IMG/VR virus record: IMGVR_UViG_2671180439_000007
Span: 1 to 41,324 of that record
Source: a virus
Taxonomy: Duplodnaviria > Heunggongvirae > Uroviricota > Caudoviricetes
Direction: 5' to 3' (one strand)
DNA length: 41,324 nucleotides
Positions 1 to 41,324 of the stretch are shown here, piece after piece (the stretch's first letter is position 1; each line of letters opens with the position of its first letter). A program made the translations under genes and the position numbers. The notes beneath the pieces are model-generated. The model saw only the letters and a program-made list of their open reading frames with translations. It was not told the origin of the DNA and did no database searches.

Positions 1-3
1 TAC

Positions 4-291
4 GTGTTTAAACGGTTAAATAAGAGAATGATTTTAATAAATAAATACACCCCTCCAACGCAGGAAGATTTAGCCAGACTGAAATCCGCACTAAATTACT
101 CCGGAAACCAAATGGCAGGGCTCGCAGGTGTAGCCAGCGATAGCCAATGGCGGAAATACACTGGCGGAGAGAGCCCCAGGGTAATGTCAAGACACATACT
201 GTTTTATATTGCAGCTCAGCTTGTTCTGTCTGATGAGCAACTTAACAATGTAATAAATAAAATGCGCGATATTGGCGCGGAGATAAAATAA
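4..291 (+). CDS. Small XRE-like HTH protein, possibly 5'-truncated by the window edge
   Basis: ORF begins at a GTG at position 4 with no upstream stop in the window; residues LKSALNYSGNQMAGLAGVASDSQWRKYTGG resemble an XRE helix-turn-helix; its TAA stop overlaps the next ATG (TAATG). Confidence 0.4.
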   Translation: MFKRLNKRMILINKYTPPTQEDLARLKSALNYSGNQMAGLAGVASDSQWRKYTGGESPRVMSRHILFYIAAQLVLSDEQLNNVINKMRDIGAEIK

Positions 292-1358
292 TGCTTGGTG
301 TTATCAGGTTCTTCCTCGCTTCATGTGTAATATACTTCCACCTAGCCGGTCAGTCTCCCGATTTGGGATTGTATGCAGTAAACTGCTTTTACGTAATCAG
401 CGGCTATTTAATTACGTTGATATTACACAGAACATATCACTTTGAATTTTCAAGATTTGCATTAAACAGATTTCTAAGATTATACCCCACGTACTGGTTT
501 TCTTGTTTTGTTGGTTTTATTGTAATTTCGACAAGCCAATCACCAACAATATTTCACCCATCATATGGGGTAAACTTTTCATTTGACGAGGCTCTATCTA
601 ACGTATTAATGATTCCTTGGGCATTTTACGCAGATAATATAATGACTTCGCCATTCCATAGTTTTGGTATTAACCCACTTCACTTTGACGGATATATGTT
701 CCGCATTGTTACTTCAAGTTGGTCAGTTGCTGTTGAAATAGTTTGTTATTTTCTTTTATGGGCTTTTATTGCGAGAAGTTATAAAACAGCATTACTAACA
801 ATGTTTTTAAGCATTGGTTACCACTGGTATTCTATTAAAAACGTAGACTCCCTGGTGGTCATTTACTCGCCATTTATCGCGGCCCTTCTCCCTTTCTCAA
901 TTGGTGCGCTGGGGTACTTTATATCCAACAAACTAAAAGAAGCAAATATCAAAATTTGTTCAAATGGAATAACACAAATACTATCATGCGCTATTTTTAT
1001 TATATTATTTACATCCAACTGGTATTTAAATTACATCAATAAAAACTCATTAGCATCGGTTAACTATTACGTCAACAACATAATAGCTTTGCTTGCCATA
1101 ATAAGCTTGCATTCAACCACGCCGCCTAGAAAAATAGAGAATGTGTGCAAAACTCTTGGTGATTTATCATACCCTATGTTTTTGTGTCAATTCTTTATGG
1201 GATTGGTTGCATGGGAGGCAACTGGCCACACGAATGTGACAAGGGGGCTAACGATATTTATAATCGGCTATGCCCTATCCTTTGCATTTGGATTGATAAC
1301 CATAAAGTTAATTGATCGACCAGTCTCGAAATTAAGAAATAAAATTCGGCAAACATAG
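291..1358 (+). CDS. Acyltransferase family 3 integral membrane protein (O-antigen acetylase-like, candidate lysogenic conversion gene)
   Basis: 355 aa, highly hydrophobic multi-pass protein with N-terminal pattern typical of acyltransferase_3 proteins; AT-rich relative to phage backbone; located at the prophage end after the tail fiber. Confidence 0.65.
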   Translation: MLGVIRFFLASCVIYFHLAGQSPDLGLYAVNCFYVISGYLITLILHRTYHFEFSRFALNRFLRLYPTYWFSCFVGFIVISTSQSPTIFHPSYGVNFSFDEALSNVLMIPWAFYADNIMTSPFHSFGINPLHFDGYMFRIVTSSWSVAVEIVCYFLLWAFIARSYKTALLTMFLSIGYHWYSIKNVDSLVVIYSPFIAALLPFSIGALGYFISNKLKEANIKICSNGITQILSCAIFIILFTSNWYLNYINKNSLASVNYYVNNIIALLAIISLHSTTPPRKIENVCKTLGDLSYPMFLCQFFMGLVAWEATGHTNVTRGLTIFIIGYALSFAFGLITIKLIDRPVSKLRNKIRQT

Positions 1359-1362
1359 TTAA

Positions 1363-1402
1363 ACATATGGCGCGTTGATATTTAAGTTTCACGCGCCATA
1401 TA
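1363..1402. terminator. Perfect 11-12 bp inverted repeat hairpin between convergent genes
   Basis: ATATGGCGCGT...ACGCGCCATAT with a 15-nt loop immediately after the acyltransferase stop. Confidence 0.4.
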
Positions 1403-1440
1403 AAAAGAGAATACTCATTCAATATTTTAAGAGTATTCTT
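1403..1440 (-). terminator. Rho-independent terminator of the tail fiber gene
   Basis: On the minus strand the stem GAATACTC/GAGTATTC overlaps the fiber stop codon and is followed by TCTTTTTAT. Confidence 0.5.
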
Positions 1441-2194
1441 CAATCACGCAAATACCATCTCCACCTTTTCCTGATTTGCCCACATCCTGATTGACCCCGG
1501 CACCACCGGATCCATAGGCTCTTGCATCAACAGTCGTCGCATCCTGTCCATCATAGCCTGCGCCGCCGCCCCCCCAGAATGAAACACCACCAAAGGTATT
1601 ATTTGAATAACTAGCCCCACTATTCCCATTGCCGCCTTCAATTCCGAACCCCTCACCAGTAGAACTACCACCTTTACCAAAAGAGGTTGTTCCACCAAAG
1701 GCTGTTATTAAATTACCGAATTTTGAATCCCCACCAGCATTACCAATATCTCCGGCTCCGCTACAAGATTCCCCTCCAGCCCCGATTGTGATAGTAGTAT
1801 TGCCTGCGGGTACATTAATAAAAGCAATCCGGGTCCCTCCGGCCCCGCCTGAACGAGCATAGGTTGAACTGCCAGCTGATTTTCCTCCTGATGCGCCTCC
1901 ACCAGTGATTGTAACTTTAATTTTTTTGGTTCCTTTAGTTGGAGTGTAAGTCCCTGACTTAGTAAAGGTGACAATATTAAGCAGGCGACCGCCACCAATC
2001 GCTTTAAGAACCTGTGAATCATCATCAGGATCAAGCTCAAGCCCCGCACCCTCAACAACGTTTACCAGCTCACGCTGAAAGGTATTCATCATCTCAGCAT
2101 TAATTATTGTCGGTGGAATACCATTAGCGACATTACCATTAGTGTATTCACCATTAGCATCAGCGGTGTCAGTTGTACTGCCAACTTTTCTCAT
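1427..2194 (-). CDS. Glycine-rich tail fiber protein (short)
   Basis: N-terminal segment GIPPTIINAEMMNTFQRELVNVV resembles the conserved tail-fiber N-terminal domain; remainder is GGxGG-type glycine repeats; position distal to baseplate genes. Confidence 0.6.
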   Translation of the reverse strand: MRKVGSTTDTADANGEYTNGNVANGIPPTIINAEMMNTFQRELVNVVEGAGLELDPDDDSQVLKAIGGGRLLNIVTFTKSGTYTPTKGTKKIKVTITGGGASGGKSAGSSTYARSGGAGGTRIAFINVPAGNTTITIGAGGESCSGAGDIGNAGGDSKFGNLITAFGGTTSFGKGGSSTGEGFGIEGGNGNSGASYSNNTFGGVSFWGGGGAGYDGQDATTVDARAYGSGGAGVNQDVGKSGKGGDGICVIEEYS

Positions 2195-2220
2195 ATAAAC
2201 CTTCTTTTTAAATGTCTGAA

Positions 2221-2895
2221 TTAAACGTAACCGGAAGCGATATCAAATATTCTGGCAAACTCAGGCGTGACTTCGTAAACCCCCTCATCGTTAAAACCGA
2301 AATAGATATAGCCGAATTTGACCAGGGTGTATGAGGGGGCGAGGGCATTAATCCGGCATTCAAGCTGACGATTACCCCAGGAACGTAATGGATCGCCACA
2401 ATAACTCAGACCCGCACGGGCATAAGTTATCGTTGTGTCTTCTGCCTCTACCAGCCAGACAAATGGCCAGTCATCCCCATTTAGCCCGTCACCACATACC
2501 GATAAGCCAGCACGCGCCTGCCGGTATTCCTTAATCGAAATCGTATAACCCATTGCTGCGGCAATACTGATGAAATAGCTCTTTGACTGCCCGCCGGTAC
2601 TGATGAGTTTCGATACAATGCCAGACTGACGCTTCGCAATCGTATCCACTTCGCCAATCGAGCAATCATCAGGTAAGCCGAGTGTTTTTTCCCACTCGGT
2701 GAGCATAATCGTCGCAGTTTTTGGAAAGGCACCGCGCAGCAATGCGAGTGCGTCGTTATCACTACGCTGGAAACTGGCCGCAATGGCCCGCAGTACAGCG
2801 GCCTGAACAGCTTTTGGATCCCGTGTCCACGCTCGGCCGGTGGGGATAAGCGCCTGCAGTGCCTTCTGATAATCGTCTGTTGAGAAAAGGCTCAT
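2221..2895 (-). CDS. Mu gp48-like tail protein (DUF2313/YmfQ-like)
   Basis: 224 aa; position directly downstream of baseplate J-like gene; 4-nt overlap with upstream gene (coupling). Confidence 0.6.
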   Translation of the reverse strand: MSLFSTDDYQKALQALIPTGRAWTRDPKAVQAAVLRAIAASFQRSDNDALALLRGAFPKTATIMLTEWEKTLGLPDDCSIGEVDTIAKRQSGIVSKLISTGGQSKSYFISIAAAMGYTISIKEYRQARAGLSVCGDGLNGDDWPFVWLVEAEDTTITYARAGLSYCGDPLRSWGNRQLECRINALAPSYTLVKFGYIYFGFNDEGVYEVTPEFARIFDIASGYV

Positions 2896-4040
2896 GTGTA
2901 GTTCACCTCACCACGAACAGCCAGCTCCCCAACTCCCGGCTCAATATTCGCAGAAGGCGACACAAGGATATAACCTGAAGTACCGGCAACATCCCCTATC
3001 GCACGGTTGAGATCTGAAAGGTAAATTTTCCCTGTGCCGAGCGGGTTAGCGGATTCAAACAATACCCCGTCAATCGCATCAGCAATGGCCGCAGTCGTTG
3101 CACTGTCGGCATCAGATATCCCGCTTATTTCAAAATCGATAACGCGCTTGATGGGAGAGCAGACATAGTTAAGGGAAGTAACCGGCGCAAGCTGATACAT
3201 ATAATCGGCAACTCTCCCCTGATCCCCGGTGGCTTTTACAGCCCCCCACTCTTCCAGTTGAGAGACACCGTCAGTTCCTACAGGGAATCCATGATTGGTT
3301 TTATCATCGCCGTCGCACATGATGTAAATCACCACGGTACCCGGCCCCATCCCCCGGCGCCGTATCCATGCCCTGGTGATCCCCGACACGGATAAAGCCC
3401 AGCTTTTATAATCAGTGTCACTCCCTCCCTGCGGGGGATTCTGATACGCCAGCAGACCACGTAATCGGAAATCCTCTTCACTTTCAATGTTAGCGCCGCC
3501 GGTGGCAGGCTCAATCAGCGTGACCGAGCTGTCTATGCCGGGGGCATTAGCATCCAGTGTAAGAATGGTGCCAGCATCGGCATTTCCGGAAGCGCCTCCT
3601 CCTGTCACATCGTCTGTGATATCCGGCAAAACCGCTGTTACGGCGACCGTCGCACTGCCAGTGGTATTTATCGTTATGGCGTCATCGGTTATGTACTGGT
3701 AACCATCATCACGGTTTAACACAGCCCCTTTTGACAGTGTTTTTCCCGGTGTTCCGGTAACTTTCGCCGCCGGAGAGCGTGCTGCCGTTGCGGCTTTTCG
3801 GTAAATCTGCTTTAGTGCCATCCATCCGGCAAGCCACTCATCGGTAGAGGTGAAAGGCGTGCTCTGACGGGCAATATAATCCAGGTAGGCGTAGTGCAGA
3901 TGGGCCATGCCCGCATCCATATCAGCGAGCACCTTAAGGTTGCCAAACCGCAACAACGCGCCAACACTTTCAAGCTCTGCCTGCATAAACTGGCGATTCT
4001 CCTGCCGGAGCTCGCTCAGTGTTTTCCGCTTAAATGGCAT
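2892..4040 (-). CDS. Baseplate J-like protein (Mu gp47-like)
   Basis: 382 aa; size, position and overlap pattern in a Mu-type baseplate module. Confidence 0.7.
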   Translation of the reverse strand: MPFKRKTLSELRQENRQFMQAELESVGALLRFGNLKVLADMDAGMAHLHYAYLDYIARQSTPFTSTDEWLAGWMALKQIYRKAATAARSPAAKVTGTPGKTLSKGAVLNRDDGYQYITDDAITINTTGSATVAVTAVLPDITDDVTGGGASGNADAGTILTLDANAPGIDSSVTLIEPATGGANIESEEDFRLRGLLAYQNPPQGGSDTDYKSWALSVSGITRAWIRRRGMGPGTVVIYIMCDGDDKTNHGFPVGTDGVSQLEEWGAVKATGDQGRVADYMYQLAPVTSLNYVCSPIKRVIDFEISGISDADSATTAAIADAIDGVLFESANPLGTGKIYLSDLNRAIGDVAGTSGYILVSPSANIEPGVGELAVRGEVNYT

Positions 4041-4479
4041 TATTCAGTTGCTCCCATAGCCAGAAGAATTTGAACTCCTGCCAGTCCCCCGCCGGCGGCA
4101 AATACCGGATGATGAGGTTCAGCCTGTTCGGGAAAACAATCTCTGACTGAGCCTCTATCGCTGCTGCAATACCATCCGACTTCATCCAGGCCAGAGCCTC
4201 TTCGGCGTAATCTTCAGCTCTCATCGCCACTTCGCGCGTCAGTTTTTCACGCCGCAGTAGCCACAGCCTTGAGCCAATATTCCGATCGTTGTCCAGATCC
4301 CCCCACCAGCCGCGGCGGTCAGTTCCTTCATAATCATCATCAGCGCGCGCCAGTCCGTCAGTAAACAAACTGATAATAATGGCCGTGTGCATATCATTCT
4401 CAGATGTCAGTACGCCGTTACCGGTTTGCCAGTCAGCATGAATGGCATCCACATCCCAGAATGAGGAAATATCACTCAT
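4030..4479 (-). CDS. Mu gp46-like baseplate protein
   Basis: 149 aa; overlaps neighbours by 4-11 nt; synteny with Mu gp45-gp47. Confidence 0.65.
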   Translation of the reverse strand: MSDISSFWDVDAIHADWQTGNGVLTSENDMHTAIIISLFTDGLARADDDYEGTDRRGWWGDLDNDRNIGSRLWLLRREKLTREVAMRAEDYAEEALAWMKSDGIAAAIEAQSEIVFPNRLNLIIRYLPPAGDWQEFKFFWLWEQLNNAI

Positions 4480-5057
4480 ACCTGACTCTCTGTTTTTTCG
4501 CTTGTGATCGTGCTATCGCCGGACTGAACTTCTTTAACGTCATGGTCATGATCGTTGTGAGCATCCCGCAGCGCTTTGAGCGTTGAATTGTTCGTCTCGC
4601 AGTTATCGATGATGTCACCCGTCACCAGGAGTTTGGGGGTAACCAGCTTTACCTGTTCCGTTGCCGTCGCGGTGATGTTTCTGGCATTGTTGATCTCTAC
4701 ATCTTTGCCTTTCGCATCAATGAAAATTCCCGCCTCAGTCAGATGAATATTCATCCCCTGCTGGTTATAGACCACCGTTTCGCCTGGCTTAAGCCCGGTA
4801 TGCCGGTAGCTTTGATGGTTAGAGGCAATGACGACGGGACTGGAGCGGTCCCCGCCGAGAAAGGCAATAACCACATCCGATCCCGCCGGCAACCCCGATG
4901 AAAAACCAAAATCAGAGAGCCGTGGGGCGCTGGCCACTTCCAGCGGAGTCTGGTACTGGATTTCCTGCACAACCCCGCTATCTTTCTGCGTGGTAATACG
5001 GCCAATTCCCAGCATGCCGGCGATGCGCGTGGCCGATTTCTTTAAATTTTGATTCAT
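4476..5057 (-). CDS. Baseplate assembly protein V / spike (Mu gp45-like)
   Basis: 193 aa; synteny; C-terminal HNDHDHD metal-binding-like motif typical of spike tips. Confidence 0.65.
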   Translation of the reverse strand: MNQNLKKSATRIAGMLGIGRITTQKDSGVVQEIQYQTPLEVASAPRLSDFGFSSGLPAGSDVVIAFLGGDRSSPVVIASNHQSYRHTGLKPGETVVYNQQGMNIHLTEAGIFIDAKGKDVEINNARNITATATEQVKLVTPKLLVTGDIIDNCETNNSTLKALRDAHNDHDHDVKEVQSGDSTITSEKTESQV

Positions 5058-6139
5058 TGGTTTAGTCCGGGTATTTGCTGGTAGAAAGCATAAGGCTGGA
5101 CAGCGAAAGCCTCCGGGGGCATCAGATAAAGGCGCGCATGGGTGCCGTCACTGTCTCTGATATAAGTCACCTCTGCGATAAGCAATTCGGTGTCAGGCAG
5201 CTGCAGACTCGGGATGTTGACCGGGATAAGCGTATTCGGCTCCCATAATTTCCCGGATTTATCGCGCCAGGAATCAATCGTCACCGTTAACTGACGGGAA
5301 CGGCCGTATCGGCGGTTCATCTCCCAGTCAATCGCTCGCTGAGCCTGTTGTGAAGCCATCAGTGTACTTTCAACAATAATGATCCGTTTTCGGTAACGCA
5401 TACTGGCCGCCTCAGGATCGCGGGCCGTCGCCAGCGTCACCGAATCATAAGCCGTATCTGGCGAGAATCCTGCAATCGGCGAAATGCTCATCGATACGCC
5501 GACGTAATCAGAAAAGCGGTCAGCCATCGAACGGCGGTAATAAGCCTGTTCGATATTTACCCCTTCTGCGATACCGCTGGCCGCGCGCTTTGTCCCCACC
5601 CTGGTCAGAAATAAGTTACCGTCAGGCTGATCGTAATAAAGCAATGCCGACCAGCGGGAGACACGATCAAGTATTTCCTGTGGCGATTCCCCCCAGTTCA
5701 GGGAAAATTGCGGAACTTTCACCAGATCATCAACGTCTGTACTTACGCCAATGTTGTAATGGGATGCGAGGCGGGAGGCAATATCAAGCGCATTACTGTT
5801 ATTGATGACGTTATTTGGCCATTCAGCAGAGCAATCAACGAGATCTGCGCACTTACTGCGGCCTGAGGCTCTGACTTCATGGCGCGAACGGGAAATAGCA
5901 GGCGACCAGTCATCAACATACCCCGTCACTACCAGGTCGTTACCAAGCTTTACCTGACAAGGCATCCCTTCCTTTACCAGCTGCTTCTGGTCACTTCCCG
6001 GAAAATAATCCATCAGTCCCAGGTCAAAATCGGAGGGAAAACGCTCAATGCCACGGGTCACCCGCACAGAGTCCCATCCTTCAATGATTTTTCCGCCCAC
6101 TGTCAGGGAGACAATATCCTGATCATTATCCGTACTCAT
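5054..6139 (-). CDS. Mu gp44 (P)-like tail/baseplate hub protein
   Basis: 361 aa; synteny between DNA-circularization-N-like gene and gpV-like gene. Confidence 0.6.
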   Translation of the reverse strand: MSTDNDQDIVSLTVGGKIIEGWDSVRVTRGIERFPSDFDLGLMDYFPGSDQKQLVKEGMPCQVKLGNDLVVTGYVDDWSPAISRSRHEVRASGRSKCADLVDCSAEWPNNVINNSNALDIASRLASHYNIGVSTDVDDLVKVPQFSLNWGESPQEILDRVSRWSALLYYDQPDGNLFLTRVGTKRAASGIAEGVNIEQAYYRRSMADRFSDYVGVSMSISPIAGFSPDTAYDSVTLATARDPEAASMRYRKRIIIVESTLMASQQAQRAIDWEMNRRYGRSRQLTVTIDSWRDKSGKLWEPNTLIPVNIPSLQLPDTELLIAEVTYIRDSDGTHARLYLMPPEAFAVQPYAFYQQIPGLNQ

Positions 6140-7536
6140 TGTCTCAACACCTTCATCGTCGTCGGCATAAATGCCGGATGCGGTACGCTGGCCTCCTGTA
6201 TCAGTTCATTTGCCCGCGAGGCATCCTGATACAGGCGGTTGGCCAGTACCAGGGCAGGAACCGGCACCGCAGTATTGATTTGCATCAACTCACTCAGTCC
6301 GGATGAAGTCTGAGCCATGGTATTCAGAAAAGCGGTTCTCACGTCCATCAATGCCGTATAAAGATCATCATCGCCACGGTCGCCCGCCAGTAGTAACGCG
6401 GTATCCAGTTGCCCGGCCACGCGTTGAGTGATTTCTTCGGCCTCATTACGACTGGTTGGGTTGTAATCTGCAGCAGCATCCGTCATGGCTCCGGTACATA
6501 GCACTACGATCAGCGTGTTCATGGTGCCAGCCAGTTGCTGGCTGCTTTCGGAACGCTGGTATCCGGTACTGGTTGAAGCCGCCAGTTTTTCAAATGCGGC
6601 AATTTTGTCACTCACGCTACCGGCGCTGGACAGAATGCGATTAATCACATCGGCAACGCCCTGAACAAATTCCTCGACCGATACAGATTCATTCAGTGCA
6701 GCCGTTGTATCGAGCACAGCCTGGCGATCCATCACCGCCCGGGCGGTAACCTGTTCAGACAATGCCTGATGGTCTTCTGAATCATCGGCATCACGATTGC
6801 CGTTAATACCCGAAGAGCTCCCGCCTACGGTCCCCTTGCTGTACCGCCCGTAACGATTATTCCCGAAAGTAGAATCCAGCACGTTACTGACGTTTGTTAC
6901 CTCACTGATGGTGTTATCCACCATATTGGTCCAGAACGTCACGGTTCCCCTGATGGTCTGAATCCCCTGCGACACACCGCGGATCTCGCTTTTAATTCTC
7001 GCGAGGGTACTGGCAACCGTCGTACTAACCAGCTTCAGATAGTTGGTGCCAACGGTATCCCCCGCGGCGGCACTGTCGGTAACGGCAAAGACCTTTAACC
7101 CCGACTCAATGACCATCAGGGTAAATTCAAACGAACGGCCGTTGTCGGCGGAACCGGAAAGCCTTAAACCATTCTCAGGTATGGAAACGGTCATCTCCCC
7201 CAGCGTGGGGTGAATGAGCGTACCACTCCCCTTAGCTTCACACGCATTGATCAATGACTGGCGCTGAGAAATAACGTCGCCACCGCCGTATACCAGACTG
7301 TTCTGGACGATAAAGCCACGGATAATAAATCGCCGTGTCCCGCGCCCCATATCCTCAATCCAGGCGGTATCACGGTATGGATATTCATGAACCGCCTGCC
7401 GCCGGCCATGACTGCCTTCCTCATTCACCACAGCAAAAGGCACGCCCCGGAACGAGCCGGGACGTAGCTGGCTCAACCAGTCCTCACTACCACCGCCCCC
7501 CATCAGAGAAGTTATTGCATCCTGGATAATTGCCAT
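6136..7536 (-). CDS. Mu gp43 (N)-like DNA circularization protein
   Basis: 466 aa; N-terminal LRPGSFRGVPFAV...HEYPYRD...EDMGRG pattern as recalled for Mu N family; follows the tape measure gene. Confidence 0.65.
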   Translation of the reverse strand: MAIIQDAITSLMGGGGSEDWLSQLRPGSFRGVPFAVVNEEGSHGRRQAVHEYPYRDTAWIEDMGRGTRRFIIRGFIVQNSLVYGGGDVISQRQSLINACEAKGSGTLIHPTLGEMTVSIPENGLRLSGSADNGRSFEFTLMVIESGLKVFAVTDSAAAGDTVGTNYLKLVSTTVASTLARIKSEIRGVSQGIQTIRGTVTFWTNMVDNTISEVTNVSNVLDSTFGNNRYGRYSKGTVGGSSSGINGNRDADDSEDHQALSEQVTARAVMDRQAVLDTTAALNESVSVEEFVQGVADVINRILSSAGSVSDKIAAFEKLAASTSTGYQRSESSQQLAGTMNTLIVVLCTGAMTDAAADYNPTSRNEAEEITQRVAGQLDTALLLAGDRGDDDLYTALMDVRTAFLNTMAQTSSGLSELMQINTAVPVPALVLANRLYQDASRANELIQEASVPHPAFMPTTMKVLRQ

Positions 7537-7582
7537 CAGGCCTCCTGAATTAAAAAACCGCCAGGGTGGCGGTTTAATAGGG

Positions 7583-9436
7583 TTAGTAATTCATGGCGGT
7601 TGTTATTCTGCCGTTATCCTCGACGTTATAGGTTTTCTTCTCCCCCTTATCATTGACCAGGGTGATTTCCAGCTTCATTTTCTGATCGGCCATCGCCTCT
7701 TTGAGGGACCGGGTCAGGTTTTCACTGACAGTGTCTCTCCCATTACCGGAAGCTGTCAGGATTGAGGAACTGTCAAACTTGTCCGGTTGCGGTACGAGGA
7801 TGTTCTCTCTCTGCTGGCTGAGCACTCGGCTGTCACGAAGACCAGACCAGCGCGGATCACTGATAGCCGTCTGAATTGCCGCCCGTATCTCATCTTCAGA
7901 ATATGGCTGCGCCCCATTCTCATGCTGAATCATGGCCGCCATGACTGACTTCAGCACCTCCGGGTTATGCAGATCCACCCGCTGCTGGGGTTGAATACCT
8001 GTCGCGGCCGATACTGAATTGATATAGGACTGCGTATCATTTTCCGAGCGTGGCGCATAAGTGTGGATCATGCTGTTCAGCGTGTTATTCCCACGATCGC
8101 CATATAACATCAGTTGCCGGGCCATTGCCGCCAGCCCGTCGCTGCTGTTGTCATAAGTGACGAAACCACGATTCACCCCGGTCGCATTAGGCGCTATCCG
8201 GAGATTGCCGGGGTTATTATTTCTCAGGCCCAGTGCCTGGTTAGATGGCTGGCTGTAATTCACTTCTCTGCGTGGAGCTGCTGCACCTGCTGGCAGGATG
8301 ACAGACAAATCATTTCGGAGTTGTTCAGCTCTGTCCCCGGCGCCATATTGCGCGTCGTAGCGTTTACGGACGGCATCAGTCATAAAGCCGGCATCCACCG
8401 CTCCGCGCTCGCGCCGGGAAAGGGTGTTATACAGCGCCTTATCACCCTGAATGCGGCGTAGCTTCCAGGCATCCTTGCTACTGATAAACCCCAGCGCATG
8501 CGACAGCCCGGTGAAATCGCCATTCGTGAACAAGTCGGTCACTCCTTCAAGGCCGTCTTTCACCGAACCATCGGAAAGCAATCCCTTAAACAGAGAGTTT
8601 TTCGAACGGTTTTTCAGCCCATCCCATGCAGCGCCCAGCTCATTCATGGAGCCGTTAACCTCGGACAATTGCCGGTTAAGTTCCGGATCAACCGTCAGGC
8701 CAAGTTCATCAGATTTAGCCAGCAATGCTTTCATCCGTACGCCTTCACGCATCAGCGCCAGCATTTCCGGCGTCAACCCGAGGGCATCGGAAACTGATTT
8801 CTGCTGGTCCGGTCGCAGACTCGGGAAAACGCGTGCTATCGACTCCAGCGTTCTCAGCGTATCAACGGATCCATCATTGTTTTTCTGGATCTGAACGCCA
8901 ATCTGTGACAATGCGCCGAGCACCTGGCTGTTGGCACCACTGGCGGCCTCCTTCAGGCTTTTAGCCATCCCCTCGATGGAGGAATTTGCACTGTCGCCAT
9001 CAGCACCCAGTATCCGCATGGTACCGGACAGGCGGGAAAAATCGTCCACTCGCATACCCGCATTTTTCGCGGCGACATCGAGGTTATAGGCTTCCCTTGA
9101 GGCCTCATGGAAACCGTAGGCAATCTGTTTTAGCCCATATCCCGCCGCTCCAACAACCCCCAGTGATGCCAGCTTACCGGAGAGCTCACCGACCATCTTC
9201 AGCGGTGGTACCATGTCCCCGATGTACTGAACATTATCACGGGCATTTTTGGACAGATTTTCGAAGCGGGAAATAAAGCCGTTCAGTCCATCGAGGGTCT
9301 CCTGCCCTCCTAACTGGAGTCCCTCTTTGGTTTTATCCAGCTTTGGTTCCAGATCACGGATAGCCTCATTGATACGCTCAATGGCTTCCGTCGCCTGGTC
9401 GCTGGCCACCAGCTCAAAGTCGAAAGAATTACTCAT
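7583..9436 (-). CDS. Tail tape measure protein
   Basis: 617 aa, largely predicted helical/low complexity, immediately downstream of frameshifted chaperone pair. Confidence 0.75.
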   Translation of the reverse strand: MSNSFDFELVASDQATEAIERINEAIRDLEPKLDKTKEGLQLGGQETLDGLNGFISRFENLSKNARDNVQYIGDMVPPLKMVGELSGKLASLGVVGAAGYGLKQIAYGFHEASREAYNLDVAAKNAGMRVDDFSRLSGTMRILGADGDSANSSIEGMAKSLKEAASGANSQVLGALSQIGVQIQKNNDGSVDTLRTLESIARVFPSLRPDQQKSVSDALGLTPEMLALMREGVRMKALLAKSDELGLTVDPELNRQLSEVNGSMNELGAAWDGLKNRSKNSLFKGLLSDGSVKDGLEGVTDLFTNGDFTGLSHALGFISSKDAWKLRRIQGDKALYNTLSRRERGAVDAGFMTDAVRKRYDAQYGAGDRAEQLRNDLSVILPAGAAAPRREVNYSQPSNQALGLRNNNPGNLRIAPNATGVNRGFVTYDNSSDGLAAMARQLMLYGDRGNNTLNSMIHTYAPRSENDTQSYINSVSAATGIQPQQRVDLHNPEVLKSVMAAMIQHENGAQPYSEDEIRAAIQTAISDPRWSGLRDSRVLSQQRENILVPQPDKFDSSSILTASGNGRDTVSENLTRSLKEAMADQKMKLEITLVNDKGEKKTYNVEDNGRITTAMNY

Positions 9437-9856
9437 CGGGTTCGGGATTCCTGAGTTTATTGATACGGGAGGCCTGCGATACCCACCACTTCAGACGGGC
9501 ATAGGTCATGCCCCATGCCCTGTCTTCTGTCCAGCGGAAATAAAATGTGACGTCAGCGGCCGTTTCCTGCCAGGCGGTCAGGGCTTCCAGGTCAAAAAAC
9601 CGAGCAAAAACTCCTCGCATTTTCGGAAGTCGATAAAATCCATCGGCTGAAGCACACTTTCCCGCGTATCCGTGACCAGCGAGATCAGCAGGCGCATCGC
9701 CGCCAGTGAAGTGGACGATGCCTGCTTTTCGTAGAACTGCTCTGCCTGGCTGAGCGTCGGCGCCTTCAGCTCCAGTTGCTCATAGCGTGTTTTTTGCGCC
9801 TCATCGACCAGAGGCTTGATGAGGGGAATGACTTTGGTGCGTTCAAGTTCTGCCAT
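9429..9856 (-). CDS. Tail assembly chaperone pair (G/GT-like) with putative programmed -1 frameshift
   Basis: 92-aa ORF (9578-9856) overlaps a 63-aa ORF (9429-9620) in the -1 frame; slippery heptamer T TTT TTG (plus-strand CAAAAAA at 9593-9599) lies in the overlap. Confidence 0.6.
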
Positions 9857-9857
9857 C

Positions 9858-10229
9858 TTAGTTCTCCGTTACGTCCCGGCCTTCCCAGCGAACATCAAAC
9901 ACTGCATCTTCGCTTTCCACTTCCTGAACGTTCACCGTCCATAGCGCGCGACCGATAATAGTCTTTCCGTTCGCCAGTTCGGCGATCACGTTGACGTTCG
10001 TCTGTTTGTTAAAACCCAGTACGTTGGTACCGCCGCTGTCGCGAAGACGGGCAGAAATATACGGGGCAACCGGCTTTTCTTTGTAGCCATGCACACCGTC
10101 CATGCCTGTCAGTGTGGTACGGTTAACAGTGGAGGTCTGATACTTGAATGAGCCCTCCACCATAACGGTCACCCCGTTTACGGTGACATAAGCGGTACCT
10201 GCCAGGCGATTAGTGGTATCTCCAGCCAT
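9858..10229 (-). CDS. Tail tube protein (Mu gp40/M-like)
   Basis: 123 aa; directly follows the sheath gene. Confidence 0.75.
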   Translation of the reverse strand: MAGDTTNRLAGTAYVTVNGVTVMVEGSFKYQTSTVNRTTLTGMDGVHGYKEKPVAPYISARLRDSGGTNVLGFNKQTNVNVIAELANGKTIIGRALWTVNVQEVESEDAVFDVRWEGRDVTEN

Positions 10230-10232
10230 GTT

Positions 10233-11744
10233 TTATGCTCCTGTTGATTCAGCCTGCAGGCGGAACTGGTTAAGCAGCGCGAAGATGCGCAACTGGTTCA
10301 TAAGCGTTCCCGGCCACAACACATCGACGCGGTTCGGATTTGTTTTGTTCTGCTCCACGATAATGTTTCTGGCGAAGGCCTCAGCGTCCTGCGCGTAGCC
10401 GTTAAAGACCAGCGTCTGGTATTCCGCGATCTGATCGGCTCTGATGATGTTTGGCGTCACTATCGCCGCCCCCGGCGCAAAACGCGTGCCATCCGCGGCC
10501 AGCTTCATGCGCCCAAATTTACTGGTCACTGCAGTGCGGAGATATCGCGTGACAAACATCAGGCTGAAGAGCGTTTCCACCTGAAGGTAACTGTCGTCTT
10601 CGTCGCCATAGCTGTTTTTCTGGTAGGTGGTAATCAGGTTTTCAATCATCACCGTCCCGTCATCACCCACGGTGTAAGTGGAGATGCCGCTGTACAGCAG
10701 GTTGTTGCGCTCTGTCAGCTCAAAGCGATCCGCCAGGTCCGGTGCCAGCACGCCATAAACAGGCAGACTTTGTAGCGGACGTGCGGGGTCATTACGCAGG
10801 CTGGGTGCGGCGGCCCCTGTCAGTGCCGCCGCCCAGATATAACGCGGTGACGGTGAGCGATACACACCAAGCAGTGACTCATGCTGGTTATTACGGGTTT
10901 CCCCTTTGGTGCCAAGCTCGGCGTAAGTGCCGTTGGTAGTGGTGAATGCGTGGCCATAAAGCTGTTTATCCCATGCCCAGCGGCCGGTTGCATCGTTCAG
11001 AAATTCTCTGATGGCATCCAGTGATGCGGTGTCATCATAAGGGTTGATGACAAAATCAAAGGTCTTATCCTGCAGGTTGCCAAGGGCATCAACAAAATCC
11101 GGCGCGCCGGCGCCGCCGGTCATGCCCGTGATGGTGAGTGTCAGGCCCGCGGGCGTCACCTCACCACCCTGAACACCGAGATAATTCAGCCTGATATCAA
11201 TACCATTGCCCAGCAACCCGGCATTTTTGGCCGTCAGTGTCACGGTATCCGTTGCATCGGCTTTTACAGCAGCTGTCACCGGCAGTTCCGTTTTGCGGGT
11301 AATCGCCGCGACCAGCGCAGTGGCAATCTGAGCCGGAGTGTCAGTCGCCAGTACGGTCAGTTGTACGCGAACGCCAGCAATATAAAGAGAGATAACGCCG
11401 GTTTCTGCCGCCTGTGTGGCAACCTTGATACTGCCAGTGGCCACTGCCATCGAATCCGTATCATCAGCCAGCGGAAGGATCCAGACCTCCGCAGCAGTAT
11501 CGTTTTTTTGATACGCCGTCATCATGCCATGCAGCATTGATCCTTTTCCGGTGAGCTCACCCACCGCATTGGGAGAGGAGACTTTTACCGGGATTTTTTC
11601 CTGTGCAGAGCCTGATGCCAGCATCTGACCAATCAACAGCGTTCGTTGTGTAGCCGTCGCCGTGTTGGCCATGGAGTTATCAAACTCCACATAAAAAAGC
11701 GGCACACGTAAATTGCCGGGAACTCGCGAAAATGGAACGGTCAT
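10233..11744 (-). CDS. Contractile tail sheath protein (Mu L-like)
   Basis: 503 aa; size and position upstream of tube gene. Confidence 0.8.
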   Translation of the reverse strand: MTVPFSRVPGNLRVPLFYVEFDNSMANTATATQRTLLIGQMLASGSAQEKIPVKVSSPNAVGELTGKGSMLHGMMTAYQKNDTAAEVWILPLADDTDSMAVATGSIKVATQAAETGVISLYIAGVRVQLTVLATDTPAQIATALVAAITRKTELPVTAAVKADATDTVTLTAKNAGLLGNGIDIRLNYLGVQGGEVTPAGLTLTITGMTGGAGAPDFVDALGNLQDKTFDFVINPYDDTASLDAIREFLNDATGRWAWDKQLYGHAFTTTNGTYAELGTKGETRNNQHESLLGVYRSPSPRYIWAAALTGAAAPSLRNDPARPLQSLPVYGVLAPDLADRFELTERNNLLYSGISTYTVGDDGTVMIENLITTYQKNSYGDEDDSYLQVETLFSLMFVTRYLRTAVTSKFGRMKLAADGTRFAPGAAIVTPNIIRADQIAEYQTLVFNGYAQDAEAFARNIIVEQNKTNPNRVDVLWPGTLMNQLRIFALLNQFRLQAESTGA

Positions 11745-11926
11745 TTAATTACGCCCTCTTTTTTTACGGCGTTTTTAACGCCCTTTTCCGGTACCAGACT
11801 GACGTCGCCATCCTTCAGGCGGCGACGCCAGAACGTATTATCAGGTACCTCCGCGCCATCTTTGGGCAAAGGCTCCCCCCTGACAGGGCAGCGAACGCTG
11901 AGCCCATCCTTCGGTTTTACAAACAT
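11741..11926 (-). CDS. Small Mu-like tail-module protein (DUF2635-like)
   Basis: 61 aa, overlaps sheath gene start by 4 nt; sequence MFVKPKDGLSVRCPV...WRRRLKDGDV. Confidence 0.5.
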   Translation of the reverse strand: MFVKPKDGLSVRCPVRGEPLPKDGAEVPDNTFWRRRLKDGDVSLVPEKGVKNAVKKEGVIK

Positions 11927-11928
11927 GA

Positions 11929-12474
11929 TTACTCCTGAAGGTCTATTTTTACGCCCGGCTGCGGCGTACCGTCCGGCATGTCGATGGTGATGTCGATCCC
12001 CGCCAGCGGCACCGTATCAACCGGATAAAAGTCTTCCGGTCCCTGATAGTGCTCAATATCAATTTCGATAAGCAGCTGGCCCATATGCGCTTCACCATCC
12101 GCATCAACATCAATCGTCGAGCGGACCTCCGCATATTTCTGGATGTTCCGGGTTAACTCGTAGCTGTTAATCACCGCCCTTTCTACCTGTTCCCGGAGCT
12201 CTTCCAGCGCAACCTCCGCGCGCATGGCGCCATCATCAGCGGTTTCACTGTCGTACTCCTGAACCCGGCCAGTAATGCGAACGGTGGTCAAAGAGGTAAA
12301 GGCCGGGACATTTCTCCCCTGCGCCTTTTTGTGATCAAATGGCGTCTGAACAAGCAACGCTGGGTACAGGTCCGGCGAAGTTGCCCAGTCACGCGGGGAA
12401 TACACACGATCGGCGGCAGCCGTTTTATCTTTCAGCGCGGCCACGACCATGTGTCGTATTGCGGAAGCATTCAT
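11929..12474 (-). CDS. Mu gp37-like virion protein
   Basis: 181 aa; synteny. Confidence 0.5.
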   Translation of the reverse strand: MNASAIRHMVVAALKDKTAAADRVYSPRDWATSPDLYPALLVQTPFDHKKAQGRNVPAFTSLTTVRITGRVQEYDSETADDGAMRAEVALEELREQVERAVINSYELTRNIQKYAEVRSTIDVDADGEAHMGQLLIEIDIEHYQGPEDFYPVDTVPLAGIDITIDMPDGTPQPGVKIDLQE

Positions 12475-12830
12475 CGGGTTTTCGCCACATTGAGAACAAG
12501 ACGTGAGCCGCCATGGCTGTCCGGTTCGACGTTGGACACAACAAATAACTGATTGATGATCTGACCTCCGACCGTTTTGATAAACACACGGTCAGATACG
12601 GCAGGTTGCGGTTTACCCAACTGACGAAATTCAGCATCGCGCACCCCAAGCATTGGGCTGGAGGTGTTAATTTCTGAATCACCATCAAGATTTTCTGCAA
12701 CCTGCGCATAGCCACGGTCAAAAATACCGTTAATCGTAAAAGGAGTACCGTTGCGGGGACGGTACTCATGCTCATCGCCAAACACGCCATGGAGCGGACT
12801 CAGAAGATGTAAATCCCAGTCCACGCCCAT
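12471..12830 (-). CDS. Mu gp36-like protein (DUF1834-like)
   Basis: 119 aa; synteny, 4-nt overlap. Confidence 0.5.
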   Translation of the reverse strand: MGVDWDLHLLSPLHGVFGDEHEYRPRNGTPFTINGIFDRGYAQVAENLDGDSEINTSSPMLGVRDAEFRQLGKPQPAVSDRVFIKTVGGQIINQLFVVSNVEPDSHGGSRLVLNVAKTR

Positions 12831-12834
12831 ATGC

Positions 12835-13212
12835 TCACTCCGTTGTTATTTTCACACCACGCGCAGCAGATAACGCGCGCTGTCGCAGAGCATGGATATC
12901 GGCAATTACACCTGCGGCCAGCAGACGCTCGGCATCCTTACCGGAGACCGGAATTAGGGAGTTTTCCCGGTAAACCTCACCGTCATGGCGAATGCAGTTC
13001 CCTTTCAGGACCACAAACTCAGGTTCCGCTACTTCCTGAAAATCTTCTTCATCGTCATCCTGATCATCAGATGAATCGCCGTCTTTTTCGTCATACTGAT
13101 GCGTCATCTGAACGCTGCCGCCGGCATTCAGGTCGTCGATATTCAGGGCGTCTTCGGTGGCGCCTTCAGCATTCAGATCATCGACCTGCTCGGTTTTAGA
13201 GATTTTTGCCAT
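12835..13212 (-). CDS. Acidic hypothetical virion protein (head completion/connector candidate)
   Basis: 125 aa with DDQDDDEED acidic stretch; between capsid gene and tail module. Confidence 0.4.
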   Translation of the reverse strand: MAKISKTEQVDDLNAEGATEDALNIDDLNAGGSVQMTHQYDEKDGDSSDDQDDDEEDFQEVAEPEFVVLKGNCIRHDGEVYRENSLIPVSGKDAERLLAAGVIADIHALRQRALSAARGVKITTE

Positions 13213-13213
13213 A

Positions 13214-14263
13214 TCAGACCACCGTCGCGCAGAGGGATGCGTTTACCCGGCTCGGAATAACCAGCGGGGAGGATTGCATCAGGATAAGACGCTGGGCCGG
13301 ATCTTCTTTCACCCAGGATTTTGGCGCATAGGCCAGGGGACCGTAGTTAAATGCCGGGTCCAGGATAACGCCAAAAGCGCGGGTACCCATCAGATCAGCG
13401 CCAGACATAATAACGGCGCCGTCGGGGATCATCGGCTTCTCGACATTATCAAGTGGGTCAATAAACCAGTCGTTATATAACCAGAGGTCAAAGTTACCCC
13501 AGCGACCTTTATAAATAGCGCCCTTCATCGCCTGTGGACCAGCATTAATCTGGTTACCAAACGGGCTCAGCGCCGGGAACGTGATGGCGTTATCTTTGAT
13601 GGTGGTGTCCAGTCGGAAAGCACGCCATGACTTGCTTGTGAACACCAGATCTGTCGCGACGGAACCGGATTCTTTCAGGAAAAGCGTCTGCCAGGTTTCA
13701 ATATCATCAGAGGGCTGGGTATTAGTGGCACCCGCGGCAACCTTCAACGGCCACTTATCTGAACCACTCAGAGTGATAGTCAAATCCGGAGAGCGCCCGA
13801 AATCCACCACTTTGGTTTCATAGCCTTCCCCGGCAACCGTGACGGTACCGGACACCAGAGCGCTGGCCGCCATCCATTCCAGCCGACGGTTGATCATGTC
13901 AATCTGATCAGTCATCTCAAACTGCAGGTTCAACATTTCGCGTTCTGCGGCGGTATATTCACCGCCAATACGCTCACCAATCTGGCGGCGGATAGGTTTA
14001 CGCAGGTCCGGCGCCCGCTTGTCTTTGATGTACGCCGGTTTGAACGTATTGGTCTGGTATTTACGGGACTCGACCAGCTTACCTTCCACCAGCGGGGAGA
14101 CGAATGGCGCCATACGACGCATGCCGACATCCACGTCAATCGCTACTTCTTCGGTCTCATAAGTCACGACGTTCGGGAAGAAGCGATCAAGCAGCCAGTT
14201 CTGACTGGTTTTCAGGTTAGGAACGACCTGCACCAGCACACTGGTATCATAAATATTTTCCAT
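13214..14263 (-). CDS. Major capsid protein, lambda gpE family
   Basis: 349 aa; C-terminal ILMQSSPLVIP resembles lambda E; preceded by D-like decoration gene. Confidence 0.8.
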   Translation of the reverse strand: MENIYDTSVLVQVVPNLKTSQNWLLDRFFPNVVTYETEEVAIDVDVGMRRMAPFVSPLVEGKLVESRKYQTNTFKPAYIKDKRAPDLRKPIRRQIGERIGGEYTAAEREMLNLQFEMTDQIDMINRRLEWMAASALVSGTVTVAGEGYETKVVDFGRSPDLTITLSGSDKWPLKVAAGATNTQPSDDIETWQTLFLKESGSVATDLVFTSKSWRAFRLDTTIKDNAITFPALSPFGNQINAGPQAMKGAIYKGRWGNFDLWLYNDWFIDPLDNVEKPMIPDGAVIMSGADLMGTRAFGVILDPAFNYGPLAYAPKSWVKEDPAQRLILMQSSPLVIPSRVNASLCATVV

Positions 14264-14361
14264 ATTCAGTCTCTTGATAATGCCAGCTAGACGCTGGCAT
14301 AAATTTTAAATAGGTCAGCGCCTGCCGGTTAAAGCATTCGCCAGGATAAATGAGGGATAAA

Positions 14362-14769
14362 TCAGGAGGTGGTTAAAGGTGCCTGGGCGCTGTCTTTCAG
14401 GAAGATGGCCAGCGGACGTAGTGCTGTTTTCAGTTCCTGCGCAGTCCAGGAATCGTCAAAAATAATATGATTCTGGTTGAACTCGCCCATCAGGTACAGG
14501 CCGCCGGACTGATCGCCATGGGTGGAAGCGTCAACATCATCAACCAGAATGGCCGCTGGCTTCTCGCTACCATCCGTTGCGGTTTTCACACTGGATGTAT
14601 ATTTGCCACTGGCGGTGATCATGCCAAGCACAGTGCCACGCTTATACACACCGCCGGTGATCGTGCCGGTGTCAGTGACCAGTTGCAGCGTACCGGCAAT
14701 TAACTGATCCGGCACAAACACTGAACTCTTCATGCCAGGTGCAAAGGCATTCTGACCAAATTGATCCAT
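14362..14769 (-). CDS. Head decoration protein (lambda D-like)
   Basis: 135 aa; position between scaffold and capsid. Confidence 0.65.
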   Translation of the reverse strand: MDQFGQNAFAPGMKSSVFVPDQLIAGTLQLVTDTGTITGGVYKRGTVLGMITASGKYTSSVKTATDGSEKPAAILVDDVDASTHGDQSGGLYLMGEFNQNHIIFDDSWTAQELKTALRPLAIFLKDSAQAPLTTS

Positions 14770-15359
14770 TATTTCTCTCCTTTAATGGAGTTGTAGAGGC
14801 CGGTCATCTGGTTTACCAGTGCCGATTTACTGTTCTCTTTCTTGCCGCCATCCGGATTCAGACGGACATCATAGCTTTCCTGCATGCGCTGATCGAGAGA
14901 GCGCCCGCGCGTTGCCTTTGGTTGCAAGGCTGGCGCCGTGGATGCCAGAACATCGATAGCGGCGGCAGAGCTCATCCCGGTATTGAATGCGAGTGAAGCG
15001 GCCAGTGACGGATTCGCCGCAGCGTGCTTACTGCCGAAGATACGGGCGCAACGTTTACGCTCGGCGGCGCGGGCATTTTTCACCGCTTTGCTTTCTTTGC
15101 GGTCATCGTCGCCGTCATCTTCGGAATCGTCATCGTCTTCAGCCGCATCCGGGTCGTCACCGTCATCTTCAGCGTCATCATCACGATCGTCGTTTTCCGC
15201 GTCATCTTCGCGTTCATCGTCCCCGGCATCATCTTCGCGCTCATCCTCTTCCGCGCGACGGCCTTTCGCTTTTTTGGCCTTTTTGTCCTCTTCCTCTTCG
15301 GAAGCAGTCGCGCTACGGCCAATAAGATGAGCAAAACTAAAAGTCTTTTTCTTCGCCAT
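14769..15359 (-). CDS. Scaffold protein (Nu3-like), acidic
   Basis: Start chosen at ATG 15359 with AGGAG SD immediately after protease stop at 15361; long D/E-rich low-complexity tract. Confidence 0.5.
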   Translation of the reverse strand: MAKKKTFSFAHLIGRSATASEEEEDKKAKKAKGRRAEEDEREDDAGDDEREDDAENDDRDDDAEDDGDDPDAAEDDDDSEDDGDDDRKESKAVKNARAAERKRCARIFGSKHAAANPSLAASLAFNTGMSSAAAIDVLASTAPALQPKATRGRSLDQRMQESYDVRLNPDGGKKENSKSALVNQMTGLYNSIKGEK

Positions 15360-15360
15360 T

Positions 15361-16227
15361 TCAGGCTCCTGTTTTTTCAAGTAAGTTTCTGAACGCAGCA
15401 TCAGGAGGACACACCTCATCAGCCAGTCCAAGTTCCACACCATCAGCAGCCATAAAACAGGCAGCCTGAGTACTTTTGATAACCTTTGCGCTAATCCCCC
15501 GATTTCTGGCGACGGTATTCACAAACAATTCGCCCATGGTGTTGATGTCCTGCTGAATAGCCGCCAGCGCTTCATCTGACAGCTCTCTCAGCGGTGACCC
15601 CTCAGCCTTACGGGAACCGTAGGTGATGATGGTGACTTTGAGGCCGTCATCTTTTATCCGCTGGGTCCAGTCAAGGTGCATAGTGATCACACCAACTGAA
15701 CCCACACCACCGGTTCGGGGAACAGAAATCCGGTCCGCCGCACTGGCAATCGCATAGGCGGCGGAATAGGCGCTTTCCGTCAGAATGGCATGGATGGGCT
15801 TTTTCCCGCGGGCGCCATAAATGACATCTACCAGATCGAAACATCCGGCGACCTCGCCTCCTGGCGAATCAATATCCAGGCAGATCCCTGTAATATCGGG
15901 GTCTTCCATAGCAGTCAGGAAGGCCTGACGAATGCCGTCATAGCCTGTCATGCCACTGTATGGGCGCAGGCTACCCAGCTTCTGCACCAGGGTCCCACAT
16001 ATCGGGATGACAGCGACGCCCAACACATTGTCATAACCCGGGTCGCTACGGGATTCCCGCCCCCGGTTATCGTCGTATCCATACCAGTCATCATCCATGG
16101 CAAGAGAGGATTCGATTTTACTGATGCCAAACCGGTCCATAACGGATGCCATGATGACTTCAGCTTTACTTGGGTGCAGCGCCAGCGGTGTATTAAAAAG
16201 GCGCTGGGCCAGATGAGGTAGATTCAT
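15361..16227 (-). CDS. Head maturation protease, S49 peptidase family (lambda C-like)
   Basis: 288 aa; SppA/ClpP-like fold signature region DIDSPGGEV...; 4-nt overlap with portal. Confidence 0.8.
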   Translation of the reverse strand: MNLPHLAQRLFNTPLALHPSKAEVIMASVMDRFGISKIESSLAMDDDWYGYDDNRGRESRSDPGYDNVLGVAVIPICGTLVQKLGSLRPYSGMTGYDGIRQAFLTAMEDPDITGICLDIDSPGGEVAGCFDLVDVIYGARGKKPIHAILTESAYSAAYAIASAADRISVPRTGGVGSVGVITMHLDWTQRIKDDGLKVTIITYGSRKAEGSPLRELSDEALAAIQQDINTMGELFVNTVARNRGISAKVIKSTQAACFMAADGVELGLADEVCPPDAAFRNLLEKTGA

Positions 16228-17858
16228 TTTTCCTCCGGATCGGTAATTGTCTGGCTGGCGAACTGGTCCGCCTGCGCCCAGCTAGGTAATGGAAGTCCGC
16301 GCTTCAGGCAGGACTCAATTTCCCGCTGGCGCTGATCAAGTATCTCTTCCCAGTCCTCACCCACGTTTTCACCCACTTCAATTTCGAGAGTGGAAAGGCC
16401 GGCATCGAGGCCGAGAATGGCGCCTTTTTTCTCTGCCACCGGATCAACCCATCCTCGCCCCGGCCCCATCCAGCGCGCACGGGAATACGCAGCCCGGGCA
16501 TCAACAAAATCAGGGGCATCATTAGGTAGAGGTAAATCCTCGTTATCGTGAACTTCCTCCACAAAGGCCGTCAGAAGCGGCTGCGCGGTACCCATGGAAA
16601 AATCATCACGTCGGCGGGTGAGCGTTTTCCATGCCTCCAGCAAGGAAGATCGCGCAGAGCTGTAATTCACATCAGACCAGTCCTGTGTAACCTGCTGAGG
16701 AGATAACCCCGTACCGGATGAGAAATTACGCAATACTGCAGACTCGAAAACCTCAAAGTTGCTGTAAGGGCGGGCAGCGTTGACCGTTGTTATTCTCTCC
16801 CCTGGATAAAGGATCGGCATACGGGCGCCATTCTGCAGCGTCAAACGGCGATCATTATGAAACTCTGCACGACCATCCTGGTATGCTCCCAATCCCTCTT
16901 CGAAGTTTTCCCCCAGCGCGGACTGGATCATTTCGGGATCGTATGGAGACTCAATATACGCAGCGAAGATAGCATTCAGAATTGCTGCTTCCAGCTCGCT
17001 CTGGTCGTACTTCACCAGCATCTTCAGACGTTGCACTACTGGAGTCAGAATGCCATTCCCCCGATGCTGAGCTCCACGCTCATGGTCAAAGTCGTGCACA
17101 ACGTGCGGGCGCCCCCATGCGGTTTCGCGCGGGATTCGTCGCCATGTCATTGTTTTGGCGCCACTCCACCAGTCACCGATATGTGCTTCACGTATGTGAT
17201 AAGCCACAGGTGCGCCGTCAGCATCAATTTCAACGCCGCCGCGGATATTCGGCATATCAAAATTCTGCTGCGGGTTACTGAGTCTGTCGGGATCAACAAC
17301 CTGCACCGTCGTGGCATAACGCCCCTTACCTGGTCCAAGGCGATCGGTGCGATACTGAAGCACCATCAGGGCATCGCCATCAATCAGCTTGTGGCGAAAG
17401 GCCAGACGCAACATTTGTGGAACGGTTAGCTTGCGCTCAACGTCACAATAACGGCCTGTGTCGTATGCCCAGGTTCTCCAGTGGGAAGCGAGTGCTTTTC
17501 CGTACTCTTCCGCCCATACTGCGTCAAAACTTTTATTACCTGTCATCATCCGTAATACACGATAGTCAGGCTTCATGATCGGACGGAAATTGGCGCCGAC
17601 CGCATTATCAAGCAGGCGAGTTATGGCACCATTGGCCCATCCATCATTTCGGACCAGATCCCGCGCACGGGAAACTATACGGTCACGATAGATATTAATT
17701 TCGTTATCCGGTGACCATAGTGCGGGCTGCCAGTTCGCCAGTTGATCGCTGAAGGAATCCGCGGCGTCATATGGCACCCGGCTACCGCCCGTCAACATGC
17801 TGGGTTTTGGTGCCTGATAAGGTCTCCCGTCAGGACCAAGGATTTGCACTTTATTCAT
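16224..17858 (-). CDS. Portal protein, lambda B family
   Basis: 544 aa; synteny W-B-C. Confidence 0.85.
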   Translation of the reverse strand: MNKVQILGPDGRPYQAPKPSMLTGGSRVPYDAADSFSDQLANWQPALWSPDNEINIYRDRIVSRARDLVRNDGWANGAITRLLDNAVGANFRPIMKPDYRVLRMMTGNKSFDAVWAEEYGKALASHWRTWAYDTGRYCDVERKLTVPQMLRLAFRHKLIDGDALMVLQYRTDRLGPGKGRYATTVQVVDPDRLSNPQQNFDMPNIRGGVEIDADGAPVAYHIREAHIGDWWSGAKTMTWRRIPRETAWGRPHVVHDFDHERGAQHRGNGILTPVVQRLKMLVKYDQSELEAAILNAIFAAYIESPYDPEMIQSALGENFEEGLGAYQDGRAEFHNDRRLTLQNGARMPILYPGERITTVNAARPYSNFEVFESAVLRNFSSGTGLSPQQVTQDWSDVNYSSARSSLLEAWKTLTRRRDDFSMGTAQPLLTAFVEEVHDNEDLPLPNDAPDFVDARAAYSRARWMGPGRGWVDPVAEKKGAILGLDAGLSTLEIEVGENVGEDWEEILDQRQREIESCLKRGLPLPSWAQADQFASQTITDPEEK

Positions 17859-18121
17859 CAGAATCTGAACCTCACTGGCTTCCGTGGCCGGGCGACAATT
17901 CCCAGTTGCGCCTGCAGCAACTGAATCAGCGCCAGCAGGTCGGCGAGAGAGCTTTGCTGATAGGAGACAGAGCGCGTCCCATCACCCTGCGTATAGGCGA
18001 ATGAGACGCCACGGCTGCCGGTAGTCAGGTCGATATAAGCCTGCTGCGCTTTCTGCAGAGCGTCTCTGAGCTGCTCATCAGTCATCCCACCAGCAAGTAA
18101 GCTCGTGTTTCGGTTAAACAT
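17858..18121 (-). CDS. Head-tail joining protein (lambda gpW-like)
   Basis: 87 aa between terminase large subunit and portal. Confidence 0.65.
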   Translation of the reverse strand: MFNRNTSLLAGGMTDEQLRDALQKAQQAYIDLTTGSRGVSFAYTQGDGTRSVSYQQSSLADLLALIQLLQAQLGIVARPRKPVRFRF

Positions 18122-18129
18122 GGTTTTCC

Positions 18130-20262
18130 TTATTGCGGCAGGAGTTTAGAAATGTTCTTACGCTTAACAGGAGCCATAGCCTCATCCACGATGGCACCCG
18201 GTAATTCGTAATTGATTTTTTCTTCTGGCTCGGCTGGCGCCGGCAGGAACTTATCGGGATCGGCCTGAAGGTTAGCGGCCCGAACATTGAGTTTTAATCC
18301 CATATGTTTCAGCCCACACAACGCGGCATAGCTGTAAACGAGGCAGTCGAGTGCTTCGTTCGCCCGTCCGGGGATAGGCTCCCAGACACTGAATCGCTGA
18401 CCGGCCACCACTTTATAAACCAGTCGCTCGGCCAGCAGCTGGTTGAAATATCCGAGATCACGATCATCCGGGAAGTGCATATAGCCCGCACCGGCAGTAC
18501 CTAAAGCTGGCGGTTCAAGATGCAGACGACCACGGATAACATCTTTCGCAGAGTTCACGCCAAGTATAATTGGCCTGAAGCTGGCTTTACTTTTCGATGT
18601 CGGTCGCTTGGTTGGCCAGACGGGGTTGCGTTTCCCACCCTGCGCAGATTCGCCCTTGATAGCCCAGACGCGGCGCCCAAGGCGATCTTTGCAGAACTCA
18701 TAAACCTTTTGCGTGTGGTGACCGCCGGAGTCCATACATGCAGCCAGAATATTCAGCCCTCGCCCGTCGCCGCGTCGCCATATCTGTTTCAGGTACGCAT
18801 CGAGGCGCTTCCAGGGTTCCTCAGTCTCCAGATCGCCATAAATGACGTCATGCGCAACTGACCACGATTCCTCGTCCCGCCCCCAGCCAGTGATCGTGAT
18901 TTCGAATCGGTCATCCTGGGTATCGACGCCCGCAGTTAACAATGCCACGCCATCAGGAACGACGGCCGGGAAGACTTCACGGCGCGCCAGCAGGACATCA
19001 ACCGGGAGCTGTTTCCCGTGGTTAGGCCGGTGCGGCAACCCCATCTGGGTGTTCCACCAGGCCTGCTCCTTATCCGGATCCCCTTTCGCATCGAGGTATT
19101 TCTTTGCAATGTCCGATGGCTTGTCTTTTTGCCAGGGACTGAAGAGTTTTGACGCCTGGTACCCGGCGTGGTGATTATCCAGTGCCTCGGCCCCGCAGTC
19201 CGGGCAAATCGCCCGGTATACGGCATGCCGTTCCGACTCTGACCAGCGCCAGACGGCATCAACACTGCCCTCGTCTCCTTCATGCCATTTCTGGTCGTAT
19301 TCCATTAATGGTGAATGGCGGGAACCACAACATTCAAACGGTTTGGTCTGATGCCAGCGGATTGTCTGTAATGCCCGCAGACGCTCACCCTCTGACCAGC
19401 CAGCACCACAACATTCACAATGGATCATGGCCGCTTTGGTCAGGTGCTTATCACCTTCTTTTGGCCATTGAACATGTTTGAAGAAATCAAGGAACTGTCG
19501 GTGCCCGCAATGGGGGCAAACTACAGAGGCCCGCCGCTGATCTGAATCTTCGTAACTGTCAGCAATCCGGCTTTCATCTTCGACCGTCGGCGAGCAAGCC
19601 CGCACAGACAGCCAGTTAAGGCCAAATGTGGCGGTTCGCTCTTCCGCCAGAGCAATGGGATCGCCCTCGCGGGTAATCGGGTATTTATCCACCTCATCTG
19701 CCAGCAGAACACGGATCGGACGGCGCGCAAGGTTATCTGGACTACCGGCGCCGGCCAGCGCCAGAAATCCGCCGGTGAAAGCTTTATACAGAATGGTTTC
19801 TTTTGAACTCTTCTGCTTTGAGTCACCTATGATGTTACGCAGAACTGGCGTTACCCTAACCATCGGGCTGATGCGTTCTTTGGAAAACTGCTCAGCGGCC
19901 TCTTCCTTCGGCTGCAGGAGCAAAATCGGACATGGGTCGAGGTGCGCAAAATAACCAAACAGGTTTTCCAGCAGCGCGGTTTTCATTAACTGGGTACAGC
20001 ACATCACGGTGATAATGTGAACGCCCGATTCCGTCGCGGCCAGCATAGGACCGCGGGCAATTTCAACCGTTGATGTTTCCCAGTTCCCGGAGGTACTGCC
20101 AGCTTCTTTCGCCAGCTTCCGGTAGTCATCGGCCCATTGCGGGACGCTGATCCGCGGCGGCGGTGTCCACCCTTTCCGGACACTCAGTTGAAGACGCTCA
20201 ATCTTCCGCTGGGTTAAACTCTGGTTCTCCGAGGACTGAGATATGTTTGTGGACATGTTCAA
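18130..20262 (-). CDS. Terminase large subunit (GpA family)
   Basis: 710 aa; CPHCG zinc-ribbon region and C-terminal NEALDC motif as in lambda A. Confidence 0.9.
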   Translation of the reverse strand: MNMSTNISQSSENQSLTQRKIERLQLSVRKGWTPPPRISVPQWADDYRKLAKEAGSTSGNWETSTVEIARGPMLAATESGVHIITVMCCTQLMKTALLENLFGYFAHLDPCPILLLQPKEEAAEQFSKERISPMVRVTPVLRNIIGDSKQKSSKETILYKAFTGGFLALAGAGSPDNLARRPIRVLLADEVDKYPITREGDPIALAEERTATFGLNWLSVRACSPTVEDESRIADSYEDSDQRRASVVCPHCGHRQFLDFFKHVQWPKEGDKHLTKAAMIHCECCGAGWSEGERLRALQTIRWHQTKPFECCGSRHSPLMEYDQKWHEGDEGSVDAVWRWSESERHAVYRAICPDCGAEALDNHHAGYQASKLFSPWQKDKPSDIAKKYLDAKGDPDKEQAWWNTQMGLPHRPNHGKQLPVDVLLARREVFPAVVPDGVALLTAGVDTQDDRFEITITGWGRDEESWSVAHDVIYGDLETEEPWKRLDAYLKQIWRRGDGRGLNILAACMDSGGHHTQKVYEFCKDRLGRRVWAIKGESAQGGKRNPVWPTKRPTSKSKASFRPIILGVNSAKDVIRGRLHLEPPALGTAGAGYMHFPDDRDLGYFNQLLAERLVYKVVAGQRFSVWEPIPGRANEALDCLVYSYAALCGLKHMGLKLNVRAANLQADPDKFLPAPAEPEEKINYELPGAIVDEAMAPVKRKNISKLLPQ

Positions 20263-20761
20263 TCAGCACCTCTGTCATCCTGTCCGCCGGCACATTCAGA
20301 TCGGCGGCTATCAGCGGTGCCACGCGTGAAGGCCAGTTCAGCCAGGCATCACGCTGCTGGCGAAAGGCGTTAAACAGAACCTCCTCGGCGATGGCCAATT
20401 CAATTGTCTGGCCGCTGTCTTTTTCATACTGGAGCTTTGCCTGCAGGGCCATGTAATTTTCACGGATCCGCGCGGCCTCTTCCCTGGAAAGGGCTGCACC
20501 TTCTGTAAGCATTATCTGGCGAACGGTTTCATCAATTTCATCGTCGCTATCATTCCGGGGTGCTGGGGCTTTTTTCTTCTTCGCGTTTGATGCCCGCGGA
20601 TCTTTTCCATCACGGTTTTTCTTCAGCGCGGCATCGCTCGCCTCAACATCAATCAGGTCGCCATCCATGACGATAAACCGACCAGCCTTGATCCATCGGC
20701 CAATAGTCTTGCGATCGACGCCTGAATGTTGCGCGTACTGACTCTGGTTCATCGTGGTCAT
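20198..20761 (-). CDS. Terminase small subunit (Nu1-like)
   Basis: 187 aa with N-terminal HTH; overlaps terminase large start; directly downstream of a repeat array. Confidence 0.7.
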   Translation of the reverse strand: MTTMNQSQYAQHSGVDRKTIGRWIKAGRFIVMDGDLIDVEASDAALKKNRDGKDPRASNAKKKKAPAPRNDSDDEIDETVRQIMLTEGAALSREEAARIRENYMALQAKLQYEKDSGQTIELAIAEEVLFNAFRQQRDAWLNWPSRVAPLIAADLNVPADRMTEVLIEHVHKHISVLGEPEFNPAED

Positions 20762-20908
20762 GGGACATCACCTGGGACATTTTTGGGGTGGGACATTTAC
20801 CTGGGACATTTTTTCAATGTCCCACACGAATGTCCCACTGGAATAAATGGAATAATCCGTGCTGGCTCTGGCGTGGCTGGCGATCCCTTGGGGTGGGACA
20901 TGGGACAC
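20762..20908. repeat. Array of TGGGACAT heptamer/octamer repeats (putative cosB small-terminase binding sites)
   Basis: Four direct copies (about 20762, 20774, 20790, 20803), two inverted copies (about 20817, 20830), two more direct copies (about 20895, 20902). Confidence 0.5.
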
Positions 20909-21008
20909 AAAATAAAAGTTTGTAGCTAGGAAAACACTGCGGCGCGCAATGCCCGTGCTTTACAAAAGTCTCAGGAAGGACCCAAACCCTATGGGGTAGG
21001 TATTCAGG

Positions 21009-21707
21009 TCATTTTGCCGTTCGAATCGCTTCCTCAATCGCCCTACTCAGCGCGCCGGGCATTAAGCCGGCTGCCATTGATCGTGAGCGGTTCATGTAGT
21101 CAAGCGTAGGCGTAACAGGTAGAGCATCACCAAACCTCACCAGCAGCTTAGGAGCACGCTGTTTCCGCTTTGGTCTGCGCGTACCATTCGCTGAGCGCCG
21201 GGCTCGTTTCTTTTTCGCCTTCTTCGGTTTACGCCTCTGCCAGACAGCATCAACACCATTGACCTCACCTACGAACACATTCGGCTTCGCTTTCAACTGC
21301 GACAGCTTATTTCGCGGCATGTTGCCGTATTTGTTCAGTTTGATGTTCTTTGGATTGAGCAGCGCCTGGCTGTTCAGTTTATGTTCACCACCAAATTCAA
21401 AGGGTTCGAGATATTCAGCGGCGACATCGCGCACAAAGACTTTTGCGCGGAGGTTGTTCTTTCTGGCGCCAGCAGAGCCCACTGAGTTGACGGTGAACGG
21501 CGTCGGCGATTCCAGTTTTCGCCCCAGTGCCACCTTTTGCGCTGCGGCGATATCCCTTACTACCGATGTCATGGCTTGCGCCGTGGCGAAAGGGATTTGC
21601 TTCTGCAGCTGCTTTAGCTGCCGGGATAAATCCTTAAGCGTTGACATGGTTTCCTCCAACATTATCGAGCCACCTCTGGAAGTGGCTCTGTAATGTCGAT
21701 CAGCCAA
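21009..21707 (-). CDS. Hypothetical basic protein
   Basis: 232 aa with K/R-rich tract RRKPKKAKKKRARR; start overlaps Rha-like gene stop; start codon uncertain. Confidence 0.4.
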   Translation of the reverse strand: MADRHYRATSRGGSIMLEETMSTLKDLSRQLKQLQKQIPFATAQAMTSVVRDIAAAQKVALGRKLESPTPFTVNSVGSAGARKNNLRAKVFVRDVAAEYLEPFEFGGEHKLNSQALLNPKNIKLNKYGNMPRNKLSQLKAKPNVFVGEVNGVDAVWQRRKPKKAKKKRARRSANGTRRPKRKQRAPKLLVRFGDALPVTPTLDYMNRSRSMAAGLMPGALSRAIEEAIRTAK

Positions 21708-22218
21708 TCAGCAGTTCTGGCTGCGTCACCTGCATGATGTGCTCATGCTCGAGCTCCAGAACGCGCTTCTCTTTCTTCCGCTCGTTCATCAACCGGCTGC
21801 CGATTGTGCCTTTCAGCTTTGAGCGCGTTTCTTTGATGGCGTAGCGATGCTGCAATTCTTCACCCATCGCCATGCGCCGGTTTAGCTGCTCGGCCATCCA
21901 GTTGAAGGCATTGATGTAACACTCCTTCACTGCGGCAGCTGTTTTGCCAGTGAATCCCATCACTAGCATCATGCATCCGTCGCGGGTGATGTTATACATA
22001 GGCTGAACATCGCCATTTTTATCAATGAAATCAATGGGCGCAAAATTGCGCTGGGTGAAGTCATCGGAGCATTTCAGGTTACGTATGGCACGCAAAACGT
22101 CTTTGTGTCGCTTGCCAAAGTAATCCGCCACCTTGAGTGATGTGGTGATTATCTTGTTGTCGAGGGTCGTGACCATTTCGCGGAAGTCGAAGGCCGGAAT
22201 AACTGACGGATTATTCAT
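21700..22218 (-). CDS. Rha family phage regulatory protein
   Basis: Start set at ATG 22218 (MNNPSVIP); motif KVADYFGKRHKDVLRAIRNL characteristic of Rha/antirepressor N-terminal domains. Confidence 0.6.
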   Translation of the reverse strand: MNNPSVIPAFDFREMVTTLDNKIITTSLKVADYFGKRHKDVLRAIRNLKCSDDFTQRNFAPIDFIDKNGDVQPMYNITRDGCMMLVMGFTGKTAAAVKECYINAFNWMAEQLNRRMAMGEELQHRYAIKETRSKLKGTIGSRLMNERKKEKRVLELEHEHIMQVTQPELLIG

Positions 22219-22361
22219 AGCGTCTTTACCTTTTAGAAAGTGAGCCTGTCTCACAGAAAAGCCGCCCGAGAGAGGTCGCCACCTATAACGGCATTTCTCA
22301 GGCTCACTTACTGAAAGGCTCTCGTTAATATGCGCGTGAGATGCGCATTTACTGCGGACAT

Positions 22362-22385
22362 AAAAAAGCCCCGCATCGCAAGGCT
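22362..22385 (-). terminator. Candidate intrinsic terminator downstream of Rz
   Basis: Minus strand CCTTGCG-AT-GCGGGG hairpin (with GU pairs) followed by TTTTTT. Confidence 0.35.
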
Positions 22386-22416
22386 CATTAAATGGACTTT
22401 GTGATTTGCAAAAAAA

Positions 22417-22854
22417 TTATTTCAGGCATTGCGTCCTGATGTATTCCTGCAGGTAGTTGACCTGTGCGGTTATCTTGTCGATTCCACTTCGGAGACGGTA
22501 ATAATTGAGTTCAGCATCTGCTGTAAGTCCTGGGCTTTCTCCATCGCCCATGCCGCCGGCTCCGGTCGTTGACTTTGCACAGGTGGCGGCGACTTGCAGG
22601 CGCTTACGACCAGCAGAAACATCAGCACGGAGACTTTCGATAGTCGCGTTAGCATCAGCAAGCTCCTTTGTGTATCTGGCGTCGAGTTCTGCTACATCAC
22701 GTTGACGCTTCTGCATGTCAGCGATAGTAGATGCGGCTTTGTCGCGCTGCTCTTTGTAGGCGATGGCGTTATCACGGTAATGATTAACAGCCCATGACAG
22801 GCAGACGATGATGCAGATAACCAGAGCGGAGATAATCGCGGTTACTCTGCTCAT
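22417..22854 (-). CDS. Rz i-spanin
   Basis: 145 aa, N-terminal TM helix, coiled-coil body; overlaps endolysin gene end by 4 nt. Confidence 0.75.
22470..22661 (-). CDS. Rz1 o-spanin embedded in Rz in another frame
   Basis: Signal peptide with lipobox VSAC followed by proline-rich [11 protein letters not shown]. Confidence 0.65.
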
Positions 22855-23327
22855 ACCTCAATCTCTCTGACCGTTCCGCCAGCTTCTTTGAATTTTGCAA
22901 TCAGGTTGTCAGCCTTATGCTCGAACTGTCCATAACCAGCGCCCGGCAGTGAAGCCCAGATATTGCTGCAACGGTCGATTGCCTGACGGATGTCACCGCG
23001 ATCAATCATTAGTAAAGCGCCACGCTCCTTAATCTGCTGCAATGCAACAGCGTCCTGGCTTTTAGGAGAGAAGTCTGTCAGCCCTAACTGCTTGCGGTAA
23101 GCATCCCACCAGCGTGAAAGAAGTTGATAACGGCCTGCGGCTGTTGATTTGAGTTTCGGGTTTAGCGTGACAAGTTTTCGAGGGTGATCGGAGTAATCAG
23201 TGAAGAGTTCGCCACCGACAATAACGTCATAACCGTGGTTACGTGTCGGTTGTCGCCCGTTATCCGTTCCTTCTGACCATGCCACCATATCAAGGAAAGC
23301 TTTACGCTGGGAATTTAGTACCTGCAT
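22851..23327 (-). CDS. Endolysin, lambda R-type lytic transglycosylase
   Basis: 158 aa; near-identical in pattern to lambda R as recalled ([47 protein letters not shown]). Confidence 0.9.
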
Positions 23328-23330
23328 AAA

Positions 23331-23666
23331 TTACTCCTTCGAGCTACCAAACTTGTTACCGATTACTCTCATTGCAGCCCCACGAATAGCATCGACACCG
23401 ATCAGCCCCACCCCACCACCAATGGCAACAGAAAGCGATTTAGGCCATCCGACATACTCAAGCGCGGATGCAAAGGTCAACGTCAGAGCGCCACATAGCA
23501 AAATCTCGAGCGTTTTTCGCTTCCAGCCACCACCACCGCCAAAATAGGCGATGCGCAAACCAGCCATAACAATCGACATAATCACTGCGCCCAGCGGCGT
23601 ATCTCCACGCCACCAGCTCTGAAACAACTCCAGCCAGTCCGGCCAGGTATTTGGGTTATGAGGCAT
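23331..23666 (-). CDS. Holin (class I, lambda S-like)
   Basis: Start set at internal ATG 23666 (MPHNPNTW); three hydrophobic segments, charged C-terminus; immediately upstream of endolysin. Confidence 0.6.
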   Translation of the reverse strand: MPHNPNTWPDWLELFQSWWRGDTPLGAVIMSIVMAGLRIAYFGGGGGWKRKTLEILLCGALTLTFASALEYVGWPKSLSVAIGGGVGLIGVDAIRGAAMRVIGNKFGSSKE

Positions 23667-23710
23667 TTCGTCATCTCTCACCTCGCGATATTTGCGGGTG
23701 CTGTGTTGGA

Positions 23711-23735
23711 AATAAAAAGGCCACGCAACGTGGCC
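23711..23735 (-). terminator. Strong intrinsic terminator between methyltransferase and holin
   Basis: Minus strand GGCCACG-TTG-CGTGGCC perfect 7-bp stem followed by TTTTTATTT. Confidence 0.55.
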
Positions 23736-23742
23736 ACCAGAA

Positions 23743-24795
23743 TTATTTCCCCACCAGTTCACTTACCTCTTTCACCGTCTGATTAAACCGCTCTGACTCA
23801 AGTTCAACACCTAACGCCCGACGCCCCAGCGCCATTGCCGCTTTTATTGTGGAACCGGATCCCATAAAAAAATCAGCAACCAGATCACCGGGTCGACTAC
23901 TGGCATTGATTATTTGCCTGAGCATATCCGCCGGTTTCTCACACGGATGTTTACCCGGGTAGAACTGAACGGGTTTATGCATCCAGACATCGGTATAAGG
24001 CACGGAGACTGATACGGAGAAATAGCGCCGGAGAGATTTAAACTCATCCAGCAATTCAGAATATTTGCGATTCAGTGAATCATAAGATGCCACCAGCTGG
24101 TGGTGTGGTTGTTCCAGTTGTTGTTCCTGAAACTTCTCTGCCGCTATACGGGAAAACAGTGCCTGTAACTTCCGATAGTCAGCCTCATTCGGCAACTGCC
24201 ACTGACTGGCACCAAACCAGTGGGAAACCATATTTTTCTTACCTGTGGCTTCGGCAATTTGTTTTGCCGTTATACCCAGTTCGGCACGAGCATCCCTGAA
24301 ATACGATATCAGCGGTGCCATTATGTGCTGTTTGAGTTCCCTTTCTTTTGCCGCATAGCCGTCACTTTTGCCGCGATATGGCCCCTGGTAATGTTCAGCA
24401 AACAGAACGCGCTCTGTGGCAGGAAAATATGCGCGCAGACTTTCTTTATTACACCCATTCCAACGTCCGGACGGCTTCGCCCAGATGATATGGTTAAGCA
24501 CGTTGAAACGTTCACGCATCATGATCTCAATATCAGATGCCAGGCGATGCCCACAGAACAGGTAAAGGCTTCCGGCAGGTTTCAACACCCGCCAGAACTG
24601 GGCCAGACAGTGGTCCAGCCACTTAAGGTAATCTTCGTCCCCTTTCCACTGATTGTCCCAACCGTTGGGTTTCACCTTGAAGTAAGGCGGATCGGTAACA
24701 ATCAGGTCAATGGAATCATCAGGCAGGGACTGAATAAAATGCAGGCAATCAGCGTTGATTAAATCAATACTGTTTATTTTTACAGTGTTTTTCAT
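23743..24795 (-). CDS. DNA methyltransferase, beta-class amino-MTase (N6-adenine or N4-cytosine)
   Basis: 350 aa; DPPY motif (LIVTDPPYF) precedes C-terminal SAM motif FFMGSGST. Confidence 0.8.
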   Translation of the reverse strand: MKNTVKINSIDLINADCLHFIQSLPDDSIDLIVTDPPYFKVKPNGWDNQWKGDEDYLKWLDHCLAQFWRVLKPAGSLYLFCGHRLASDIEIMMRERFNVLNHIIWAKPSGRWNGCNKESLRAYFPATERVLFAEHYQGPYRGKSDGYAAKERELKQHIMAPLISYFRDARAELGITAKQIAEATGKKNMVSHWFGASQWQLPNEADYRKLQALFSRIAAEKFQEQQLEQPHHQLVASYDSLNRKYSELLDEFKSLRRYFSVSVSVPYTDVWMHKPVQFYPGKHPCEKPADMLRQIINASSRPGDLVADFFMGSGSTIKAAMALGRRALGVELESERFNQTVKEVSELVGK

Positions 24796-24944
24796 GGATC
24801 AGTAAGCGTAACTCTGGTAGGCTCACTCTGCTTTTGCGCTAAAGCAGTGGGCCGTGGTTCGCTTGTGACCAGTAAGCATGAGCGAATGGCTGGCAGGTGC
24901 TACCAACACCCACCAGCCGCCCATTTTCACAAATTAAAAGTCCT

Positions 24945-25139
24945 TCATTGCTGAAGGCGTCTGTAACAGCCGAACTGGTAATCTGCCAGCCCCGCCATAA
25001 CCAACTGGGTCAGTATTAACTGACAGCGTTCGCGTGAAAGATATGTGTTTTGTGCAATCTCCCCGACTGTTGCTGGTTCGATGCTTAATTCATTAAAAAC
25101 AACTTTCGCCGTTTCTGTCATATCTTGCTGTTTTAGCAT
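24945..25139 (-). CDS. Small winged-helix-like DNA-binding protein
   Basis: 64 aa from ATG 25139 with AAGGA SD; segment ATVGEIAQNTYLSRERCQLILTQLVMAGL resembles an HTH; divergent from DUF262 gene. Confidence 0.4.
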   Translation of the reverse strand: MLKQQDMTETAKVVFNELSIEPATVGEIAQNTYLSRERCQLILTQLVMAGLADYQFGCYRRLQQ

Positions 25140-25261
25140 GTCTTTTTTCCTTCTAGTTAACATGACATACCAATAACTCTTGTCTAAAAAGCCAGCAAGA
25201 TAAAAAGTCAGTATTCACGACCACCAGCGTGTTTACCGTACTGCACCAGGTTTACAGGTAC

Positions 25262-25287
25262 AAAAAAACCCGCTCGACGGCGGGTTT
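25262..25287 (-). terminator. Intrinsic terminator (minus-strand orientation) upstream of DUF262 gene
   Basis: Minus strand CCCGC-CGTCGA-GCGGG stem-loop followed by TTTTTTT. Confidence 0.45.
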
Positions 25288-25332
25288 AAGTTGTGTGGCG
25301 AAGTAACCACTCTTAACACAATACAATACTTT

Positions 25333-25361
25333 TTGCGTACGCGTTATAGTTTTCTTACAAT
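25333..25361 (+). promoter_or_regulatory. Putative sigma70 promoter of the DUF262-HEPN operon with embedded GCGTACGC palindrome
   Basis: TTGCGT(-35) 17-nt spacer TACAAT(-10); AGGA SD before ATG 25388. Confidence 0.4.
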
Positions 25362-25387
25362 CAACTTTCAATTAAAGGAACGAAAAC

Positions 25388-26548
25388 ATGACTACACTCA
25401 AAGAACTCAAAGAAGAGCTTGCTCAGATACAAGATGAACACGCTAAGAACAGAAAAAAGGCTGAAATTGCAGCTTTAACCGCTTCCGCTGACAATGAAAT
25501 CAGACTCGCTCAGAGAAACATTGGATACAATGTACGTGAGTGGACCGTTGAAGTCATTATTCAAAAGTATGGTGATAATATTGAAAATGACAAAAACGAG
25601 CTTTTTATTCCAGATTATCAACGTGATTACAAGTGGGATACAAAAACAGCCTCTCGCTTTATAGAAAGTATTCTATTAGACTTTCCAATACCTTACCTTT
25701 ACATTGCTGATGTATTTAATGAAGACCCTGAATTAGATGGTAGGGTAGAAATCATTGATGGTTCACAACGGATACGCTCTATTTATTATTTTTGGAACGA
25801 CCAATTTGAGTTAAAGGATTTGAAAGAGCTTAAAAGTTTAGAAGGTTTCAAATTTTCAGATCTTTTAGCTAGCCGCCAAAGAAGATTTTTAAGAGCTTCA
25901 CTAAGATTTATTGAGTTGAAAGGTGATGTTGAGGAACAACATAGAAGAGATTTATTTGAAAGGATCAACTCAGGTGTTAAAAGATTAGAAGCGATGGAAG
26001 TGAGGCATGGCTCAGATGCTGCTACCTCAATGTTCTATAAAGATGTTGTGACCCCATGCTCAACAAACTCACTTTTTTCCCAACTAGCTCCATTATCAGA
26101 CCGGAAACGGTCGAATGGCGATCATCGTGAGTTAGTTTTGAGATTTTTTGCATATTTAAATGATTTAGAAAACTATAAGGGATTTGTCCGTCCCTTTATT
26201 GATAATTATTTAAATGAACAAGCAGCAGCTGTGACTACTCAACAAGATGTTGATAGTTTTAAACATGATTTTGAAATGATGCTTGCTTTTGTTGCTACCC
26301 ATTTCCCTATTGGCTTTAAAAAGACCGCAACAAGTAAAACCACCCCACGAGCCAGATACGAAGCCATTGCCGTGGGAACTGCACTTGCATTAAAAACTAA
26401 CCCACAACTCCAGAGTCCAGCCGTACCTGTAGGTGAATGGCTATTTGAAGAGGAATTTGAAACACTTGTTACTGCTGATAGTGCAAACAATACCAGCCAG
26501 CTAAAAAACAGAATCTTTTACGTTAAAAATAAGTTGTTAGGGATTTAA
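25388..26548 (+). CDS. DUF262 (ParB/GmrS-like) domain protein
   Basis: 386 aa; N-terminal IPDYQRDYKW and IDGSQRIRSI motifs match DUF262 hallmarks; AT-rich codon usage. Confidence 0.75.
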   Translation: MTTLKELKEELAQIQDEHAKNRKKAEIAALTASADNEIRLAQRNIGYNVREWTVEVIIQKYGDNIENDKNELFIPDYQRDYKWDTKTASRFIESILLDFPIPYLYIADVFNEDPELDGRVEIIDGSQRIRSIYYFWNDQFELKDLKELKSLEGFKFSDLLASRQRRFLRASLRFIELKGDVEEQHRRDLFERINSGVKRLEAMEVRHGSDAATSMFYKDVVTPCSTNSLFSQLAPLSDRKRSNGDHRELVLRFFAYLNDLENYKGFVRPFIDNYLNEQAAAVTTQQDVDSFKHDFEMMLAFVATHFPIGFKKTATSKTTPRARYEAIAVGTALALKTNPQLQSPAVPVGEWLFEEEFETLVTADSANNTSQLKNRIFYVKNKLLGI

Positions 26549-26550
26549 AA

Positions 26551-27240
26551 ATGAGTCTAATTGATTTACGAGATGAATATGAAGAAAGAGCAAGAGACAT
26601 TATGGAACTGCTTTCTCTTGCATCATCTATAGAGATTCATACTCAGCAGTTAGATCCGCAAGCGCATCAAGATGAAATAGAATCTAATATCCTAAGGGTA
26701 AATATTTTAAAATCATCCGTTCATATGATGCTATATAATCAAGTTGAAAATACTGCCAGAGGTTGCATCGAGTCAATTTATGATCATTTACAAGATAATG
26801 ATGTGAATTACGCATCACTCAGGGAGAAGCTTCAAGTAAATATATTACATAGAATTGTTTCAGATAATGAAACAGGGCAATCCCTTTATAAAAAGATAGG
26901 CACTGACATTTCCAAAAGAATAATTTCAGCCTCATTGAATATTCGTAAAGAATTCAATGGTAATGTTTGCAAGCCTGTATTACAAAAAATAACGCAGGCT
27001 TACGGAATAACTATCGCAAACTCACCTGAATGTAGAAATGGTATTGACTTAGACTTGCTTAAGGATATCAGAAACGAACTCGCGCATGGAAGTACTAGCT
27101 TCTCTAAAAAGGGGCAAATTGACCCCTTAGAAGAAGTTAAGTCTAGAGCAGAGAGAGTTGATCTATATCTTCGTTTATTAATAAACTCAACTGAAGATTA
27201 TATTATCTCTAACGGATATTTATCCCCTCAACATGCCTAA
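26551..27240 (+). CDS. HEPN-like nuclease-family protein (Rx4H motif)
   Basis: 229 aa; C-terminal DIRNELAHGS fits HEPN R-x4-H; starts 3 nt after DUF262 stop. Confidence 0.65.
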   Translation: MSLIDLRDEYEERARDIMELLSLASSIEIHTQQLDPQAHQDEIESNILRVNILKSSVHMMLYNQVENTARGCIESIYDHLQDNDVNYASLREKLQVNILHRIVSDNETGQSLYKKIGTDISKRIISASLNIRKEFNGNVCKPVLQKITQAYGITIANSPECRNGIDLDLLKDIRNELAHGSTSFSKKGQIDPLEEVKSRAERVDLYLRLLINSTEDYIISNGYLSPQHA

Positions 27241-28249
27241 CAAATGTTCTCCCTATTACTTGGCCAATTATAGGGGGAACAGCATTACCAATCATCGTTC
27301 CTAACTTTTGGAATGAAAAAGGCGTATTTTTTCCAATAAATTTATAATCCATAGGAAAAGATTGTAAAATAGCAGCTTCACGCAAAGTTATTGCTCTATT
27401 TTGCTCAGGATGTCCGAATCGCCCATTACCATATCCATAACATTGGGTAGTTATTGTAGGACTAGTATCGTCCCAAACCATCCGTCCATAAACACTTTTA
27501 TAGGTAGCACCTGAATGCTTTTTATGGCAATCCGCTCTAATTTCTTCAGGCCAATCATCCCACGTACCACCTGGTAAAGAGTGCAAGATTCGTTTAAGGT
27601 TAATATCCCTTAATTTAGGCGAACGATGCAATGGATCACTTTCGAGTTTCTCCCCTGCACCTATTTTTGGCAACTGACCAATAGCATCCTTTACTGTAAC
27701 TTTACGGCTTACTTTTTTTTGATCAAGGCTGATTGGCCCCAATATGGACCCAATTAGAATTAATCTACGTCTATTTTGAGGCAAGCCATACTCGGAACAT
27801 TTTACAACGTCGTACCACAGATGATACCCAAGAGTCTTTAATACACTAACAAACTCTTCAAAAACCTTATGATTTCTAAGTTGAGGAACATTTTCCATAG
27901 TCACAAGCTCTGGCATGACATCACTTACAATCCTCTGAAACTCAGATAAAAGACGCCACTTTGTATCATCTTTTCTGCTATTTGGATTACGATACTTGGA
28001 AAACGGTTGGCAAGGGGCACAGCCTGCAAGTAATCTAATATTTCCTTCCTTGAACATAGCAGACACATCGCTGGATTGCAGTTCAGTAACTGACTGGTTA
28101 ATGAACTTCGTTAAGGGATTATTGCTCTCAATAGCGAAACGGCAGGACTCATCAATATCAATGCCATGAGAAACTTCAATCCCGGCTTTTTTTAGCCCAA
28201 AAGTTAAGCCCCCTGCGCCACAAAAAATGTCTACTGCTTGAATGTTCAC
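27209..28249 (-). CDS. DNA (cytosine-5)-methyltransferase
   Basis: 346 aa, GTG start with GGAG SD; motifs FCGAGG (I), PCQPFS (IV), ENV (VI), QNRRR (VIII); 3' end overlaps HEPN gene 3' end by 32 nt. Confidence 0.9.
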   Translation of the reverse strand: MNIQAVDIFCGAGGLTFGLKKAGIEVSHGIDIDESCRFAIESNNPLTKFINQSVTELQSSDVSAMFKEGNIRLLAGCAPCQPFSKYRNPNSRKDDTKWRLLSEFQRIVSDVMPELVTMENVPQLRNHKVFEEFVSVLKTLGYHLWYDVVKCSEYGLPQNRRRLILIGSILGPISLDQKKVSRKVTVKDAIGQLPKIGAGEKLESDPLHRSPKLRDINLKRILHSLPGGTWDDWPEEIRADCHKKHSGATYKSVYGRMVWDDTSPTITTQCYGYGNGRFGHPEQNRAITLREAAILQSFPMDYKFIGKNTPFSFQKLGTMIGNAVPPIIGQVIGRTFVRHVEGINIR

Positions 28250-28328
28250 AAGATTCTCCGTTACTTTACCCTGGTATTATATACACATAAAAGTTGGGAA
28301 AGTAGAATGATTTTACATAGCACTTAAC

Positions 28329-28682
28329 TCATTGTATTAAATAAAAAAATGACAAGCATCCATCAATAAACCCCATAGCTGTTTGCATATCTTTTCGAAC
28401 TGTTCCGTCTGAACATTTCCGCTTTTTTGCAATTGTACGGAGCGAAATGCCAACAACAAAGTGAGCAATTATCAGCTCATACTCTGCCGGCTTGTATTTA
28501 CGCAACCTAGCGACACAACCGTCTATTATGATGCCCTCATCATCATCGCACTGAATCCGGGACTTTCTGCCATGAGGTAAAAGCCACTTGAAGCCAGCAG
28601 CTACCGGTTGCCAGTCCACACCACTGTTTTCTGCAGCAGCCCATGCCCCCCAGCGGTCCAAAACTTCATACATATCACGCAT
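28329..28682 (-). CDS. Late antiterminator Q (933W/82-type small Q family)
   Basis: Start set at MRDMYEVLDRWGAWAA; pattern WGAWAA...AAGFK...KSR.QCDDD...CSDG matches recalled 933W-type Q. Confidence 0.65.
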   Translation of the reverse strand: MRDMYEVLDRWGAWAAAENSGVDWQPVAAGFKWLLPHGRKSRIQCDDDEGIIIDGCVARLRKYKPAEYELIIAHFVVGISLRTIAKKRKCSDGTVRKDMQTAMGFIDGCLSFFYLIQ

Positions 28683-28699
28683 CAACTTTCTCCACAAAA

Positions 28700-29695
28700 T
28701 CAGGCCAGCACGCCAATTGCCAGCGCACGATCGATAAAACGAAATATCAGCTCCAGCTGGGAGCCATACATCTCTTCAAATGCCACGGTATCTGCATGCA
28801 GCTCGTCGTGATGCTTTCTGCACAAAGGCAACACAAAGAGGTCATGCGCTTTTGTACCCATTCCACCCTGACCGTGACCTATCAGGTGGTGGGGATCATC
28901 AGCAGGCTTTCCACAACATGCACACGGCTGTGTCTTAACCCAGCGCGTGTACTTTTTATTAACCCAGCGGCGACGTTTTGGGCGTAACATAAAAGACTCC
29001 GGCGACTCCGGATCCACTTCCAGCGCCAGCACTTTTTTCGCTTTATCCTGGATGATGCTGGTGGCAGGAACCGAAGGCACAAGGTCACTTTCCCGGGTGA
29101 CAGACGGCACAACAGGCTTCGGTAATCTCAGTGCCTTACGGGCTGCACTTTCCGGTAAGGCATCCGCCAGGTCATTACGAACCAGCCACCAGCACAGTTC
29201 CGGCATTGTCACAACGTGACTATCATCAAAACCGAGATCCCGACGCACGACAGACAACACCCAGCGGGCACAGTTATCCGTTGCCATTGATTCCAGCCGT
29301 TCCGTGAACTGATCGCGCAGCTGGTTATCGCAGTGCCAGCACAGACGGATTGCGCCCGGCGCGTGTCGCATTGTGGTCATGTTCTCGCTGTGCCAGTCGG
29401 AATGAGGCCACTGACAGCCTTTTTCACGAAGTAACCAGCTTTCAAGACATTCCACGCCACCAGCACGACGGATCACTGCCTCATTGCGGAACACGGCCTG
29501 AACGGCAGGATCATCCGCCAGCGGTTGTGATGCCGCCGGAACGGCACCACTGGCGAAAGATGAATAACGTTCCGGCTCAGGCTCCAGCAGGACACGCCCC
29601 TGCATAAACAGGGGCATCAGCTCTGAACCTGGTCTGAACAATACGATCCCCATACGCGGGGCAATTTCAGGGGTCAGTAGTGCTCTCACGGTCAC
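28700..29695 (-). CDS. DUF968 domain protein
   Basis: 331 aa; C-terminal CACCGKPADDPHHL...CRKHHDELH cysteine/histidine cluster typical of DUF968 lambdoid proteins. Confidence 0.65.
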   Translation of the reverse strand: MTVRALLTPEIAPRMGIVLFRPGSELMPLFMQGRVLLEPEPERYSSFASGAVPAASQPLADDPAVQAVFRNEAVIRRAGGVECLESWLLREKGCQWPHSDWHSENMTTMRHAPGAIRLCWHCDNQLRDQFTERLESMATDNCARWVLSVVRRDLGFDDSHVVTMPELCWWLVRNDLADALPESAARKALRLPKPVVPSVTRESDLVPSVPATSIIQDKAKKVLALEVDPESPESFMLRPKRRRWVNKKYTRWVKTQPCACCGKPADDPHHLIGHGQGGMGTKAHDLFVLPLCRKHHDELHADTVAFEEMYGSQLELIFRFIDRALAIGVLA

Positions 29696-29696
29696 C

Positions 29697-30494
29697 TCAA
29701 TGAACGGTATCGAGCAGCTTTAACAGCTCAGGGAATCTGGATTCGAAGAAATGCGGCTGCGTCTCGCGCGGATTTGCAGGACTGGTGATGTTCTTGCCGA
29801 ACATGCAGCCTTTCGCTGTCAGCGACCAGAATTTTTTGATGTTGTTAATCGCGGTACGGCTGTATCGTTCGCGTTGTTCAACGATCCCCAGCTTCGCCAT
29901 CTGGTGATATGCCTGATTAGCCGTCAGGCGGATACCATACTGCTTCAGCAGTGCACTCAGCGACAGCGTCGGGCGGCTTGAGCCATCAGGCGCGTCAGCA
30001 GGTGCATCAATGGCATAGCGCGGTGCCAGATTCGGTAAGCCAACAGCCTCCTGGAGTTTCTGACAGGCACCAAGCACTGAAGAGTTAGACAGATTTAATT
30101 CCCGGCGCATAAAGTCCAGCAGAATCACACCAGCCTTCATCTTGTCAGCAGCCTGTCCGGATAATTTTTCCGGTGCGCTGGTTACCATGTCGAAAGTACG
30201 GATCACCTTAAGATGGAATGACGGGCTTATCCACATTGCATAGGCATACACCAGTTCTTTGCAGACATACGTCCCCTGGTTATTTCCGCCACGAATAACG
30301 TTAACTGGCTCTATATTGACCGAGTTGCAAATCTGCAACTCGCTTATTAAACGTTCAGTTTGCTCATTGCGGAGCCAGAATGCAGGCTTATGCTTATCCA
30401 GAGAACCGGCAGCCCTGTGAAGATCGTTCAGGCTGTAACGACCATAAGCATCACGACGAACTTCAATACCATCAATGACCATCAGATTATTCAT
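29697..30494 (-). CDS. KilA-N domain protein (putative antirepressor-like)
   Basis: 265 aa; N-terminal IDGIEVRRDAYGRYSLNDLHRAAG pattern of KilA-N. Confidence 0.65.
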   Translation of the reverse strand: MNNLMVIDGIEVRRDAYGRYSLNDLHRAAGSLDKHKPAFWLRNEQTERLISELQICNSVNIEPVNVIRGGNNQGTYVCKELVYAYAMWISPSFHLKVIRTFDMVTSAPEKLSGQAADKMKAGVILLDFMRRELNLSNSSVLGACQKLQEAVGLPNLAPRYAIDAPADAPDGSSRPTLSLSALLKQYGIRLTANQAYHQMAKLGIVEQRERYSRTAINNIKKFWSLTAKGCMFGKNITSPANPRETQPHFFESRFPELLKLLDTVH

Positions 30495-30513
30495 ACTTCG
30501 TTTCTCCTCTTAA

Positions 30514-30903
30514 TCAGGCGGCTGCACCCGCCGTTTTCTCGTACTTACTGATAGTGATCTCGACCTTCCCTTCCGGGATAACCGGTCCCCACTCCACCAG
30601 CATTCTTTTCACCTGACTGTCGTCTTCCCACACACCCGCGTGGGTCAGGGCGTCAAACAGCGCCTTGTTATAGTTGTCCAGATCGCGGATCCGGTTATCC
30701 GGAGGAAACAACACGATCTCCACTGAAGCAGGTGCCGACGTTGGTTTCGGCAGACGACGTAACTGCTCAACTATTGCTGCGCACGCTGCGCTCTGGAATT
30801 TTCGCCCCGCCGCGCTTATCAGGCTCTTACCAGCAAACGCCCCTTTGTTGGGGTGTCGCCAGTACGTGTTCACGCTGGGCGGAAAAGGCAGGATCAGCTT
30901 CAT
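30514..30903 (-). CDS. rusA: Holliday junction resolvase RusA
   Basis: 129 aa; LPFPPSVNTYWRH and RDLDNYNKALFDALT motifs of RusA. Confidence 0.85.
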   Translation of the reverse strand: MKLILPFPPSVNTYWRHPNKGAFAGKSLISAAGRKFQSAACAAIVEQLRRLPKPTSAPASVEIVLFPPDNRIRDLDNYNKALFDALTHAGVWEDDSQVKRMLVEWGPVIPEGKVEITISKYEKTAGAAA

Positions 30904-31226
30904 ACTTTCAGGCCCCTCTCATGTAACCAGTGGGTTGCACGCAGCTTTGCGTTTTCCTCACCGGCAAGCAGTGCGCGGATAATCCCGACCGCCTCGCTGT
31001 CGTCGTCCTTCACCGCGGTATGAAGCGTTATCCCCCGGGCCACGCCACGCTTTATCGTGATGACGCCTTTTTTCTCCAGTGCGCGAAGATGCTCCACCGC
31101 TGCATTCACCGAACGGTATCCCAGCATGGTTGCCACCTCCTGATTGGTTGGCGGGAAGCCACGTTCTTTCTGATAAGAAATCAGCATATCCAGCACCTGC
31201 TGCTGGCATTGAGTTAACGTCGTCAT
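30900..31226 (-). CDS. LexA-N-terminal-like winged-helix DNA-binding protein
   Basis: 108 aa; QQVLDMLISYQKERGFPPTNQEVATMLGYRSVNAAVEHLRALEKKGVI resembles LexA DNA-binding domain; no peptidase domain. Confidence 0.5.
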   Translation of the reverse strand: MTTLTQCQQQVLDMLISYQKERGFPPTNQEVATMLGYRSVNAAVEHLRALEKKGVITIKRGVARGITLHTAVKDDDSEAVGIIRALLAGEENAKLRATHWLHERGLKV

Positions 31227-31909
31227 GCCGCCATCTCCCTGACCAGTTTTTCCGCCTGCTGGCGAACCTGCGCCAGAAAGGCCTCACCACATGCCTCAAG
31301 TTCATCGCGCCCGATGTAGCTGATTGCCGGTCCCTTCCAGGTCTTGTCGAAAACAGCAATAGCACCAGCGAAGAAAGCGCCTGTCGGCACCTGCTTCTCA
31401 TCCTTCGGGATAAACCAGGCAGGCAGTTCAAAACCAATACGCCCGCGAATAAAAGCAATATGATCTGCATCTTCCGGCCACCACACTTCGCTGGTGGCAG
31501 CTTTGATCAGGAAAACATAGCGACCGCCTTTATCACGCATGGCACTGGCATGCTTCATGATGTAACGCATGCCGGTGATGTATTGCCCCTCATGCTGACT
31601 GGCGCGGCTGTATGGGGGATTACCAAAGGCAGCACCTTTAAGCTCCGCAAGACGTTCTGACCAGTCATGTGCCAGCGCGTTGTCTTCCGCCGTGTAATAC
31701 GCGGCACATTTGGCGTTATCACCGTCAGTGAACAGATCCAGAACAAACGGACCAAACAGGGTGTTAATTCCCCAGAAAATGTTATCCGGCGTGCGCCACT
31801 GATCGCCCACTTCCTTCAGTTCATGGGCTGGTTTGTTCCGCAGCTCCACCAGCGCCCGGCAATATTTATTACTCATTAAGCCCCCACGTAATTCCCTGAC
31901 AGATACCAC
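31223..31909 (-). CDS. Phage N6-adenine DNA methyltransferase (Dam-like)
   Basis: 228 aa; WRTPDNIF and FGNPPYS motifs. Confidence 0.8.
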   Translation of the reverse strand: MVSVRELRGGLMSNKYCRALVELRNKPAHELKEVGDQWRTPDNIFWGINTLFGPFVLDLFTDGDNAKCAAYYTAEDNALAHDWSERLAELKGAAFGNPPYSRASQHEGQYITGMRYIMKHASAMRDKGGRYVFLIKAATSEVWWPEDADHIAFIRGRIGFELPAWFIPKDEKQVPTGAFFAGAIAVFDKTWKGPAISYIGRDELEACGEAFLAQVRQQAEKLVREMAA

Positions 31910-32370
31910 TCTTCACCTGATGCAGCCCGCTTGTTGCTTTTCCGTAAACACCGTTCACGACGCGCCAGAAAATTATTTCGTTCTGGCTGGGAGTGGCTTT
32001 CACGGAATGCCGCCATCCACACCGTTGCAGCACGACGGTATAAGCCCCTGGACTCCAGTTCTTCCGCCTGGCGGGTCAGGCACAAAATCACCCGCGGGTC
32101 GTTAGTGCCGACATAGAAATTGCGCACAGGTCTGGTTTCACGAACTGGTTGTGGTTCCGGCTCCTGCGCTCTCTCAGTCAGGCGCGGGAAATGTCTGCGT
32201 GTATCTCCTTCACAACGGTGAGCCACACGCCCACTCTGACGTAACTTGCTTGCTGACTGCAGAACGCGCTGCCGTGAGTAACCTGCAAAAGCATCCGCAA
32301 TGTCTCCGGAAGTACACCCCGGATGGGCTTCAATGAATTTCTGAACGTCATTCAAAAGACTCATGCTCAC
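31876..32370 (-). CDS. Hypothetical early-region protein (possible PerC-like segment)
   Basis: 164 aa; overlaps flanking genes; segment LESRGLYRRAATVWMAA loosely resembles PerC-type regulators. Confidence 0.35.
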   Translation of the reverse strand: MSMSLLNDVQKFIEAHPGCTSGDIADAFAGYSRQRVLQSASKLRQSGRVAHRCEGDTRRHFPRLTERAQEPEPQPVRETRPVRNFYVGTNDPRVILCLTRQAEELESRGLYRRAATVWMAAFRESHSQPERNNFLARRERCLRKSNKRAASGEEWYLSGNYVGA

Positions 32371-33308
32371 CCCCTGAATCCTGCCGGGATCTGGCTGTAG
32401 TCCACGTTGTCGTAACTGGATTTGAAGTACGGGTCTTCGCGTTTTTCGGTGTACGTGCTGACGGACGGCGATAAGCGCAGGGAAAGCTCATCCCATTTTT
32501 CCCGCAGCTTCGACGGGCTGAGCACGTTACGGCACCAGAACGGATCGCGGCTGACGCGGCTGTACATCTCGCAGATTTGTTTGTGAGTACGCCCATCCTG
32601 TACACACATCAGGCGAATTTCGTTTGCCCAGGCTGTCCAGTTCGGTTCTTTGGGACGAACCACCTCGCCGTCACATTCGGCAGCCTGCTCGTACAGGGCG
32701 ATGATTTTTTTCCAGAGCCACTGTGCGCAGGTCAAATCATCCTGCGTCCCCCACTGGCGCTTTTTAGAGCTGAATACAACCGCATCAGGATGGCGAGTTA
32801 AAAAATCCTGTTCAGCCGTCTGCGTGTCCGGTTGCGAAGCGTCCGGACGAGAAGGTTTTTTATCTGACGGATCATGTTTTGATTTTACTGACGGATCCCC
32901 GCCAGATTCTGACGGGTGAAAACCCGCTTTTTTGCCAGATTTCGACGCATCAAATTTTGACGGGTCAGATTTTGATGCGTCAGATTTTGACGGGTCAGAA
33001 TCTGACAGTTGAGAAAATGCCGCTGCCTGAAGCTTCGCAACGTTAAGCTGATAAACATTCGACGCATTGCGGTTACCCTGGCGACGCGCCTTACGCGTTA
33101 ACCAGCCTTCTGCTTCCAGCCGTGCGATAGCCGTTCTGACGGTACTCATCCCCGCGCCAATCTGACGGGCAATGGTTTCAATTGATGGCCAGCACACACC
33201 TTCGTCATTACTGAAATCAGCCAGGCGGGCCATAATTGCCACGCTGGATAACTTCATGCCTGATGCAGCGCAACCATCCCATACATAGCCGGTTAATTTA
33301 GTGCTCAT
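32367..33308 (-). CDS. Replication initiation protein (O-like) with internal iterons
   Basis: 313 aa; N-terminal HTH; repetitive DPSKSDASKSDPSKFDASKS region encoded by DNA iterons. Confidence 0.7.
   Translation of the reverse strand: MSTKLTGYVWDGCAASGMKLSSVAIMARLADFSNDEGVCWPSIETIARQIGAGMSTVRTAIARLEAEGWLTRKARRQGNRNASNVYQLNVAKLQAAAFSQLSDSDPSKSDASKSDPSKFDASKSGKKAGFHPSESGGDPSVKSKHDPSDKKPSRPDASQPDTQTAEQDFLTRHPDAVVFSSKKRQWGTQDDLTCAQWLWKKIIALYEQAAECDGEVVRPKEPNWTAWANEIRLMCVQDGRTHKQICEMYSRVSRDPFWCRNVLSPSKLREKWDELSLRLSPSVSTYTEKREDPYFKSSYDNVDYSQIPAGFRG
32857..33014. repeat. Iteron array (putative origin of replication) inside the O-like gene
   Basis: About eight 16-bp repeats with TGACGG-type cores (ctgacggatc, ctgacgggtg, tcgacgcatc, ttgacgggtc ...). 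Confidence 0.6.
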
Positions 33309-33317
33309 GACCGACCT

Positions 33318-33656
33318 CTACTTCCCTGAATTTACGACGAAACTGTTCGAGCGGGCTGAAGCACTCATGCTCATAGCCTTCGCGGAGGTAGATAACCCGT
33401 TGTGTTTCCGGCTCCCAACGAATGACTCTGACGGGCACTCCGTAGTGATCTTTGAACCAGCGATTAACTTGTCGCAAAGGACTGTCTCCTTCTGCCGGTT
33501 GAAATCACCCACAGCCCACTCTGCAAAGCTGTGGGTTACAATTTCCCTGTCACCTGGTACATTTACTGCATAGCAATACTCCACCTTCGCTTTTCCACCC
33601 GGTACAGGAAGCGCAATCAGTTGCGAGCGACGGTAGTGTGTTGTTAAACTGTTCAT
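33318..33656 (-). CDS. Hypothetical small early protein (frame and extent uncertain)
   Basis: 112-aa ORF; its 3' half overlaps an alternative-frame ORF (33298-33477) that has a strong AAGGAGA SD and TTG start. Confidence 0.3.
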
Positions 33657-34216
33657 GCGTTAGTTTCTCCACAGTCACGACACGCCACGGCGCCCGGAGC
33701 TGCACACTCGCGGGCGTCATTACTTTCTGAAATGCAAAAAATTTTGTAGACCAGTGCTGCATGCTCCTGCAGCTTCGAAATTGAGAGGTACAGCTCGTCG
33801 TTAATTGCTGTCTTCTCATTCGGTTCCACTACACCGTCTTCAATTGCTGAACGAATCTGTTTTGAATAACTGCCGATCTGTTCAATGACTTCCAGCAGGC
33901 GCTGGTTTATATCGGCGTTCTCTACTTCCTCAATTTCAGGAAGCGATACGAACACCCCACCAGCAGACTGTGCGACAGCATCCGCAATGTAGTGAGTGCC
34001 AGCCGCGCGCTGTAAAACCATTGCCCATCCCAGCGGGAAAATCTGATCGCCATAGGCACGAAGGCGGTTAAATAATGCGTTCTCTGTTACATCCAGCCAG
34101 TCAGCTGCTTCAGCGTAACCACCCGGCAACGCTGCGATAGTTTTTCTGACAGCTTTCACGTACCACTCAGGCTGTTTTTCTACTTTCCAGTGATACTTAC
34201 CCACGGTTAGCCTCAT
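33653..34216 (-). CDS. CII-like phage regulatory protein (CP76-type family)
   Basis: 187 aa; position immediately after cro; family assignment from recollection only. Confidence 0.5.
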
Positions 34217-34247
34217 CGTTCTGTGGTTAAAAATTGAAGGTGTTCTG

Positions 34248-34448
34248 TTAATCTTTCGGATAGATATCCGGTCTTAAGTCAGATTTCGTAATTGCACCTG
34301 ACGTGCATTGCTCAAGTTTTTTAGCCAGCACAAAACTGGCTTTTTTATAACCATTGAAAACCAGCCGTAAGTAGCCAGGTGTTGAGCCAACTTTTCCGGC
34401 CAACTCGCCCTGCTGTTCTTTGGTTAAAGAGTCCCAATACGCTTTCAT
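34248..34448 (-). CDS. Cro-like repressor
   Basis: 66 aa from ATG 34448 with GGAGG SD; HTH-like; divergent from repressor gene across a 90-bp operator region. Confidence 0.6.
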   Translation of the reverse strand: MKAYWDSLTKEQQGELAGKVGSTPGYLRLVFNGYKKASFVLAKKLEQCTSGAITKSDLRPDIYPKD

Positions 34449-34453
34449 ACAAT

Positions 34454-34522
34454 ATGTACCTCCGGTATACATATTACATGATTGAAATGAACCTTCAAGA
34501 TACTTGTACCTTATCGGTACAA
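34454..34522. promoter_or_regulatory. Right operator region: two 19-bp ATGTA-N9-TACAT-type palindromes
   Basis: ATGTACCTCCGGTATACAT (34454-34472) and TTGTACCTTATCGGTACAA (34504-34522) between cro and repressor starts. Confidence 0.55.
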
Positions 34523-34538
34523 AGGTTTTAATTTCGTT

Positions 34539-35213
34539 ATGAAAACAATCCATGACATCCGGCGGTCTAACGCCAGAAAACTGAGAGATGGTGTTGGCGG
34601 AAATTCATCCTTTGCCACCATGATTGATCGCGAGCCAACCCAAACCAGCAGGTTTATGGGGGATGGCGCTACTAAAAATATCGGTGACAGCATGGCACGG
34701 CACATCGAAAAATGTTTCGACCTGCCTGTCGGATGGCTTGATCAAGAACACCAGACAACGAACATCACAAAAAAACCTGATGTTTCAATCACTAACAAAC
34801 AAATAACGTTAGTCCCTGTCATATCATGGGTACAGGCCGGAGCATGGAAAGAAGTTGGCTATTCTGAGGTTGATTTGAGCACAGCAGAAACGTATCCCTG
34901 CCCTGTACCCTGTGGCGAAATGACTTATATCTTGCGGGTGATTGGTGATTCAATGATTGATGAGTACCGCCCTGGAGACATGATTTTTGTTGATCCCGAA
35001 GTCCCTGCCTGCCACGGTGACGACGTTATTGCATTGATGCACGATACAGGCGAAACCACCTTCAAGCGATTGATAGAAGATGGAACACAGCGTTATCTCA
35101 AAGCATTAAACCCAAACTGGCCTGAGCCTTACATTAAGATTAACGGTAATTGCTCTATAATTGGTACAGTGATTTTCTCGGGAAAACCAAGAAGATACAC
35201 AATAAAGGCCTAA
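34539..35213 (+). CDS. Prophage repressor, P22 C2 / lambda cI-like with S24 peptidase domain
   Basis: 224 aa; C-terminal VIGDSM...GDMIFVDPEV...KALNPNWPEPYIKINGNCSIIG closely parallels P22 C2 as recalled. Confidence 0.85.
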   Translation: MKTIHDIRRSNARKLRDGVGGNSSFATMIDREPTQTSRFMGDGATKNIGDSMARHIEKCFDLPVGWLDQEHQTTNITKKPDVSITNKQITLVPVISWVQAGAWKEVGYSEVDLSTAETYPCPVPCGEMTYILRVIGDSMIDEYRPGDMIFVDPEVPACHGDDVIALMHDTGETTFKRLIEDGTQRYLKALNPNWPEPYIKINGNCSIIGTVIFSGKPRRYTIKA

Positions 35214-35225
35214 TCAATATTTATG

Positions 35226-35248
35226 AACCTGCTTCGGCAGGTTTTTTT
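35226..35248 (+). terminator. Intrinsic terminator after repressor gene
   Basis: AACCTGC-TTCG-GCAGGTT followed by TTTTTTT. Confidence 0.55.
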
Positions 35249-35252
35249 ATAC

Positions 35253-35280
35253 TTGACAATGTACCCATGAGATACATAAT
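35253..35280 (+). promoter_or_regulatory. pL-like promoter with operator in its spacer
   Basis: TTGACA 16-nt spacer CATAAT; third operator copy ATGTACCCATGAGATACAT (35259-35277) inside. Confidence 0.5.
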
Positions 35281-35901
35281 GTATCTAAAAGAAACATAAC
35301 ACAGGCAAGATTAAAACAAAATTTGGTTGTAACACGGCGTATGGCACATGCGTCGTTAGCGGTCTGGTGACGTTAAAGGGGACAATCCACTCCTTGCTCG
35401 AGCAAACAAACCAGGTAGCCGGAATGTGCAAGTCAATGATGATGCTGATAAGACGCCTAACCAGCGTGGCGATTCGGTTTGACGCCTGGGAAGAGACCAG
35501 GGTGCAACGATGAGGGCATTTATGGAGCCGCGACAAAGTGTGGTGCCGTAACTGGCTAAGTGCTCTCAGCGTTGTGGTGAATGCGCAGACTGATGCGCGA
35601 AAGACATTGCAGCTATTGCGGAAAAGAGCTGTTCGGCGGGGCAATTAAACGCCCGTGAGAGTCTGAAATAACCGCAAGCCGGAGATCAGCACCGGTCACC
35701 ACAACAGCCACTGCTTTGGCGGTACCAGTTTGTACACTTGCTTCCGGCTGGTACCGCTCTTTTTACAAAACAGAGAAGAGCATCACCGGACGACGGGCTC
35801 ATAACCCAATCCATCCGGGCGGCTGCCACCGCAGGTGTTCTTCTCTGTTTTGTGGAGAAACTAACCGACCTTGCAGGGTCGATATGATGAGGAGCAGCAA
35901 A

Positions 35902-36264
35902 ATGGCTAGCGAACGCAGTACTGATGTGCAGGCATTTATCGGGGAGCTGGACGGCGGCGTATTTGAAACCAAAATCGGCGCAGTTCTCAGTGAAGTCGCT
36001 TCCGGTGTGATGAACACGAAAACCAAAGGTAAGGTCTCGCTCAACCTGGAAATCGAACCATTTGATGAGAACCGTGTGAAAATCAAACACAAACTCTCAT
36101 ATGTTCGCCCGACTAACCGCGGGAAAATTTCCGAAGAAGACACCACCGAAACACCGATGTATGTCAATCGCGGTGGTCGCCTGACTATTCTGCAGGAAGA
36201 CCAGGGACAATTACTGACTCTTGCCGGTGAACCTGACGGAAAACTCCGCGCAGCAGGTCATTAA
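35902..36264 (+). CDS. Hypothetical protein (YfdP-like)
   Basis: Start set at ATG 35902 with GAGGAG SD; first gene of the leftward operon. Confidence 0.45.
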   Translation: MASERSTDVQAFIGELDGGVFETKIGAVLSEVASGVMNTKTKGKVSLNLEIEPFDENRVKIKHKLSYVRPTNRGKISEEDTTETPMYVNRGGRLTILQEDQGQLLTLAGEPDGKLRAAGH

Positions 36265-36329
36265 TATCGTTCTTAATTAACTGATTATTTATCTCATCAC
36301 TGAATATCTTTATATAGTGAGGACTTATT

Positions 36330-37154
36330 ATGTCTCAGAACTTAGACGCAACCGAAATTAATCAAATCCATGCCCTTATTTCTGCTCAGGGTGTTAATGA
36401 AATTATCAGTAAGATTGGTGCCGATGCTGTGGCATTGCCTGAGAATTTCCGCATTCATGATCTGGAAAAATTTAATTTAAATCGCTTCCGTTTCCGTGGT
36501 GCGCTTTCCACTGCCAGCATCGATGACTTTACCCGTTATTCTAAAGATCTTGCAGATGAAGGCACCCGCTGCTTTATCGATGCTGATAATATGCGAGCCG
36601 TCAGTGTGCTTAACCTGGGTACTATTGATGAACCAGGTCACGCAGATAACACCGCCACTCTCAAACTGAAAAAGACAGCACCGTTCTCTGCCCTGTTGTC
36701 TGTTAACGGCGAGCGTAACTCCCAGAAGTCACTGGCAGAATGGATTGAAGACTGGGCCGACTACCTTGTGGGCTTTGATGCTAATGGTGACGCCATTCAG
36801 GCAACAAAAGCGGCTGCGGCGGTCCGTAAAATCACGATTGAAGCAAACCAGACCGCTGATTTTGAAGACAATGACTTCAGCGGCAAACGCTCTCTGATGG
36901 AGTCTGTCGAAGCGAAAACTAAAGACATTATGCCAGTAGCATTTGAGTTTAAATGCGTTCCGTTTGAAGGCCTGAAAGAACGTCCGTTTAAATTACGCCT
37001 CAGCATTATCACTGGTGATCGCCCTGTACTGGTTCTGCGCATTATTCAGCTGGAAGCAGTACAGGAAGAAATGGCTAACGAATTTCGTAATCTGCTTGTT
37101 GAAAAATTCAAAGACAGCAAAGTAGAAACCTTTATTGGTACTTTCACCGCCTGA
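36330..37154 (+). CDS. YfdQ-like protein (DUF2303)
   Basis: 274 aa; sequence pattern as recalled for CPS-53-type YfdQ. Confidence 0.55.
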
Positions 37155-37166
37155 TTTCATTACTGC

Positions 37167-37188
37167 AAATGCCCCTGCGGGGGCATTT
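37167..37188. terminator. Perfect hairpin after yfdQ-like gene
   Basis: AAATGCCCC-TGCG-GGGGCATTT; weak T-tract. Confidence 0.35.
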
Positions 37189-37281
37189 ATAGAAACGTAA
37201 TTAACTCAATAATCGCCTGATGGCGAGGGTTTTCTTTAACCAAAATTCAGCGCGGTGCAGCGCATATACGTGGAGAACAAA

Positions 37282-37818
37282 ATGTCATTTATTAAAACTT
37301 TTTCCGGGAAGCATTTTTATTATGACAGGATAAATAAAGACGACATCGATATTAACGATATCGCGGTTTCCCTTTCAAATATCTGTCGCTTTGCCGGTCA
37401 TCTTTCGCACTTCTACAGCGTCGCCCAACATGCGGTTCTTTGCAGCCAGTTGGTGCCGCAGGAATTTGCTTTTGAAGCGTTAATGCATGATGCAACAGAA
37501 GCGTATTGCCAGGACATTCCCGCACCACTGAAACGCCTTCTTCCTGACTATAAACAAATGGAAGAAAAAATAGACGCCGTAATCCGTGAGAAATACGGGT
37601 TACCCCCAGTTATGAGTACGCCCGTGAAATATGCCGATCTCATCATGCTGGCAACCGAACGCCGCGATCTCGGGCTTGATGATGGCTCTTTCTGGCCTGT
37701 ACTGGAAGGTATCCCGGCAACAGAGATGTTCAACGTGATTCCACTGGCACCGGGCCATGCCTACGGGATGTTTATGGAACGCTTTAACGAGTTATCGGAG
37801 TTACGCAAATGCGCATGA
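37282..37818 (+). CDS. HD-domain protein (YfdR-like phosphohydrolase)
   Basis: Start set at MSFIKTF; HD motif region AQHAVLCS...MHDATEAY. Confidence 0.6.
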   Translation: MSFIKTFSGKHFYYDRINKDDIDINDIAVSLSNICRFAGHLSHFYSVAQHAVLCSQLVPQEFAFEALMHDATEAYCQDIPAPLKRLLPDYKQMEEKIDAVIREKYGLPPVMSTPVKYADLIMLATERRDLGLDDGSFWPVLEGIPATEMFNVIPLAPGHAYGMFMERFNELSELRKCA

Positions 37819-38171
37819 ATGTTTTCGAAATGGAAGGGTTTCTTCGTGGGAGATGTGTACCGCGAGATCTGAAAGTAAATGAAACAGATGCTGAATACCT
37901 GGTGCGTAAATTCGATGCGCTTGAAGCTAAATGTGCAGCACAGGAAAACAAAGTAATACCAGTGTCAACTGAACTGCCACCAGCAAATGAAAGTGTTTTG
38001 TTATTCGATGCTAACGGAGAAGGCTGGCTAATTGGTTGGCGTTCTCTCTGGTACACCTGGGGACAAAAAGAAACCGGAGAATGGCAGTGGACATTTCAGG
38101 TTGGGGACCTTGAAAACGTCAATATCACTCACTGGGCAGTAATGCCAAAAGCACCGGAGGCTGGAGCATAA
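37809..38171 (+). CDS. DUF551-like protein
   Basis: 120 aa; LFDANGEGWLIGW segment typical of DUF551. Confidence 0.5.
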   Translation: MRMNVFEMEGFLRGRCVPRDLKVNETDAEYLVRKFDALEAKCAAQENKVIPVSTELPPANESVLLFDANGEGWLIGWRSLWYTWGQKETGEWQWTFQVGDLENVNITHWAVMPKAPEAGA

Positions 38172-38476
38172 TGACCACTTTTACCGACAAAGAACTGATT
38201 AAAGAAATTAAAGAGCGTATCAGCAGCCTTGACGTGCGAGACGATATTGAGCGCCGTGCTTATGAAATCGCACTCCTATCTCTGGAAGTAGAACCAGATG
38301 AACGCGAAGCTTATGAATTATTCATGGAAAAGCGTTTCGGTGACTTAGTAGATCGTCGGAGAGCAAAAAACGGCGATAACGAATACATGGCATGGGATAT
38401 GACTCTCGGTTGGATCGTCTGGCAGCAACGAGCTGGTATCCATTTTTCAACAATGTCACAGCAAGAGGTGAAATAA
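38171..38476 (+). CDS. Hypothetical protein
   Basis: 101 aa; start overlaps previous stop. Confidence 0.4.
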   Translation: MTTFTDKELIKEIKERISSLDVRDDIERRAYEIALLSLEVEPDEREAYELFMEKRFGDLVDRRRAKNGDNEYMAWDMTLGWIVWQQRAGIHFSTMSQQEVK

Positions 38477-38826
38477 TGGAGCCATACAGCCTCACACTCG
38501 ATGAGGCCTGTCATTTTCTCAAGATATCCAGACCGACTGCCATTAACTGGATACGCACAGGGCGTCTTCAGGCAACACGCAAAGATCCCACTAAGAATAA
38601 ATCTCCTTACCTCACAACACGACAAGCCTGCATTGCGGCTCTTCAGTCTCCGCTGCATACTGTCCAGGTGAGCGCGGGTGATGGCATAACAGAGGAAAGA
38701 AAATGTCACTCTTCCGCAGAGGTGAAATATGGTACGCCAGTTTCACATTGCCGAACGGTAAAAGATTTAAACAGTCTCTTGGAACAAAGGACAAAAGGCA
38801 GGCGACAGAACTCCATGACAAGCTAA
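38476..38826 (+). CDS. xis: Excisionase
   Basis: 116 aa; [29 protein letters not shown]; overlaps integrase start as in P22-type modules. Confidence 0.65.
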
Positions 38827-39866
38827 AGGCTGAAGCATGGCGGGTCAGCAAACTTGGTGAAATACCTGATATAACGTTCGAGGAAGCGTGTGTCAGGTGG
38901 CTTGAAGAGAAAGCACATAAAAAATCACTGGACGATGACAAAAGCCGGATCGGATTCTGGCTTCAACATTTCGCAGGAATGCAACTAAGAGACATTACTG
39001 AATCAAAAATTTATTCAGCAATGCAGAAAATGACGAACCGGCGTCATGAGGAAAACTGGAGACTCAGGGCAGAAGCATGCAGAAAAAAAGGGAAACCTGT
39101 TCCAGAATACACGCCAAAACCAGCGTCCGTTGCAACGAAGGCTACGCATCTTTCATTTATAAAGGCCCTACTAAGAGCCGCAGAGCGTGAATGGAAAATG
39201 CTGGATAAGGCACCAATTATTAAAGTGCCTCAACCAAAGAATAAACGGATCCGCTGGCTGGAGCCCCATGAAGCACAAAGGCTGATTGATGAATGTCCGG
39301 AGCCATTAAAGTCTGTTGTTGAATTTGCACTGGCAACAGGCTTAAGACGCTCGAACATCATCAACCTTGAATGGCAACAAATAGACATGCAGCGCCGGGT
39401 GGCATGGATAAACCCGGAAGAGAGTAAATCAAACCGCGCAATTGGCGTTGCGCTGAATGATACTGCATGTCGCGTTTTGAAAAAACAAATCGGGAATCAT
39501 CACCGTTGGGTATTTGTGTACAAGGAAAGCTGTACCAAACCAGACGGAACGAAAGCGCCAACAGTAAGGAAGATGCGGTATGACGCAAACACAGCCTGGA
39601 AAGCGGCGCTGAGACGGGCTGGTATTGATGATTTCAGATTTCACGACTTGAGACACACCTGGGCAAGTTGGCTGGTTCAAGCCGGAGTCCCGTTGTCAGT
39701 GTTACAGGAAATGGGAGGCTGGGAGTCTATCGAAATGGTTCGTCGATATGCTCACCTTGCACCTAATCACCTTACCGAACACGCACGGCAAATAGACTCG
39801 ATCCTGAACCCATCGGTCCCAAATTTGTCCCAGTCAAAAAATAAGGAAGGTACTAATGATGTGTAA
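38703..39866 (+). CDS. int: Tyrosine integrase, P22 Int family
   Basis: 387 aa; N-terminus [46 protein letters not shown] matches recalled P22 Int; C-terminal [10 protein letters not shown]...RYAHL catalytic region; ends 15 bp from tRNA 3' end. Confidence 0.9.
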
Positions 39867-39880
39867 CTTATTGATTTTAA

Positions 39881-39956
39881 TGGTGCCGATAATAGGAGTC
39901 GAACCTACGACCTTCGCATTACGAATGCGCTGCTCTACCAACTGAGCTATATCGGC
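39881..39956 (-). tRNA. thrW: tRNA-Thr (CGU anticodon)
   Basis: Reverse complement reads GCCGATATAGCTCAGTTGGTAGAGCAGCGCATTCGTAATGCGAAGGTCGTAGGTTCGACTCCTATTATCGGCACCA; cloverleaf with CGT anticodon and CCA end. Confidence 0.9.
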
Positions 39957-40070
39957 CCTGAAAGGACATGTTCACGAACGTGAATCACGGTGGACAAGGT
40001 TAAAACTAACCGGGCGATGCGTCAATGGCCTTGTGAATCAAATGGCTACTTTTGCATCACCCGGTTTTAT

Positions 40071-41324
40071 TTACGCACGAATGGTGTAATCACCAATGCC
40101 GATCCACTTGTAAGTGGTCAGTGCTTCCAGCCCCATTGGGCCACGCGCGTGGAGTTTTTGTGTGCTTACCGCCACTTCCGCACCCAGACCAAACTGGCCG
40201 CCGTCGGTAAAACGCGTAGAGGCGTTAACGTAAACAGCGGACGAATCCACTTCGTTAACAAAACGCTGGGCGTTGCGCATATCGCGGGTCAGGATCGCAT
40301 CGGAGTGTTGTGTGCCGTGTTCACGAATATGGGCGATGGCATCGTCAAGATCGCTGACGATTTTGACGTTCAAATCTAATGACAGAAACTCATCGTCATA
40401 CTCTTCGGCTTTAACAGCAACCACCTTCGCAGGGCCTGCCTGCAACTGCGCCAGTGCAGCTGCATCTGCGTGTAATGTCACGCCGCTTTCCGCCATTTGT
40501 TTGCTTAATGCGGGCAGGAAGCTATCGGCGATGTTTTTATTCACCAGCAACGTTTCAACCGTATTACATGTGCTCGGACGCTGAGTTTTCGCGTTGACGA
40601 TCACTTTTAATGCTTCAGCGATCTCTACACTTTCATCAACGTAAATATGGCATACGCCTATACCACCTGTGATCACCGGGATTGTCGACTGTTCACGGCA
40701 CAGTTTATGCAAACCAGCGCCACCACGCGGGATCAGCATGTCGATGTATTTATCCATACGCAGCATTTCACTGACCAGCGCACGGTCAGGATTATCAATC
40801 GCCTGCACGGCACCCGCCGGTAAGCCGCAGGATTTCAGGGCGTCCTGAATCACCGCCACCGTTGCAGCGTTAGTGCGACACGTTTCTTTGCCACCGCGCA
40901 GGATCACCGCATTACCGGTTTTCAGGCACAGCGAAGCGACATCAACCGTCACGTTCGGGCGCGCTTCATAAATCACGCCAATAACCCCCAGCGGTACGCG
41001 ACGACGCTCAAGACGCAGGCCGCTGTCCAGTACGCCGCCATCGATTACCTGCCCCACCGGATCGGCGAGGTTGCACACCTGACGTACATCGTCGGCAATG
41101 CCTTTCAGCCGTGCGGGCGTCAGTGCCAGACGGTCAAGCATCGCTTCGCTAAGGCCATTGGCTCGCGCGTCAGCAACATCCTGGGCGTTAGCGTTGAGGA
41201 TGATTTCGCTTTGTGCTTCCAGTTCATCGGCGATTTTTTCCAGCACGCGATTTTTTTCGCGGCTGGAGAGTTGCGCTAATTTATACGAGGCTTGCTTCGC
41301 GGCAATGCCCATTTGTTCCAGCAT
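40071..41324 (-). CDS. proA: Gamma-glutamyl phosphate reductase
   Basis: 417 aa full-length match to enterobacterial ProA as recalled ([37 protein letters not shown]...). Confidence 0.95.

Follow-up and report, generated by a model that had tools for sequence, protein, structure and literature searches.

A modular array of structured RNAs in the leftward early leader of an N-less phage

The locus

The window analysed here is a stretch of 41,324 nucleotides from a tailed-phage record (IMGVR_UViG_2671180439_000007). In this window the repressor gene cI (ymfK) is followed by an early promoter, a long leader and the leftward operon. The features that delimit the leader are:

35225..35244, + strand: intrinsic terminator of cI (ymfK), an 8-bp stem followed by a T-run
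35253..35280, + strand: pL-type early promoter TTGACA-16-CATAAT, matching the consensus at 11 of 12 positions
35889..36264, + strand: Shine-Dalgarno sequence GAGGAG (35889-94) and yfdP (ATG at 35902, 120 aa), which opens the leftward operon

An initial annotation of this DNA had placed the leader downstream of a pL-like promoter. This is borne out by the consensus match and by an operator-like site, TGTACC-N5-GATACA (35260-35276), that lies inside the pL spacer; the operator motif (TGTACC-N5-GGTACA) recurs twice in the interval that separates cI from cro (34455 and 34505). The pL-type promoter is controlled by the repressor, and we infer that transcription starts at about 35287.

From pL to the ATG at 35902 there are ~620 nt without a conserved ORF, and RefSeq has zero features annotated between ymfK (cI) and yfdP. 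The earlier view that no credible ORF precedes 35902 is thus upheld, as leader ORFs of at least 25 aa, on either strand, carry stops or frameshifts in homologues of ~80% identity, with two exceptions. The first (+ strand, 35738-35887, 49 aa) is intact in the ~80%-identity set and has a frameshift or stop in the loci L013, L026, L011 and L017 and in phiNP; its match to phrog_33599 was judged to be an annotation artefact. The second, again by comparison with the ~80%-identity homologues, is a 26-aa minus-strand ORF (35356-35436) that falls within module A, described below, and has no protein-family match. The start of yfdP at ATG 35902 is confirmed by three homologous loci (L013, L014 and L011), where stops 3-36 nt ahead of the ATG close the reading frame. 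The reported absence of an N-like gene also stands: the first pL gene is yfdP, whose product matches phrog_204 (function unknown), and there is no N-like ORF.

These observations make it scarcely credible that the stretch encodes a small protein, be it the 49-aa ORF, the 119-aa ORF that the mEp460 record annotates on the minus strand, or a YfdP started further upstream. Some phage records do annotate hypothetical proteins here, the 49-aa ORF does match a protein family, and an N-terminally extended sb37 is annotated in D23580. However, in homologues stops and indels of a length not divisible by three break the ORFs, the yfdP frame is closed just before its ATG, the substitutions keep base pairs, and RefSeq annotates no such protein.

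The folding energy of the whole leader does not discriminate between the strands (z = -3.5 for + versus -3.3 for -), and it is the G-U pairs, the promoter and the terminator that point to the + strand. The leader has no match in Rfam 15 at the gathering threshold, and with permissive filters only chance-level matches (E of at least 0.15). Weak Rfam matches to STnc370 and STnc50 are merely the cI terminator hairpin. The CPS-53 prophage of E. coli K-12 lacks the leader, with homology beginning at 35883, so K-12 transcriptomes are uninformative about it.

The leader is a modular array of structured RNAs on the + strand, backed by compensatory changes in related phages. In order, it holds the start site, module A, junction helix J1, cassette B, terminator T, junction helix J2 with element C, a linker and hairpin, and the yfdP ribosome site. 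The order A, B, T, C is maintained in many Enterobacterales genomes, and the modules are reused in P1, epsilon15-like and lambdoid phages. The helices of A, B, T, J1, J2 and C are all kept by compensatory substitutions across genera. A conserved, structured non-coding RNA in related prophages had been anticipated, and the covariation of the modules together with the broken ORFs supports it. The initial annotation did not see that several independent modules make up the leader, and the best-conserved element, module A, lies 300-400 nt upstream of the features that it highlighted.

Module A

The first module has the following parts:

35329..35510, + strand: module A, a structured RNA of ~170 nt with five helices and a pseudoknot, defined by covariation and a covariance model
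35335-42/35348-55, + strand: helix H1, loop GGCAC
35363-67/35411-15, + strand: base of helix H2, with a variable apex
35453-56/35464-67, + strand: helix H4
35459-62/35476-79, + strand: pseudoknot
35485-89/35497-501, + strand: helix H5

Module A is a new structured RNA. In an alignment of 28 sequences 96.3% of the cells are paired and 12 pairs have changed on both sides. The covariation score of 0.315, against 0.132 in shuffles, is reached by none of the 500 shuffled alignments, and slid controls score at most 0.082. Two positions are U-G pairs in 27/28 and 28/28 sequences, which places the module on the + strand. Its covariance model finds a single match in the window (150.7 bits). The module is present in 1834 of 5426 complete E. 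coli genomes, about a third, and also in P1, epsilon15-like phages and lambdoid phages; it has no Rfam family and no annotation, and we found no description of it in the literature.

The junction and unpaired nucleotides are invariant across genera while the peripheral stems vary, and one invariant stretch, GGUAGCCGGAAUGUGCAAG, spans 35414-32. On the sequences, such extreme conservation of unpaired nucleotides would fit a cis-acting polymerase-binding RNA and a ligand sensor equally well. The module begins ~45 nt past the proposed start site. A consensus promoter lies directly upstream of it in a few loci only, so it cannot be claimed that A is always 5′-terminal. A loop motif common to the H2 apex and the loop of T was also considered, and reaches significance in the SPN9TCW type alone (13 nt, 0/300 shuffles), not in general.

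Junction helix J1 and the tRNA-shaped cassette

Module A is followed by a long helix and a second module:

35505..35574, + strand: junction helix J1, with arms CAACGAUGAGGGCAUU (35505-20) and AGUGCUCUCAGCGUUG (35559-74)
35571..35705, + strand: cassette B, tRNA-shaped, with a closing stem (35571-80/35696-705) that is a perfect 10-bp inverted repeat
35583-87/35594-98, + strand: 5′ hairpin of cassette B, loop GACUGA
35678-82/35692-96, + strand: 3′ hairpin of cassette B, directly abutting the closing stem

The J1 arms form 16 pairs with one mismatch and enclose a variable insert of 38 nt (segment fold -34.3 kcal/mol, z = -3.3). At 17 distinct loci module A is followed by this helix, which shows compensatory changes there and encloses inserts of 37-95 nt.

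The interior of cassette B is variable, and all homologues fold the same scaffold: each of the 18 pairs is kept in 100% of nine sequences, and 7 of them have changed on both sides, a result matched by 0/500 shuffles. The cassette slot, which follows the sequence CGUUGUG, is occupied by a tRNA-Arg in phiV10, SPN9TCW and a Klebsiella phage, and by an Ile-like tRNA in the homologous loci L013 and L033. This shows that cassette B is interchangeable with genuine tRNA genes. In P1-type plasmids A and B are separate, with A directly after tRNA-Ile(CAU) and B directly after tRNA-Thr. ARAGORN (standard, mitochondrial and relaxed modes) reports no tRNA in the leader and accepts neither B nor C, and the sole match of the Rfam tRNA model in the window is at 39884-39956.

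Terminator T and the boxA-like string

Two overlapping features follow cassette B:

35718..35764, + strand: intrinsic terminator T, stem 35719-28/35748-57, 15-nt loop, U5 at 35760-64
35755..35768, + strand: boxA-like string CGCTCTTTTTACAA, made up of the 3′ end of the T stem, the T U-tract and the first 4 nt of J2

T is predicted to be an intrinsic (Rho-independent) terminator, with a G+C-rich hairpin and a U-run on the transcribed strand. Its stem extends to 13 bp when G-U pairs are counted and is then followed by C and U5; the hairpin folds with -21.2 kcal/mol (z = -5.0), and 5 of 10 stem pairs covary.

The initial annotation had pointed to a boxA-like antitermination element at this position, overlapping the left arm of an inverted repeat. 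The string does exist, 2 nt away from where it had been placed, and its last 4 nt do overlap the arm. The resemblance to boxA is, however, at chance level: the rrn-type boxA pattern with one mismatch occurs at 2 further positions of the window, where 1.76 would be expected, and fits 35755-35768 only with an insertion. Nor are the letters conserved. In homologues GCTCTT is replaced by GCCCTT, GTCACTT, GCAATTT or GACCTT, with stem complementarity and U-run kept, and the string coincides with the 3′ arm of T plus its U-tract. Lambda boxA is CGCTCTTA, and CGCTCTT equals its first seven letters. This agreement, in a pL leader, is what speaks for a lambda-type nut site (boxA plus boxB) serving an unrecognised N-like protein or Nus factors. 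Such a site is extremely improbable, given that the string belongs to a covarying terminator, that no boxB-type hairpin comes after it (the 20-bp helix described below follows directly) and that an N-like ORF is lacking. The unconserved boxA letters refute the assignment to the nut family.

A conserved terminator inside the leader of an N-less phage nevertheless keeps the idea of a put-like antiterminator alive. Module A would then be a cis-acting processive antiterminator, put-like in action and of a different family, that substitutes for N: it would fold on the nascent pL transcript, bind RNA polymerase and allow read-through of T and later terminators into yfdP-xis-int. Within the leader, A is the part that is most plausibly put-like in action. 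As at put, A lies just past the early promoter, with T further downstream. A T homologue (hairpin plus U-run) stands between A and the first ORF in 24 of the loci examined, 226-575 nt downstream of A and 250 nt beyond it in the window. Where a promoter is recognisable, its -10 element precedes the start of A by 8-55 nt, an arrangement shared with putL, and the invariance of its unpaired nucleotides is expected for the binding of a conserved host enzyme. RNA-mediated antitermination has also been suspected for the N-less group LLS/ST64B/phiNP (PMC12315714).

We regard this explanation as unlikely all the same. Membership of the put family, raised in the initial annotation as a put-like RNA, was not sustained, as A has no similarity in sequence or structure to HK022 putL/putR or to the annotated putL-like RNA of HK639. 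By its covariance model A is single-copy in the window, with no copy in the rightward operon. The P1 copy, 2.3 kb away from Pban, sits between tRNA-Ile(CAU), which it follows directly, and ban, which comes shortly after, and we found no homologous terminator downstream of it. Conversely, ST64B and phiNP have kept T and C and lack A. The antiterminator also leaves the co-location and interchangeability of A with tRNAs unexplained.

Junction helix J2 and element C

The last part of the leader contains the inverted repeat:

35765..35853, + strand: J2 helix enclosing element C, a three-way junction, defined by fold and covariation
35786-35818, + strand: arm Ca of element C, CCGGA..GGG-CUCAUAA-CCC..UCCGG
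35819-35832, + strand: arm Cb of element C
35854..35881, + strand: single-stranded linker GGAGAAACUAACC, kept in 11 homologues, then a hairpin (35866-70/35877-81)

The 15-bp inverted repeat ACAAAACAGAGAAGA / TCTTCTCTGTTTTGT (35765-35779 and 35839-35853, enclosing 59 nt) had been reported with exactly these coordinates and this spacing. It extends to 20 contiguous pairs (35765-84/35834-53) and to 25 nt at 84% complementarity. By our own estimate ~0.004 perfect 15-bp inverted repeats within 100 nt are expected per 41 kb, and the 101-nt segment folds with -51 kcal/mol (z = -7.8), with 0/200 shuffles as stable. The initial annotation proposed covariance analysis in related prophages, and the repeat proves to be conserved and covarying in 11 sequences: the alignment has 47 pairs, of which 91.2% are paired and 16 have changed on both sides, with a covariation score of 0.294 against 0.157 in shuffles (0/500) and at most 0.086 in slid controls. 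In the hairpin after the linker 2/5 pairs covary.

The 3′ arm of J2 is a direct repeat of the 3′ arm of J1, and J2 is a second copy of J1. With 16 pairs in J1 and 20-25 in J2, both have the near-perfect duplex of about two turns of a candidate RNase III helix. The initial annotation had missed both the duplication of this junction helix and the tRNA-like interior of the repeat.

The loop of Ca, GGG-CUCAUAA-CCC, has the signature of a tRNA anticodon loop (CU-NNN-AA on a G-C rich stem), and the motif is kept in 16 sequences. Over 14 nt the arm matches the anticodon arm of the E. coli initiator tRNA. In the Klebsiella phage RCIP0034 the C core follows tRNA-Asn and tRNA-Arg.

This loop, nearly that of the initiator tRNA and ~85 nt upstream of the yfdP Shine-Dalgarno sequence, is one reason to consider a sensor or attenuator, in which A is a riboswitch-like aptamer, or C a translational operator that mimics a tRNA, as in the thrS leader, and in which a bound ligand, tRNA or protein sets termination at T or translation of yfdP. 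The pattern of A is indeed riboswitch-like (invariant junction nucleotides, variable peripheral stems, a pseudoknot), and its 5′ part has two mutually exclusive folds, the covarying H1 and a long-range helix GCACAU/AUGUGC, which consists of invariant bases and is predicted by RNAalifold. Against this, A lacks an adjoining expression platform, since 226-575 nt of interchangeable cassettes separate it from T. Copies of A and the C core in P1 and in a Klebsiella late operon are followed by neither a terminator nor yfdP. Upstream modules in the window are partly complementary to T; the partner regions vary in homologues, and we found no consistent complementarity. Together these points make a sensor improbable.

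Another explanation derives the modules from a phage tRNA cluster in decay, together with linkers that merely promote recombination, the RNA itself being functionless. The array does hold T-arm-like and anticodon-arm-like hairpins, real tRNAs take the same slots in relatives, and the junctions flanking the variable cassettes are conserved in sequence. The covariation disfavours it, since compensatory substitutions maintain the helices of every module across genera; moreover, A is the best conserved part and has no tRNA resemblance, and 34% of complete E. coli genomes carry the array, with identities of 75-100%. We therefore consider functionless remnants very improbable.

Comparison with known systems

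The closest parallels in position are putL/putR of HK022, whose core we derived from the sequence, and the putL-like feature of HK639, which we read from the annotation. Like the leader studied here, these are non-coding structured RNAs just past pL in N-less lambdoid phages, with terminators downstream. However, put RNAs are ~70-126 nt long, with two stem-loops and the conserved GUCGGG..GGCGGG..CAGGAUGA..GGCAAUG, whereas module A has 170 nt, five helices and a pseudoknot. Unlike put, A is present once and not in both early operons, and it also adjoins tRNAs in P1 and podoviruses. The covariance model of A has no match in the HK022 and HK639 genomes.

The nutL/N leader of lambda is similar in being a long untranslated pL leader with a long duplex hairpin right before the first ribosome site; the lambda hairpin ahead of N is an RNase III site. 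The present leader differs in having no conserved boxA, boxB or N, and in carrying a terminator before the first gene and several RNA modules.

In other respects the array resembles tRNA operons. The ban operon of P1 (dicF-like region, trnA, trnT, trnI) is likewise a repressor-controlled early operon, with structured RNAs in the transcript and slots of tRNAs and with pairing leader and trailer flanks. It physically carries modules A, B and the C core, which are neither annotated nor described in P1; the array in the window differs in having no genuine tRNA. The tRNA region of T4 also yields co-transcribed stable RNAs, species 1 and 2. GOLLD and ROOL are large, elaborately structured non-coding RNAs of prophages, often beside tRNA genes. 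The array differs from them in having no Rfam match, in its Enterobacterales hosts, in being built of separable units and not of one giant fold, and in forming an early leader with a terminator.

The CI RNA of P4 and the C4 RNA of P1/P7 are stable small RNAs from early-operon leaders with a tRNA-like shape and leader terminators, as we propose for the array. Here, in contrast, the Rfam C4 model is unmatched and the phage has a protein repressor, and we found no convincing internal target repeats of the C4/CI type. Finally, STnc1310 is a prophage-induced RNA from a homologous leader, between cI and the yfdP homologue, that ends at an internal intrinsic terminator. The ST64B leader from which it comes differs from ours in having no module A and a different first module, and the window contains no counterpart with the sequence of STnc1310.

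A proposed stable-RNA operon

We put at about even the prospect that this stretch is the non-coding 5′ part of a repressor-controlled leftward early transcript, built as a stable-RNA operon and not as a nut/boxA leader. After derepression most transcripts would end at T, giving an RNA of ~480 nt, and polymerases that pass T would make the yfdP-int mRNA. The junction helices, sequence-conserved duplexes of 16-20 bp, would be processing sites, most plausibly for RNase III, and the tRNA-like closing stems would be treated like those of tRNA precursors. Processing at these helices and stems would free module A, cassette B and element C as discrete stable RNAs acting on conserved host machinery, and the tRNA resemblances point to factors that handle or target tRNAs. 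The inverted repeat would then be a junction and processing helix that presents a mimic of a tRNA anticodon arm beside the yfdP ribosome site.

Published data are available for a homologous leader. STnc1310 (74 nt) maps to the cI-sb37 leader of ST64B with its 3′ end at the internal terminator, a hairpin similar to T, and is present at 200-500 TPM, rising to >2000 on prophage induction, ~2x the level of sb37 (PMC7067206 and its supplement). STnc1310 is thus a transcribed, discrete RNA species of a homologous leader, albeit one that lacks A, and we count it in favour of the stable-RNA operon. The genes of the P1 ban operon are all non-essential by CRISPRi (PMC10695390), with which an accessory role for the array would be compatible. 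Two preprints touch on the subject: the Pas sRNAs are from the late region, and RNA-seq of P1 in delta-hfq is given as gene-level data only.

Significance

More tentatively, and with clearly less confidence than in the operon itself, module A might represent a new class of phage RNA that binds host machinery. It could be either a second, structurally unrelated family of polymerase-modifying antiterminators, or the lead member of an array of tRNA-mimicking decoys against tRNA-targeting host defences, P1 included. If the antiterminator were true, it would explain how the early left operon is expressed in the many lambdoid phages that have neither N nor put (SfV, mEp460, cdtI, Stx2c phages and CPS-53 relatives). 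A study of this phage group notes the missing N and guesses at a put-like RNA (PMC12315714); the leader supplies this suggestion with a concrete RNA candidate and a conserved terminator.

In any case, a pseudoknotted RNA of ~170 nt that is supported by covariation is carried by the textbook phage P1 and by about one in three complete E. coli genomes, yet is unannotated. The interchangeability of cassettes and tRNAs, together with the tRNA-like element in the repeat, points to an unexplored set of phage RNA elements, which may act on host systems that handle or cleave tRNAs. For curators of phage records, several "hypothetical proteins", probably including plp and upl of P1, overlap the RNA modules and may be spurious.

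Organization of the prophage leader

The window belongs to the CPS-53/SfV/mEp460/cdtI/Ayreon type of lambdoid prophage. We show that its leader, from a pL-like promoter to yfdP, is a non-coding, conserved and modular array whose cassettes are exchangeable with tRNAs. Comparison of leaders yielded five elements, all on the + strand; they are listed below with the surrounding features.

Features of the leader and its surroundings
34539-35213, + strand: ymfK/cI, LexA-family repressor gene
35225-35244, + strand: terminator closing ymfK/cI
35253-35280, + strand: near-consensus promoter (TTGACA-16-CATAAT), downstream of the cI terminator
35329-35510, + strand: module A, five helices, with a pseudoknot
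35505-20 / 35559-74, + strand: junction helix J1, enclosing variable inserts
35571-35705, + strand: cassette B, with a closing stem, 5' hairpin, variable interior and a 3' hairpin abutting the closing stem
35718-35764, + strand: terminator T, a 13-bp G+C-rich stem, then C and five U
35765-35853, + strand: helix J2 and element C, the inverted repeat of the initial annotation
35902 (ATG), + strand: yfdP, the next annotated gene after the promoter
39881-39956, - strand: tRNA-Thr(CGU) gene, adjoining the 387-aa ORF 38703-39866

The promoter is plausibly repressor-controlled and lambda pL-like, because a TGTACC-N5-GATACA site inside its spacer has two matches in the cI-cro interval. Downstream of yfdP lie yfdQ, yfdR and more ORFs in the same orientation, then the 387-aa ORF, a putative integrase gene judging by where it lies and by the gene order of CPS-53. 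The prophage probably attaches at the adjoining tRNA gene. In E. coli K-12, CPS-53 (L041, 3248-3604) is without the entire leader: homology to the window begins 19 nt ahead of the yfdP ATG, at 35883, where it adjoins a fragment of the replication gene yfdO.

By similarity search, 3242 out of 5426 complete E. coli genomes contain parts of the leader, as do Klebsiella, Salmonella and Enterobacter phages and P1-type phage-plasmids. In the P1-type plasmids two leader segments are located apart, each directly after tRNA genes. Querying species-representative Enterobacterales genomes with an invariant 19-nt word of the first segment returned one chance match and 23 homologous loci, two of them from MAGs titled Bacillota or lacking an organism check.

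The homologues bear out the initial annotation in that the leader contains no conserved ORF, and a protein-coding reading is less likely. A 26-aa minus-strand ORF within module A is also open in homologues of ~80% identity. All but one of the candidates of at least 30 aa are broken there by stops or frameshifts; the remaining one, of 49 aa, is disrupted in more distant homologues. In three homologues, stops prevent the yfdP frame from extending upstream.

Module A

Across 28 distinct sequences of module A, 96.3% of cells are paired and 12 pairs show changes on both sides, a covariation that no shuffle reached and that was four-fold lower in slid controls. The pseudoknot joins the H4 loop, [C/A]ACC, to GGU[G/U] 12 nt downstream, with one pair changed from C-G to A-U in five sequences. 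Two unpaired stretches, GGUAGCCGGAAUGUGCAAG and GGCGAUWCGGUKUGAC, are invariant across genera. RNAalifold recovers H2, H4 and H5 independently; its alternative for the 5' part is a long-range helix of invariant bases only, so no covariation signal is possible there. This helix (GCACAU/AUGUGC plus flanking pairs) and the covarying H1 hairpin, at 35335-35360 and 35424-35440, cannot form together, which makes a conformational switch in the predicted 5' structure possible. That the leader as a whole is a sensor or attenuator is less likely.

Module A has no match in Rfam, occurs once in the window, and is present in 1834 of the 5426 E. coli genomes, annotated in none. It is an RNA family new to Rfam and to the literature searched, and the leader holds at least one such family. 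In E. coli 2012C-4502 (NZ_CP027440.1, 1868888-1868919) a 32-nt, 100% match to 35350-35381 carries a CRISPR annotation and looks like a host spacer against module A. In phage SPN9TCW (L007, 1501-1900) the 13-nt word UUCCCUUGAUGCU is identical in the H2 apex and the downstream terminator loop (0/300 shuffles); at other loci these two places have only short YCCUU motifs in common.

Junction helices and tRNA-like cassettes

J1 is found after module A at 17 distinct loci and shows compensatory changes. The layout of cassette B is tRNA-like; in nine homologues every pair of its scaffold forms (100%), and seven pairs have changes on both sides. The slot it occupies, after CGUUGUG, holds tRNA-Arg(UCU) in phiV10, SPN9TCW and a Klebsiella phage, an Ile-like tRNA in two Phytobacter loci and an unrelated insert in Ayreon.

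The junction helix recurs as J2, whose 3' arm directly repeats that of J1. The initial annotation had described J2 as a 15-bp inverted repeat; the arms lie exactly where it placed them, enclosing 59 nt, and reach 20 contiguous pairs. The segment folds at -51 kcal/mol (z = -7.8 against shuffled sequence). Within J2 is a three-way junction, element C. One arm, Ca, presents GGG-CUCAUAA-CCC, as in the anticodon arm of initiator tRNA; the other, Cb, is a short, variable hairpin. Over 11 homologues the J2/C region has 47 pairs, 91% paired, 16 with changes on both sides. In a Klebsiella phage the C core comes after tRNA-Asn and tRNA-Arg, downstream of the Q gene, and two copies lie within junction helices in the P1 ban operon. 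ARAGORN accepted neither B nor C as a tRNA. A decayed tRNA array is a less likely reading of the leader. Between J2 and the yfdP Shine-Dalgarno sequence lies a conserved linker followed by a small covarying hairpin.

In P1 (NC_005856; L005 ~3070-3560, record 69570-70060) the minus-strand ORFs plp and upl (69472-70041) overlie plus-strand RNA modules that come after trnA and trnT, namely junction helices, a B-type cassette and two C-core hairpins. Both ORFs are non-essential by CRISPRi (PMC10695390), and may be spurious ORFs over structured RNA.

Terminator T and the proposed function of the leader

T has the structure of an intrinsic terminator inside the leader, folding at -21 kcal/mol (z = -5) with covariation in half of its stem pairs. 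Among the loci examined, 24 have a homologous hairpin and U-run 226-575 nt downstream of module A. The string CGCTCTTTTTACAA, earlier called boxA-like, is present (35755-35768), but its letters vary in homologues and the resemblance is at chance level. It is the end of the T stem plus the U-tract; homologues keep the pairing and U-run, not the boxA letters, which eliminates it as boxA. A nut/boxA reading of the leader is correspondingly less likely.

All the features given in the initial annotation are present in the sequence. The leader is a region of structured RNA, regulatory or stable, of the kind of a phage leader or stable-RNA operon. This upholds the initial interpretation in part; the put-like possibility fails as to family membership. 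The closest functional analogues of the leader include the put RNAs (cis-acting antiterminators of HK022 and HK639), the lambda N-leader, which carries an RNase III hairpin, tRNA clusters that also transcribe stable RNAs (the P1 ban operon and likewise T4), GOLLD and ROOL, large phage RNAs that adjoin tRNAs, and the leader-derived immunity RNAs P4 CI and P1 C4. The leader belongs to neither put nor nut/boxA, nor to tRNAs or any Rfam family. In HK639 (L042, 12911-12970) an 'M3-like RNA' is annotated in the rightward early operon, besides a putL-like RNA.

We propose, with about an even chance of being right, that pL would yield mainly an ~480-nt RNA ending at T. The junction helices, which are long enough for RNase III, and the tRNA-like stems would be processing sites that release A, B and C as stable RNAs with conserved host factors as their targets, and yfdP-int mRNA would arise by read-through of T. 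The main rival, which we consider rather improbable, is that module A is a put-like cis-acting antiterminator taking polymerase through T. The phage is without an N gene, T precedes the first ORF, module A is promoter-proximal wherever a promoter is recognisable, and a mechanism based on RNA is already suspected for these phages by specialists (PMC12315714). That said, module A is unrelated to put and single-copy, its P1 copy follows a tRNA far from the promoter, and ST64B and phiNP keep T and C yet lack A.

Related leaders

The homologous leader of the Salmonella prophage ST64B, from cI to the yfdP homologue, is 815 nt long and has B-like, T and C modules without module A. Inside it lies the 74-nt sRNA STnc1310, whose 3' end is at an internal hairpin and U-run. 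STnc1310 is present at 200-500 TPM, rising above 2000 on peroxide or nitric-oxide induction, when it is ~2x the first gene and 10x the second (PMC7067206, text and supplement). These data therefore show that leaders of this type are transcribed on induction and give discrete small RNAs, with polarity.

In place of module A, ST64B (L037, 900-1230) and phiNP (L038, 830-1200) have a common first module, AGCGAACAGGCAGGACGCCCACGAAGUAGCCGCC..., and ST64B carries an A-like remnant, CCUGUAGCCAGUGCAAG, immediately before the STnc1310 terminator. A further module, ACGGUAGUCCGUAUGGAGAA...GGCCGGAACCGUAACCGGCAC, is common to phiNP and P1.
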